The position numbers were made by a program, and so were the translations under genes. A DNA stretch of 63,525 nucleotides, filler included, from Lenisia limosa (taxonomy: Eukaryota; Protista; Breviatea), in NCBI GenBank assembly GCA_001655205.1. It is 12 parts of 12 records of this genome, joined end to end, with 100 filler letters (N's around TTAATTAATTAA, not from the genome) between each part and the next. Parts side by side here need not be neighbours in the genome. Positions count along the whole stretch, not along the records: positions 1 to 17,076 come from LPNZ01003003.1; 11 more parts are not named here. The stretch is one strand, 5' to 3'. The notes below the pieces were generated by a model. The model was not told where the DNA came from. It saw only the letters and a program-made list of their open reading frames with translations, and did not search any database. Positions 1 through 63,525 of this stretch are shown piece by piece. Position 1 is the first letter of the stretch. The number at the start of each line of letters is the position of its first letter.

Positions 1-59
1 AGGGAAATGTTTGCTAAAACCGCAAAATGTTCAAATATATAACCCAAAGTCAACTTCGT

Positions 60-1639
60 TGTGCCAGGAAGCAGTTTCCAAGGAATATCGCGGTATAGCG
101 TCGAAGGCATTTCAAAACATTCCATAAACGTAGAGTTCACAACAACATGCCAGAAAGCAAAGCAATAACACAAACCACTGCAGTCAAGAAAAGCACGAAA
201 GCGTTTGCAGTGTAAAACACCACAATGTGTAGAAATGAGAAAAAAAAGGAAGTAGATAGACAATATTCAGAAGAACTAAGGCAAATACAAATCCCCAAAT
301 CCAAATATAAAACGTCGGAGTATATGATAGGGAATTATCTAGCATACCGGAATGTCGGAGTAATACGACAAGGAGTTCGTCCGAAGAACAAAATACCGCT
401 TCTTCCAGTTGCTGAATTTGTGGCCTTGACTGGATCGTCAAACAAGATTAATAACAGTATAACATTCTTTTTACTCTTTCCACACAAAAGATACTGAAAA
501 ACCTTGAGGTAACCTTTCACCCCCACCCCCCAGGATTTCCTCTACGAAAAAGTGCTGTCCGAAATGGTGAAGATCGGACTTAGCGCTATTCCCCATATTT
601 GCCGTGCCCAAGCGGGAGGGGAAATAAATATCTTAGATATTGATAAATCTTAAGTCTTCGAATAAATACGAATATTTCCGATAAATGGTCGATAAACCCT
701 CAAAATGTGTTAACTGTATCCCTAGATGCGTTTCGTATTTTATTCGTTTTAAAACACCAAAATGACCCCCTCACTCGCCTCTCTTCCACAGGAAGTCTTC
801 GCGGTAGATTTTGTTAACTACAGGAGAAGCAAGGTTCTCTTCTTCCATATCATTTTCATCCTTAACCATAAGCAAAGTTGCTGTGTGTATAAAATCTTGG
901 ACTTCAGTACGGTCCGAAAAAGATTGGTAAAATATTGGTATTTATCGAGGATATATCGAGAAATCTTTTCTCTTTCCTAACAGTGTAGCAATGATTAAAA
1001 CCATATATATTAGTGTGCAAGATAAGACAAAAAAATTAAATGAAGTTCAGAGGAGAAGCCATAATGCCAACAATCCCAACACAGCCAGCATTTACTCAAC
1101 AATTCGATAATCCCAACACAGCTAGCATTTACTCAACAATTCGATAAGCTCCCTCAACATATTTCTCGTACATTTATACAGATTACAACGTAAAAATTAA
1201 TTGTTTGTTTTAAGGAGATTCTAACTTGTGTATCAGGCCGAAACTGTCAAAAACAACCATGTTCATAAAAGCCATCCATTCAAATAAAAAAAAACACCAT
1301 TCATTTGTGACAGGTTCAATACTTATTATCAGCTTAAAAAGATTAACCAATCTGTTACATCGAAAGAATTGTCAAAAGAGGAAGCAAGAGATCACCCGAA
1401 GACCCCCTTCCCACCTCGTTTTCATCCTCATCATTGTCATAAGACACCTCCACTGCGCGGTCAGTCTTGTACTGCCGGTTGTAGAACCGCTCTCGGGACA
1501 ATCGACGCACAATATCGCAATTGTCTGTTGGTCCGACAGGGAGCTTCTCGGCCACCATAGTCAGGCCCCTCTTCTGCGCTCTTGACTGTGCGGCATTGGA
1601 ACCCGTTGAAGAGGTTGAGCCTCTCCTTCCACTGTCCAT
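60..1639 (-). CDS. PH-domain protein (multi-exon, runs off the left edge)
   Basis: Exons 817-779 and 424-348 splice in phase to IYREDFLWKRGHKFSNWKKRYFVLRTNSLSYYSDIP, the N-terminal half of a PH domain. A further exon near 60-110 reads AIFLGNCFLAQR. The likely first exon is 1639-1443 (MDSGRRGSTSS...RQYKTDRAVE); its linkage to the PH exons is inferred. Confidence 0.7.
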
Positions 1640-2319
1640 TCTTCAAGACCTTTTAGGTTTACCGGTCACATAGTCGTCGTTATCATGTAACTCTTCGATA
1701 TTCAAATGTAACCTATGAATATTCACAATTTTAGTGGCATAAAAGGGCATAATGCAGGGCTGCCTTCCCCTTTTTGTTAATATGCGGCGGCGCGCAGTAT
1801 AGATAGATATATACATGTATGTATCTGTAAGATGACTATAATATATTATATTACATATCATATGATTATCATATATCAGATATGATACATATGTGGTTCA
1901 TGTGGTTATAACTACACAGGCTAGATATGGTCCAAGTAGAGCTGTCAGCTATGGATAATAAGAAGAAATTTGGTTCAGATACCGTTGTTTAATATTGTAG
2001 ATATTGTTTACATTCTCTTTTATTCACCTTCTAATCCATCTTTCAATTCACACTCGCAGACTTGGGGTACCTGGCCTTTCTGCTTATCAAGACCACCGAG
2101 AAATGATCCGAGTCGATTGGACGATTTGATTACCCTATTTTGAAACTGCTTCTTATTTCAACCAGTTGGCAGTGAATATCATAACAATCTCCATGTATAG
2201 TATATTAGGAGAAAAGGAACGAAAACGAACATTAATACTACGGATTTCATATTTTTTAGTGAAGGTCATTGATGATGAATATATACCTTTGCAATGGTGA
2301 GCGCCAAACTTTAGCATGA

Positions 2320-2755
2320 TTTTCATAGAAAAAAACATAACTGCATTTGACAATGAAAAGAATGAAAAAAAAACCAAATACAAATTTAGAGAGTTTAAAT
2401 TAAAGAGCCCAGCCATCATCGTCACCAATATCGTCGTCAATTTCCTGGATAATAAGAATATTAAGAAATAAGGACTCAACAATAAAATAGTAACTGGAGA
2501 ATTGTCTGTTAAAGTTGTGGTTATTTGTAATAATCGCAAAGACAAAAAACCCAACCCCGTCTGAGAAATCCACGTCATCAAGTTCCTCGAGGCCTGCTTC
2601 TCGCTCCGGGATCTTCTTCTTCTAAGTAGGGTGAAAACAAACAAAAACTTTTTTAAAACTTATGAAACAAAGAGCGGGGCTTCTTCTTCTCAGGAATTGG
2701 GAAAACAACATATTCTTTTCATTGTCAAATGCAGTTATGTTTTTTTCTATGAAAA
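2320..2755. repeat. 44-bp perfect inverted repeat pair (2320-2363 and 2712-2755)
   Basis: TTTTCATAGAAAAAAACATAACTGCATTTGACAATGAAAAGAAT and its exact reverse complement. Confidence 0.9.
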
Positions 2756-5700
2756 ATAAAATATAAACAATATGATATAGCATAATCAAAATACATCCAT
2801 ATCTTCATCAAGTGCATTGTGGAATGAAACAATCAGGCTGAGTGAAGCCCTCTAATTACAGTAGAAAGGAATATAATATTAGCATTGGATGACAACGGCT
2901 CCTTCAGTCGAAAAAACATAATTTTAATTTTAAAATATATTATACTGTCTTTTTTGGACAATAGTGATGATCTCCTCATCCCATTCCATCCTACCCGGAA
3001 GAAGCCAGATTTCCACAGGACGCATGCGACAACGAAGACGCCACCACCAGCTCCAAATGCCTGGTTCCTGAAGAGACGTCAAATAGAAAGAAGATGCAAA
3101 ATAATTGATATCCAGAAGTGGTGAAAAAGAGTGGATTCAAAATTGAGCTCTGGAACCATTTTGTATATTTCGAGAAATCCCCACCAGTTGAACGAGTCGT
3201 CTGTTTCTTGTTCAAGAGCAACTGAAGGGGTAAAATGGGGTTATGGAGAAATTGGAAACATAACACTTTTGAATAACAATAAGTGTGTGGAGAAATTCTT
3301 AACGAGGGATGAATCTAAGCGCCATATCAAGTCGAGGTAACGATAATATGTTGATAATAAGAAATCACATTATTCACCAGGGAAAAGGGAAACAAACAAA
3401 CAAACAAATACAAAATTGATTGTCAGCCCCCAATCCTCAATAATGGTCCAAACCAGGTTGCGGCGGGTTAGTCGTGTCCGTTCCAAGAACTGTCAACTCC
3501 TCGGTCCAAAACGCGGTTTCCGGATAGAGTTCACTGGCAATGCAAGTCGCGGCGCCACCGACCTGATATTGTCAATGATGACGAAAATGAAGGGTTTTGA
3601 TCGGATCATTTCGCTTTCACTGTTTGGGATCGGTGATTGGTATGCACAAAGAGCCACGGATCAAAGGGACAGTTCTGAGAAGACCCTTTCCTCCCCTCTT
3701 CCCTCCTACTTATGAAAGGGATAGCATGGGGAGTGTTGTGAACCAAAAACGCACACATAAAAACAAAACAGAAACAAAAACTATTGTAAAAACAGTCAAC
3801 ACCATCATTTCACATCTAACAAAAATATACAGTTTTACCCATTACCCCCACTGTGAAGACGCGATCCGCCTCGGTGGTGAAGTCAGAAATGGTCACAGAC
3901 AGTCGTTTGAATACCTGTTGGCCAACCTACGTCGATCAGGAAAGTGTTTGATGGAAGACAGTGAACCAGGAAATGAAAGGCGCTTGGGGGGTCATAATTC
4001 AGAAAGTGTTTTAAGGCTATGTTAGAAAACTACAGAATAAATATAGACGTACACTACATAGATCAATTCAAGTAACACTGTGATAGCTCATCATATTTTT
4101 ATTGATGTATTTTTGTGATCACCCACAAATATCTTCTGCACGTCGCATGACAACAAAAAGATGTCATCGTATTCTGAGAGGAAAGGCCACTCCTTGCTGG
4201 TAACTGGAAGCTGAAAGGCGGTAAGTAAACATATAATATGATTGTTTCAAATTGAATACAACACTAAAAGTAGGCGCTGAACTACGTATGCAATGAAATC
4301 CTACATGGGTACAATACTGTGATTGTTGCATGGATGTACATGAAAGAGCATAATATGATATTACATAGATGAGGAGAATACGATATACTGCCTTCCATGG
4401 TAGATGCTAAAGGTGTGTGTTTCGTGTAAGTTGAGTGGGAATAACTGTATGGGTTTTATATGGCGACGTCACTTATATTGTCCGTTGACTAATACTGCAC
4501 GCGAGAAATATAGGGTGATTATCATACATAAGTAGAATAGCATGAATCACAAGAGTGACGGGTGTATTTTGTCAGTGAAAATTCGACCAGAATTTAATCC
4601 TGGTCACTATGATTGAAATAAAAAATAAATCACACAATTGTTTCTCAACAGGTATGACGCTGTTGTCATCCCTTACCTGGTCAGAGGACGGGTTGGCAAT
4701 GAAGCTGCACCACGGGTGAAGAACCTGAAGGACATCAAAACTTGCCCATTTTAGGATATAAAAAGGCATTTTCACGATGGCTGGGGGATTTCTTGAATGA
4801 CAATGCTATCTTCATCAGACAATAACACGAAGGAAGCACGTCACATCACAGAAGTCCCAAAACTTTAATATGCCGGAAACTGTGTTACTTTCAAGAGCTT
4901 CTCTGTAGCTTCACAGCCCCCAAGGTCGGACCTGTAAATCGGTGACCACGGGTATGACGGCGGAGGCATTGCCCTGAAGATGGTCGACTGAAAGCTGGGC
5001 CGCGGACCCGCTGAAGTGCACAATCGCGTGGTCACTGTGAGTTAATGTAGAGCGATGACTTGCATAATCCCGTGATCACAGGAATGGGATGAACATAATC
5101 AAGGAATGACAATGACATGTTGAAGTGTGTAATGGCGTAATCACGACATACCACGAACTGAATAGCAATGAAGATTAAATACTTTTCGGATATTTTAATT
5201 TTTATATTATTGAAGTGTCCCACCAAGTACTTGTCGGGATGTCGAACTCATCAGTTTCGAAGTCGCCAAGGCCAAGGTCAGGGTTGATGCGCTTCGGGCC
5301 GTTCTGGAAGATTAAGCAGGAAAGACAAATAGACAACATAAATATTTCACAAGAAGTACTTAAAGAATAACGTTGGAGAAGATACGTAATACGAAAAAGA
5401 GCTTTAGATTGTGGAACACCATATCTGCTTCTCAATAACCGATGTTAGCGTTGTGCACTGACCTGGATGACAACAGAGTACTGGAGGGAAGTTGACGGAG
5501 GGACCTGTGACGCGTTAGGTAAAGAAAAGCTGAACAAGAGAAAAAGAGCGGAGTGATATTTTTTAGAACTGTTGGTTTGTATGTTTATGATGTAGCTATA
5601 TGATAGTATTTTTTTTTTATATAATTCATTACATTGCTATATTATTATTTATTCTTATTAGTTTACTATCAGGGCATTCGAGATACTATTTATAAGGACA

Positions 5701-8700
5701 CATTATTACCACAAGCATTCTCCATCCCACCTGGCTCCACGGTGCACTCGAGATGGTCAGGCGAAGATCGACAGTCGCCGCTGCCGCCTCAACAACCACA
5801 GTTACGGGACCGTTGTTAGAAAGGTCCTGGGGAGGTTAACAACAACAACAGCAACAGCAAACATGCAAATAAAAATAAGCACAAAACAAAACAAAACAAA
5901 ATAAAACAAAACAAAACAAAACAAAACAAAAAAAAAACAAAACAGCAAAAACATAATTGCACACTGGATCTTTGTGAAGAGGGATGATCTCTGACACAAT
6001 CGAGTAGTTTCCTAAAACAGTTAAACAAGCAAAGTGGCATACAATCGCAAAGTACGTGTGATCTCACAATATAATCAAAGTTTTCGATGTTTATGCTGAT
6101 CTAGAGAGGGTATTTTCCGAATTTGCAAGTAGAACACCCCAACTCACATGACATATGATAGAGTATGAACTTATCTTATCCGTCCACCACTTGGAGAAAA
6201 GAAGTCCCATACCAACAGCAGTAAACTATGTGCTTTTCCCCATATCAAACAGCAGACACGCGAACTGACACATAAACAAACATACACCACCAACAACATC
6301 ATGCCCTAATCCACCCACCACTGGGGGCAAAGAAGTCGATCGTAGTTGGGATGTTAACCGACACCGAGGCGTCAACCTTCATTTCAGAGGTACTAGAAGG
6401 GGTGAGTGTTTACATAAAACTATGGGGTGTGGGCAGCTACATATTTCGGAAGTACTCAATATGATGAGGGTTAACGTCACATAGACACTATTTGGGGGTA
6501 TGTTTGATGGCCAATAATTCAATACATGATACGATATCATGTATTATTTCAGGAAGACGGAGTGTTTACATTTTATACGAAAATATAGGGAAGAAAACCG
6601 GAAATTTTGGAGGTATTGGAAGGGGGTAGCTAAGGATACTTCCAAATAAAGTCATAATTTTACCGAAGGAACATAAAATAACTCGTGCTTTCAGTTAGGC
6701 TGGAAAAATATGAACAGTCTGTAAAATTACTGGAAACAATTCTGGTGCGTGTAAAACCCACGTGCATATGACTGTGTGGTTTGAAGCATCGAAGAACTCG
6801 CAGGAGCCTTCCAGTTCGCGGCCATTGTTGGCGTTCTTGAAGACAGCCTGAGGTGGATGAGGGATGAATTGATGAGGGATGGGGGTATGGTGAATGCTGG
6901 GACAGGAAATGGACAAGCTAATATTGTATCTATTTTTGTATCAAAATGGGGAAGAAAGAATGGTTGAGTGACGTTGGGAGGATGAAACATACATAATATT
7001 AACTTATTCTGGATTATGGTTTGACAACGCCAAAAAGAGACACAATGAAAACGACCAATCCAACCTGCGAAGGGTTGACGATCAAGAGGGGGTCAACCGT
7101 GACGGTCAGGTTGCAGGAAGCAGGGGATGACATGGGGCGGAAAGAGTTGCCAACGTTACGGATGAAGACCTGATGAGCGTGAACCGAGTGAATTTGGACG
7201 ACTGGAATGCATTACAACTTTACTGTATGCATACATAGTGCATACTTATAGCCGCATTATTATACTTCAATCCCCCTTTCTTTTAACTTCCGTCGTTCAT
7301 ATCTGAAGCTCAAATGCATCCCAATCCTGACCTGAGTTTTGAAGGTTTCACCTCCGATGGGGATGGTGCCTGTTGCTACTGTGGTTGACATCTATAGAGG
7401 TCAATGGGACAGAACAAGGGACGTCATCATAAAGGGAAAGAGAACAAAACAAATCGCATTAACTTAATAAAAACAGAAACAACAAACAAGAAAACTTCCA
7501 CAGAGTTAATGGGATCTCTTACCAGTTCTAAGCTGAGGTCGGACTCCAAAATGACATCGATCTGGGCCTACAACTGGTTAGCCATGTATATGATCAAACA
7601 ATACGTTTACTCATCTTTTGTATTTATTTCAATTATCAAAAATGTAAAAAAAACTTTCACTTGCATTATTTCACCACATGCAATGCTATGCATTTAGCAT
7701 GTATGTTGCAGCAAACCGTGTCGGTGTTATCGGAGGGGAAGGTCTCGGCAATAGTGCCGTACACGACCGCAGCGACAGTCGGAGAGAAGTCAGGCTATGC
7801 GCGTGAGAGGGTGTATAGGAGGATCAGTCTGACTCAACCATTATGAAACAGATCAAGCACCAGGATTCAGAAAGAAAAAGACAAAGAAAATAACATCGTT
7901 TTCCCAAGGGTATTAAACGGGAAGTCTTGACAATACCTTCAAGGCAGTTTTTGAGGAAATTGAGAGGGTCCAGTACTTCGAGGGAGGCAAGATTGGCACT
8001 GGGCAGCTGTAGACACCATCCTGAGAAATCACTACTTGCACTACTTGCACTACTTGCACCCGCCGGAAACAGACGGCTTTGAATTTCGTTTTTGGAGAAG
8101 TTGGTATTATTCATATTATGTGTTTGTACGAGAAATTGTGAAAATCGCAATAAGTATAACACGAACATTACACGACAGCCACTTTGCTCCACGGCCCTTT
8201 CCCCCACCAGTTCGACACATATCGGGGGGTTGATACTCGATACGGTGAGGCCCTCGGGAATGGTGACGTTCAGTACCGCGGCGGAGTCAATGGCGGGCCC
8301 CTTGTTGATCACTTGGATCTACGAGGGGTTAGAGCGGAAGCAGCCAAAGAAATTATACAATAACAATGTTGGAGTTTCCCAAAAAATAGAAATCACAAAA
8401 TATGATCAAGAAAGGAACAGAAGCCGAGTCACCACGTCTGGGAGGGGTTGGAGGCAATTTTAAGAGGAAGAGAACGCATGTACATTGAGCGTGGAAATCT
8501 GTCCCTTGGTTTCAAGAATGCCATTCAAACTAGTAAGTGGGTTGCCTACCTGGAATTGCGCCGTTTGCCCGGAGTAGACAGTGGTAGCGATGGGCGATAC
8601 GGAGACGGAAATATCAGTTTCAGCCGGGTGGATCTCCGCAATCACAACCAGGTTGTTGTTACTTAGGTCCGTGTCGGTATGGGGGGAGATCACTGGGGGT

Positions 8701-11700
8701 GTAAATAGACTTCAGAGAGCAAGACAAATGAAAAATAATTCAAAGACCGAAAGCTATTTTGATGGTACACACGGAGTCGGTGGCGGCAGTATATGGTGGG
8801 ATCACTGGGGAACTCAGGAAACAGAAAAAATCACCCCCCACTCAAAGAAATCACCCCCCACTCAAAGTGAAAGAATTAACCTACGTGGCTGACCACCGTA
8901 ACAAGTAGCCCAACAGTAACCTACGTTCTCCAAGGATGGTGACATTTCCACCACTATGGGCTGGCGACACCTCACACGGCACCGACAGGAGCTGGGGGGT
9001 CAACAAATCGGAAATTAAACACAACGATAATTTTATGTCATAAATCTTCGGTGTGAAGTAATCAACTCCACATTACAGTCGAAGTGTGACTTATGAATAA
9101 TCATAAACAATGCACATCAATTTACGGATTTCTAGTGGATATCATAACATGTGTTATTATCTGGGTTACCTAACATCTCAATGTGAAGCGTGACAAATAC
9201 TATCATCCACGTAATATTTATTTGCTCAACATTGAAGACAGTGTTTGAAGCCAACCAGTTCAGTTTCAGGCTCCATGACAGGCATGATGCAGCTAATTTC
9301 ATTGGCAATGAATGTGCAGACTAAAACGATCAAAATGGTGGAGTTTGATGGATGTCACTAAAACGACCAAAGTGTAGGGGGAGGTGTGATGAAAGTGATC
9401 AAAATTTGACAGACGGTTCTGAAACAAAACAAAAACAGTCATCCATAATAAGGTATTAAACCTCCATATCTCAGAATATTACCGACCACGTATCATTTTA
9501 CAGACCAATGTGAAACCACCTCTCACTTTTACTGTTATTATCGTTGCCTCGGTAAAACTATGGTCCAGTCGGTTAAATTATTCGGTATTTGGTAATCAAA
9601 CTCAGCATACCTGGTGGATCTTGAGGGAGAAGATGGGGGAGGAGTTGCAATCTTGCATCTTCAATAGTTGCTGTCACCTGAGAGATGAGGAAAGAAAAAG
9701 CAAAACCCCAACAAAATGAATTCCGAATCACTGTTTCCACTCTCAATCAGTGCTTATTGTGCAAATTATCTTAATATAGAGGGGGAAGAGGTGGTACCAA
9801 GCAAAATGTGAATCGCTTGAGATATGGATGGCCTAGATCTGGGCTCCTTCTCTTTCTTTCTTGTTTCCCAGTGTGTTCTTCTGATTCTGATTCTTATGGG
9901 TCCAGAGAGTTTTTGGACAGGAAATATCCCTTGAAAAGTTGCTTCAAAACGCACACACATACACATCGAATCGACCTCTCGCTATAATGCTGCTCAACAC
10001 CCACATTATCGGGGAGTTGGATATTGATGGTCGGGGCACCAGGGGACCTTATAGCTGAGAAGGGGGTGTGGTGATTCGACACAGATGCGGCCAATGTGAA
10101 CTGTAGAGAGGCAAGGATCTGGAAAGCGGTAAGTGCAAAAGATTGAGAGTGACATCAAGCAGAGAAGAACATTTAGGTTGATGTTCAAGTGTTCTCTCGG
10201 TTCCATAGGGTTTTTCTGTCAATTTCCACATGAGTGGAAATGAGCAATCATGTACGAAAATGATGCCAAAGCGTGACATGATGGTGACCCAAACCTTTTC
10301 ATATGCGCTATTGGACACGAGGCTCTCGAAACGGAAGTCCGACTCCCATTTGACCTCAACGGTGTGGCTGGAAAGGTGAATACTATCCCCAGTGGATGTG
10401 TTTGTAGAATACAGCGGCTGGCAGCAGATTGGGAATGCATTAGTTGTGAAGAAAAGGGGATGTGTATTGTGAATACTGTGACCTGCATTCAATCACAAAT
10501 GTTTCCGAAAGGTGAACACGCTGAGATTTAAGTTACAGTGCACATAATACCCACTTTTGTCTGTTGTTACTTTGTGTGTCATCCGGCACACTGCTTTCGA
10601 CCCATCCGTCAATAGCCAAATTGCCGGTAAACTCATCAATTACCTTGAGAACAAATCTGAAGTGTGATTTAAAAATCAGAGAGATATACGGAATGATGTG
10701 AATCTACGTTGATATGTTGCTTCAGAAATGCAACACCCGCATTCATAATAATAAAAATAATAATAATGGAACAATTGTCCAGCAGGCCACCACCCACAAA
10801 GCGCGGTAATCCTCGGAAACATCCAGGGGTGGGATGGGGCAGGAATGGAGATCGTCAATATGCCTGAAAAGTCAGGACTGTAAAGAATGTTCAATGATGA
10901 ATGAAAGAATATATTAGCAAAATATAAAATGAAACGATGATCATCTCCTACACAACAAATATGAAAACGCTTGCATCCATATTAGACAATTTTCCATCAG
11001 GTGATCCCTACGTGCAATTGTCATTCGGCGTGGTAACGATGGAAATCTCAGGAGGAAGCTAAACCAGTGAGACAACAGAAAACAAAACAAAACGGTTGTG
11101 TGAAGGAACACGAGTGAGGAAATCACAATTGTGAAAAAAAAAAGAGATAATAACAACGAAATTATGTACTTTACATTTCGTACGGCCTCACTTGAGTCCA
11201 AAAGTAGGTCCATAACACTTGACCTACCTTGAGAACCACTCGTGGGTTGGGGTCTAAAGACGGCCCACTCGACGCCGCCACAAGACCCGCTGAGAAGACT
11301 TGGCCTAAGGGGGTTAATGGAGAATACTTGTTATGAAGGTACATGTATGTATCAGTGCTACAGAGATATGTGTGTGCTGAGGTGGGCTATGGACTTATAT
11401 TGCGTCAACGAGGTGGAACAGAAAATAAAAGGAGAAGAGTTAATGCAGAATAATAGGCTTGCTTTGAGTCAAACGAAAGTTTTTAGCCTATGTGTGTGTG
11501 TGTTGTCGTGGAGGGGGGGGGGGGGAANNNNNNNNNNNNNNNNNNNNNNNNNNNNNNNNNNNNNNNNNNNNNNNNNNNNNNNNTTATGGAGGGGTTAATT
11601 GATGAATCCAGTCAATTTTTGGACAGAAGTGAAGAAGATCCAACCCGAATAGAGAGTTCCCGGAGATGCGAAGAAGATGACCAGGTCAGTGAAGGGCGAC

Positions 11701-14700
11701 GAAAGGGTCAGGGTGTCGGACATGGTGTTGGTATCAGGACTAAAGGGGATAAGAAAGACGATGAACCAATTGAAAAAAAAATAAAATAATAAAAATAATT
11801 AAAAAAAAATAACAACAAAGTTTAAGTATCCACTTGGGGGTCAGAAAGTGACTGGCATCATGAACTAATAACAATGAGATATAAATAATATTCATTTATA
11901 AATACAATGTGACTGTCTGAAACCCACAGTAGTTCCCTGGCATCTGAGGAAACGGTTGCAGTGTTGGTCAATGTTCCCATTTGTGCCGTCGGATCCGTCC
12001 GAGCAACAATAGTCACTTCCTTGACTTCTTCTGAGGGGCATGAAGATGATGGGTGATACGATGAAAAATTATAGGATGTGCAATGACCTCCTATACTTCG
12101 TCTGATGGGCATGTAGGGGAGGGCGATGGGATGAAGAAACAACAAAACTTAATAGCCATCGATTAGATGCCTCACGATATAACGACGAAATACAATTATC
12201 AATCTGTTTTAATAGCAATGTCAGATGTATTTTGGTACAACTTCATGACCCTCAGCTCACCCGGGTTAATTGACTGCAGGAGGCATGTGACGGTGTTGTT
12301 ACCGCTTTGGAAGCAGCGAACTTCAGGATCAGGCGTCTGCAATGGTCAAATGAAGATGAACCAATATACCAGCGAATATAAGGACTAATACCATGTGGAT
12401 AAGTATGGTCATACGTATGAGTGGGGGAAGACACTGGAGAAGGTGACAGGTCACATCAATCCAGTATTCTTTGTTTAGTTCTTACCATAATAGATACAAA
12501 TTTAGTTTTTCCAGGAAGAGGGTCTTGGACAATCACCTACATGATGTCAGAATAATAAATAATACAGAAATACTTGATGTGATTACAGCAAACACTTCTA
12601 CGAGATCATAGATATAAACAATACTTCATATCTACTTCATATCTACATTGATGATTCCAGTTCAACATGAATTACGACATCATGTTACGAAAACGTTTCA
12701 AATGTAAAATAAATATAAAGCATAAGATATTTAGACTATCAAACAGAGGAAAATACTTTCCAGATTCCCCGCGTACATTCCTCGCGAGAGATGGTCCGTG
12801 ATTTTCTACTGCAATGGAGTAGAACACGATATCTCCGCCGACAACAATGACGTCCTCTCCACCGCCGGTTTGCTTGGGGGAAATCGCCTAGACAGATGTA
12901 AACTGAAGAAACGAGCAAAATGAGGTGGCAAAAGTGCAAAAAAGACCAACCTAGCAATAACACACAAAAAGTACAGCAGAAACGCAGCTGAAAACAAGTA
13001 CATTTACACACACACAAGGATGGTGTTTCCAATAAAAATGGCCAATCAAGCTTGCCACAGATAATTATCATCCAGCACCAACCTTATCAGCAACCCTCCC
13101 CCAAATAAAAACATATTTATCAAAAGAATACAAAAAAATAATTTGCCACCGACTCTCATGAGAATGGAGACGTCCGCCGCCACTTCCGTTGTTGTAGTGA
13201 TTGTGACGTCGTTATTAGAAGGGACGATGTCAGTCTGAAGTATGGTTAGTATGGTCATACAAAATAGGCAAAGAAAACTATATTCAGAAACATTAAATAA
13301 TAATTGGTGGAACAAAAGGGCCATCGGGTGAAAATGGAAAAGCAATAACAACAATGACAGCCAAGATAAATAGGTGGTGTATGTAACACTAAGGCAATTA
13401 TGGTAACTAAGAGGCAAAAAGAGAGGTAATTAAAATCAAGTAAATGCAGTATTGCAGCTTTGTCGTACCGAATCCGCCGCAATTGTGGCATTGGCAATAA
13501 GGAGAGAACCATCAAGAAGGGCTGCGTCAGAAACCACCTTGATTGACACCTGCGCGATTGTACCCTTGTCAATCTACAGGAATTAGTTTTTTTGGGAGGA
13601 AGTTCGTTTTTGTTAAGTCAATAATTACCTTAAACACGCCAGGCGAAGAGTAGTCTCCAACTCCGCATGAGACGGAGGCACCAAGAGACTCACATGTGCC
13701 TAAAGAAGTAAGACGTTAACAAGACTCGTCCTCAGAACAATTTACATAATGATGAGCACTTGAACAATGGAATATCATGCATAATTTCTTTGAAATGATG
13801 CATTCAATATGTATGGAACAGGAATGCTTTTGAATATTATTCAAAAGGAATAAAAACGTCAACAACAGCCCCATTGTGCAAACCATTCGGGGTCGCAAAA
13901 GCGGAAACGAAAGTTAACCCTTCAGGAAGGTCAAGGTCAAGAGTCACATTATACGCTGGGAGAGTAAGTAATGGGTGGCTTATCAGAAACTAGTGTGTGT
14001 GTAATATGCTGTCTTTTCTCATCAATGTGCATCGAACCAGCAAGACATCGCAAAACAACAACATTATCAATCCCATGACGTACCATCATTGAGTCCTTTG
14101 TTTGCGACAACAAAGAGGTATTCGAATGGCTTGCCGGATAACACCTGGATGACAAGAATGTGAAATAAGTCAAAAATCAGGGTTACAAGGATATGAACAT
14201 ATCATCTGGGGAAAATTGAATCGGAAGACTACCTCCACAAAGCAAACATCAAAAAAATCAAACAGATGATATGATATGTCCACAAACAGCCTGGTGGAAT
14301 ATAATCCGACCCCCCCCCCCGCAAACTGTTTCAGTTGCAGATTGCCCGTAAAGTGAAAGGTCAATGTCCTTGTAAATACTCCATGAAGCCTGAGTCGTTA
14401 AAACACCAAAAATGCCACACAGCTGCTCAAGCATCAGAAAACGTCTCAGAAGAAATGGTTGATTATTCATCATATCCATGATTTCAATGTGTTCAATGAA
14501 ATACTTTCCTGAGTTTACCCCCCCCCCCCNNNNNNNNNNNNNNNNNNNNNNNNNNNNNNNNNNNNNNATGATAACTGTGGCCTGGATTGTCAAATCATGA
14601 TATTGTAGCAAGAGTAAATGAAAGCATACTATGAAAAATACAGAGGTCTGATATAAGGCATCTAAAATTAGATAATCAGGCAGTTGGTCGACCAAATACA

Positions 14701-17076
14701 CCAGAAAGATATTGCACCATTTGCCATACCTCCGCGGTTCTTGCGCAGTCCCATGTCGGCTGAAAGTCCAGGCTCAGACTGAAAATCGAGCCTCGAATGA
14801 GTTCAGGAACATCGCACGTCATCTGCTGGGGTAAAGCGGAGACATGGGATGCTCATTTCAAGTCGTGAAGAAAAAGGTAAGAGACAACTGCTCTCGTGCT
14901 ACCTGAATTACCACAATATGTGTAGGACACAGGACACTGGAAATTTATCTCAAAAAATATCTGATATACATTACAATTCCACCAGTACGAACAGGACAAA
15001 GATATTTGCAGAGGATTTATATCAATTAAGTCTTCGTACCGAAGCGGGCCCCGCTTACCATGAATTCGCAGGGTTCCACGCCACATGCAGTGATTGCCGA
15101 ACACGCTCCACCGGTTAAGGGGAAGTGGGCTGGTAAGTACACCTGGGGAAAAGGGGGAAGTTTGAGCCAACAATACCACCATGTATCTGCTCATTAAAGC
15201 CAAAACACACATCACTATGTGCCTGGTTTTCAGACTGATAAACCCATCACAGTTTCCTACAGTGACAGGAGCAGCAGCGCGACTCAAGGGACCGGCGTTC
15301 CGTACTATTACTTCCAGATGGGCGGTTTCTAATGGCAGAAGCTGAGTCGGACCTAAGGGGTAATATTGATAGTATGAAGAGCATGTGGGGTCGAGGGGTA
15401 TGTGTTGTGGGGGGATGGCTATGATAAACAACCAAGCAAGCAAAAACCATAATCATGACACGATAGTGATCTCCATTCAAGTGCGCTGCTCACTTGCGAT
15501 AGGAACGACAGACAGGTCTCGCCTCGCAGTGATGTTCAAACTAACAGACGCTGTGTCGTCCAAAGCTCCGGTCGGGTCAGTGTTAGGGAGGCCAGTCTGG
15601 GGTATTATAAGTATTCCGCAGTTGACTTTTATTGTTGTGTTAAAATTCAGAGGATGACCATAATTTTGTGCATTTTAAGTATTCGAAAGTAACATAAACA
15701 ACAGAATGAGTCTCTCCACTTCACTCCATGTTGACCCAGAGACACCAAAGAGTATTTACTGCGATATGACACAGATTGCTAGCTTCATACGATAGTAAAA
15801 ACGGCCTCGGGTTGGAGATTGTCGCTCTCAAGGGTGGTCTCAATCTGATTGTAATTATGGAAGAGATGATGTGTCTCAATGGTCGTTTTTCTGTTAATTA
15901 GGGAAATCATATGTTTAATTTCATTCATTGTATTGAAAAACCTCTTGATCGGCGGCCCTTAGTCAACATACCACAAAGAAGACGCTTGTTGACTGGGAGA
16001 ACAGGACCTCGATGTTGGGTACGGAACAGGTCATAATATCATCAGCAGTGGTGGCGAGGGCTGGGGATTCCACTAATGTTGCTGGGGTACAATAAGTCAA
16101 AGAGTTACAGTGAAATAAAAAAACAATAATAGATTAAATAAATCAAATCAATTAAGCAACAAAAATTAAAATCACAATAATAATAACAATCACAACCTGA
16201 TGTGTTTTATATTTCATTACATACAATGTAGTTCATTCCTGAGTTTACCCCCACTCCCCACCATTACTGCAGATGCTGTTTGGGATGACGGGGTGTGACG
16301 ACGGCGTTTGGATTTGGACCGAAACAAACGACACGGAGCTTCCGGGGAATGATGCCCCGAACTGGAAACTTCCTGAGGGAATCAATTCAGGAAATGTTTT
16401 CGATATAATATGTGTTTTCATTTGCACGGCCCCTTGGGGTTGGCATATAATAACGAAGTGAAAATGAAAGTGTGTAATATAAGTGCGGATTAAAGTATAA
16501 TTTCCACGAACCGGAGTCGGAAGGACCGTTGTTCTTGATAGACACCGTATACCTAGGGGCGTGAAAAGGGCTGGTTGAAATGATTCATTCGGGCTCTCAT
16601 GATTTCCTGCCTGAGAGTTTGCTGATTGGTATTGTAACGAGTATCATATGAATGAGAACACCTTATCCAAGGGGATTCAAAAACAGTCATCTCCCTATCT
16701 CTTTATCTATATATGTATATCTCCCCAATCTGATGTTGCTCTTTCGCCTGGGTTTGAAGATTTAATTTTCTATTTTATAGCTGTGGGAATTTCCAGCTTA
16801 CACCCCCAAACCGCAAGTTATTGGCGTTGAGCGGGTGTGTCGCGTTACCAACATTGTAGGGGACGACGACCGCTGATAAAATCTAGGAGAATCAAACAGA
16901 TGGAAAAAGAGACAACGAAAGTTCCGGTAGACGATTTCCAAGTCGTGTATTATATCATCATCCAAAAGCTCATAGAATCAAACATCAGTAAATTGGGGTA
17001 AAAAAGGAACAGGGTTTAAACCCAGAAGTATTGACATCAGCGGTGGGAACGAAATCAGTTCATTTCCTAAATGAGC
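2400..17076 (-). CDS. Giant type I membrane protein with about 9-10 DUF11/Ig-like repeats and an integrin-alpha-like TM/cytoplasmic tail (5' part missing at contig end)
   Basis: Roughly 40 exons carry recurring DUF11-type motifs: YTVSIKNNGPSD (~16540), FYSIAVENHGPSLARN (~12790), DLPEGLTFVSA (~13910), TDIVPSNNDVTITTTTEVAADVSI (~13200), TLTNTATVSSDA (~11960), IQVINKGPAID (~8310). The last four exons splice in phase to ...SFNWNQAFGAGGGVFVVACVLWKSGFFR|KKKIPEREAGLEELDDVDFSDG|EIDDDIGDDDGWAL*, with TAA at 2402-2400. Confidence 0.75.
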
Positions 17077-17176
17077 NNNNNNNNNNNNNNNNNNNNNNNN
17101 NNNNNNNNNNNNNNNNNNNNTTAATTAATTAANNNNNNNNNNNNNNNNNNNNNNNNNNNNNNNNNNNNNNNNNNNN
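17077..17176. other. Artificial contig spacer N44-TTAATTAATTAA-N44 (representative of 11)
   Basis: An identical 12-mer with stops in all frames sits inside N runs at 17121, 23924, 25548, 27745, 31247, 36142, 38267, 41275, 57695, 59614 and 62369. Confidence 0.97.
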
Positions 17177-17177
17177 A

Positions 17178-20100
17178 CGCAACTCTTTCGACAAAGCCCG
17201 TGGAAGAGCCATTGAGGGATGATGACGAAGAAGAAGATAAATGTGAGGGGGGGGGGTAAACGAAGGAAATTTCGATGAAGAATATTGGCATAAAGGTACT
17301 AATCACGATCCTCAATTGTACATTGTTTTCTACATCAATTACATCTGTCTTCGAGACCAATCCTCAATCGAAGTACTGAGTATCTTCTTCATTCAAAATT
17401 AATAAACTCTCAATTGCATTCATCATTACCACCACTGTAATATTACCCAACAGTGGTTTTTATAAATATCAGCTATTGTAATGACCCCACGTTCATCTTC
17501 ATCACACCCCCCCCCCCCTCACATTTCACGTTATTGCTTGTTTTTTTTTTGTTTTTTGTTTGGAGTTTCAGATTATTCGGTTCTCGAAGACNNNNNNNNN
17601 NNNNNNNNNNNNNNNNNNNNNNNNNNNNNNNNNNNNNNNNNNNNNNNNNNNNNNNNNNNNNNNNNNNNNNNNNNNNNNNNNNNNNNNNNNNNNNNNNNNN
17701 NNNNNNNNNNNNNNNNNNNNNNNNNNNNNNNNNNNNNNNNNNNNNNNNNNNNNNNNNNNNNNNNNNNNNNNNNNNNNNNNNNNNNNNNNNNNNNNNNNNN
17801 NNNNGGAACCTCAGTATTATGTATGCAGTTCAAATATAATATTATTCGGAGCGATTAAAGTGATATTTTTTTGGGATGAACCTTATCTTTTTAATATCGA
17901 TGTAGTGTATGATATATTATCACAGAGTTGGTTTCAAAGTAATGGGTAGGGCTCTTTTTAATTGTAAATTCAGAGCCTCCAACCCAGCCACAGGACGGAC
18001 TGATCAAAACCAATCAGAAGGTCCCAAACCGATTCAAAGTTGGTTTATCGGATTCAGTTGATATCTTGTTATTTTATATTATTGGTTCTTCTTTTTTTTT
18101 TTCTTTTTTATATTGTGGATGCAAATATGTTCAAAATTTGACAGAAAAATATCCTTGATAAAGTGATGGAGGTATTTTAATTTTCGATATTATGATTATT
18201 GTAACTAATAAAGAAGGACTACAATATTTTTTTTAAACACAACCATCTAGACTTAAATATTGGATTATGTTCTCTGGCTATGTTTACCATGCTCTTTGAC
18301 CCTCTTTAGAACGCATCAAAATACACGCATTATTCATTAGAAGGAGCTGAGGTAGGGTTCTTGAGTCAATCTTTCTCTACAGTATGTAACATCATACATG
18401 TAATTATTGTACACTTGCGTAATCTTTTTGGTTTGGGATTAATCAAATTAACTTCTGTTTTTATTAAAATTGCTAAAACATTAGATGACTGAAGCATCCA
18501 ACAGAGACGCTGCGCTTTCCTTCATGCGGGAAAAGTGAGAGGGGTATAATGAGAGCTGTTTATTTTTGTTCGATCGTAAGAATGACAATCCCCAGAACCA
18601 CCTCCTTTAGTTTCTTTTATATTTTCAAATGTTGAACTGTCTACTCTTTGAGGCTTTCGGGACCTATCACGCCACTTAAGCGTGGTCTAAACGTACAATT
18701 CACTCCCCAGGCAAAGAGCCTCAATGGTGTCGTATTCAAAGGGGCGTCAGCAATATTCCCCGAAAAAGGGCCAGCCAAGACCCGACGTATGCAAAATGGG
18801 GAGATTCGTACGACGAAATAGAGTGGAAATGGAACAATTCCAATATTTCTTTCAAGGAATTTGATACGTCTTACTTTTTCAGTGGGTAAATTGTCATATG
18901 ACAAATAAATATTTATTGTATAAACCTATAGACACATTGTCGCAGATTTATTTTTAAGTAATGTATTTGTCCAGATTGATGAGCGTATGAAGCATGGTGA
19001 CGGCGAGCCCGCAATGGAGAGCGAAGATGATGAGGAGGATGAAGGTGACGCACCAACTAAGGTTTGTCGTGCTTGGGTCGTACAGTAACATTAGAAATGA
19101 TTGGGTGAATTAATATTATGTATCCATCCAAGATCTTTTTTCAGTGTGATGGTGTGACGGCTTCAGTCAGATATTATCTTGCTATTTCTGCTTTTTAGTA
19201 AGGCTTAAAGGTCCTAAATAACTCTCAAATAGGATACTATAATATATTAATAGTATATATCAATTCTGTCTTTTTTTGGATAGAAGTCCCCTTTGGATAT
19301 CCTACGATTTAACCCCCCCCCCCTCCTTGGATATCCTTACGATTTAGGTTGTGTTTGTTCCGAGGAGTAAGAGGTCCGAAAAGGCTGCCCTCAAAACCAC
19401 CCGGGAATACCAGAACGAAACAGGTCGCGTGCTGCCTACGTTACAGGTTGGATGATGAGTAGGGTGTGATTGTCAGAGATTTTTTAAAAAATATGCTGCT
19501 TTAAAATTTTTGTTTCATTAGTATTTTGTTTCATTAGTATTTTGTTTCATTAGTATTTTGTTTCATTAGTATTTTGTTTCAATTTGCATATCCCTTCCCT
19601 CCATAATACATCCCTTCTACCTTGAGCTTCGCTACGGTCATTGAATCTGTTGACTGATGATGTATGTAATCCGTTGGAGTTTTACCTGTAACTCCTCTCC
19701 TCCCAGATTGGGCAAGCCAAAGCAAGTACTTCTGTTCCCCCAAAAAAGAAGGCAAACAAGGACACCGTTTCAAAATGCCAGGTATTTGGGGTGGAAGCTA
19801 GTAGGAGACACGCAGAAAGCTGTGTACACAGAGTTGTAAGGTCAAATGATTGGTAAATAATTCTTATATATATGATATATAATATATTATATATAATTCA
19901 ATATCTCTTGTATAAGCGTGATGATGTGGACAGCTTCGGCCAGATACAATCTTGTTTTATTTCTCATCTCTACATACATACTGTACATATCATATATCAT
20001 ATCTAATATCCCTAATAAACTGCCAGCTTCCGCTAGATACTAGTTTTGTTCTCAAATATACTGTACTATATATATACATGTATATTATCGATATATATAT

Positions 20101-20258
20101 ATATATATTGATATATCATATCATATGTACATTTTGTATGAACCCCTTTAAACCCTGAAAAGTCTCAAGTGCTAGTGAGACCTTTTATTTTCTTATTCCA
20201 TATGCTGTTCTCACCATTTCAGCTGAGTATGAGCATGGATGTGGAAGATGAGGATTAA
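17178..20258 (+). CDS. TSSC4: TSSC4-like U5 snRNP chaperone (5' truncated)
   Basis: Exons ~17975-18039, 18310-18351 and 18485-18534 splice in phase to VPNRFK-NASKYTHYSLEGAE-MTEASNRDAALSFMREK. This matches the recalled TSSC4 motif P..V.NP.KWTKYSL.D...S..SN...AL.FL. An acidic C-terminus ends LSMSMDVEDED* (TAA 20256-20258). Confidence 0.7.
19515..19580. repeat. 16-bp tandem repeat in a TSSC4 intron
   Basis: (TTTTGTTTCATTAGTA)n, about 4 units. Confidence 0.85.
19820..19972. repeat. Dispersed repeat family B (core ~55 bp, up to ~150 bp), unclassified
   Basis: Core GCGTGATGATGTGGACGGCTTCGGCCAGATACAACCTTGTTTTATTTCTCATT. About 13 copies in both orientations: ~19916, 21590, 22548, 25250, 35059, 36720, 39855, 44858, 46345, 46805, 49885, 59990, 63338. 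Confidence 0.8.
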
Positions 20259-20754
20259 GAAACGTTTTTTTGTCGTTTATGGTATCTATTGTGAGATTTT
20301 TTATCATCTGTAATGGAATTGTATTTTTTGATGTATTAGATGTCCTCGATTTGATAAAGACACTAAATCCAGTGTTTGGTTGCTCAACAGTTTTACAACT
20401 CTACAACTCTACAACCCCACAATAACTGTCCCAACTTGTTCCCAACTTCCTTATTCCCTTATTCACAAATTATTCATCCCTTATTTCAATCCAACTTGAT
20501 TTGTTCAGACTGATTCTAGGAGCTATTGTGGTAATTATATAGTGTACTCCTAGCTCTAGAGGGTGGGCAAAACAACAATTAAAAGTTGTACCAGTGTAGT
20601 AAAAAGGATTTTGTTAATTTTTTGCCAGGGAGAAAGAGAGAAAAAAGAGACAGAAAAGAACACAAGAGAGAAGCTGGCGGACAATAACAGAGTGAGAAGT
20701 ACAATGTAAAAAAGGTGAATAGATTTTGTGAATCTTCTGCTCGCCCCTTTAACG

Positions 20755-23627
20755 ATGTCGTTGCCTCCTGGATGGGTAAGCTACAGTGTTAATGTTATTC
20801 ATATGATCTGATGTCTCTCTCCTGCTTTCCTCGCTCCCCTAACGGATTCCTCCCTTTGATCATTGTTATGGTCCTTGATTGAGGGAACTGATGGAGAAAC
20901 TCTGGTGGTGTTGATAATTATTGGATTGTAATGATGATATGATTCGGAGAGGGGTAGTCAACGAAGGGATTCTTTCATAATTCTGGTTGTCATAAAAACG
21001 TTATCTATGAACACCTCTATTCATAATCATCATCCTTTAACGTGATAATGTTGACGGCTTTGACCAGATAAATAGGTTCTTTTTGAGATATTATAGTTTT
21101 TGACTTCGATTGTGGGATATATTAACTATGACCTGTGGTTCTGAACCGCTTTTCTCGAAAACAGAGCCTCTTTGATGATAGGTCTGAAGAGCAACTACAC
21201 TGTAAACTACTATAAACATGATGGAATGAACAACTTCGGTCAGATACTCAAACAATATCCCTTATAAACATGATGAAGTGGATAGCTTCTATTCATGACG
21301 GCTTTGACTTATTATAGATCTACTCTAAAGACTATCATATCAGTTATTAACATGGAGCTTTTGACCTGCTGCTTTTTAATTCAGTTTTGACTGCCACCAA
21401 TGTTACAATACGTGATGCTTCCCTAGCGCTTTTCGAATTTATCGAAAAAAATCCGCGATAAATAGAGAGATTTTCCTGTCTTTTTCGGACTTGAGGGAAG
21501 TCCTCGTCACCCCCACACGAATCATTTTCAATGGAGACTTTCTCTTTAATTAAATATGACTTACTGAGTCTTCATGAAGCAGTTTCTATTCCAGCTTCGG
21601 CCAGATACAACCTTTTTTTATTTCTCATTTCTATTTTATATAATATACCGACTTGTGTTAATTCCATTTGCAGCGGGAACTATCCACTGAGGAGGGCAAA
21701 GTCTACTATTGTAATGATCAGACCGGCGCAGTCACCTGGGAGAGGCCTACTGGTGGGCTCGGTTCAAAAAAAAAACACTGAAATTCTCGATAAATCCTCG
21801 AAAACTATCGATATTTTAACAGTATTTTTCGAACCGAAGTGAAGCCCTGGTCGGGGCTTATGTACAGAGGGATGGGTCTGTTAGGTTCTGGTGGTGGTTA
21901 TTGGGACGTACGTGTGGGGGTACTAGTTGCAGACGGCTTAGAGGGGTGCTAGTTGCAGAAAAATTTGAGGGCTTTGAGTTGCAGACAGGTTAGAGGGCTA
22001 GTTCTTGAGTGTGTGTGTGTGGGGTAGGGCGTTGATGAGAGGAATGAGATTTTTAGTGGTTCCGTGTACTTTGCTCGTTCCGCTGGGTTAACTACTATTA
22101 TATATTTTCTTACAAACATTCCAGAGGAGCCCACCCTGGCAGCAGCAGCATCGCAATCGTCCCTACCGTCCGTCCCATCAATTCCACAGGTAGGCTTTGT
22201 GTCGGAATATTCAGTGGCGTCATGGACGAAATACGACCGAGAGAATCCGAGGTTAAATGAAAAACACAATAAAGACAGTCAAGTTTCATGTTATTCCTGG
22301 CGGCTCGTGGGCTTCGTTGCATCAATTTTGCTTGTACTCAGTCGTATTAAAAAAGNNNNNNNNNNNNNNNNNNNNNNNNNNNNNNNNNNNNNNNNNNNNN
22401 NNNNNNNNNNNNNNNNNNNNNNNNNNNNNNNNNNNNNNNNNNNNNNNNNNNNNNNNNNATTAATTTTGCATATATTTCTATATTATCGCTCGTTTTTCAG
22501 ACTGAGGTGATGTCCTAATTGTATACAGTGACTTGGGTAAGTCTTGAACAATAGAGGCATATTTATTTACACAGTGCTCAGTTCAATATCTCTATTAGCG
22601 TAATGGTATGGACTGCTTCGGCCAGATATCTCTTCATTCGATATGGTCAATGTATGTAAAAACGGCTGCGCTTAGCGTTACCAATTCGTATCAATTTTGT
22701 TTACCGCCATTAGAGAGATATTTTAACTGTTTTTTTGGGGAAAGAAAATTCATAATACAATCAAGATTTACAGAAGATTACATTGAAAACCTATTTGAAA
22801 CCCTCAATAGATACTGCAGTTTTGACAGTCAGTTTCCATTTATCGAATATGGTAAATACGGTGAGCTTTACTCAAAGACACATTCACTCTAATGTTCATT
22901 TACTACGGTTGCACTCCACTACGAAAAAGACAGGTAAACTTTCGAATTATATCGAGGGTTTATCGAGAAATTTAATCATTTTCTGGGATCGGAGTGAACC
23001 CTAATACTACGTAACAGTTCCTCTTAACCGCCTAGGTTGTGCCTTCGTCAGGGGATGCGGATCTAGAAGCCCAATTAGCGGTAAGTATAGTTGCTGTTGA
23101 CTCTCTAGGTTGTTATTTTGGAACGAAATCCAAATATTCCTGTATTAGAGCTAGGGCTTCACTTCGTTTTACAAAATATGACTGAATCCTTGATAAATCC
23201 TCAATAAACCTCTTGGCATAGGAATGAAGCCCTACTTAGAGCCACTAATTTGATGGCGTTCAACCATCTTCATATTTCCGACAATTGTGTCATGGTAGAT
23301 ATGTTTTGCCAAGCCTGAACAAGATTATAGAAGCAAATGTCAATTTTCTTAGTAATAATATTGCTCCACTTGTTCCTTGCAAACAGCTTTGTACAGTCAT
23401 ATATTCCCCCCAGATTAGATACATACTATNNNNNNNNNNNNNNNNNNNNNNNNNNNNNNNNNNNNNNNNNNNNNNNNNNNNNNNNNNNNNNNNNNNNNNN
23501 NNNNNNNNNNNNNNNNNNNNNNNNNNNNNNNNNNNNNNNNNNNNNNNNNNNNNNNNNNNNNNNNNNNNNNAAAAGGCACGCGGTGATAGTCTCTCAAAAG
23601 AACTTGCCACTCTCAAAGTAGGCCCCA
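20755..23627 (+). CDS. N-terminal WW-domain protein (3' part beyond the contig spacer)
   Basis: ATG 20755 gives MSLPPGW, then GT 20776...AG 21673, then RELSTEEGKVYYCNDQTGAVTWERPT, a canonical WW domain. Later exons: EEPTLAAAASQSSLPSVPSIPQ, VVPSSGDADLEAQLA, KARGDSLSKELATLK. Confidence 0.82.
23152..23234. mobile_element. hAT-type MITE, family A
   Basis: Same TIRs; TSD attagagc/cttagagc (7/8). Confidence 0.82.
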
Positions 23628-24395
23628 GCATTTTGTCCATTTATTCCTGAAAAGTCTTGATACTGATCACATCTCGATGGCTAAAACAAACAGTTTCACA
23701 ATTTTATAATGTTATTCCCTCAGTGCTGACTTTTTTTTACGCAAAAAATTCGTGTTGCAAGTCAACAGAGTTGATTATAGGTTATTATACATCATACACA
23801 TCTTACATATCGACATATATCGGTGTTATCATATAAAATTTTCTTTTTTTTACCCGCTGTCTCATTTGTCTCTCTTCTTNNNNNNNNNNNNNNNNNNNNN
23901 NNNNNNNNNNNNNNNNNNNNNNNTTAATTAATTAANNNNNNNNNNNNNNNNNNNNNNNNNNNNNNNNNNNNNNNNNNNNGTTCTTCCCGCCTCTCAACTG
24001 TGTCTCGCCAATATTCTTCTTCTCATTTCACCCCTTCCCACACAATCCTTGCCTTATATGGAAGTAAAACATGCTTTTCTTATGGTGATGAAGAACATAA
24101 AAAACACTTTCCTTTATTGGAAAGGCGAATCAAGATTGACTGTATTAGTATATCTCACTTTTTGACCTTCATTTACACTAATTGTCCATGTTTACTTCCT
24201 TATTCCATTTTCATCCCAATTTTCTAATTTTGTACGCTGGAGTGATGGGATGCGGTGCTGCAGAAGCGACTGNNNNNNNNNNNNNNNNNNNNNNNNNNNN
24301 NNNNNNNNNNNNNNNNNNNNNNNNNNNNNNNNNNNNNNNNNNNNNNNNNNNNNNNNNNNNNNNNNNNNNNNNNNNNNNNNNNNNNNNNNNNNNNN

Positions 24396-27300
24396 ACCTT
24401 GTTACCCTCCCTGAGGCTCAAGGTTCTCCAGCAGCCTAAAAACTCTGTGAGGGGATTTGGTTTGTATTCTTGGGTGTTGCTGTTGTTTTGGTATTCTTGA
24501 CCCAAAGTACGTCGACTAGATAACCTGTGGAGGGTGTGGGTGTGTAGGCGTTCTTCTCGACACATGGTGATTTAAGTAGTTTCCTCAAGTAGATAGCTAA
24601 CCGATTTTTCTAAGTGTGTTTGGGTGTGGGGGGAGGGGGGACCACTAATTCTTTGTTTCATTAATATTTCACCATCCCTAACCCTGCAGGTGAAAATCAC
24701 TTCCGAAGGCAGCCAAATAGTCATGGACGCGGTGAACGGTACCACTATCCCCCAAATGGTGCTTTACCCCGTGGAGAAAAATGACAACGTGGGGGGGGGG
24801 GCTAGATACAATAGTATAGGAATAACATAAAAAAAATATCAGAAATAAACATGTACAATATATGCATATCTAGGGCTTCCCTGTAGTCCGAACAAGACCT
24901 GTAAAATATCGATATTTATTGAGGTATTATCGATATTTTGTCTTTTTTGGGACCATAGGGAAGCTCAACAGTATTGATCAAGATATTTTCATGTATATAT
25001 ACAGTATATACCGTTATGTATATTGATATAGAAATACCAAAATGATATGTATTGAGAGGGGGGGGGGGCAGATGGTGATTTATCTCGTGGAACAACATGG
25101 CGATGTAGCGACGTGGGGGTGGCTTCGGTTCGGAAAATATGGGTAAAATATCGAGTTTTCGAGGATTTATCGAGAAATTCAGTCTTTTTTGAACCGAAGT
25201 GAAGCCCTAATTGAGAGGGAGGAGACTTAGTAGCATATAGAATTGAGATATCAAACAAGACTGTCTGGTTGAAGCCGTCCACAACATCACGCTTATAAGA
25301 GGTATTGAAATTGTGTCTTTATTCACCCAATAATTTGCCTTACAGCTCTGTGCACACAGTTTCTGCGGATATAGTGTGCACATGAATAGAGGATAAATAC
25401 ACATGCATGTATTCATGTATTGAGGTGAGGGACATACATATATACATAGGTGGGGGGACATGACCGTGTCCAGGGACATGACCGTGTCCACTTTTTAAAA
25501 AATNNNNNNNNNNNNNNNNNNNNNNNNNNNNNNNNNNNNNNNNNNNNTTAATTAATTAANNNNNNNNNNNNNNNNNNNNNNNNNNNNNNNNNNNNNNNNN
25601 NNNGAACCTAAAAACTATCCCTAACCTTCGTATTCCACTACTCCAAAAGAAGGGCAAGATCCTATCCACCTAACCTATTAGCTGGAGTGAGGCTTCGGAG
25701 GAGAGGGCCCCTTGCAGCCCCGCCCAAGATCGAGCTCACTGAAGCTGAAAAACGTGGGGGGTTATTTGGGAGTCATTTAATGTGCCCGAAAAAAGAGGGT
25801 AGTGGGAAGGGGGTGTCTTTACGCTGGTTCAATACTGACTGGAATTGTATCATTTATTATTTTTTGGGTGTGCAGGATTGACATGCATACCATCACGAAT
25901 CCCTAAATTCCTCTGCTTAGAGCGGAGAGAAGAGGAACGACAGATGAGAGAAGCCCTGGGCGAGCAGAGGGAGAACTACAAGAAATCCGTGGGCAACTAG
26001 AATACATCAGGATTCCATTGTTCTCTCCCTAACTGGCCCCCCAATACGCTGTTTATTTGTTCCTGTTTCCGCTCACCTTGCTGCAGGTCTTAACCCGATT
26101 GGCCCCACTCTTGAACAAAACCGTCGACAAATTTGAGTTTGAGCTCATCGAGAAGCCCCAGAGCATGTGGCTGTGGGTTTTATATTATTTCTGTCTTCGC
26201 CCAAGGCCATACTCCCTAATTTTCCTTCGTTTTACATTCGGATTTCACTTCTCAAGGGAAGAAGTTGTCGGCGAGCAGAAGCTGATTATGCACGTCATTT
26301 TCCGCAATGAGCGAAATGTGTTTATTGTATTCCGCAGTGAAACGGCACCCGACTCAAATCAACTTTTGGAGGTGGGGGGGGGGGATGCGCTCTGAGGTGT
26401 GAAGTCGAAATCTAGCCGGTGGNNNNNNNNNNNNNNNNNNNNNNNNNNNNNNNNNNNNNNNNNNNNNNNNNNNNNNNNNNNNNNNNNNNNTCATTACCTT
26501 TTAATTCAGTATATTTGGGTTTATACGTCATCTCCTTCCTGACGTCGTAGCTCCAAGACCCGGAGCGCTATAAGGAGCTTGTGGCCTTCAAGGAAAAGGA
26601 GCGTTGGAGGGCGGTTGTTGACATGATATGGAAGAATATTATGTGGAAAGAAAAGCGCACCCGGGGGTGTGTACTATGATATAGTATATAGTACAATTTC
26701 TATGATGTAATAGCATATACACATGAAAAATCAGACTTGTGATGGCCCTTTCAGCTGAGCTTGAAGAGGAAAAGCGCCGGCTGAATAAGATGCGGCAGCA
26801 AGAGGCCCAGAACCTGAAGAAACTCAACGAGGAAAACCTCAACAAACCCGCTACTGAGGTATGTTCATGTGCCCTGTACTTGAGACTGCCTTCTTCTATT
26901 TTTTTTGAAACATTTTTAAGCTAAAAAGACGGCTTACTCCCCAGATGAAATCCTTGATCTACGATGAGACGAAGGATCGAAGAACAATGGAGGAAATCCA
27001 AAGTGATCTCCAGGTTGGCTGGCTGTTTGCCTTGTTTTTTTTTTGTTTTTTTACTTTTACTTCTTTGTCCTCGTGTTGTTGTACCCGTCTTGTCATTACT
27101 TGTTTTAGTTACGAACCCCGAAATGTTACATAAATGCTTAGANNNNNNNNNNNNNNNNNNNNNNNNNNNNNNNNNNNNNNNNNNNNNNNNNNNNNNNNNN
27201 NNNNNNNNNNNNNNNNNNNNNNNNNAATGATAGTATCAGCTTATAGATTCAATCAAAAAAACTAGAATAGCAACACTAATTATAAACAAAACAGCAAAGA

Positions 27301-29150
27301 AATACATTTGTGGTCCTCTTCCACCCGTTGCTTCTACTGCAATATTTGCTCCTGTAATGTATGATATCCGGCATATGACGTTATTTTTTTGTATATTCTT
27401 TATTATTTTTGAAGGTCTTTACCTTTTTTGACCAATCATTACAAGGTATTCTCGATCAGTTTTGATATCTTTGTTCATTTCTTAGAACCGAAGAGAGAGT
27501 CGCAAAGAGGAGGACAAACCCCAAACCGAAGGCAACAGCGTTGAGGCTGAAGAACCGAATGGTGACGATTTGGGTGAATTGTTTTAGTTTAGGTGACGAA
27601 AAGTATGGTAATGGATGTTGTAAACTAAGATGATATGATATGTAGCTATGTAGTTTAATTATGTAAACAGATGATCGAAGATAAAAAAAAAAGCTGAAAA
27701 NNNNNNNNNNNNNNNNNNNNNNNNNNNNNNNNNNNNNNNNNNNNTTAATTAATTAANNNNNNNNNNNNNNNNNNNNNNNNNNNNNNNNNNNNNNNNNNNN
27801 GAACTGGTCAACGAGGCCTTCAGCGAAGAGGGCATGATGCAGTACGAGACTTCATTTGTCCACCCCGGGTAGGCGGAGGCTTTTTACTGTTGATGGCTGT
27901 AATGATCTCAACCAACTAGCTTGCTCGTTTCGTTAACCATCCCCTTGCGTTGTCTTTTGCCACTTCGGACTTTTTGTTCCAGATTTAACCTTGTAGGTTC
28001 CTTGATGATGGTATCGACTTCGGCTCAGTTGGAGAGGCAGAGCAAATGTTAGCCAAATCAAATTGCTTTTGAGATTCTTCCTGCTTTGGTTGAGTAAACT
28101 TCGCTTTGCTCTTGATTAGTATGACTTTCAAGGTTCCAAGATTTTGCTTTCGACAGCTACCTGACCCAGTCAAATTCTTCTATCACCACAAATCATTATG
28201 ATGACCAGTTTGGTTTCTATTAGTTCTTTTTCATACTTTGTTCTATTTAAGCGTTGGTTTTAGTCTTATGTGTTTGTACTATTTGTAATTTTTGCAAACC
28301 TGATTTTAGAATTATATTTTCATTTTTTTTTCCCTTTTTATTGGAAGCAAGTGAGGGTTGAGTAAGGGGTTGGTAGTGAAGTGGGGTTTCCAAGCATTGG
28401 GGACCAGGATGCTTGGGAATTCTATTTCGGGATGACAGGGAGGATTTCAACGTTAGATTCCCGAGGCCACAGGATTCCAAATACGGATGAACCTGGATAC
28501 TGGCGTTTGTTTAGCTGAAGTAACAGCGCATCAAAGTAGATGATAGGATTTCTATGTGTCACTCCATTTGGACTCGTGGATAGTTGACTGCATGAGAGGG
28601 TACAGGGTGAGCCATGTGTTCAGTACACATATTTTGCTTTGAAGACAAGAGCCAACAAGAAGGCAGCAGAAAGAATAAAAACCGAAGCGATGAAAAAGAG
28701 GTCGGAGAGCATGTATTCTTCAAACATTTCAGCATTTTATACCTTCGTCAAGCATGTTGGGGTGATGTGGGGAGGGGTGGGGGCTTGGCTTCTCAGTAGT
28801 AAATTGAGGCTAAACGTGTGAACAAATGCAGCTTAAACAAGTTGAGGGTAGTAGAGGCAGACACAGTACATGTAAATGCTGGAGAAAAACTAAGTTATTC
28901 AACCCACAGAAAAAGCTCAAGGAAACATTTATCACCTTCCTGCTAAGATCATTATCCCCGCATACTGTAACCTTGTTGAGGTGGTCTCATTAATCGCTGA
29001 GCCGGAGCTAGGGGGTAAAAGTTGAAAACAGACATGGGATAGGTTCACACTGGTGAAAAAGACTTATCTATCCTCAATGTCTCTTTTTACGCAGACTGAA
29101 GCGAAGAAAATCCTAGGATTATGGTGCAACCAGACTTGAACGAAGAAAAT
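24396..29150 (+). CDS. Hypothetical multi-exon coiled-coil protein(s); spans two contig spacers and may be more than one gene or continue the WW gene
   Basis: GT-AG bounded open exons include VKITSEGSQIVMDAVNGTTIPQMVLYPVEKNDN (24690-24789), RREEERQMREALGEQRENYKKS, VLTRLAPLLNKTVDKFEFELIEKPQS, ALSAELEEEKRRLNKMRQQEAQNLKKLNEE and MKSLIYDETKDRRTMEEIQSDLQ. No family was recognised. Confidence 0.45.
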
Positions 29151-29216
29151 AACAGAATTATGGTGCAACCAGACTTGAACGAAGAAAATAACAGAATTAT
29201 GGTGCAACCAGACAAG
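29118..29216 (+). repeat. 39-bp tandem repeat (~2.5 exact copies plus a degenerate upstream copy)
   Basis: Unit ATTATGGTGCAACCAGACTTGAACGAAGAAAATAACAGA. Confidence 0.85.
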
Positions 29217-29298
29217 AGCGAAACGAAACCAGAGTGATACGATTGTATCTAAATTGGAAGAGTAAAGTAATACATAGTTATTATATAATATATAAATA

Positions 29299-29378
29299 GA
29301 GTGACTAGGATAAGTCTTGACCTATTTTTTTCCATGGAAAATCACAGAACAAATCGGTCAAGACTTATTCCTGTCACT
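29299..29378. mobile_element. Tc1-like palindromic MITE, family D (~75 bp)
   Basis: Consensus ends CAGTGAC(C)GGGATAAGTCTTGACCGATTT and its inverse, in TA-rich flanks. Copies at ~31900-31972, ~59808-59864, ~60678-60740, ~63006-63074, and partial at ~22526. Confidence 0.75.
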
Positions 29379-29449
29379 ACATACAAGTTTGTGAGAGAGG
29401 TCATGATGTAATAGTGAGCAATAGGAGTTACACATCACATGCCACTCAC

Positions 29450-31202
29450 CAGTCGGGTACATCTGCTGCATCCTTTCACCATGACTTCCAGTCCACAATG
29501 AAGCTCGGCTGTTAGCTGGGGGGGAGTAAAATTGGAAAATGTATGAAACAAAAAAAAACCCCAAATAACTCTGTTGGCTGATAACACAAGAGGTTTGAAA
29601 ACAACAAAACAAAAAAAGCCCAGGCCAATCGCTTCTGCAGCACTGCATCCCATCACTCCAGCGTNNNNNNNNNNNNNNNNNNNNNNNNNNNNNNNNNNNN
29701 NNNNNNNNNNNNNNNNNNNNNNNNNNNNNNNNNNNNNNNNNNNNNNNNNNNNNNNNNNNNNNNNNNNNNNNNNNNNNNNNNNNNNNNNNCTGAACAAATT
29801 GGAACATTTATATCAAAAATATATATCAACACACACAAAAATAAAAACTCTGTTGGATTCTGGATGTATGGCAGCTTATTAATAAATGAGGCTCACCAGG
29901 CATGTTGTGCGTGAACATTGGGGGACCACCAGGGCTGAACAGCAGACCCTAATAAGGTAAGTAAGGTCTGAGGTAACCCTAATGAGGTAAGCCGGATCTG
30001 GGATAAGTAGCATCTTCATTGCAGCGGAATTGTTATACTTGAGCTACGTATTAAATGAGAGGATTCATCGAGGAAGCTCGCCCCCTTTTTTTGGGTGTTT
30101 CTATGTGAACAGCTCAACCGCCGGATCTCATGATCAATAGAGACTTTATTGCAATCAATGAATATCCGAAAGCTGTTATCTGGCTCAATGATATAATACC
30201 AAACTGTGTGCCCAGTGAATTATGTAAGAGAAGTTTAAGCAAGAATAAGAAGACCTTGTTCAAGACGGCTTTTATGATGGGGCAAAAGTGCCGATCACTG
30301 TTCCTGTGCTTCCCACCTGTGAGTGTTGGTTGGCTTCGGCGTGCATTGGGTACATCATGGGGCGATAGCCAGCAGGACCGCCTCGGTTCATCTGCGCAGC
30401 TGTAGGTCTCACAACNNNNNNNNNNNNNNNNNNNNNNNNNNNNNNNNNNNNNNNNNNNNNNNNNNNNNNNNNNNNNNNNNNNNNNNNNNNNNNNNNNNNN
30501 NNNNNNNNNNNNNNNNNNNNNNNNNNNNNNNNNNNNNNNNNNNNNNNNNATTTTAGTAAAAAGAGAAAAGCCAGCAAAAGACCCACAGAAGGCTGAACCT
30601 GGTCGAGAGGTACGGGTGTTGTACGAGCGGCAACCTAAAGAGTCAGTTTAGGTGTTTTGAGAACAGGAATACTATGTACACGTAGTATGTACGTAGAGAT
30701 GGGAAATAAAACGAGGAAATGCTTGACCGAACTCGTCCACACCAACACGCTATAATAAGAGATTTTGGACTGTGAGAGGTACAACTAGGGCTTCACTTCG
30801 GTTCGAAAAAAGACTGAATTTCTCGATAAATCCTCGAAAGCATCGATATTTTACCAGTCTTTTTCGAACAGAAGTGAAACCAAAGATACAACACAAGTGG
30901 TACGTACCTTGACCGTTGGATTGGCGCTTTTGTTGTTCCAAGAACCTGCAGGCATCTCAGGTTCCGGCGCAGACTCCACCTCTGTTTGTGGCCTGTCCGA
31001 CTGGGGGAGGGGGTCAAAAAGAAGACTATTTATTAAGCAAACCAACTCTTATTGCTTGACAAATGAGAATGCTAATAAAGACCAAAATATTACTCATTTA
31101 ATTTTATCGAACCTGGGGTGTAGCTCGTCGCCCCCGTCGGCTGCTTTTCTGTCCTCTTGTAGGCTTTCCGGTCCTCCGAGCCGCTGGTCTCTTCTTCTCC
31201 GA
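29450..31202 (-). CDS. Hypothetical protein, low-complexity Pro/Gln/Met-rich exons (partial)
   Basis: Minus-strand exons: SDRPQTEVESAPEPEMPA (~31005-30950), VRPTAAQMNRGGPAGYRPMMYPMHAEANQHSQ (~30410-30318), GLLFSPGGPPMFTHNMP (29948-29898), LTAELHCGLEVMVKGCSRCTRL (29515-29450). Confidence 0.45.
30786..30884. mobile_element. hAT-type MITE, family A
   Basis: Same TIRs; TSD ggtacaac/gatacaac (7/8). Confidence 0.85.
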
Positions 31203-31344
31203 NNNNNNNNNNNNNNNNNNNNNNNNNNNNNNNNNNNNNNNNNNNNTTAATTAATTAANNNNNNNNNNNNNNNNNNNNNNNNNNNNNNNNNNNNNNNNNN
31301 NNCCCATCTAAATCAAGGGATAACATCATAACGGCACTGTCAAA

Positions 31345-34300
31345 ATGGGTGGCTGCTTCTCAGCGTTCATGGACACCTTCAATAGCACCTATGTGATACA
31401 GGGCAAAACTTATGTGGTATTCCGTTCTAGCTAATTCAAGGTCAAACAAAAGATTGCTGAAGGAGGGTTTTCCACCATCTTCCTTGTGAAAGACAAGGAC
31501 TCTGGAGAAAACTATGCTGTAAGTGGGGGTGGGGGGATTGGGGGATATTGCACGTTCTGTTGCGATAATGTCCCACTTCAAATTGTGAATATAAATTTCC
31601 AATTAATTGCAGGGGTCCTACTAATTTGCTCTTTGTTTTTAGGGCTTTATGCAGTTGATTGGAAATTAATTTTGAATCAGTCAATTATCACACGAGTGGA
31701 TATGAGGTATTAATCACTGCGTGGAAAATGACGGTTTACACGTGTGAAAATGATGAAAAAAAAGGATAAAACTATGGTCCTAAGAAAAAGACTTCACTTA
31801 GGTCCGAAAAAGATTGGTGAACTATCGCAAATACATATCATATATATAATATATATCTAGATATATCGGTATATAAAAATTATATTATTATTACCTATAC
31901 AGTGACGGGATAAGTCGTGCCGATTTTCCTTGGGAAACCACATTGCAAATCGGTTAAGACTTGTCCTAGTCATATATATATCACCCGCAATAAAATTGCT
32001 ACTCTGGAGGGGATTTTATCATTTTCAAACGTGTGAACTGTCATTTTCCACGCAGTGATTAATACCTCATATCCACTCGTGTGATAATTGACTGATTCAA
32101 AATTAATTTCTAATCAACTGCATAAAGCCCTAAAACAATAGAGCAAATTAGCAGGACCCCTGCAATTAATTGGAAATTTATATTCACAATTTGAAGTGGG
32201 ACATAATTGCAGCAGAACTAATGGGATGCTGTGTTGGGCTTTGTTTGTGTTTTCAATTTTCGTGAGTTTCTAGCCAACTGAGTTGATTATTTTCATAAAT
32301 TTTCCATTTTTACTCCCTCAGTTGATTTTTTATTTGTTTCATTATATTTCCAGTTTTACACCCCTAGGTGAAGCGAATTATTTGCTTCGAAGATGATCAA
32401 TTGGAACATGCTAAGAAAGAAATCCGAATGCACAACCTTTTCAAGAGTGACTACATCGTACCCCTAGGTTTTGTTTTATTCCTTCACCAGTTGCTGATGA
32501 AATGGCGTCCTCAAAAGTCCACGAGGGAGCAACGGAAGTTCTTCTACTGTATAAGTACTACATGGTAAGGTTAAGGGTCATCCACCATAAGTTGATAAGT
32601 TGATTTTGGGTTCTTTGTTTCAAAAATTTCCATTTTACCCGTGTTGCAGAAGCGGCTGGCCTGGGCTTTGTTTGGTTTGTTGTTATCAACCCTCGTGTGT
32701 NNNNNNNNNNNNNNNNNNNNNNNNNNNNNNNNNNNNNNNNNNNNNNNNNNNNNNNNNNNNNNNNNNNNNNNNNNNNNNNNNNNNNNNNNNNNNNNNNNNN
32801 NNNAAGGAAGGTGACATGATGACCGAAGGGGAGGTCCTTCATTATTTCCTTGGTAGGGTGGGGGTGACATGATGACTGAGGGGAAGGAAGATCCTTCATG
32901 TTTCCTTGGTAGGGAAGGGAAGAAAAAACTGTTTCGAATGGGGAAACAAAAGGGGGATGAGTGGAGTGTAACAAGTGCTGCATGACGTTGGTTGACAACA
33001 CACAAGGGTTGATAACAAAAAAACAAAGTCGCTTCTGCAGCCCGGTATCCCATCGCTCCAGCGTGCAGTAAACAGAGAAAACCTCCACTCATTTAAATAT
33101 TCCTGGGGGGAGTGGAGTAAAACAGTTGGAGAGGAGTGTATTATAATGACCGGGGCTTCCCTGCGCTCCCCCAGGAATATTTAAATGAGTGGAGGTTTTC
33201 TCTCTTTACTGCACGCTGGAGCGATGGGATACTGGGCTGCAGAAGCGACTTTGTTTTTTTTTATCAACCCTTGTGTGTTGTCAACCAACAGAGTTGATTT
33301 TGGGCTTTTTTTGTTTCATCAATTTTTCAGTTTAACCTCCCTCCCCAGGAATATTAAAAGGAGTGGAGGTTTTCCATCGGCGGGAGGACCCTTATTGTCA
33401 CCGGGACCTGAAACCGCATAATGTGATGTTAGGTGTGGGGGGTATAACTAGGGCTTCACTTCGGTTCGAAAAGAGTAAATTTGTCGATAAATCCTCGAAA
33501 ACTTTCGATATTTTACTGGGATTTTTCAAACCGAAGTGAAGCCCTTGGTATAATGTGTGTTGTTTAGTGTAACAAATGTAAATAGGGGTAAAGTGTGATA
33601 TAAATAGGAAGCCGTCCACTCCATCAGAAATACTGTTTGACTGGAAGGCTGAATCTTTCAACTGGCTTATCAAGTAGAAACGGACTATCGCTAACTTCCA
33701 ATCGAAATAAGTCCTTAAGGCCAATGGTGTAGAAAAAATGCCAGGCTTTCAGGCTGAAAAAAGCTGGCTGGCAGAAAGGCAGAAAAAGTCACAGGCGAAT
33801 AATAATGGGATGACATTTTTAAAGCTTCTCTAGTCATGGTAGTGGTGTACAAGGTCAATTGTTGCAACTACGGACGTTTTATTTTAAAAAAATTACAAAA
33901 TACAAGGTCAATTTTTGCAACTACAAACGTTTTTCAAAAATGAAACAATTCTAACTTTCTGTCAAAATAAGTCCTTAAGGCCGATATTGTGCAGAAATAA
34001 TGCCAGGCTTTCAGGCTGAAAAAGGCTGAATCCGTTCTCACAGAAAGGCTGAAATCTTCATAGGCGGATCTAAATGTGACCAAAACATATCATATGATAT
34101 GTACAAAAGTAAAGAAAGAGTCCAGTAATAGTCCCAACGAAACAAATCGCTAGATTTGATTGTGACTTTATCAGCCTTTCTGCCAACCAGCTTTGTTCAG
34201 CCCTGAAAGCCTGGCATTATTTCTGCACAATATCGACCTTAAGGACTTATTGTGACTGGAAGTTAGGCTTGTCTAAAAATGGGTTGTATTTTTAAAAACG

Positions 34301-36097
34301 TCTGTAGTTGCAAACATTGACCAGTTCACTTTTATTTTGTAATTATGCTCATAAAATAATACAATACTAACGACAGACACAAACAAAGCCTTCCCAGTTT
34401 TATTTGATTGTGACGGTTTTTAACCTTTCTGCCATCCAACCTATAATTTAGACAGGAAGTTAGGCAAGCAGTTATATGCAGACATGTTGATAGTCCGTTT
34501 CTACCTGATATCAGTTGCAGGATTCAACCTTTCAGTCAAACTGTATCAATGATGCTGTCCCCCCTCCCTCCCTCCTCTCCTTGTTAACCTCTTAAGAAGC
34601 GACTGGCCTGGGCTTAGTTTATTGTTTTGTTTTCACCCTCATGTGTTTCCCAAAAACTTGCCAGCAGAGTTGATTTTAGGCTTTTTTGATTCATAAATGA
34701 TTTAACTCTCGAAATTTCCTTCGTTTTACTCCCCCCTCCCACCAGACGACCCAATGAGTGATGAGGCGTTTTCGTTCTACCACCCCCTGCTGACTGATCT
34801 TGGATCGGCCATGCCGGCACGGGTTATTGTGGGGGGGGGGGATTGGGGATGCAGGGTTCAAAAAAGACTGATGAATTATCGATATTTATCGAAGATTTTT
34901 CGAGAAATTCAGTCTTTTTTAGAACCGAAGTGAAGCCCGAGAGGGATGGAGTTGAGAGTTATTGTGGAGGGTGATGAGCATATTGTGTGTGTGTGTGAGT
35001 GTGTAGATTCTAAAGCATGATTATATCTTGGAAAATTAATAATCGAATATCTTTTGTAAGCGTGATATTGTGGACGGCTTTGGCCGCTCATCTCCACATT
35101 TACAATGGTTTTGTTATTTTCCAGGTTTCTTCGAGGAAAGATGCGTTGGCAATTCAAGAAGATGCTCATGAGGTGTGAAGGGCCCCAATCTGATGGTTCT
35201 TAATTGGTTAACTCTCAATACTTTGCTGGGATGTTTATTTCAATAATTTGAGATGTTTATTTCTCTAATATGAGATGTTTAATTCTCTAATATGGTTGTG
35301 TTTGCTCATAAAGATTCTCAATGTCTTCATCTTTCTTGCTTTCTGCACTTTTTATGTCCATATAATACTGCATATAATCCTTGTGTTTTTCTCAAATGCT
35401 TGCCAACAGAGTTGATTCAAAGTTTTTGTTTCATTCATTTTCATTTTTACTCTCTCCCCCCCCCCCCCCCNNNNNNNNNNNNNNNNNNNNNNNNNNNNNN
35501 NNNNNNNNNNNNNNNNNNNNNNNNNNNNNNNTATTTATCAACAAGATTTATCCTCCCCTCCCCAGATTTTGGGCCTTTTTGTTTTGTTAATTTTTATTTC
35601 CTTCGTTTTACGTACGCTGGAGTGATGGGATGTGGTGCTGTCGAAGCGACTGGTCTGGGCTTTTTTTTTTTTGTAATAAACGCTCGTGNNNNNNNNNNGA
35701 TTTTGGGCTTTTTTATGTTTCATAAATTTACCAGTTTTACTCCCCCCCCTCCCCCAGCACGTGACCGCAGCCTACCGGCCGCCGGAGCTTTGGAATGTTG
35801 CTGCTGAAACGGTCCTATCGGAAAAAGTGGACATCTGGGTATGGGGGTGTTTCTTTTTCATTGATTTGTCAATTTCATGGATTATTCATGTATTTTCCTG
35901 GACAAAAACAGTAGTTTTCAGGAAAATGATTTTTCCCTCTTAATTGCTAGGGCTCCGGGCAATTAATTTTTTGAAGCAATTTATTCTCAACATTTGAAAT
36001 AAAAGTGTCTGAAATTGTTTTCCCCATTACAATTGGTCCTAATTTTTCTTGCTTAGGCTCTTGGGTGTGTGCTCTACGAACTAGCTTTCTTGCAACC
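31345..36097 (+). CDS. STK16: STK16/MPSK1 (NAK family) Ser/Thr kinase, 3' truncated by a gap
   Basis: The N-terminus MGGCFS fits a myristoylation/palmitoylation signal. Kinase motifs: IAEGGFSTIFLV, YAVKRIIC, KKEIRMHNLF, HRDLKPHNVML (33349-33432), LTDLGSA (34746-34822; DLG is typical of STK16), TAAYRPPELW...KVDIW (35758-35838), ALGCVLYELAF (36057-36097). Confidence 0.92.
31568..32204. mobile_element. Foldback-like element with ~190-bp inverted arms in STK16 intron 2
   Basis: 31568-31760 is the near-perfect reverse complement of 32013-32204. The loop holds a family D MITE and a partial family A MITE. A partial arm copy lies at ~58518-58590. Confidence 0.8.
33210..33348 (+). repeat. Module C: ~140-150-bp dispersed repeat ending exactly at a functional 3' splice site (representative)
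   Basis: Consensus ACGCTGGAGTGATGGGATGC.GTGCTGCAGAAGCGACTGGCCTGGGC(T)n..ATCAACCCTTGTGT..CAGCCAACAGAGTTGATTTTGGGC(T)nGTTTCA..TTTTACT(C)nAG. About 14 full or partial copies: 24229, 29516-29664(-), 32205-32367, 32590-32700, 34595-34745, 35370-35470, 35612-35757, 38203, 40611-40762(-), 40835-40895(-), 56628-56770(-), 63470. Confidence 0.88.
33449..33546. mobile_element. hAT-type MITE, family A (~85-100 bp); representative of about 20 copies
   Basis: TIR TAGGGCTTCACTTCGGTTCG...CGAACCGAAGTGAAGCCCTA; 8-bp TSD ggtataac/ggtataat. Other copies lie near 900, 21425, 21755, 22915, 23152, 24871, 25118, 30786, 31796, 34852, 36477, 37546, 38107, 39043, 57830, 58285, 59114, 59332 and 62782. A subfamily starts TAGGGCTTCCCT. 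Confidence 0.88.
33622..34554. mobile_element. Modular foldback-like element (~930 bp) in an STK16 intron
   Basis: Imperfect ~65-bp terminal inverted repeats (33622-33690 vs 34490-34554). An internal module AAATAAGTCCTTAAGGCC...ATGCCAGGCTTTCAGGCTGAAAAA occurs twice forward (~33705, ~33965) and once inverted (~34185-34255). No ORF. Confidence 0.72.
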
Positions 36098-36197
36098 NNN
36101 NNNNNNNNNNNNNNNNNNNNNNNNNNNNNNNNNNNNNNNNNTTAATTAATTAANNNNNNNNNNNNNNNNNNNNNNNNNNNNNNNNNNNNNNNNNNNN

Positions 36198-37907
36198 AAA
36201 CCAGGGCTATTTCGGTCTTCTCAACACTGGTCCAAAAAGCATCGTATAAAGTCCGGGCCTCCTCCTTCCCGTCACTTATCAACAGGACCTCTGTGGGGGG
36301 GGGGCGTCTTTGTTTTGTTTTTTGTTTTTTGGAAAAGAGAAGTCCGTAATCTATTGAAACGAAGACACAGAACATTGAAACAAATAAAAAACACAGGACA
36401 TCATAAGACATATTTGCGCTGTATTCTTTAGTGGCTAAAACTGGGCGTTGATGTCAAATGTTTTGAAAGCAAGTCTTGAGCTTCGGTTCCACAAAGACTG
36501 AATTTCTCGATAAATCCTTGAAACTATCGATATTGCTTTTGTTGCTTACAGATATCAATTTCAAATCTCACACTGCAGTATTTGGCAGCGACCCGATTTT
36601 CTGTGTCAAAATGCCTGGACAGTGCTACAGCTGGTGGGGGAGTGGGGTGATGGGTGGATATGTGGAATCCCATGGACTTCTTTGGTGTAGATAGCAATAA
36701 ATAATAATAATAAAAAAAAACAAGATTGTATCTTGCCTAAGCCGTCCACACCATCACGCTTAAAAATATTGAAGTATAATATTACAGTATTACTTCATTC
36801 AATGATTTGCCTTACAACTCTGGGTATTTGGACCGTTTTTCGAAAAACAATTTAGAGCTTTAATAATTCCAATTTCAGTCACATTTTTTTAATGTACGAC
36901 TTTAGACCTGACTACCAGAATTGAAAAAAGACCCATTTGTAATACCCGTATTGGCGAATTTAGACCCTTATCAAATGCCTATTACGATTTTAGACTTGAG
37001 TCACCAGATTCGCGAGTCCCTTTGGCACAACCTGGGCCGGGCAGTTTTGGCCATCACCGCTGAGAGCCNNNNNNNNNNNNNNNNNNNNNNNNNNNNNNNN
37101 NNNNNNNNNNNNNNNNNNNNNNNNNNNNNNNNNNNNNNNNNNNNNNNNNNNNNNNNNNNNNNNNNNNNNNNNNNNNNNNNNNNNNNNNNNNNNNNNNNNN
37201 NNNNNNNNNNNNNNNNNNNNNNNNNNNNNNNNNNNNNNNNNNNNNNNNNNNNNNNNNNNNNNNNNNNNNNNNNNNNNNNNNNNNNNNNNNNNNNNNNNNN
37301 NNNNNNNNNNNNNNNNNNNNNNNNNNNNNNNNNNNNNNNCGGCCTTCTAATTCCGCCCCATGATCACACCTCTCTGTGGGGGGGGGGGTGCTGAAAGAGG
37401 ATTTTGTGTTATTCTACATGGAGATTGCATGAAATAGCAGTGTGATTTGACCACATTTTAACTGTATTATATCGCTTACTATGCTTAAACAACAAATCGA
37501 AAAAGATAAAGATGTTTTAAAAGTGAATTGTATTTGGAGCTTCCCTACGTTCCCAAAAATGACTTAATTTCTCGATAAATATCGATATTTTACCCGTCTT
37601 TTTTGATCGTAGGGAAGCGCTTATGGTATAATAGTTTTTTTATTATTGAGGGTATACAATNNNNNNNNNNNNNNNNNNNNNNNNNNNNNNNNNNNNNNNN
37701 NNNNNNNNNNNNNNNNNNNNNNNNNNNNNNNNNNNNNNNNNNNNNNNNNNNNNNNNNNNNNNNNNNNNNNNNNNNNNNNNNNNNNNNNNNNNNNNNNNNN
37801 NNNNNNNNNNNNNNNNNNNNNNNNNNNGAAGAAAGCCCAACGTCGCGTGACTTGGACTTCAAGCTAGTTCAGCTTTTGACCGGGATTGTGTTGCCACGAA
37901 TGCGGGG
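36198..37907 (+). CDS. Hypothetical helical-repeat-like protein fragment
   Basis: Gap-broken exons RAISVFSTLVQKASYKVRASSFPSLINRTS, IRESLWHNLGRAVLAITAES, GLLIPPHDHTSL and EESPTSRDLDFKLVQLLTGIVLPRMR; those not cut by gaps end at GT donors. Confidence 0.4.
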
Positions 37908-38608
37908 TTGGTGAGGGAGTTTCACTTTAAGTTCTAGGGAGTTTCAAGTTGTTTGATGGATGTTGTTGGTTTTGTCCCCCTCTGCTCATATCCCTTCAGA
38001 ATACACCTCTGATACCTTCTTCAACTCCCATAATACATATATAGATATACGGTAATTAAGCGTCACCCAAATACCCCATCCCCGCCTGCTCTAACGTACC
38101 TACCATTAGGGCTTCCCTACGTTCCGAAAAAGACCGGTCAAATATTGATATTTGTCGAGGATTTATCGAGAAAAGCCCTACATATCATAGAACTGCATAC
38201 CATAGAACTGCAGAAGCGACTGNNNNNNNNNNNNNNNNNNNNNNNNNNNNNNNNNNNNNNNNNNNNTTAATTAATTAANNNNNNNNNNNNNNNNNNNNNN
38301 NNNNNNNNNNNNNNNNNNNNNNGGGGGGGGGGGGAAGTGGAAAATTTATAATGAATAAAATAAAGTGAAATAAAAAAGACAGATTAGAATGCACTGCAAG
38401 CAAACACGTAGACAATACAACCAGCAGTTGAGATGCGGCTGGAATCGAAACAAAAAAAAAATAGATTCATAATAGTTACGATATAGAAAATATCCATGGG
38501 GATTCAGTCTTGAGCCAAAAGTGAAGTTACATTTCTATTTTCCCCTTGATATGCAATGTTACTCTATAATATTATTACTTTTTCAAAAAAACCCCATGGT
38601 ATTCCCAC

Positions 38609-40610
38609 ATTTAGCTGCTCGAAGCATAGCGAGATGTAAGCTCCTGCCTTCTTCATGTCCGCTGATCTAGGCTGTTCCTCAGGCTTTGTTACTGCAATTG
38701 ATACGGACGCTTCATTGGCATCCTAAGGGGTCACAATAGGACAGTGTGGTTAATTGTTGGTCAAAAAATAAACCAAAATTGGGGTAAACCTCCTTAAACT
38801 ATAATAATTGATAAATCCTCTTTTGTAAGCTTCTATCATTTCCTTTGACAAAATACAGCTCTTGCATCAATATATACATGTATATAATATATATGTATAT
38901 ATCGATATATGATATACATTCTATATAAGTACACTGACCGTATCTGCAAAAAAGAGTGAAAATGGACAAAAAGGGCAATGAAATACTAAAAAACAAGAAA
39001 TACGAAATACGCCCCGTATTTATCAAGGTTATGGACTGCAGCTCGGAATTCACTTCGGTTTCAAAAAGACCCAGGAAAATATCGATGGTTTTCGAGACAT
39101 TCAGTCTTTTTTTCTTACCAAAGTGACGCCCTAACTACAGCATTATACTAATTCACCCAATCGTAGTACTTGCATTTCAAGACTTAGAAAGAAACCAAAA
39201 AACAAAAAAAAAATCACAAGATGATAGCAAACAACAACAGCAACAAAAAAATACAAGGCTCTGAGAACCCACACAAACCATCTGTTCAGTCTCCTTGGCT
39301 TGTTGCAATTCCTCTTTGCCACCTGCAGGATAAAAAAGGCGATTAATAGGCAAAAACCATGGGTACCCCCCCCCCCCATGNNNNNNNNNNNNNNNNNNNN
39401 NNNNNNNNNNNNNNNNNNNNNNNNNNNNNNNAAACAACTGGGAAGTATGGAATCCATATGTATTATTTGTTTCCCAAGATTTCTTGTTTATTACACATAA
39501 GTCAACCTTTACTTTAAGGGACCGTTCGGGACACGAATTTTACGTAAATTTACGTAAAAATTTAAAGCTCGCATTAGGGTTCCAACAATTTCAGAAAAAT
39601 TTCCCCTAAAATTCCTGTAGCCAAACGGTTCCCTATTTCTCCCTTGTATACCCCTCCCCCCATACCTTCAATATCATTAAGTTCATCTTCATCAGAGCTA
39701 TCCAGGTTTGATGCAGCGTGACCTAAATATTCGGATATGAGAAAAACAAAGAGGAGAGGGGAGGGGCTAATACCACCAATAACACAATCACACATATCAG
39801 GGATATAATATTAATATAATTATTATAGTAGTTGAGCATACTTAAAAACAGGCAGAATCTCCGAAGCTGTCCACACCATCATGTGTATAATAGATCTATT
39901 GATTATAGTGCGTGATAGCATATGCTACATAATACATGAATACTATTATATAGTATGAGGAACATGTATATATATATATAAAGATGACCACCCAAATAAT
40001 GTACGAGCGGGGGTATCCAAAGTCCCGCACACAAAAGCACACAAACACAAAAACACACAAAAACACATCCCACTCACGATCATTCTCCTCGAGGTCGGAT
40101 TGAGACGATGACGGTGAGAGCTGAGTGGTTGCAGGACTCTGCTCTACTGATGCAGACGCTACTTGTGACGGAGGAGGCAAGATGAACGGCTTCATAGCTA
40201 CGGCAGGTACAACGGGGGCTTCTTCCTTCTCGGTTTCTTTCTTCTCTTCTTTTTGTGGTTCTTCTTTCTCTTCTTGTTGTGTTTCTTCTTTCTCTTCTGT
40301 GTGTGTTTCTTTTTTCTCTTCCTTCTGGACCTCCTGTTTATCTTGTTCTTTGCTTGTCTGATCATCGGTTTCGGCAACCTTAGTACCCTCTTTGTTTTCC
40401 TCGAGAGAAACTGCTTTACTTTCATCCTTATCATCCTTCTTGTTTTTTGCAGACTCTTCTGGTTCTGAAACGATGAATCATAAATTCAATAAACATGTCC
40501 AAAAATGAGTCCGAAACCCAGTCCAAACCGGGCTGGGCGAAGAGATTGGTTGCAATAGGCTGGCGTCTGCCTCGGGGACCCGGGAGAACCATGGTAGCGG
40601 ATCGTCTTGG
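38609..40610 (-). CDS. Hypothetical acidic (Glu/Lys-rich) protein fragment
   Basis: Exons EPEESAKNKKDDKDESK...EKEEAPVVPA (~40468-40200), HAASNLDSSDEDELNDIE, GGKEELQQAKETEQM and DANEASVSIAVTKPEEQPRSADMKKAGAYISLCFEQLN (38722-38609). Confidence 0.5.
39043..39133. mobile_element. hAT-type MITE, family A (degenerate left TIR)
   Basis: Same internal sequence; TSD actgcagc/actacagc (7/8). Confidence 0.78.
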
Positions 40611-41505
40611 CTGGGGGGGGGGGGGAANNNNNNNNNNNNNNNNNNNNNNNNNNNNNNNNNNNNNNNNNNNNNNNNNNNNNNNNNNNNNNGATGACAACAC
40701 ACAAGGTTTGATAACAACAAAACAGCCCAGGCCAGGCGCTTCTGCAGCACTGCATCCCATTATGAGGCATGATATTTTATCAATTCTGTTTTTTTTTCGA
40801 ATGGTGAAGAGTTGAGAAGGGGAAAAGATAGGAAGGAGGGGAGTAAAAATGGAAAATCTAGAAACGAAAAAGCCCAAAATCAACCCTGTTGGCTTGTATG
40901 GAAGCTAAGTTTGATACCCATTCCACCACCCTCTCCACTTTTAAACAACACACAACCTTGTCAAAAATACTTTTGAAATTCTGTTTAACCTTTCATTTAA
41001 ATACCTTTCCAAATAGACCGCGAAAAGTCCTGAAACGAATGTGTGATTTTTTTTCTTTGGTTAATCCTGTCAGGACGTATTACAGTTAGTATATATTCGT
41101 CCAAACCCCTTGCCCCCTCCTCCCAATTAAAAAATATAGCTACATATACATATATCGATATATATATATACATGTATATGTGTATATACTATATGATATA
41201 TGCATATACTGTAAATATATAGAGTATATTNNNNNNNNNNNNNNNNNNNNNNNNNNNNNNNNNNNNNNNNNNNNTTAATTAATTAANNNNNNNNNNNNNN
41301 NNNNNNNNNNNNNNNNNNNNNNNNNNNNNNCAAAGACAAGAAGTCTCCTTTTGAATGTACCTTCCCTTCAACAAATGTGAGCCTTTATTTTGTGTTACTA
41401 CCCCAAAGTGATGGTATTCACCGTCTCTCTCCGTCCCTCTCCCCTCTCTTCTCTCTCGCAGTACTTTATATGATATTCTATCATCGCCACCTGTTGACTT
41501 CCTAG

Positions 41506-42597
41506 GGTCACTGTCTTTCTTACGTTCTGACGGTCATCCCGCGCGTCCTCGCGACCTTCAAAATGGCGATCCAAAATGAAATCCAGCGTGAACAAGCCCA
41601 AATTGCTGCACTTCAGACATCCCTCAATGCACCTCCACTCCTCCCCTGCTCTACCGCAAGTCCAGCGTTCATCCGCCAAGACTCTATCCCCATCCTTCCC
41701 ATTCGTCCCAATCTTCTTAACCCCCCTATTTCCCCCGGATCCCCTATTCCCAATAAGGAAACCCCTGGACCACCTCCATCTCGAAGCCCTCGCGGTATGA
41801 CTGTTGATGAGGCACGTCATCGCCAACTTCAAGACCAGCAGACCCTGCGCCATATTGAGCGTATGCGCCTTCTTCAAGAGGAGGAAGACCGCAAGAACCG
41901 CGGAGAGACTATTGACCTCCGGGAGCCTCAAACCGACTCTGACTCTGACGAAGAGGATTCCACCCCGGTTGCCCAGAATAAGGAGACGGAAGTGGTTGAA
42001 GGCTTTGTCCCTATTAGTGCTGATGAGGAGGCTGTTGCTGTTAAAGAGGAAGAGAGGAAGGCAGAAGAAGAGAAGAAGGAAGCAGAGAAGGAAGAAGAAG
42101 AGAAGAAGGAAGAAGAGGAAAAGGAAGAAGAGAAGGAAGAGGAGGAGAAAGAAGAAGAAGAAGAAAAGAAAGAAGAAAAGTTTGAGGAAGAGGAAGAGAA
42201 GGTAGAATTAGAAAAGATGGAAGAAAAAGTAGAGGAAGTGAAAGTTGATGAAGACGTGGAAGAAAAGGAACCGAAGGAAGAAGAGAAGGAAGACGTGGAA
42301 CAAAAGGAACCAAAGGAAGAAGAAAAGGAGAAGGAAGAAAATGAAGAAGAGAAGGAAGAAGAAAAGGAAGAAGAAAAGGAGAAGGAAGAAGAAAAGGAAG
42401 AAGAGAAGGAGAAGGAGAAGGAAGAAGAGAAGGAGAAGGAAGAAGAAAAGGAAGAAGAGAAGGAGAAGGAAGAAGAAAAGGAAGAAGAGAAGGAGAAGGA
42501 AGAAGTAAAGGAAGAAGAGAAGGCGGCGAAGGAGGAAACGAAGGAGCAAAAGGAAGAGGATAAGACTGAAGCTGAAGTTGCCGAGGCACAAGAATAA
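41506..42597 (+). CDS. Large terminal exon: short hydrophobic segment, Pro-rich linker and long Glu/Lys low-complexity tail
   Basis: Acceptor CCTAG near 41505 opens a frame GHCLSYVLTVIPRVLATFK that continues into the 344-aa ORF 41563-42597. GAR/AAR codon bias supports this frame. The 5' exons lie beyond the spacer. Confidence 0.6.
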   Translation, partial: GHCLSYVLTVIPRVLATFKMAIQNEIQREQAQIAALQTSLNAPPLLPCSTASPAFIRQDSIPILPIRPNLLNPPISPGSPIPNKETPGPPPSRSPRGMTVDEARHRQLQDQQTLRHIERMRLLQEEEDRKNRGETIDLREPQTDSDSDEEDSTPVAQNKETEVVEGFVPISADEEAVAVKEEERKAEEEKKEAEKEEEEKKEEEEKEEEKEEEEKEEEEEKKEEKFEEEEEKVELEKMEEKVEEVKVDEDVEEKEPKEEEKEDVEQKEPKEEEKEKEENEEEKEEEKEEEKEKEEEKEEEKEKEKEEEKEKEEEKEEEKEKEEEKEEEKEKEEVKEEEKAAKEETKEQKEEDKTEAEVAEAQE

Positions 42598-42849
42598 TCG
42601 AATGTCCTGTCTGAGTGTGACATTGTTTGACTTTCTTGTTTTTCTTGTGATTCTGTTTGTAATTTTTCTTTGTATGTAGTAATATGTATTTATCAAAATT
42701 CAAAAGAAGGCATTTTTATTTTGTATCATCCAATGCAAGCAATTCACAAACAAGCTCTTGAAAATTGACCCCCAATCTATATATTGTACAAAGAAGAAAA
42801 ACAATGGAAAGAAACAACAGCCCCATGCCCGTGCCCGAGGCAATATATT

Positions 42850-44196
42850 AGATCCAATTGTGGTTAACTGGTGGCTCAATTTCGATTTTCCTAAAAATAG
42901 TGAGAGAGTTGCAATTTCTGCATCTTCGAAAAAGTTAGTTCCCAAATGAGAAACAAAAGATTTGAGAGCACACTATTAATCACCTCTTTTGCCTTATGTC
43001 TTTGTGCACACACTTTATACGTGTCCCCAGGTGAAACTAAAAGAGCCCACAAACGAAGAACAAATCAGCCCGCCAAAGTGGAACACAATGTTGAGGAGTG
43101 AGAGGTAGTAGCCCAAATAGGGTCCCCATTCTCGGCTGTCATTGCTGCCCTCAAAGCCCCCTTCAGGACCCCCCACTGATTGGTTAGGATAGTTTCCAAA
43201 CACAAGAATGTGAAAATACTGAAAGTGACTACCAACCCACGATCATAAACGTAAAACTCAGGTATTAAATAAGACGGCTGGACATATCGATCTCCCTCAA
43301 ATTCTTTCGAATGCCAGATGCCATAATAAAGTAGACCACCACCCAGGGTGAGAGCTGCCATAATTCCAAAAACGGTTCGCATGAAAGAGAGTCTAAACGA
43401 ATCAGCGGTTTACTGTTATACTTTTACTCCTTCCCTTAAAACAAAGCCACTGGAGTCCCATTTCTTACTTTGCTCCACATCCTATAAGAGTCAATTATAA
43501 AATGAGATATTATATATTATATACAGTATACTATACAATATATGTAATACTGTATGATTTGATATGATTATTCTCAACAACCCAATTCAAAATAAAATGT
43601 TTGTTTCTGCAAAGCATCCACGTACCGCAAAATATGGCTTCAATTAAAAGAAAGACGATAATCAATGCAATGCAGAGCATATTGACGGCCATGCAATAGT
43701 ATACTCTCTTGTAGAGGGTGGAAATATCAGTGTTTTCATAAGGGTTGCGTTCGTCTAAATATGAAATAAATGAAAGTCGAACAATTTGGAGTTTTACGAA
43801 GCGTTGTTCAGAAAATGTCTCTTTAACAAACCGTTCCATTGTAATATGTCATCATATTTCCGCTCATTGGAGTTGAGATAAATCTCAACTTCGTCAAGAC
43901 CAAAGTGTGTCTGGGTAAGATGAGCATAAGAAAACCAGAAACTTAAAGGTTATCAGACAATCACGCTTAAAAGGATGCTAATTAGTCTAATATTAATTCA
44001 TCAAATGAACATGGCATATTCCAAAACAGATTCTATTACCTAAACTCACATCAATTTGCACTGTGTCAGATTTGTAGTCATCATGGTACCAGAAACTTCG
44101 GAAGGCGATAAAGGATGTGGCCAAGGCACAACCAAAGAATATGAGTGCGAGAAAAATACAGACACAAGCCTTTTTTGTGAGTTTCCCCGCCGCCAT
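42850..44196 (-). CDS. Tetraspan (claudin/amastin-like topology) membrane protein
   Basis: ATG 44196 gives an N-terminal TM (CVCIFLALIFFGCALATSFIAF) and an extracellular loop, followed by TMs MAVNMLCIALIIVFLLIEAIFCGTW, TVFGIMAALTLGGGLLYYGIW and probably GGLICSSFVGSFSF. The 3' end is uncertain. Confidence 0.55.
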
Positions 44197-44662
44197 TGTG
44201 TCAGTGGTTATGTCTACTTAACTAATTACGATCAGAGAAGAGGGTTGGGAAACTGGGAAACTAAACCAAAACAAACAACACTTAGAATGTAACAAATTTA
44301 ACAAATGTAAATATTGACACTTTAACAAATTTAAAACTTAACCACTAAACCACTAAACCACACCAACGACCTCTCCACCTCTCCAGATCTTGTCTCCGCT
44401 GTTAACTAGCACACCTCACCTCACAAAACACCCCCCCTCCCCACTCACGCCTGACCCCTGGCACCTGCGCACCTACCCTGAGCTTGAAAACGCAACGTAA
44501 GCAGCATCCCTATCCTAACTTTATTGGTATGATTGGGGGAGGGGGAGGTTGGAAGTATAACACCCCAGCCCACTCCCTATTTTGAAGTGTTTTGAGTTTT
44601 GGATTCTGTTGTTTTCGGTTTTTCGTCTTTTGCTTATTGAATTGTTCTGCAGGTGACCGATA

Positions 44663-47600
44663 ATGTCGGAATCAGAGTGGCAGGTTTCGTCTTCTCGAAG
44701 GAAGAAGAAAAACAAGTTAGTAACTGTTGTATCCATTACTTTTCTTGGGATATCAGGCAAAAGGTATCATCCCTCCTCCCAATGAAAAACGCAATACTAT
44801 ACATTCAACTATTCCGAAACATATTTTAAAAAGGTGTCTTGAAAGGGTACATGTTACGTGTGGACGGCTTTGGTCAGAAATAACCTTTATTTATCCTCCA
44901 TATCTATATAATATCGATATATATATAAATATATATAGTATATTGTGTGTGTGTGTCATATATATACAGTCAAACGGATAAGTAGTGGAATAGAGTTTTC
45001 TTCTCATTTCAGAGTCTATTTCCACCGTTTTTTTTAAATAAAAACGTCATTGCAAAGCTGTCGTTTTTAAGATTTTCGCCTTATGACTTATAGTAGGAAA
45101 TAAAAAATCCGTATTTTTGTCGGGTACTAAAAACACACGTTTTTTTACTTTTTTTTAAGCCTGTTCCAACTGCACTTTTGCTGAAAATAGTTTTTTTTTA
45201 AAAAAAACAGTTGTAGATTTGATTGAAAAATATTTTTTTTAAGTTTTCATCCCTTTTAATAATTGTAAGATGGATAGCAATACTAAATTGTTGTTTAAAG
45301 GCCGTGTTTTACAGCTTTACCTAACAACGACCATCTGGAATTGGTGCAATAAGTTGAAGAAAGGCGAAGATATCCTTGGTAAAGGAAAATCTGGCCGTCC
45401 AAAAAGTTCAAGTAAGGAAGAAGATGCTATTATTGTAAAAGATGTGCTAAAGAAGCCATTAACACCTGTCAAACATCACAGGGACATTCTGCGAAAGAAA
45501 AAGGGAATTCATGTCAGTCTGGGTGAACAAGGATATTTTTTTTTAAGGCCCGCCGAAAGCCTTTAATCAACTCCAAGAACCGCTTGTATCGTCTCGAATG
45601 GTGTCTTACCCATAGACACTGGACATTATCAGACTGGTACAAGGTTTGCTGGACTGATGAGTCAAAATTCGAATTATTCCGTGCCAATAAGGCCCGATTT
45701 GTGGTTAGGAGGTGGTGGGGGCATAGGATGCAATGATGACGTGTTCAAGAGCTGGTTCAGCTGCAATTACGAAGGAAGAGCTTAAACTATTGATTGACTC
45801 AATGCCCCGTCGTGTTCAAGCTGTCATAAAGGCAAAAGGTGGTCCAACCAAGTACTAAGTGTAAATATATGCTGATAGCAGGGGCAAAAAGGAAAAACAA
45901 ACGTGTGTTTTTAGTGCCCGACAAAAATACGGATTTTTTATTTCCTACTATAAGGCATAAGGCGAAAATCCTAGAAAACGACAAATATTAGCTTTGCAAT
46001 GACGTTTTTATTTTACAAAAAACGGTGGAAATAGAATCTGAAATGGGAAGAAAACTTTATTCCACTACTTATCCGTTTGACCATATATTATATACTATAT
46101 ATATATATAGGTATGATACTTAAGTAGCAATAATTTGATACAGTTAATATTGATGAATGTCATGATGGGTATTCTTATTAATACCGCAGTGCCAATAAAG
46201 AAGAGCCTAAAAGCCAAAAGCAGCCATCGTCAAACCCCTTCAAAAGCAACTGGGATACTCATAATAAGAAACCTAAAGCACAGAAGAAAAAAATCAAGGT
46301 CTGAGGATTTGTGTTCAATCTCTCTTATACATTATTTTTGGTATTTCAGCTGTAGAGTGTTATGCGTGGACTTGAAGTATAATATAATTTTTTTAACACC
46401 TCACTGAGCCTTTAAAAAAGTCATTCCTTTTCAGAAACCAAAAAGTTTCATTCCCTTTAAAGAGGTGGACGTCTCTGAGTTGGTTGCGACTGAAGATGGA
46501 GAGGAATTAATGAAGCAACTAAAGATGGCTTTCGGGGAAATGAGGTCTGTTTTGGCTTAGCTGTTTTCTTGAAAATATAGCAACTTCTTTGTAATAGCAA
46601 TTAACATACCATATACGCTATCATGCAGTCGTTTTATTTTTAAACCCCCAGAATGACGCTTCTTCTTGATGATGATTATGTTGAACCACTGAAAGAGAAG
46701 ATTTCAACTCTTCTCGGTGAAGGAATAAAGGCAAGCATTTGTTTGTGGGGGTGAAACCCAATTATTATATCATATTATATACAATATAATATGGCAATGA
46801 GAATTAAAAAATAAGGTTGTATCTGGCCAAAGCCGTCCACACCATCACNNNNNNNNNNNNNNNAACTCTACTCTGCACACACAGCTTTGGTATTCATTTT
46901 AACTAAGTCTAGATTGCTGGGGAATTGGTTCCCTTGTGCAACGCGAAAGTCGCCACCGGCTTCTTGTGTCAGAACTAATTGCAGAATCTTTTTCAGATGG
47001 GGTATGATTCAACTTGAGTAATTTCAGGAATCCTGACACCATAGAAAACGCAGTTTCTCACAAAGCCTGCATAATACCTTTTTAGAACTTTGAGGTTTTC
47101 GATCCCAAGTTTATTTCAACGGATGTTGCGTTTATCAAGGAGCACGTGGCCCAATCTCCTACGGTTCCTTCATTCAATGTTTGTAGGAATTATAAGGCAG
47201 ATACTACTAAGTATATATGATATTGGCATATGATATTGGATGTGATCTTTTATTTATTGCGAAAAGTTGGAAGATGTTTTACTTGTTGTTATTGTATTTA
47301 TTCTTTTAGAAATGTGAAATTGAATGCACCAAAAAGTCAATTTTCATTATCCCGAGACCACATAAGGGAATGATTGGTGGGTATTTAACTAGACACCACC
47401 ATTGTTCCTTCTGCTTTTTACTTAGAAGTGTTCATCATTCTTTTGTTTTCGAAGCCGAACCTTTTTTTATTTTGTTGATCATGTTGCTACTTCGGGTCAC
47501 TATTTTTTTTTTGATCGTTTTACGTTTTCAGAAATGCTTCTGGCCAGCAATTGGAATAAGAACCTCAAAAACATAGTCCTCTTCTCTCAATCACTGGATG

Positions 47601-47885
47601 AAATGACAGAAAGCCATCTTCCAGTCGAAAACCAAAAGTGCCCCAAGTTGACCGAAGTTGGGGGGGGGGGGTAAACGAAGGAAACTTCGATGAATAATAT
47701 TGGCCGGCGTACAGGTATTAATTACGGCAAAGTTACTTGACCCTTAAAGAAGAATTTTAGTGTGGTGGTTTACTGTCCAGGCTGCGACCTTTGCGAAAGA
47801 AGTTACAGTTGCTGATACTTACGGCGTGAAAAATGCGTTCTCGGGGATGGTTCTGATTGACTTCTCTAATTCGAAAATAGAGTGA
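44663..47885 (+). CDS. SRR1: SRR1-like protein
   Basis: Exon 1 MSESEWQVSSSRRKKKN splices in phase (phase 2) across a Tc1-containing intron to the acceptor near 46177. Core motifs: IYCWGIGSL, FEVFDPKFISTDVAFI, SIFIIPRPH, MLLASNWNKNLKNIVLFSQS, NAFSGMVLIDF. TGA at 47883-47885. Confidence 0.8.
44967..46083 (+). mobile_element. Internally deleted Tc1/mariner (Tc1-like) DNA transposon inside SRR1 intron 1
   Basis: TIRs of about 180 bp (44967-45145 and 45897-46083) begin CAGTCAAACGG and are flanked by TA. Transposase remnants: KSGRPKSSSKEEDAIIV, RRKPLINSKNRLYRLEWCLTHRHWTLSDWYKVCWTDESKFELF, LIDSMPRRVQAVIKAKGGPTKY*. The middle of the DDE domain is absent and the frame is broken. Confidence 0.93.
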
Positions 47886-48201
47886 TTGAGTGCAAAAATA
47901 AACAAAGTCATTGTGTGAAGCAATATGACATCCATACCCATAATATGCATTGGTTTGTCATAGAACTTCGTTTTTGTCCCAAAAGAATGATTGGTTATCA
48001 GCAAATCCTGGAGTGATATACTATTCTCAGATAAACGAGTGTGTATGCAAGAATAATCCTCAATAAATATCGATTTTATGGGACCGAGCCCACAAGGGGC
48101 GTAGTTCACTTCACACTTTTTGATTAATATCGGTATTTGGGAAAGGTGAGAGTTCATAGGGATTGCTTTGTGATTATAATACATTTAAAAGAAAGGGATA
48201 T

Positions 48202-49009
48202 TTACTTACGGGGCTTCTTCTCAGCATGGACCATGGTGACACCAGCAAGAGCTTCCACCATTTCGTCAGTCAGCTAAAAGGTCGGAATCAACACAATGAC
48301 TGTAATGTGCATAAATTTCGGGAAATCAAAGTAAGCCTTGCAAAGATGGGAGTAACTGGTTGGCAAAGTGAAACATTATGGCAGAAGGAGGCCTATGCAC
48401 CCCAACACAAACCTCAATAGCGCAAGCGAGGCGAGAGTTGGGCTGGACCTTGTAGGCTTCTTCAAGAACATCAGCTTCATCTTCTTCGATCTCATTGAGA
48501 ACGTCAAGGTACTTCTCGTCAATATGAAGCATGCAGCCTCCGCACTCTTGTTCTCCCTAAATAATTAGTATTTCTATTTTATTTGAGGCCTTTCAGAACC
48601 AATATTCAATACAGATCTGTAACTAAAAAATTCAGAAAGAAAACCCACTTCGCAGCGGCCGTTGAGAGAGTGATCAGCCTCTTCGAAGCATTCGTAGAGG
48701 GTCTTGCCAGCAATGAGGGGCACACTGATGGCGGTACCGTTGCGGAGGGTAACCTTCGGAATCAATCAGGCCCGAAGGGGGAATCGGCAGAACAAATGGA
48801 ATTCTTGTAAAAACCAAAAAAGAAGATTCAGCAAATAATAGGTGACAAAGAACACAAAAGCGGAAAAGAGAAATGAGATTTGATGACGAAACACTTCAAG
48901 AACAAAGTGGGCGAGGGTGAAATAAAAAGTGTAAGCTTACTGCAGCTTCAGTAGCAAAGTTTCTTGAACCCATTGAAAGAACTCTTGAGGCAGCGCGGAG
49001 AGCGAACAT
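48202..49009 (-). CDS. FDX: Adrenodoxin-type [2Fe-2S] ferredoxin with N-terminal mitochondrial/MRO targeting peptide
   Basis: Presequence MFALRAASRVLSMGSRNFATEAA (Arg/Ser/Ala-rich, no acidic residue before F-A-T-E). GRCE|GEQECGGC gives C-x5-C-x2-C, and NSRLAC supplies the fourth Cys. The exact splicing of exon 2 and of the last codons is uncertain. Confidence 0.92.
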
Positions 49010-49381
49010 TGTTGATTACTAAAACGACTCGTGAGAAATGAAAGCAAACACCCAATATAGTCAATAAATCTGGTTATCTGGCTGTATTACACTCACATAT
49101 AGAGCTGAAGTTTCTTTGGTTTTTTCGGGTTTTTTTGTGATTTTTTATCATACGCGCGCAGATGGCGCAAGCGTTCTTTTTCCCGCCTTTTTCCTCCTCT
49201 CTCCTGCTCCTTCGCTCCTTCCCCTCTCCTCTCTCCCTTTTCTATATGACACAGATACGACAGTTATAGTAATAAAGAAAAAGATACGACAAAGAAGTTG
49301 CGACATCACCCCTCTCCCATTGCTCAATTACTGTGAATACCAGGATTGAATTTAAGTGGTTTGGCTCCAAGTGTCAGCACA
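49010..49381. promoter_or_regulatory. Bidirectional promoter region between ferredoxin (-) and WD40 (+)
   Basis: Head-to-head ATGs about 370 bp apart, with a GC-rich GCGCGCAG motif at 49154-49161 and a pyrimidine tract. A similar divergent arrangement occurs at 44197-44662. Confidence 0.55.
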
Positions 49382-52283
49382 ATGAACTCTCTTGGGAAAC
49401 CTGTTGCATTTGAGGTTTGTGGTCAATAAATTACTGCTTCATTTTTATCTTTCTTTTTTGGCGCCTTTGCCTCTTGCTTTGAGCATTTCATTTTGACTTT
49501 CTGTTGTTCATGAAAAAGGGATCAATTGAACTTTCTTCCTTCCATGGGAGATTAACTCCTCAGGTTCTGTATGAGCTTGATAAGCAGTTGGCAGGCAAAC
49601 ACTCGTTCTTCCCCACAAGCTTGACTGCTGGCCCTGGCCCAATTACATCTATAAAGCCATTTATCCCCCAGTGTCGCCTTGGAACTCATGGTGGGGGGCA
49701 CTATTGTCAAACGCTGAGGTGGTTGATACCGTTTTTCTACTCTTATGATGATTGACAGTAGACATATTCCAATGATACTTTTAAATCCATGTATTATTTC
49801 CATTTATCATTCCGACGCGAAAGTCAAATATATATATAATATATATATATATTGTACATATCGATCGATATAGCAATGAGAAATAAAAAATAAGGATGTG
49901 GCCGAAGTCGAATATATGCCATAGTTCTTTAACTCACCTTCCTAGGCCCCATTTTGGCGATGGACCACACTACAGATGGCAGCATGGTGGCTGCAGTCAC
50001 AGACCTCGGGCTTGTGTCTGTTTGGAAAACGTCAGACTGGAGTTTGATCTCTCAATTCACCCATGACGTGGTTTGAGGGGCTTGGTGCTGAGAGTTGGTT
50101 GTTTCGCTAATTATGGATGATGCGTAGAGCATAATAATATCCTTGTTGACCTTATAATCTCCAAGAAGTGGTGTTGACAATATATGTCAGATATTACATT
50201 TTGAGGTTTCGTACATGTCATAAAAGATAAAAAATATCAGGCAGCATATAGCTTCCTGTCAATTTGTGCCTCACTCTTTCAGGAGGGATTGGCTCTCTAC
50301 TTCAATTGTTGCCTCTTCCACCCCACTGACCCCAATATTCTTTTCGTTTCTGGGCGAACAGGAGATCGAAATGTCTGGGATAATGTTTCAGATGAAAATG
50401 TGGTAAGTTGGGGGATTATTGCATCCTATTGGAAATTCATAAGGTCATACGTACATATAGCTATATTATATGTAGGTATATAATGATATATTGTATATTA
50501 ATGGTATCCTTATGATATTTATTCATTTACATCTTCAGATGGTAGCGTCCTCAATTTATGCTTTTGACCTTACCAAACGCGTTCCGGTTTACGAATTTAA
50601 GGGCATCCATACCCTTGGTGTTAACTCCCTCAAAACTATCTTTTTTAGGGTGGGGGGGGGGTGAGTAAGGACAGGCACTCTGCATTGTANNNNNNNNNNN
50701 NNNNNNNNNNNNNNNNNNNNNNNNNNNNNNNNNNNNNNNNNNNNNNNNNNNNNGAAAACCCGCTTAAAGTTCAATCATTTTCATTTCTGTAACTCTTTAG
50801 GGTGAATGGTATTTAGTGAGTTGTGGGCAGGACGGCAAAATAATCAAATGGAGGCTCGATGATTTCGCTACTAGGGAGTAGGAAGTTGATTGCTCGGTTT
50901 AGCCTTCCGTTTTCATCTTTCTCGTTTTACTATTACCAGAACCGCTCAAGCGGCGCTGTTATCAGACCCTGGAATTAATATCGCTTATGGTATTGAAGTC
51001 CTTCCTTCGTGAGTGTGGTTTCTTGAACTGAGAAAAGTGCACAGGCGTGGTTTAACATATGATATATTAAACGATGCCTGAGGTGCTATTCATTATGGTA
51101 TGTGTGTAGTATATATTATTATTATTGTTTTTAAGTACGTCTCCTCATATCAGCAGAACAGGGAACCGCTATATTGCTGCTGCAACTGACTGCGATCTTA
51201 AAATCATTGACTTCGAGGATGAAGTGGTTTGCGCTGCCCTATCATATATAACTCATGCCACATTCACATTGTGTGAAAATATTGTCGAAGTTTTCTTATT
51301 TTTCTGAAGTTGCATTAGTCTACCGTCCTAGTTTCTCGTTTAACCTCTCTAGTTATTGGCATCATTTACAATGTTCACTCTTTTCTGTGATCAAGTAAGA
51401 GAAGGAACGTGGCTAATTGTTCATGAAAGAGATATTTCTTACATTTAGGTGATTGTTCTCCCTCCAAACGAGGCACAGCCTTTTGACTTTCTCCTTGCAT
51501 GCAAGGGTGTTGACATGAGCCAGCCGGACGACATCAATGAACCTTGTATGATAAATGCAATTCCAATTACTTTAATTATTATGGTGCAACTTGCTTTGAC
51601 CAAATATGTCCATTATTCTGTCTTTTAAATTTAACTGAATAGCTACATGGACAACAAAGGTTCGATTAGTTGACCTCAGCGTCCCCAAGTCCCCGACAGA
51701 GAAGTTCATTCCAACCGTTGTTCAGGAGCTTTCGCATGACGAGTGGGTCCTGCTAAACACTCGCAACTGGTCATTTTTGTTACTTATATTGCACTTTCCT
51801 CAGTTGAAAAGACAATTGGCTTTTGATTCTTTTTTGACTTCCCTTAGGTTCAAATCCTTCAAACCAGGAGTGAAGATGGCTGCAGATCGGGACACTCTTT
51901 TCACTCCCACCGATAGCGGACTTGTGGGTGAATGAAGGGTGTTGTCGTGTTTGTGGCACTGCAGGATCAAAATATGATTACTTTCTTCTTTTTACACTAC
52001 TTTAGGTGTTATGTTGGCCACGAAACCCCTCAGGCGAGACGTTGTCCCTCCAACACGCTGCTCATAGTTGGCAAAACTTGTTGATTGACTGCTTTCACGA
52101 AGCCTCTCTTGACTTGCTTAGATTCAGAATATTTATTTGTGCGGCAAGTGAGTACTTTAGGAGGAACATCAATTCTCACTTGTGGAGATGGTTAGCATGA
52201 GGTGACGACACATTTTCATGAAGGGTTTTGCTGTCTCTAATTCTCACCTTTCAGATGGCCAGATTACGGTATTCAAGCAGTAG
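49382..52283 (+). CDS. WD40-repeat protein
   Basis: ATG 49382. Exons include GPILAMDHTTDGSMVAAVTDLGLVSVWKTSDWSLISQFTHD, FNCCLFHPTDPNIL, YIAAATDCDLKIIDF and SILTCGD|GQITVFKQ* (TAG 52281-52283). Confidence 0.8.
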
Positions 52284-52467
52284 AGGAAAAGGGTTGTATT
52301 AGAAAGGTTATGGAGAATGTATATTATATCTCAGGTCACTACAGTTGTGTCTTCACATTGATTGTTAAGCATTACACTAGTATCCAAATACCCTGATATT
52401 ACTCTGGGAAAAGGCGGGGGTAGTAAACCAAGGGTTTCAGATCAAAAGAGAAACCAAATAAATAACT

Positions 52468-54180
52468 TTACATAATCATCGGGGCCTCCGCGTTGACTCC
52501 ATAAACAGCAACAAAATCAGAATAGCCCGAATTGATGATCACGTCGAGTTCTTTGGCTACACAGTTCGCCTGAAGGGTCAATCTTACCAAAGGGATAAAA
52601 AAATATATTTATTGAAGACAAGCAAGTAAAAAAATTGAAAAAAATTGAAAGAGGGTGCCTACATCGAAACCCTGTGAATGCACTCTTCGAGACTCAGGAA
52701 TTTCTAAACAATCAGTTCAATAATTATTTAAATAAATAAAAAACAGGAGCTCATAGAATTATGACGAAAAGGATGTATTAGACTTTGATCCGCAGTCCTA
52801 TTGTAAACCCTGACGGCCAGTCATACCATGCTTTATAATATCATATCCATTACAAAAGTTCTTTTACGAATATGGTAACCACCCCACCATGCGTGGCGAT
52901 GTCATAAAATTGATCACCATCTTTGGAGTACTTCATCGTCACAGATCGCGCTGAAATAGTGAACTGAAGAACAATCCAACAAAAATGGATCATCACATTC
53001 AAATAAAAAAAGGATGATTATCTTTATAGACTCGAATCGGGTGAAAAAATAGTCCAGCTAACCTCCAATTGTCTTCAAAACCACTGTTTTGAGCTGAACT
53101 TCTGTCTCAAATCTGAGGAGGAGGGGGGTAAACGAAGGAAATTTTAATATCGAATATTTGGTACTAATCACGAAGCGAACTCCAAATATATATATATATA
53201 TATATANNNNNNNNNNAATCTGGACAAGCCCGAGCCAAGATAACACAAAGGAACAGTTACGAACCAGTGAGAGTGAGGGGAGGGGGGATAGCAGAAAGGG
53301 TGAAGGAAGGGAACAGAAGAGAAGATACGGGGGGCGAAGGGGGGCGAAGGAGNNNNNNNNNNNNNNNNNNNNNNNNNNNNNNNNNNNNNNNNNNNNNNNN
53401 NNNNNNNNNNNNNNNNNNNNNNNNNNNNNNNNNNNNNNNNNNNNNNNNNNNNNNNNNNNNNNNNNNNNNNNNNNNNNNNNNNNNNNNNNNNNNCATAAAA
53501 AACAAAAACAACACATAATATAGCTGAGCTGAGTTTTTGAGAATTAAGGGTTTGAAACTAAAAATTGGTGTTTCACTTTATTGGTGCAAGTATAAAAGTC
53601 CAATCTAAGCATAGATTCTATAATTCTGTTCAGCACAGTATTATAAACAAAGAAGTAGTCTGTCAGCTACAGTCAGCGATATTCGAGAAAGCACAAAGCG
53701 CCATACATTATACTGTCAAACTCCAGCTGAATTTCTGGAAGCAACTAGAGTGATAACCCCACACACCTTAGGATGAAATGATGGGGAAGAAGACCTGTTG
53801 TGACCCAATATGTCGAGTCCTTTCTAAAAAATCCAATAATTAAGTATCATGAGAAAGAAAAAAAAAAAAAAAAAANNNNNNNNNNNNNNNNNNNNNNNNN
53901 NNNNNNNNNNNNNNNNNNNNNNNNNNNNNNNNNNNNNNNNNNNNNNNNNNNNNNNNNNNNNNNNNNNNNNNNNNNNNNNNNNNNNNNNNAGCTTATAGAA
54001 GACAATATAAGGCGGAGACCTAAGTCAGGGACAAGAAGAAAATTAAAAAGCAGATGCCTTTTCAAAAAGCACTCATCCCTCCACGAACCCATCAATGATG
54101 CACTCTGGAGTATGCTCGCCACAAGAACAAGAGGCAAAGGCAACCAAGGTGCCAGCAGAACTCAGGGCTACGTTTGACAT
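52468..54180 (-). CDS. IFT25: Intraflagellar transport protein 25 (HSPB11)
   Basis: Six exons splice in phase: MSNVALSSAGTLVAFASCSCGEHTPECIIDG|KDSTYWVTTGLLPHHFIL|RFETEVQLKTVVLKTIG|ARSVTMKYSKDGDQFYDIATH|EIPESRRVHSQGFD|ANCVAKELDVIINSGYSDFVAVYGVNAEAPMIM*. This is collinear with recalled IFT25 (PPENIIDG..TFW.TTGMFPQEF). Confidence 0.88.
53113..53178 (-). repeat. Module F: ~65-bp splice-site-abutting repeat (representative at the IFT25 acceptor)
   Basis: Consensus TCGTGATTAGTACC...ATATTC..CATCGAAATTTCCTTCGTTTAC(C)n. Sense copies lie at or near acceptors (53113, 34710, 35590, 56772, 26220, 63445). Antisense copies start at donors (17243, 47657). Confidence 0.78.
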
Positions 54181-54584
54181 CTCCTCTCCGAAATAATTTG
54201 TTGGATGTGAAACAGCTTTAGAACTTCAGCAGGAACTTCACCCAATGGTTAATTCAGATGGAAGAGAGGGCCACACTATATACTTCACAGAGGGACGAAC
54301 ACCTTGTGTGGGTGGTGGTGTTGGTGTGTGAAGAGGAATGAGAGGATGCAAGATTGATNNNNNNNNNNNNNNNNNNNNNNNNNNNNNNNNNNNNNNNNNN
54401 NNNNNNNNNNNNNNNNNNNNNNNNNNNNNNNNNNNNNNNNNNNNNNNNNNNNNNNNNNNNNNNNNNNNNNNNNNNNNNNNNNNNNNNNNNNNNNNNNNNN
54501 NNNNNNNNNNNNNNNNNNNNNNNNNNNNNNNNNNNNNNNNNNNNNNNNNNNNNNNNNNNNNNNNNNNNNNNNNNNNNNNNNNNN

Positions 54585-57500
54585 AAATAGAGGACAAAAG
54601 ATCTACAGCAGCAAGAAGGGCTTCCGCAATGGTAATCACTAGCACAGAAGTCTCGTTTTGAACAACTCCAGACACAACCTAACAGATTAATGATGTTGAA
54701 ATATAAGTGTATTAATCATGGTCAACATTTTTAAAACAGACCCAGCAAAAGCGGGGGGGGGGGGGGGGNNNNNNNNNNNNNNNNNNNNNNNNNNNNNNNN
54801 NNNNNNNNNNNNNNNNNNNNNNNNNNNNNNNNNNNNNNNNNNNNNNNNNNNNNNNNNNNNNNNNNNNNNNNNNNNNNNNNNNNNNNNNNNNNNNNNNNNN
54901 NNNNNNNNNNNNNNNNNNNNNNNNNNNNNNTGCTGCTGGAAGAGAGATGTCAAGAGCTTCAGGAGATTGACACGGACAAGTGGAACGGGGTGGTTGAGGC
55001 TAGGGGGTGAGGTGAGGCAAGAAAGAAGGCGAAGTAACTGAATTAGTTAACAGACCGAGAAAGTAAGCTTGAGAAGAGTTCGGATTCGGAGAAGTGTACG
55101 TTGATTTTCTTAGATAGAGTAGCAATCAGCAAAACGCTCTCAATCAGTCCCTCCACTGCTTTGGCCTGTTGGGTAAGCATTCGTCACTCAGGAATGAGGT
55201 ATTGTTTCCTATGGTAGCATCCACAGCTTCACAAGATAGAAGCAACCCAGTATCATTAAAGTAAACCTGAAGCATTGTATTAGATGCCACACTAAGCCCC
55301 TCAAACACCAGCCTTGACAAAGCACGAGATGACCGAAGGAACGAAGTTCTTTTGGAGGAGAAGAGTCTCAATTTTCTTCATATCAGTTGCCATCCTGAGA
55401 TGTGAGGTGTTAATGTATCAATATTCAAAGAGGTTAGGGTATTGATAACAGCAAGCAGGACATAATCATAAATGAAGTAATATAAATAGTAAAACGGAGT
55501 CCATTGTAATACCAGTCTAATTTCGATATTTATTGAGGATATGAAGAAAAAGCCAATTGTTTTTTGTATAAAAAAATACCCAAAGAAGACCCCTACCATT
55601 TGGCAATCGCATCCAGGGAAATAGCCTGCCAATAAGGGTCATCTAAGAGGGACACCAAAACTTCAACTCCTCCTGTTGGGTAAGCAGTAACAACATATTC
55701 AGGCAAATTGTCAGATTGCTTCCCCCCTCCCCCCACCAGAAGACCAGAGAAGGCTTCTTGTTTTCTTGTTTGCGTGGACAAGGTCACATAACATCGGGGC
55801 AGCGAAGGGCTAAAGAGTGATGGTGTGAAGAAGCCAGCGGAGTCGTATACGTCAATAGGCTTATCATTTGGAGTAACCGAATATACACAATTACATTCAC
55901 TTATCAAAACACCGCATTTTCCCTAACCTTGAGAGAGGCCGATTTTGTGTTCTTAATCAGGGCCGGGATGATGCCGCTTTTGGCAGCAACATACTGCCGG
56001 GACTTTGAGTATCTGCAGAGGTTGAAGAGAGACGCCTGGGAGTTGATCTCAATTCCTTGGTTCGACTGGGGGGGGGGGGNNNNNNNNNNNNNNNNNNNNN
56101 NNNNNNNNNNNNNNNNNNNNNNNNNNNNNNNNNNNNNNNNNNNNNNNNNNNNNNNNNNNNNNNNNNNNNNNNNNNNNNNNNNNNNNNNNNNNNNNNNNNN
56201 NNNAAAATTGGAAAATCTGAGAAAAAAAATAATAATACATGTACATATCATATATCATATAGTATAGTATATCATATATTATATAATTATGTATAGCTAT
56301 ATTAAATATCATATGTATAATATATATAATATATCGATATATGATACTAATTATATATGTATATGGTGCAAAGGTATCGAGGGGGTAATGGGAATTTGAA
56401 TCTCTGTACTATTCGGTTTTGAGGCACGAAGCAAAGAAAGTGGGGAAGGGAAGGGGAAAGCCTCACAGTGGAGTTCGTAGGGTTTTCAAGGTAGCCGATG
56501 AGCGTCGGTATGGCCTCAGCAGCCTCAAAAGCAGACAACGTGGAGGGGTCTGAGGACAGCGTTTTCAGAGAGCGCAGAAGAGACGTTTGTTGGGCACTGG
56601 AGACGCTGGACAAGCTTGCAAGGAGTACTGCGGGGGGGAGGGGGGAGTAAAATGGGAAAATTGAAACAAAAAAAAACTCCAAATCAACTCTGTTGGCTGA
56701 TACACAAGGGTTGATAACAACAAAACAAACTTTGCCCAGGCCAGCACCGCTTCCCATCACTCCAGTGTACGTAAAAGAAAAGAAACTTCGATGAAGAGTA
56801 TTGGCGTAAAGGTATAATCACGAACCGAATAATCAAGGATTTTGATGAAACCCAGGAGTAAGGTTGAAAGCAAGAGTTATATTTCCAATTGTTGATCCTC
56901 ATCTTCCCTAAGCCCACAGGAGAGAGAGTCAGCGTGGGCAAAAGCGGCACGTACGTCAGAGTCGGCATTGGAGAAGATGCTCACAAGGTCCACAACGTTC
57001 TCGGTGTACTGTTTAGACGGCAGTGTAGGGTCAATGACAACGCGGGAGAGGACGGCAGAGAGGGCCGTTACAAATCCCTCGCGGACAAAAAGACGGCAGT
57101 AATCCGTTTTGGTGGCAATGGACCGAAGCTCGAAGACCGCCCAAATCGCATCAATGGCCATGAGAACCTGGAGTGTCAATTGTGCTCAGAGGCATTGCTC
57201 TGAGTTTTAAACGAATGAAATGAGAGATAAATTATTTTGATTCTTGTTCATCATAAACCTAAGATACGCGTTTTCTAGATAGCCGAAATAATATCATCAT
57301 CCACCGCCAACAAGATCTCGAGAGTCGTCGTAGCTGGACTTGAGGAACTTGACCAGAATGGGCAATCTAAGGTGTCACACCGAGATATCAAGGGTCCAAA
57401 GGTGATAATTTCGTCTTTTTTATGACATGAACCACAAAAACAAAGTATTGCATTGTGATTATTTGGGAGTATAACGTTCATTCCTCCATCCCACCCCTTT

Positions 57501-57650
57501 GCAGCAATGAACATTTGGAGAGTCAAGGGTGACGTCTGGCACATCTGCAGGAGGAAGTAGGCGGCTTCAAGCTGAATCGAAAGCGGCCACTCAGAGGTAC
57601 CGAAACGCATGACCGCCGGAATGCCACCGAGGAGGCAGAGAGTCTCAACA
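54585..57650 (-). CDS. C-terminal ARM-repeat region of a Cdc7/SepH/MAP3K-epsilon (Cdc15-related) kinase; kinase domain not in the window
   Basis: Exons [81 protein letters not shown] and [10 protein letters not shown] parallel recalled MAP3K-epsilon segments ([23 protein letters not shown]; ALFNLCKINKRRQEQAAENGIIP; LSLLDDEYWSVIALDSI). Confidence 0.82.
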
Positions 57651-57975
57651 NNNNNNNNNNNNNNNNNNNNNNNNNNNNNNNNNNNNNNNNNNNNTTAATT
57701 AATTAANNNNNNNNNNNNNNNNNNNNNNNNNNNNNNNNNNNNNNNNNNNNTATATTATATATCATATATAATATAGTATACATATAGTAGATATAATAGA
57801 TATAATATTATATATATATATATATATATTAGCGGTCTTTTAGGGACCAGAGGGAAGCCTTCGTTGCTTGCTCTGGATCTCATAATATTTTTGGAATCAT
57901 TTGACGACATTATTTGTTTTCCGCAATACTTCCTTCTTTACAACAAACCTTAGTGCTAATCATTCACCTTCTTAG

Positions 57976-59480
57976 GCGGTTCAGTCATATTCAACGCAAG
58001 AACAAAAGAGTTCAACCTGTTCCAGACAGAGTTCAAGAAGGGTGTCATTGTAGCCGATCTTCAAAATCAGTATTCCTTGAAGCATGGCTACGTTTTTACA
58101 TATCTTTCATGTTGGCTAAACCCGTTATTGGAGCACAAACTGTTAATATTTGAACTAAATTCCTTTTACGGATCTCAATCAGGGTTTATTGAAACCCAAG
58201 CTGTTTATATTACTTGAAAAACTACAAAACATCTGATGATTTTTTTTATTCCAACGTTTTTGCTTGGCTTCATGTTCTAAAAGACATGTAAAATATCGAT
58301 ATTTCTCGATAATGTATCGAGGATTCAGTAATTTGTGGAACATAAGTGAAGCTCTAATTTTCAGCAATTCCGCTTATATTGGTTTCTTGGAGCTTCTAGC
58401 AGTAACTAAATTTCTGGGTGTATCGTATATTCTTGATCGACTTTCGAGTCGAAATGATGAACGAAGATAACACGAGGGAGGGTTCATCCTGAGTATCAGA
58501 CTATCATTGAGACGTGTCAGTCAATTATCATACGAGTGGATATGAGGTACCATATCTCTGCGTGGAAAAAGATAGTTCACGCGTGTCTGAGTGCAACATC
58601 GTTTTCCTGTCACCCCCATTAATTTCCTTCTTTTATCACACTTTTTTTTGCTATTATTGTTTATTTTTTTGTTGTATTCGTTTTTGATATTCCCCCAGTG
58701 CTCAACCAATATGGCATGTACACCCACGGAAAGTGGATCGATGGCATCAGTCTCAGCAGCTACATTTCAGGCTTCGTTGCCTCGGAAAATATGATAGCCT
58801 TTCATCTCAGTAGGGGCGGAAGAGGATAAAATTGAAACATTTATGAAACAATAAAGGCCACAATCAACTCTGGGGAAAACCTTATTTCGTGCTATTGTCC
58901 ACGCAACCTTTGTTATTTCTACAATATTATGTTCTTCTGAATTTAAAACTTTTTTTAGATCACCGCTCACTCCCTGCAGACAATGACCCTCCTACGTTCC
59001 CCTCTGGCGTTTCAGTGGAATGCTACCCCTTCATTGAAGTTAATACCGTATCCCTCTTCATTATCAAATTAAACGGGGTAGGAGCTTTTTCAATTTTACT
59101 CTTCTGCCATAGGTAGGGCTTCACTTCGTTTCGAAAAAAGACCGAATTTATCGATAATTTTTAGAAAACTATCAATATTTTACCGGTCTTTTGCTGATTA
59201 AAGTGAAGCCCAAGAGGAAGGGTTTGGGGGGAGGGTGCTGAGAGTGATATTTACTCCGTTATGATTATATCTTCTCCAAAGAGAATTTTGGTAGGAGGTA
59301 TGAGATGCTTCTTGTTGTTATCATTCATATCTAGGGCTTCACTTCGGTTCGAAAAAAAACAGAATTTCTCGATAAATCCTCGAAAACTATTGATATTTTA
59401 TTGGTCATTTTCGAACCGAAGTGAAGCCCTATTTATCCTTATGAGGACCAAGGGGGTGGACCATATTGGTCCGGGGTACC
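57976..59480 (+). CDS. Hypothetical protein fragment
   Basis: GT-AG exons GSVIFNARTKEFNLFQTEFKKGVIVADLQN, LNQYGMYTHGKWIDGISLSSYISGFVASENMIAFHL and NDPPTFPSGVSVECYPFIEVNT, all on their own contig. Confidence 0.4.
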
Positions 59481-59669
59481 AGTATTCATATCATTTCGAA
59501 AAAAAAGTTATATTTTGTTATAAATGAGAATTATATAGCTCATATGATCTAGTTTACCATTTACTTGGTNNNNNNNNNNNNNNNNNNNNNNNNNNNNNNN
59601 NNNNNNNNNNNNNTTAATTAATTAANNNNNNNNNNNNNNNNNNNNNNNNNNNNNNNNNNNNNNNNNNNN

Positions 59670-62324
59670 ACCACGCAACCCCGAGGACGAGGGCTTCTTT
59701 GTCGGCACTCCGGGCCGAATTTCAGACTCCAATCTCCGCAGACTCGAATACCGCTGTATGTTCCAGAAGTCTGATCCCGTCATACCAAGGGCGGTCGAGG
59801 TGGGGGGATATACGATTTGCCTTGGGAAATCATAGCAAATCGGTCAAGACTTTTCCCGGTCACTAATTAACACATTTTTTACCCGCGGTAATTTCAGCTT
59901 ATTCAATCTATTATCAATATAATGCACAGAGTTGTATGGCAAAAGATTGGGTGTTAGATATTACTATAATCCAATATCTCTAATAAGCTTGATGGTGTGG
60001 CGGCTTCGGTCAGACACAACCTTGTTTTTTATTTCTCATTGCTATAATTATATACATACAATATATATTATCAATATAATGCTACAGAGCTCAGAGTCCC
60101 CGTTGGCAGTCGAACATACTCCGATAGTCAGAAAGGAAAGGTCCAGGCCTAAGGGTGGGGCTAAGGACGGTCAGGGCGAGGAGAAGAGCGAGAGGGAGGA
60201 AGAGAAAGAAGAGAAAGAGGTAGATAACGAAGAAGAAAAAGAAGAGAAAGAAGTAGATAACGAAGAAGAAGAAAAAGAAGAGAAAGAGGTAGATAAAGAA
60301 GAAGAGGATAAAGAAGAGAAAGAGGATAAAGAAGAGGATAAAGAAAACAAGGGAGAAAACAAAGAAGAAAACAAGGAAGAATCATCAACCAGACGAAGAA
60401 GACGGCGGCGGACTGCTCGCGATGAAGACTCTGCTCCTGAGGTTTGTATTACTTCTCCCTGTGTTGACTTTGATGACACATTTGTTTAAATAAGTACAAT
60501 CATCCAGATTTTCTCCCTCCCTCCCTCTCTCTCCCTCCCTCTCTCTTCCTCTCTCTCCCTCTCATTGATATTGCATTCTAGTTCTAGAAACCTTACTTAC
60601 TATATGATATACTATATGTCATGTATACTTTGTAAAATATTTATAGCTATATGGTACCTTACTTACTATATGATATACAGTGACCGGGATAAGTCTTGAC
60701 GGATTTGCTCTGGGATTTCGGAAAATAGGTCAAGGCTTTTCCAGGTCTCTGTATGCATCATATCAATTTTGTATACGATACACACGTACACACTATCTAT
60801 CTCTCCTATGTATCCCACAAAACACAGACTTGACTGCTGACCATATGCCACAGAATTGACTTGACCATTTAGTCTGAGACCAGGCCTGAAGAAGAGCAGG
60901 CCGAATCTGCACCAGGCCCGGCACCCGTATCGGAGGAAAGCTCAGGTGGGGGGTCAGTTTACCAAACTAATATGAAAAGAGTTCAATGTTTAGTTCCAGA
61001 GTTGTTTTTTTGTTTTTTTTTGTTTCAGAAGTCACCTCTACCCTCCAGATAGATTTTTTTTTAACAAGAGAAATAATAGACATTAGAAATCCAGGGGAAC
61101 AAATACCCCTCCTCACCCTTCAGATGAAGACTCGCACCGTCCTCTCAACCAGTCCTTCGCACCACCTTCTGCTGAACCGTTTGCGGGTCTTCCTTCAGTA
61201 TCTAGTGCGAACGCGGTAGATGGCTTCGGACAAAACTCCTTTTTCAATTCTCTTTTCGATGATATATTTTACCCCCCACAGGTCTGCAGCAACCACCGGT
61301 GTACTTAACCTCTTCCCTGAACCAGCCTACCCCAAACGAGTTGAATTGTCCGACCAGGACCGGCAAGAGAACCTCAGGTGGGCGGGGGTGGGGGGGTCTT
61401 TGACTTTTTATTAGGGCTAGTGCAATTAATTGTTTGAGGAAATAAATTGAAAAAATTTGAAATAAAGTGTCTAAAATGGAGTTCGCATGACAGTATGTCT
61501 TACTCAAATTTTGCAATTATTGTTCCATACTTTTAATCTTTTTGTGATTTTCCTGAGATTTACAATCAAACGTTGAAATCTCCTAAGGAAGTGTTTTCAC
61601 TGATGACTTACACATTAGCAAGTCTTTCAACTGACTACCTTATTAGGGAGTATTTCACTGACTCACACCATATTAGCTAGTCTTTCAACTGACGTACCTT
61701 ACCATATTAGGAAGTATTTCAACTGACTTACCTTATTAGGAAGTGGTTCGGTTCTGATGGCAGGTTCCGTAGCCGCTTCAACTTCCACGGTCCGGTCTAC
61801 ATCCGACCCCCCAGACAGTCACAAATGTCCCAGGTCAGGGGGACAGGCGTGGAGTAGAATACACGGTCTTTCTGGATCGCTCCGATTGCCCTCTCTTCCT
61901 TCCACCAATAACACCCACAGCGTAAACGCTTGGCAGTTCCTATCAAGCCCTGGATGTCAACCTCTGGTCAAACAGATAGTCGTGTCAGGTGGGTGGGGTA
62001 TTAGATGCGCCATTTTATTAGTGCTGTTATGACCTTTATTAGTGCTGTTATGATCTTTATTAGTGCTGTTATGACCTTTATTAGTGCTGTTATGACCTTT
62101 ATTAGTGCTGTTATGACCTTTATTAGTGCTTTTATGACCTTTATTAGCGCTGTTATGACCTTTATTAGCGCTGTTATGACCTTTATTAGCGCTGTTATGA
62201 CCTTTATTAGTGTTGCTATGACCTTTCAGGTACCGTTTGGATGTGAACCTCTCATCCATCATGTTCACGGATCACCCCCTCATGATCGACGAGGAAGCTA
62301 AAGCTATGGAAATTATGGTGGAGC
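59670..62324 (+). CDS. Hypothetical protein with internal acidic tract (partial)
   Basis: Exons PRNPEDEGFF...PRAVE, a Glu/Lys-rich exon (~60088-60440), FRSRFNFHGPVYIRPP (from 61764), RKRLAVPIKPWMSTSG and YRLDVNLSSIMFTDHPLMIDEE (from 62230). Confidence 0.5.
61588..61745 (+). repeat. Degenerate 28-34-bp tandem repeat (about 5 units)
   Basis: Units resemble GAAGTATTTCAACTGACTTACCTTATTAG and end just upstream of the acceptor at 61762-61763. Confidence 0.8.
62015..62225 (+). repeat. 21-bp minisatellite (about 10 units) filling most of an intron
   Basis: Unit TTATTAGTGCTGTTATGACCT. It lies between the donor at 61989 and the acceptor at 62228-62229. Confidence 0.95.
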
Positions 62325-62675
62325 NNNNNNNNNNNNNNNNNNNNNNNNNNNNNNNNNNNNNNNNNNNNTTAATTAATTAANNNNNNNNNNNNNNNNNNNN
62401 NNNNNNNNNNNNNNNNNNNNNNNNCTTTTCTCTCATCAAATGAATAAAATATCATTTCTTGTCATCTCATGTCAATATAGCGCTTATTCAATCTCAGATG
62501 AGTTGAAATCCAACCTAAAGGTTATATAGATAGGCGGAGTAGGAGATAGTAAAGGAGGGAGGGGGCCGCATGCAGAGGCCAGTATATTAGTGATTCTCAA
62601 TTATGGGAATAAAACGTATTTAATCCGCCTCCTGTTTCCAAATGTGTATATCTTCACCCCCCCCCCCCTTTGCAG

Positions 62676-63276
62676 TTTGTAACCAATGGCGTTGTGGAAT
62701 TCGAATACAAGGTCCATTCAGGCAGCCAGTGGCAAGTCTATCTTGGTACGGGGAGGGTTATTCCATATATATATATCTTTTTGGGTTCACTTCGGTTCGA
62801 AAAAAACTCGAGACAATATCGATAGTTTTCGAGGATTTATCGAGACATTCAGTCTTTTTTCGAACCGAAGTGAATCCCAAGGTATTTCATATCTGGGGGG
62901 GGGGGGGNNNNNNNNNNNNNNNNNNNNNNNNNNNNNNNNNNNNNNNNNNNNNNNNNNNNNNNNNNNNNNNNNNNNNNNNNNNNNNNNNNNNNNNNNNNNN
63001 NNNNGGATATGTCTTGACCGATTTGCTCTATGATTTCCCCAAGGAAAATCGGTCAAGACTTATCCTGGTCACTGTTTATTAAATGGTGGGATCAGCCGTC
63101 TACCTCTACATTTTCCTCTCTTGGTACACGCAAAGCCCACACCTCCCTATATTTTGCTCACATTTTGCAGCACTCTACGTTGACGACGTTTTGGTTACCG
63201 GAACGCTAAGAGACACAAATGACGCTTTCATTATCCAGTCCATTGCCGTTGAGGCTGGACAACACACTATTAAATG
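62676..63276 (+). CDS. Fragment of a beta-rich extracellular domain, weakly reminiscent of KIAA1324/ELAPOR-type proteins
   Basis: Exons 62676-62745 and 63171-63276 splice in phase to FVTNGVVEFEYKVHSGSQWQVYL-ALYVDDVLVTGTLRDTNDAFIIQSIAVEAGQHTIKW. The family resemblance is from memory only. Confidence 0.4.
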
Positions 63277-63525
63277 GTGGGAGTGATATATTCTACATAT
63301 GATATTCTATGTAGGGGGGTGCTATATTTCACTCTTGAGCGTGATGATGTAGACGGCTTTGGCCAGATGTTATCTTTTTTATAATTCTGCAAATTTTGAG
63401 TTTTTGTTCTTTCTTTTTTTTGTTCCGCTTTTATCATTATTCAAGTTCGTGATTAGTCCTCGAAATTTTTGATTCCGGGCTTTTTATGTGTTTTCATATT
63501 TTCCAATTTTTCTCCTCCCCCCCCC

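Follow-up and report, generated by a model that had tools for sequence, protein, structure and literature searches.

A Lenisia limosa surface receptor that may combine a DUF11-type stalk with an integrin-alpha-like membrane hinge and tail

Does a Trp-Lys-x-Gly-Phe-Phe hinge at the inner end of a membrane helix identify an integrin alpha chain when the long outer part of the same protein is made of repeats of another kind? The question is raised by a gene of the breviate Lenisia limosa (GCA_001655205.1), encoded on the minus strand of the first piece (LPNZ01003003.1) of a 63,525-nucleotide window of 12 joined parts. The 3' end of the gene lies inside this piece and its 5' side runs past the piece edge at 17076. 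Positions 1-2250 show no convincing gene, and neither Rfam families nor tRNAs were found in the piece. An earlier note on this DNA had described an integrin-alpha-like membrane-proximal motif on a giant repeat receptor, and had left two readings standing, an integrin alpha whose leg is greatly extended and a DUF11 adhesin carrying an integrin-type tail.

The exons of the receptor gene (Table 1) are joined by a spliced RNA contig of run X1 (1394 nt, depth 29), which skips introns 2445-2555, 2622-2994, 3068-3184, 3222-3453 and 11 more listed introns, all with GT..AG ends on the minus strand. None of the same exon joints was present in DNA run X2, which identifies the contig as spliced mRNA and not as carry-over of DNA. 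With the exons joined, the frame is open down to the TAA at 2400-2402, and the spliced C-terminus reads ...AFGAGGGVFVVACVLWKSGFFR/KKKIPEREAGLEELDDVDFSDG/EIDDDIGDDDGWAL-stop in summary form and ...NWNQAFGAGGGVFVVACVLWKSGFFR/KKKIPEREAGLEELDDVDFSDG/EIDDDIGDDDGWAL-stop as exon-joined translation. This is the C-terminal string that had been predicted by in-phase splicing: the joints of the RNA contig are identical, the translation matches letter for letter, and the exon encoding GFFR is used in the transcript, joined to both tail exons. The contig extends as far as 2406, which leaves the final Leu and the stop codon to be read from the DNA. Upstream of 8318 the exons are prediction only, and further exons may lie within N gaps of this predicted part, at 11528-11583 and 14530-14567; the low end of exon 7937-8020 is inferred, and an RNA loose end at 8021 reads ...SINPPICVEL. 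The last two coding exons are flanked by the two arms of an inverted repeat, and the Logan contig of the arm has a depth of 72.9 against about 34, that is, double. Between the membrane exon and the tail exons lies a candidate alternative last exon, which repeats the beginning of the KKK exon in degenerate form and for which no RNA was found (depth 0 in bin 2648-2846). Intron 2445-2555, between the two tail exons, is in frame.

Table 1. Exons and other elements at the 3' side of the receptor gene, in positions of the window
Feature	Position	Strand	Evidence
Last coding exon, EIDDDIGDDDGWAL and stop TAA 2400-2402	2400..2444	-	RNA joint 2444/2556
Tail exon, KKKIPEREAGLEELDDVDFSDG: basic cluster, then acidic stretch; both ends phase 0	2556..2621	-	RNA joints on both sides
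Membrane/hinge exon, NQ-AFGAGGGVFVVACVLW-KSGFFR	2995..3067	-	RNA joints 2621/2995, 3067/3185
Membrane segment with GxxxG	about 3060-3013	-	Hydropathy; PDB match 2knc_A
Hinge W-K-S-G-F-F-R	3015-2995	-	Motif scan; intron begins right after the Arg codon
Short acidic juxtamembrane exon, outer side (..ALEQETDDSFN..)	3185..3221	-	RNA joints
Eight membrane-proximal exons, first four	3454-3562, 3852-3926, 4127-4210, 4677-4724	-	RNA joints
Eight membrane-proximal exons, last four	4932-5034, 5224-5303, 5463-5504, 5731-5826	-	RNA joints
Repeats R7 and R8 (DUF11-type), first exons	5965-6011, 6319-6392, 6762-6847, 7065-7169, 7332-7391	-	RNA
Repeats R7 and R8, remaining exons	7523-7567, 7717-7794, 7937-8020, 8208-8318	-	RNA joints, depth bins
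Repeats R1-R6, about 30 predicted exons, R1 cut off	8550..16872	-	Dynamic-programming splice-chain model only
Inverted-repeat arm 1, perfect 44 nt, in 3' UTR	2320..2363	.	Inverted copy of arm 2; Logan contig of double depth
Inverted-repeat arm 2, inside the intron after GFFR	2712..2755	.	Inverted copy of arm 1
Candidate alternative last exon, AG/KKKPRSLFHKF-stop	2653..2688	-	Direct repeat D1; in frame after GFFR

The C-terminus is laid out as a Gly-rich membrane segment, W-K-S-G-F-F-R-K-K-K and an acidic tail of about 32-36 residues ending in GWAL, and the RNA-backed translation shows every part of the arrangement described earlier, a membrane segment ending in LWKxGFFR with basic residues, followed by a short acidic tail. 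Within the single membrane-like segment, AFGAGGGVFVVACVLW holds G-A-G-G-G, a GxxxG. The hydrophobic run spans 16 residues, with a 19-residue Kyte-Doolittle mean of 1.45 that is low for a membrane helix, and the alignment to alphaIIb agrees with the previous estimate of a segment some three residues short of the typical length. The acidic EQETDDS on the outer side and five basic residues within nine on the inner side are signs of type I topology, with 16 N-x-S/T sequons and 25 Cys in the outer part and none of either in the tail. The chain is hence read as having a single C-terminal membrane helix with GxxxG in type I topology, of weak hydrophobicity. A six-frame scan of the piece finds W[KR].GFF a single time, against 0.009 expected from composition, and the expectation falls to 0.0001 when two further basic residues are required. 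A degenerate DNA pattern (two hydrophobic-type NTN codons, WKxGFF, the Arg/Ser codon MGN and GT), scanned for across the entire JGI metagenome collection, matched at 36 sites, all of them immediately preceded by stop codons or by sequence that lacks a hydrophobic run, indicating that chance yields the letters but not the context. The strict KxGFFxR signature (IPR018184) is absent, K-S-G-F-F-R-K departing from it by one conservative change, K for the final R; neither human ITGA10 (GFFAH) nor ITGA11 (GFFRS) fits it (PMC8748766), and the pattern is therefore not universal.

The likeness to integrin alpha tails goes beyond the membrane-proximal motif claimed at the outset, extending to an ITGA10-like KKIPE.E in register and an alpha6-like intron position. 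A search of the PDB (177,635 sequences) with a 60-residue stretch covering membrane segment and tail returned a single match, the membrane/cytoplasmic peptide of integrin alphaIIb (2knc_A), in an alignment that spans ..LWKxGFF.. at an E of 0.65, weak and not significant alone; Pfam gave no family, integrin or other, for the same stretch. The residues that follow GFF form a gap-free alignment, with no shift in offset, to the tail peptide of human ITGA10 used for comparison (PMC8748766), KKIPEREAGLEELD against KKIPEEEKREEKLE, with KKIPE.E in common. The score of this alignment was reached by 3 of 20,000 shuffles of the receptor tail and by 29 of 20,000 shuffles of ITGA10 (p 1.5e-4 to 1.5e-3), in a targeted comparison between charged low-complexity tails for which correction for about 18 human alpha tails gives p of about 0.003-0.03. 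The receptor gene has an intron directly after the hinge motif, and mammalian alpha6 likewise has what follows GFFKR encoded by separate exons (PMC2132821). Set against the tails of human ITGA2B and ITGA10 and the alpha chains of Capsaspora, Ministeria and Pygsuia, the receptor is alike in being a type I chain with one GxxxG-containing membrane helix, Trp-Lys at the inner end of that helix, x-G-F-F with basic residues, and a short acidic tail. It is unlike them in its hinge, GFFRK where integrins have GFFKR, in a helix about three residues shorter than that of alphaIIb, and in 1,270 visible outer residues without a thigh, calf or FG-GAP blade.

These outer residues, roughly 1,270 of which are encoded in the piece, comprise about eight recognisable, divergent DUF11/CARDB-type repeats followed by about 200 membrane-proximal residues. 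Six single-exon matches, all below threshold, are to DUF11 and TIGR01451 only and cover successive parts of the DUF11 model: five to DUF11 (PF01345; 15.6, 12.3, 14.4, 13.3 and 14.1 bits, cut-off 24.6), that at 13.3 bits lying in exon 8208-8318, and one to TIGR01451 (15.5 bits, cut-off 24). Each repeat is spread over 3-5 exons and the family searches were run on single exons; for repeat R4, two exons sum to about 28.5 bits against the cut-off of 24.6. The best ten named Atlas neighbours of exon 8550-8690 are all DUF11/CARDB, at scores of about 0.7 that make them a lead only. An alignment of ten segments shows a common core to the tandem array, and an HMM built from R3-R8 ranks R1 and R2 above 2,000 shuffles, with one near exception, without recognising R9 and R10. 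BLAST of the model protein on itself linked no two repeats up to an E of 1, and the repeats are hence detectable in a profile or alignment view only. Most of them contain a C-x(6-11)-C pair.

Next to the membrane, the about 200 residues (model 1065-1261) are beta-rich and contain Cys; exon 5731-5826 completes repeat R8 with its first residues and begins this region with the rest. Exon by exon, the region gave no Pfam or NCBIfam match, six of its exons were without a Pfam family even up to an E of 10 (queries of 25-36 residues, which have little power), the local repeat HMM did not recognise it, and the Atlas look-alikes of one of its exons were noise. The suggestion of at least nine repeats holds roughly, with about eight that are recognisable, the first of them cut off, plus these residues without a family. 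With the stalks of bacterial and archaeal fibrillar adhesins, surface proteins of the DUF11/TIGR01451 and CARDB type, the receptor shares tandem beta-sandwich repeats of about 105-150 residues and the core ..v.V.N.GP..a..v.v...lP.gl..vs.., all of its matches lying under the curated cut-offs. Unlike them, it comes from a eukaryotic gene interrupted by a spliceosomal intron about every 25 codons, has a Cys pair in most repeats, which pairwise BLAST fails to link, and ends in a eukaryote-type membrane anchor and cytosolic tail.

The six frames of the 17-kb piece contain neither an FG-GAP nor a Ca-loop motif (D-x-[DN]-x-[DN]-G-x-x-[DE] or FG..GD-type), and no exon of the piece matches FG-GAP in Pfam. 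Searches for relatives gave no matches for exon 3454-3562 among 1.84 billion protein representatives, none for an 83-residue stretch (8463-8711) in a word-index search whose length window shuts out long proteins, and none for the membrane exon in an exact scan of metagenome contigs. A parallel is offered by the Sib proteins of Dictyostelium (SibA-E), type I adhesion receptors described as 'similar to integrin beta' (PMC9197732). Like the receptor, they are non-animal type I adhesion receptors with a Gly-rich membrane helix, and their likeness to integrins is mainly C-terminal, with an outer part unlike that of real integrins (PMC9197732). Sib proteins, however, have a VWA domain and two talin-binding NPxY motifs and mimic a beta chain, whereas the receptor tail has no NPxY and mimics an alpha chain. 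NPx[YF] is absent from the tail and from every exon frame, VWA has no Pfam match within the piece, and membership in the Sib family was rejected for lack of NPxY.

Between the two readings left by the earlier note, the visible part leans to the DUF11 adhesin with an integrin-type tail, since the outer family signals are all DUF11/TIGR01451, FG-GAP and Ca-loop motifs are missing from the piece, and the membrane-proximal exons, searched singly and hence with little power, match no integrin leg family (thigh, calf-1 and calf-2; Pfam Integrin_A_Ig_1-3). A true but very divergent integrin alpha is possible, though we consider it doubtful. Such a chain would carry a seven-bladed FG-GAP head in the 5' part beyond the piece and a leg in which three Ig-like domains have become ten or more E-set domains of DUF11/CARDB-like type, and it would pair with an integrin beta chain. 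The literature consulted treats W/K-x-G-F-F-basic after the membrane as a marker of integrin alpha, unicellular relatives of animals included, and reports widely varying added domains among non-animal integrin alphas; the ITGA10-like tail and the intron position fit descent from such a chain. Atlas cluster names, moreover, pair DUF11/CARDB with 'Integrin alpha Ig-like domain 3' on the same bacterial proteins, a hint of related folds. These points have to be set against about 1,270 membrane-adjoining residues free of any integrin leg family or FG-GAP motif, against the short membrane segment, and against literature searches in which no integrin alpha with a DUF11 leg was found.

Somewhat improbable, in turn, is a convergent or fortuitous origin of the motif, as a stop-transfer stretch of ordinary kind, aromatic and basic, after the membrane segment of a DUF11-stalk protein with neither integrin-like partner nor switch, whose acidic tail would resemble ITGA10 through composition only. 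The marginal PDB match, the silence of Pfam and the missed strict signature are all compatible with this, and K-G-F-F-[KR]-R is found in the DNA-binding domains of nuclear receptors too, so that the letters can arise independently. Rare strings are also expected when very many windows are scanned, as the 36 chance occurrences in metagenomes illustrate, but none of those 36 has a membrane context, and here the motif coincides precisely with the end of the helix in the one segment that resembles a membrane span, 36 residues before the C-terminus of an expressed receptor. Convergence through composition is likewise at odds with the in-register KKIPE.E match, which beats 99.85-99.985% of composition-keeping shuffles, and with a GxxxG that lies, as in alphaIIb, in the half of the helix facing outwards. 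That the C-terminus is an artefact of wrong splicing, chimeric assembly or an untranscribed pseudo-exon is very improbable. The scaffold does contain N gaps, and an assembler could have inverted the segment at the perfect inverted repeat that encloses the last two exons, but one RNA contig crosses 19 exons, including the membrane exon and both tail exons, in the order and orientation of the window and with canonical splice ends, and the frame is open to the stop codon. A flip of the last exons during assembly was rejected, the RNA backing the present orientation.

We read the piece as carrying the 3' portion of the gene for a large, expressed type I receptor of the cell surface, a hybrid adhesion receptor or else a very unusual integrin. 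The reading that we tentatively favour, short of an even chance, is the hybrid, with a DUF11 stalk and an integrin-type module. Membrane segment, hinge and tail would form an integrin-alpha-type module on a non-integrin stalk, shared through common ancestry or by way of exon shuffling, or else maintained under the same selection. The module may work as in integrin alpha: Trp-Lys would lie at the inner leaflet, the turn at GFF would pack back against the helix, the basic residues would either grip an acidic residue on a partner chain or bind regulators in the cytosol, and the GxxxG would allow packing against a second membrane helix. Adhesion through a long stalk could thus be coupled to an inner switch. 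A canonical FG-GAP head would not be expected under this explanation, which is its weakest step. More speculatively, and in our judgement unlikely, the integrin-alpha membrane/hinge/tail could be a transferable module separable from the FG-GAP head, placed here on a bacterial-type DUF11 stalk and pairing with a beta-like or Sib-like chain through GxxxG and an inner clasp, which would make it a second, independently assembled two-chain adhesion switch.

The KxGFFKR hinge serves as a marker for tracing integrins to the single-celled ancestors of animals. The presence of such a hinge, with a GxxxG helix and an ITGA10-like tail, on a DUF11 stalk would mean either that integrin alpha legs can be rebuilt far more freely than has been assumed or that the membrane/tail switch is separable from the head, and a separable switch, if true, would mirror on the alpha side what the Dictyostelium Sib proteins represent on the beta side. 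Either outcome would change how 'integrin' matches in protist genomes are read, and the Lenisia receptor provides a concrete protein in which the role of the hinge may be tested without the rest of an integrin.

Across LPNZ01003003.1 (1-17076; GC about 0.40) runs one long minus-strand gene, split into very short exons. When two public runs, one of RNA (X1) and one of DNA (X2), were mapped onto 2250-8200, the RNA run yielded a contig of 1394 nt at depth 29 that leaves out 15 stretches, all 15 with CT..AC ends on the plus strand, or GT..AG on the minus strand, which fixes the strand of the gene. Since the DNA run spans the same stretch with none of these joints, the RNA contig is spliced mRNA, and the gene is expressed. 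Joint 5826/5965 included, the exons between 7169 and 2400 form a 389-codon open frame; the contig stops at 2406, and the last Leu and the stop codon are read from DNA only. Gene structure and protein end are established, and the end read by eye in the earlier note, a membrane segment closing in LWKxGFFR[K] and a short acidic tail on an Ig-repeat receptor, is identical to the frame joined from RNA-supported exons. The mean exon length is about 75 nt, and an intron interrupts the frame roughly every 25 codons. Between 2445 and 7331 splicing signals depart from the usual: donors are mostly GTGGG or GTNGG and not GTAAG or GTGAG, and most introns carry a YTRAY branch-like element a mere 9-14 nt ahead of the AG. 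A search of 1-2250 for genes, tRNAs and Rfam families found none.

Features of the receptor gene and its surroundings (window positions)
Feature	Position	Remark
Tandem duplication	1072-1147	37-nt unit, 2.1 copies, 97% alike; downstream of gene
Inverted repeat	2320-2363 / 2712-2755	perfect 44-nt arms, spacing 348 nt
Stop codon	2400-2402	TAA
Last intron	2445-2555	111 nt, stop-free, in frame
Direct repeat	2613-2652 / 2680-2719	degenerate copy in intron after GFFR
Intron after GFFR	2622-2994	phase 0
Candidate exon	2653-2688	AG acceptor, in frame
Microsatellite	5881-5944	(ACAAA)n, 12.6 copies, intronic; DNA and RNA contigs of the public runs both break or are masked
Independent Logan DNA contig	about 5908-17055	apparently ends (by start + length) within ~20 nt of scaffold end 17076
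Assembly gaps (N runs)	11528-11583; 14530-14567	within receptor gene

The last 60 residues read NQAFGAGGGVFVVACVLWKSGFFR, KKKIPEREAGLEELDDVDFSDG and EIDDDIGDDDGWAL, separated by the two introns 2622-2994 and 2445-2555. An acidic stretch (EQETDDS) lies ahead of the hydrophobic run and five basic residues fall within the nine behind it, every N-x-S/T sequon (16/16) and Cys (25/25) is N-terminal of the run, and 15 of 42 tail residues are Asp/Glu; this distribution indicates a type I orientation and a short tail in the cytosol. The helix is the weak point: it is Gly-rich, counts 16 apolar residues and averages 1.45 on the Kyte-Doolittle scale over 19 residues. In the alphaIIb/beta3 structures, of which 2knc is one, the GFF residues of integrin alphaIIb are themselves buried in the membrane; if buried here as well, GFF would stretch the embedded segment to about 21 residues.

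Beyond the RNA-covered stretch, the splice chain was modelled; the confirmed exons served as training set for its site matrices and codon scores, and it was adjusted by eye at 12777-12887 and by RNA depth bins at 7332-8318. The resulting model protein has 1334 residues and a cut-off N-terminus; its exons above 8318 are predictions, and the two N gaps may conceal exons. R2 and R5, two of the eight repeats (R1, the most N-terminal and truncated, to R8), look incomplete beside these gaps, so that the scaffold may miss exons there; it and the Logan assembly seem to break at one place near 17076, inside the receptor gene. Aligned, the chain forms units of about 105-150 residues with a core ..DLs....v..G....y.i.v.N.GP..a..v.v...lP.gl..vs...C.......v.C...... 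and an end ..N.A.v......D...NN. Pairwise BLAST of the model protein against itself detected no repeats, which argues for old, divergent units. With an HMM of R3-R8, R1 and R2 stand out above 2,000 shuffled controls, with one near exception, and the last two segments (R9 and R10, model residues 1065-1261, together the membrane-proximal region of about 200 residues) go unrecognised. Most of R3-R8 (exons ~13699 to 6762) share a Cys pair, C-x(6-11)-C, ahead of the second half of the domain (GTC..VSC, VRC..VTC, PIC..YSC, GSC..VIC), which suggests one disulfide per repeat domain.

Family scans of the outer part were run on single exons. At this scale six exons match DUF11 (PF01345) or the NCBIfam counterpart TIGR01451 and no other family; their scores are 12-16 bits, below the cut-offs of about 24, and the matches cover successive parts of the family model. 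The six membrane-proximal exons match no family. For exon 8550-8690, the ten best named neighbours in the Atlas all belong to DUF11/CARDB clusters, at low scores that make them a lead only; some are also labelled 'Integrin alpha Ig-like domain 3', which hints that the DUF11/CARDB and integrin alpha Ig-like folds are not far apart. These matches hint at a DUF11-type stalk.

An artefactual protein end is excluded by the X1 RNA contig, and we regard it as next to impossible. That the motif is convergent or a product of chance, without integrin-like function, is unlikely. The six frames of the piece contain a single W[KR].GFF, where 0.009 would be expected from the piece's own amino-acid composition, or 0.0001 if another two basic residues are required. 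As an empirical control, a degenerate DNA pattern (two hydrophobic-type NTN codons, W-K-x-G-F-F, an Arg/Ser codon MGN, and GT) matched the JGI metagenome collection at 36 places, all 36 with stops or no hydrophobic run immediately upstream; chance therefore occasionally gives the letters, not their membrane setting. Here they lie in a giant surface protein that is expressed and has a single membrane-like segment; the hinge stands at the inner end of that segment, 36 residues before the C-terminus. No relative emerged from a comparison of the membrane-proximal exon with 1.84 billion proteins (0 matches), a word-index protein search or exact and degenerate metagenome scans, and a Pfam search of the 60-residue end found no family. 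Against 177,635 distinct PDB sequences, the sole phmmer match of that end is the integrin alphaIIb membrane/cytoplasmic peptide 2knc_A, over fvvacvlWKsGFFrkkkipere (E 0.65, not significant alone).

Human tail peptides (PMC8748766) served for a test that excludes the GFF letters behind the original finding. The residues after GFF align ungapped, and at equal distance from it, with ITGA10 (KKIPEREAGLEELD vs KKIPEEEKREEKLE, score 37), a score that shuffling reached 3 times in 20,000 for the receptor tail and 29 times in 20,000 for the ITGA10 tail. ITGA11 matches more weakly and one residue off register (REAGLE at offset 7 vs REPGLD at offset 6), and ITGA1 and ITGA2B show no likeness past composition. 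Corrected for the ~18 human alpha tails one could try, the ITGA10 likeness is suggestive, no proof. The strict signature KxGFFxR (IPR018184) is broken by a final K; human ITGA10 (GFFAH) and ITGA11 (GFFRS) also miss it (PMC8748766). An intron immediately follows the motif, between GFFR and KKK; mammalian alpha6 encodes its A and B tails in separate exons, with GFFKR as their one shared part (PMC2132821; PMC5930856), which places an intron at or beside the matching position, a coincidence worth about 1 in 10 given the intron density of this gene.

Within the intron after GFFR the beginning of the KKK exon recurs in degenerate form, as a candidate exon that, if used, would give the short tail KKKPRSLFHKF before a stop, reminiscent of the A/B tails of alpha3/6/7; X1 RNA showed no depth at this place. 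Retention of the last intron would keep the frame and add 37 residues, mostly hydrophobic (VGFFVFAII...), within the acidic tail. Between the inverted-repeat arms lie both final coding exons, together with the stop codon and the 36 nt that follow it, and the DNA contig of the arm stands at double depth, as expected of two copies. The repeat could form a long pre-mRNA stem or be a trace of recent inverted duplication; the present orientation of the enclosed segment is supported by RNA.

What we infer is the homology of the tail module with integrin alpha and the way the module works. A true but very divergent integrin alpha, its propeller encoded in the absent 5' part of the gene, seems rather improbable; no frame of the piece holds an FG-GAP or calcium-loop motif. 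Our tentative preference, itself short of even, is a hybrid receptor with an integrin-alpha-type helix, hinge and tail on a DUF11 stalk, working as in integrins: Trp-Lys would serve as anchor, the GFF turn would be buried, the basic residues would form a clasp, and GxxxG would pack against a partner helix. No description of such an architecture was found in the literature on DUF11 or CARDB with integrin. In the Dictyostelium Sib ("similar to integrin beta") receptors, the likeness to integrin beta is mainly C-terminal, with a Gly-rich helix (PMC9197732). Having no NPxY, the present protein is not a Sib. To the hybrid receptor the Sib family is the nearest parallel, and the Lenisia limosa protein would be its alpha-side counterpart.

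Follow-up and report, generated by a model that had tools for sequence, protein, structure and literature searches.

Intron gain and intron growth are long-standing open questions, and the locus described here raises them within a single gene, in which introns of 23-24 nt are found alongside kilobase introns. Among animals, introns of less than 30 nt have been reported only for myxobolid myxozoans and dicyemids (PMC13644364). Exons 1-9 of the gene's 12 lie at positions 31,345 to 36,097 (the piece) of a stretch of 63,525 nt of Lenisia limosa DNA (GCA_001655205.1; 12 parts joined with filler), the whole of which is referred to below as the window. A preliminary description had proposed that a mobile repeat, module C, supplies the 3' splice sites of introns in unrelated genes. 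The question is therefore whether the repeat carries the acceptors that these genes use, and how it came to lie there.

Host gene and its acceptors

The three assembly gaps of the locus were all closed by a second, gap-free assembly (L001; ENA ERZ3820729 NODE_1665; 10,170 nt, no N). Positions 32040-32700 and 32804-35469 of the window are 100% identical to L001, which runs on beyond 36097. The reads behind L001 are probably those behind the window, which makes L001 an independent assembly but not independent data. Gap 1 (32701-32803) corresponds to 122 nt in L001 and holds the remainder of a repeat copy with the end TTTTACTCT(C)19, an acceptor 17 nt further downstream, and the first 36 nt of a hidden exon. 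Gap 2 (35471-35531; 46 nt in L001) is intronic, and gap 3 (35689-35698; 20 nt) lies within one unbroken repeat copy.

With L001, the exon model of the gene comprises 12 exons and a stop-free spliced CDS of 915 nt, encoding 304 amino acids (Table 1). For both exon 3 and exon 8, the best solved-structure match was human STK16 (2BUJ), with alignments starting at the acceptor, and the exon starting at 33349 matched positions 107-131 of the Pkinase profile. Single exons mostly gave no match in Pfam, as they are short and fast-evolving, and a homologue search with the exon 3 ORF gave no match either. Because of the 304-aa frame and the STK16 and Pkinase matches, the AGs at 32367, 33348, 34745, and 35757, each at the end of a repeat copy, are acceptors required by the frame, as had been claimed for these four introns.

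Altogether, the repeat forms the end of seven of the 11 introns in the STK16-like gene; of the seven acceptors, one falls within gap 1 and two are located past the piece. Six acceptors of an EGF-domain gene (L002) likewise end in it, and at one of them the calcium-binding EGF signature is incomplete unless splicing uses the AG following the repeat. Long C-runs were found in the two modelled genes only together with a repeat terminus. Judged from these gene models, the repeat supplies a branch-site-like motif, a C-tract, and the AG acceptor for well over half of the introns in two unrelated genes.

Table 1. Gene features and repeat copies at the STK16-like locus (window coordinates; model positions refer to the nhmmer profile).
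Feature	Position	Strand	Basis
STK16-like kinase gene, host of the repeats	31345..36097	+	Stop-free spliced CDS; best PDB match STK16; one exon with Pkinase match
Exons, first half	31345-31416, 31441-31518, 32368-32467, 32491-32564, (gap)-32852	+	Exon model
Exons, second half	33349-33432, 34746-34822, 35125-35172, 35758-35838, 36057 onward	+	Exon model
G-rich start of intron 2 (GTAAGT, then G-runs)	31519..31553	+	Sequence
Copy with internal deletions, intron 2	32211..32321	+	nhmmer L001 172-279, model 12-154
Short 5'-truncated copy directly after the AG of the preceding copy	32322..32367	+	Sequence; frame needs AG 32366-32367
Partial 3' copy (ends TTTTAC), head-to-tail with the copy entering gap 1	32590..32700	+	nhmmer L001 551-601, 602-732
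Antisense copy, the only one in the piece; left palindrome arm	32987..33112	-	Inverted repeats I2, I8; nhmmer L001 1050-967
Duplicate of old acceptor (CCCCCAG) and first 26 nt of exon, now intronic	33165..33200	+	Family D19; alignment
Full-length copy, end is acceptor of HRDLKPHN exon	33208..33348	+	nhmmer E 1e-36, model 6-160; frame; Pkinase match
5'-truncated copy (model start 35), end is exon 7 acceptor	34591..34745	+	nhmmer
Older internal copy within intron	35376..35470	+	nhmmer; end read from gap 2 sequence
Copy of ~1.3 units, end is exon 8 acceptor	35566..35757	+	nhmmer; gap 3 sequence; STK16 alignment of exon 8

Structure, number, and polarity of the repeat

The module C unit is ~140 nt long; in 99.6 kb of the same genome, a profile search with nhmmer identified 46 copies. 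The 3' end, consisting of TTTTAC, 7-19 C, and AG, is common to 43 of them (reaching model position 150 or beyond), while the 5' starts of the 46 copies are scattered between model positions 4 and 125. The next AG lies a median of 3 nt past the copy end. Exon-like GC was seen in the 60 nt past that AG for 31 of the 40 testable copies against a background of 28% (p = 1.7e-10), in contigs picked via ORFs containing the repeat and thus biased towards exon-adjacent copies; the same behaviour was shown by 19-20 of the 24 other copies on such contigs. In a protein library, at least 519 ORF clusters contained the repeat at E <= 1e-3 and 215 at E <= 1e-10, so that the observation is larger in scale than first noted. 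An 18-mer of the repeat hit 120 loci in metagenome contigs, all of them chance matches, as none had extended similarity, and a 22-mer gave no match in viral contigs and genome contigs.

All copies in the piece are sense to the host gene except the arm at 32987-33112, and in the two genes with an independently known strand, ~15 sense copies of module C and one sense copy of a sister family, F2, were counted against one antisense copy. The 5' ends of the introns are non-homologous apart from their G-runs, and the similarity between copies stops short of them. In these respects, i.e., sense orientation with one local inversion, a common 3' end with differing starts, and unrelated intron 5' ends, the preliminary description was borne out for the piece. 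F2 differs from module C in its body; the similarity between the two is limited to the terminal ~20 nt (AAATTTCC..TTTTAC) plus the C-run.

The locus also contains local tandem and inverted duplications at 32810-32914 and 32987-33289. In the latter, two palindrome arms (32987-33112 and 33165-33289) are 97-98% complementary, and the left arm includes an inverted copy of the exon start. Such duplications, and the assembly gaps caused by homopolymers, would be expected if the repeat were not mobile at all but resulted from local duplication or gene conversion among introns, or from misassembly of low-complexity intron ends. The 140-nt homology, however, recurs in unrelated genes across at least eight contigs (E-values down to 1e-50; down to 1e-43 for the copies in the piece). 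Moreover, hundreds more copies are visible as ORFs, and the two assemblies agree base for base. For these reasons, a non-mobile origin is practically refuted.

Another possibility is a MITE-like DNA transposon that prefers poly-C/G, with a sense and acceptor bias imposed by selection and with truncation caused by abortive repair or deletion. It would explain why C-runs flank both sides of many full-length copies, resembling a duplicated homopolymer target. The genome clearly has active-looking MITEs, and neither the 99.6 kb nor the 10 longest of the ORF hits contained a reverse transcriptase ORF. However, the unit lacks terminal inverted repeats, as only ~7 scattered bases match between ACGCTGGAG at the 5' end and the complemented 3' end. 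When DNA elements decay, both ends usually survive, whereas in 43 of the 46 copies here the 3' end is intact and 5' loss extends to any point. The length of the flanking duplications is not fixed either, since the one clear case spans 41 columns and any others would be far shorter. We therefore consider a MITE-like origin distinctly unlikely. The preliminary description had named the inverted termini and target duplications of an ordinary MITE as grounds for abandoning its proposal; inverted termini are absent from the unit, and the flanking repeats are absent or of unequal length.

A different repeat, the hairpin element at 33446-33549, does have both terminal inverted repeats and a target duplication of fixed length. 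A match to the Rfam family MIR319 at 33443-33552 was dismissed, as it corresponds to the hairpin of this MITE and scores far under the gathering threshold. The genome also has evident nested insertions of MITEs and foldback elements.

Insertion footprints and their possible origin

In intron 2, the copy at 32211-32321 ends in TTTTTAC-TCCCTC-AG, an older acceptor-like end within the intron, and the truncated copy that follows ends in TTTTAC-ACCCCT-AG, which is the exon 3 acceptor. The copy at 35376-35470 has the end TTTTTAC-TCTCT-(C)14-TCAG; the sequence past this acceptor in gap 2 was considered as a decayed start of exon 8, but the resemblance was not significant (p = 0.275). The copy at 35566-35757 directly follows an older CCCCAG and consists of a 47-nt 3' part, GT, and a full unit with the end TTTTAC-T(C)8T(C)5-AG. 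Clean stacking of a younger truncated copy after an older (C)n-AG was observed at 32321/32322 and 35565/35566 and on contig L128 at ~107/108 and ~578/579. It was less clean at L001 ~4437 and L126 ~10331, where the upstream GAG may belong to the unit itself. Stacking on older (C)n-AG ends was thus found in at least six introns.

A further footprint is the duplicate at 33165-33200, which is located directly upstream of the copy at 33208-33348. It aligns to 33339-33374 over 41 columns, and none of 2000 shuffles scored as high. In a scan across all copies, this was the only convincing flanking target duplication; an apparent one at L001 4301 (p = 0.013) is better read as similarity to an F2 terminus. 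The stacked old acceptors and the duplicated acceptor and exon start imply that the intron predates the arrival of the copy. Truncation and stacking together suggest that insertion at the acceptor recurs in these introns and lengthens them from the 3' side.

Of 45 copy starts, 12 have a C-run in the preceding 35 nt, compared with an expected 5% (p = 1.4e-6), although these runs are not separable from the tails of older copies. In ~1/6 of the ORF-visible copies, the unit start is immediately preceded by a Pro-run, which corresponds to a C-run. A C-rich tract also lies just upstream of the copy at 34591-34745. G-runs are enriched upstream of copies, and in 8 of 45 cases a truncated copy adjoins a G-run without a gap. 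Intron starts with G-runs like that of intron 2 were seen at 32853, 33433, 34823, and 35839, and for one downstream intron the predicted fold pairs G14 with C14. Of the proposal that the repeat targets acceptors and extends intron 3' ends, the extension is directly supported by the stacking and the 41-column duplication, while the acceptor as target is not separated from C/G homopolymers as such. Reverse splicing had been suggested as one possible route, and nothing in the analysed copies points that way.

The G-runs could alternatively mean that whole introns arose from a classical Introner, an element bounded by GT-(G)n and (C)n-AG, whose 5' parts were later lost or broken by nested transposons such as the MITE and foldback insertions. 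Nearly all introns start with GT and a G-run and end with a C-run and AG, which resembles inverted termini; the abutting G-runs fit this origin, and some short introns consist of just a G-run and a part-unit (e.g., L126 ~10529-10657). Many transposon classes, non-LTR elements included, are known as sources of Introners (PMC12130899). However, none of the ~12 full-length copies starts at an exon boundary, as a partial unit, a C-run, or unrelated intron sequence precedes them all, and introns without the repeat have G-run starts too. The intron also existed before the copy arrived, as the footprints indicate. Since the intron 5' ends are non-homologous and the similarity stops short of the 5' boundary, which it must reach by definition (PMC12130899), we regard a classical Introner as unlikely.

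The exactness of the ends raises the possibility that copies are reverse-transcribed excised introns, in which the unit with its C-run and AG would be the source intron, copies of more than one unit would arise via a lariat or circle, and (C)n-AG-OH would prime at other acceptors. In support, copies end exactly with the AG at the exon and younger ones begin exactly after an older AG. Copies of 1.1-1.5 units exist, with a junction right after TTTAC at which 0-4 nt vary (GT, GTAT, G, TGT, TGC, none, T), as though each had been formed separately, and a few copies have the unit start GTACGC. Intron circles do form after splicing and have been tied to transposition (PMC11146597). Nevertheless, the C past the putative branch A is always kept, whereas read-through of a 2'-5' branch should drop it, and trimmed circles in yeast retain a tail of at least 15 nt (PMC11146597). 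Most units start with TACGCTGG with no G before it, a stand-alone source intron was not seen, and F2 termini are sometimes found upstream of the junction. This route is therefore very unlikely. If it were true, intron 3' ends would move between acceptors in a spliceosomal counterpart of group II intron retromobility, and a genome in which introns of ~25 nt otherwise abound would have a concrete mechanism by which introns grow.

The explanation that we favour, and to which we give about an even chance of being correct, is a non-autonomous retroposon-like element that integrates at acceptor C-tracts and persists only in sense. Module C and at least one sister family, F2, would be non-autonomous mobile elements that integrate into C/G homopolymer tracts, chiefly the C-tract before intron acceptors, in a polar, target-primed manner. 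Each insertion would deliver the branch-site-like TTTTAC directly before a C-run and AG, so that the host intron would still be spliceable with its 3' end 40-200 nt longer. The former (C)n-AG, at times with a piece of the exon, would stay behind as intron, and repeated hits would give head-to-tail stacks. Sense copies at acceptors would persist because the element restores branch site, C-tract, and AG, while antisense or misplaced copies would be rare owing either to the mechanism or to the separation of branch site and acceptor. We infer the RNA intermediate, the homopolymer target, TTTTAC as the branch point, and the role of selection.

In favour of the retroposon-like element, module C and F2 have different bodies with the same 3' terminus and tail, as is the case for SINE families that use one partner. 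Against it, the 99.6 kb and the long ORF hits contained no ORF for a reverse transcriptase, an endonuclease, or a transposase, and neither a tRNA nor an Rfam family pointed to an internal pol III-type source. Many full copies are preceded by a partial 3' unit without a C-run, and the variable junctions of 0-4 nt between the two are unexpected under simple target-primed insertion. Donor G-runs are common, yet adjacent antisense copies are few and short. The sole clear long target duplication belongs to one copy, and to our knowledge a poly-C tail has not been described for retroposons.

Comparison with known systems

If confirmed genome-wide, the repeat would represent a transposon niche set by a splice signal. 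It would show that introns can lengthen without breaking the gene, and it would explain how introns of 23-24 nt and of kilobases come to lie within one gene. Current genome-wide screens pick up only whole-intron elements; with similarity confined to the 3' boundary, a family such as this one is dropped as a secondary insertion.

Introners have been described in Micromonas, Aureococcus, fungi, and dinoflagellates (surveys PMC9860276, PMC12130899), and are defined as copies that form whole introns, with similarity up to both exon-intron boundaries (PMC12130899). Like them, module C is multi-copy and non-autonomous, accounts for many introns within one gene, and lies in sense in genes with splice signals that appear functional from the 304-aa frame and the EGF signature. 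Unlike them, it shows no similarity at both boundaries but shares the 3' boundary only, is 5'-truncated and stacked, and inserted at least once into an existing intron.

SINE-type and site-specific non-LTR retroposons integrate by target-primed reverse transcription, in which the 3' end of the RNA anneals to a repetitive target (telomere, rDNA, or microsatellite). Module C resembles them in its common 3' end, variable 5' truncation, and 3' homopolymer, in different families that end in one 3' terminus, in repeated insertion into one type of site, and possibly in flanking duplications of variable length. It differs in having poly-C next to an acceptor as tail or target, and many copies exceed one unit. 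In addition, no pol III promoter-like source, partner, or reverse transcriptase was found for it; ARAGORN detected no tRNA, hence no tRNA-derived pol III-type source.

Penelope-like elements produce partial-tandem ('pseudo-LTR') insertions, and the retrozymes of metazoans are comparable. As in these, a full unit of module C follows a variably 5'-truncated tandem unit, and inverted partial copies occasionally adjoin direct ones. On the other hand, no reverse transcriptase or GIY-YIG ORF was seen, and at E <= 1 Rfam indicated no family and no hammerhead in the repeat copies, with only hairpin-type chance matches elsewhere in the piece.

Finally, new exons can obtain their pyrimidine tract and AG from antisense Alu copies, and the tunicate Fritillaria has introns derived from MITEs. 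In these cases too, a repeat provides the signals of a 3' splice site; however, the outcome there is an extra exon or a non-canonical intron, whereas module C appears to replace, systematically and in one orientation, the working 3' end of canonical GT-AG introns.

The STK16-like kinase gene

Exons 1-9 of a gene for an STK16-like protein kinase, with introns of the GT-AG type, lie at positions 31303-36097 (+ strand) of the window. An ORF crossing one copy of the repeat (window 33185-33421) is recorded in a public assembly and led to contig L001 (ENA ERZ3820729 NODE_1665), 10,170 nt long and free of N. L001 is 100% identical to window positions 32040-32700 and 32804-35469 and reaches 6 kb past the matching part. 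Since it and the window most likely go back to one set of reads, it serves as a check on the assembly, not on the biology. The first gap of this gene region (window 32701-32803) is 122 nt in L001 and contains the remainder of one copy of the repeat, TTTTACTCT(C)19, the acceptor and 36 nt of exon start; this exon, invisible in the window, begins RGSLFDRISWLKKEGD. The second gap (35471-35531) is 46 nt and intronic, while the third (35689-35698) is 20 nt and lies within a single continuous repeat copy. Each of the three gaps begins at a homopolymer or low-complexity repeat or close to one, and homopolymer runs are the likely cause of the gaps.

In the splicing model, the 12 exons of the gap-filled gene give 915 nt that encode, without a stop, a predicted product of 304 amino acids with the usual kinase motifs (GGFS, VKRI, HRDLKPHN, DLGS, and DIWALGCVLYE). 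The best solved-structure match for both exon 3 and exon 8, aligned from their first residues, is human STK16 (2BUJ), and the HRDLKPHN exon matches positions 107-131 of the Pkinase profile. The stop-free splice and these matches bear out the preliminary description, in which four AGs of the window had been taken as STK16 acceptors supplied by the repeat. Altogether, 7 of the 11 introns terminate in the repeat (Table); it is absent from two mid-sized introns (34823-35124, 35839-36056) and two tiny ones. The latter, GT-AG introns of 24 nt (31417-31440) and 23 nt (32468-32490), are demanded by the frame and the STK16 alignment, and share the gene with introns of 0.3-1.3 kb. Among animals, introns of 23-24 nt have been reported only in myxobolid myxozoans and dicyemids (PMC13644364; PMC6736024; PMC6543705), as have introns below 30 nt at large (PMC13644364). 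The STK16 gene and the calcium-binding EGF gene described below are animal-type.

Anatomy and distribution of the repeat

According to the nhmmer consensus, the unit starts with (T)ACGCTGGAG and ends in AAATTTTCCAATTTTAC, and the same start was observed in about 60 further copies among ORFs. The 3' end of the repeat reads AAATTTCC..TTTTAC-(C)n; beyond the unit there are 7-19 C, at times interrupted, followed by AG. The metazoan branch-site consensus is yUnAy. TTTTAC fits this metazoan consensus and may thus be branch-site-like, and the first AG past the C-run would be well placed as an acceptor, since a pure C-run cannot contain AG. In some copies, seen in the proteins P0003, P0019, P0027, and P0088, the 5' part of the unit contains short internal tandem repeats (~27-30 nt), which translate as AGVMGCGAAE up to four times.

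The repeat has an open frame, and a profile of its translation, run against a library of 1.8 billion ORF representatives, matched 519 ORF clusters at E ≤ 1e-3, 215 of them at ≤ 1e-10. All eight matches traced lie in the ERZ3820729 assembly and gave eight contigs, 99.6 kb in total, in which the nhmmer profile found 46 copies. The common 3' end and differing starts noted earlier were seen here as well, as 43 of the 46 copies reach the model end with starts scattered from position 4 to 125. The median distance from the aligned end of a copy to the next AG is 3 nt. Three copies run directly into another copy, and 40 others were scored for an exon-like flank, defined as GC ≥ 0.47 over the 60 nt beyond the AG (known exons have 48% GC and introns 39%). 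Such a flank was present in 31 of the 40, compared to 28% of all AG sites (p = 1.7e-10), in a 100 kb sample whose contigs, picked via repeat-containing ORFs, are biased toward exon-adjacent copies. Among the copies not behind the choice of contigs, 19-20 of 24 by hand count also have an exon-like flank; copies without this pattern include L126 2804(-), L127 2103(-), L127 2971(+), and L125 6791(+).

On contig L002, the repeat terminus lies directly before six acceptors of an EGF-domain gene (+), all in sense orientation, and at one of the six the calcium-binding EGF signature is whole only if exon 5344-5422 joins the exon after the repeat AG at 5687. On L127, copies of both strands are intermingled within 9 kb (600-9592), most of them followed by exon-like sequence. 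This arrangement would need closely packed or nested opposite-strand genes; gene strands on L123-L128 come from composition only. A sister family, F2 (~110 nt, containing GGTTCGTGATTAGTACCTTTAC), has a body unlike that of the main repeat and has no more in common with it than the final ~20 nt and C-run. It also precedes acceptors.

Table. Positions of repeat copies, junctions and other elements in the window and in contigs of ERZ3820729.
Feature	Sequence	Positions	Strand	Remark
Repeat-borne acceptors, STK16-like gene	window	32367, 33348, 34745, 35757
Repeat-borne acceptors, STK16-like gene	L001	747, 4464, 4955		747 in gap 1
Clean stacked junctions	window	32321/32322, 35565/35566		older (C)n-AG, then truncated copy
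Clean stacked junctions	L128	~107/108, ~578/579		older (C)n-AG, then truncated copy
Less clean stacked junction	L001	~4437
Less clean stacked junction	L126	~10331		upstream GAG may be the unit's own
Repeat copies	L127	659, 2337, 2971, 5641, 8959	+	repeat profile
Repeat copies	L127	2103, 7230, 7919, 9592	-	repeat profile
F2 copies	L125	6940-7000
F2 copies	L127	100-157, 2290-2336
F2 copies	L128	30-89
F2 copies	L002	6050-6104
Hairpin MITE copies	window	33446-33549, 34853-34938
Hairpin MITE copies	L001	4103-4198
Hairpin MITE copies	L002	626-746, 2955-3060, 4170-4255, 4866-4965, 5445-5525
Homopolymer examples	window	31524-31546, 34830-34841, 35456-35470

Flanks, homopolymers and neighbouring elements

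The 5' ends of the copies occur in several contexts. In the first, an older (C)n-AG is directly followed by a truncated copy (Table). In the second, a C-run lies at most 35 nt upstream of the copy (12 of 45, with 5% expected; p = 1.4e-6), or a G-run lies within the same distance (8 of 45; p = 0.0016). In the third, a partial 3' part of 14-75 nt ending in TTTAC precedes the unit start, with a joint of 0-4 nt that varies from copy to copy.

A direct duplication of 41 columns flanks the copy at 33208-33348; it includes CCCCAG together with the exon's first 26 nt, and none of 2000 shuffles matched its score. As the acceptor and exon start are duplicated around this copy, the intron using that acceptor predates the copy, whose insertion moved the working acceptor ~174 nt downstream. 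Together with the older (C)n-AG before younger copies, this supports the earlier proposal that the repeat lengthens the 3' ends of introns. It also bears on whether the repeat is a true Introner, an element that constitutes a whole intron and is defined by similarity that extends to both boundaries (PMC12130899, Methods). The similarity of the repeat stops short of the 5' boundary, contrary to that definition, and the intron was already present, so that we consider this reading unlikely. The palindrome at 32987-33289 was made by a later inverted duplication and accounts for the sole antisense copy of the piece (~32990), previously listed as the one exception to sense orientation. A tandem duplication at window 32810-32914 (period 56, ~83% identity) covers the final 43 nt of an exon and its GTAGGG donor; the second copy, which carries an indel, is intronic, and exon-boundary duplicates are thus found at both ends of that intron.

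The eight contigs contain 103 C or G homopolymers of at least 7 nt in 99.6 kb, a very high density, with G-runs placed after donors and C-runs ahead of acceptors. Most non-tiny introns open with GT and a G-run whether or not the repeat is present, and the long C-runs of both modelled genes occur only alongside the repeat terminus. Outside these genes, certain acceptors have the form A-(C)10-14-AG and lack a recognisable repeat. The intron at L001 4079-4464 is predicted to fold into a loop that is closed by pairing of G14 with C14 (z = -2.6); such modelling hints that the G- and C-runs may draw the splice sites together as an intron-end zipper.

The introns are also rich in an ordinary hairpin MITE and in larger foldback elements. 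The MITE is ~105 nt long and hAT-like, is bounded by inverted ends (TAGGGCTTCACTTCGGTTCGAAAA) and flanked by duplications of ~8 bp, and very often lies just past the GT-(G)n intron start. A match to MIR319 in Rfam was spurious, being due to this MITE. A 665-nt foldback (window 31554-32218) with 205-nt arms of 94% complementarity is nested within intron 2, with the G-rich start of the intron on one side and the repeat on the other, and nested long inverted repeats at 33600-34560 (pairs I3, I4, I6, I7, I9, and I18) form a ~930-nt composite foldback within a 1.3-kb intron. That the repeat itself is a DNA transposon shaped by selection is improbable, as it has no inverted termini and its 5' truncation would be left unexplained.

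Origin of the repeat

An origin in excised intron RNA or in lariats would agree with copies whose starts and ends both fall exactly at AG, and with a permuted junction that falls at the branch motif. However, the C after the putative branch A is retained, the G is missing at most unit starts, and known trimmed intron circles keep a tail of at least 15 nt (PMC11146597), making this origin very improbable.

We give about even chances to target-primed retroposition aimed at C/G homopolymers beside acceptors, with selection able to explain the orientation bias. A sense insertion would renew the branch site, C-tract and AG, while an antisense insertion would part them, so that selection alone can explain the bias. 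Counting against retroposition, neither a reverse transcriptase nor a partner element turned up in the 100 kb or among the long ORF matches, and the repeat showed neither a ribozyme nor descent from tRNA, 5S or 7SL. Two further points weigh against this reading: retroposons are not known to carry poly-C tails, and it does not predict copies joined head to tail with no C-run between them. The retroposition reading is based on the polarity of the copies, in which the 3' end is kept and the 5' end is lost anywhere, the homopolymer at the 3' end, the stacking of copies at the same site, the long flanking duplication beside C-run flanks, and the one terminus common to two families, the main repeat and F2. 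Such polarity, 3' homopolymer, same-site stacking, long flanking duplication and common terminus form the classical signature of target-primed retroposition.
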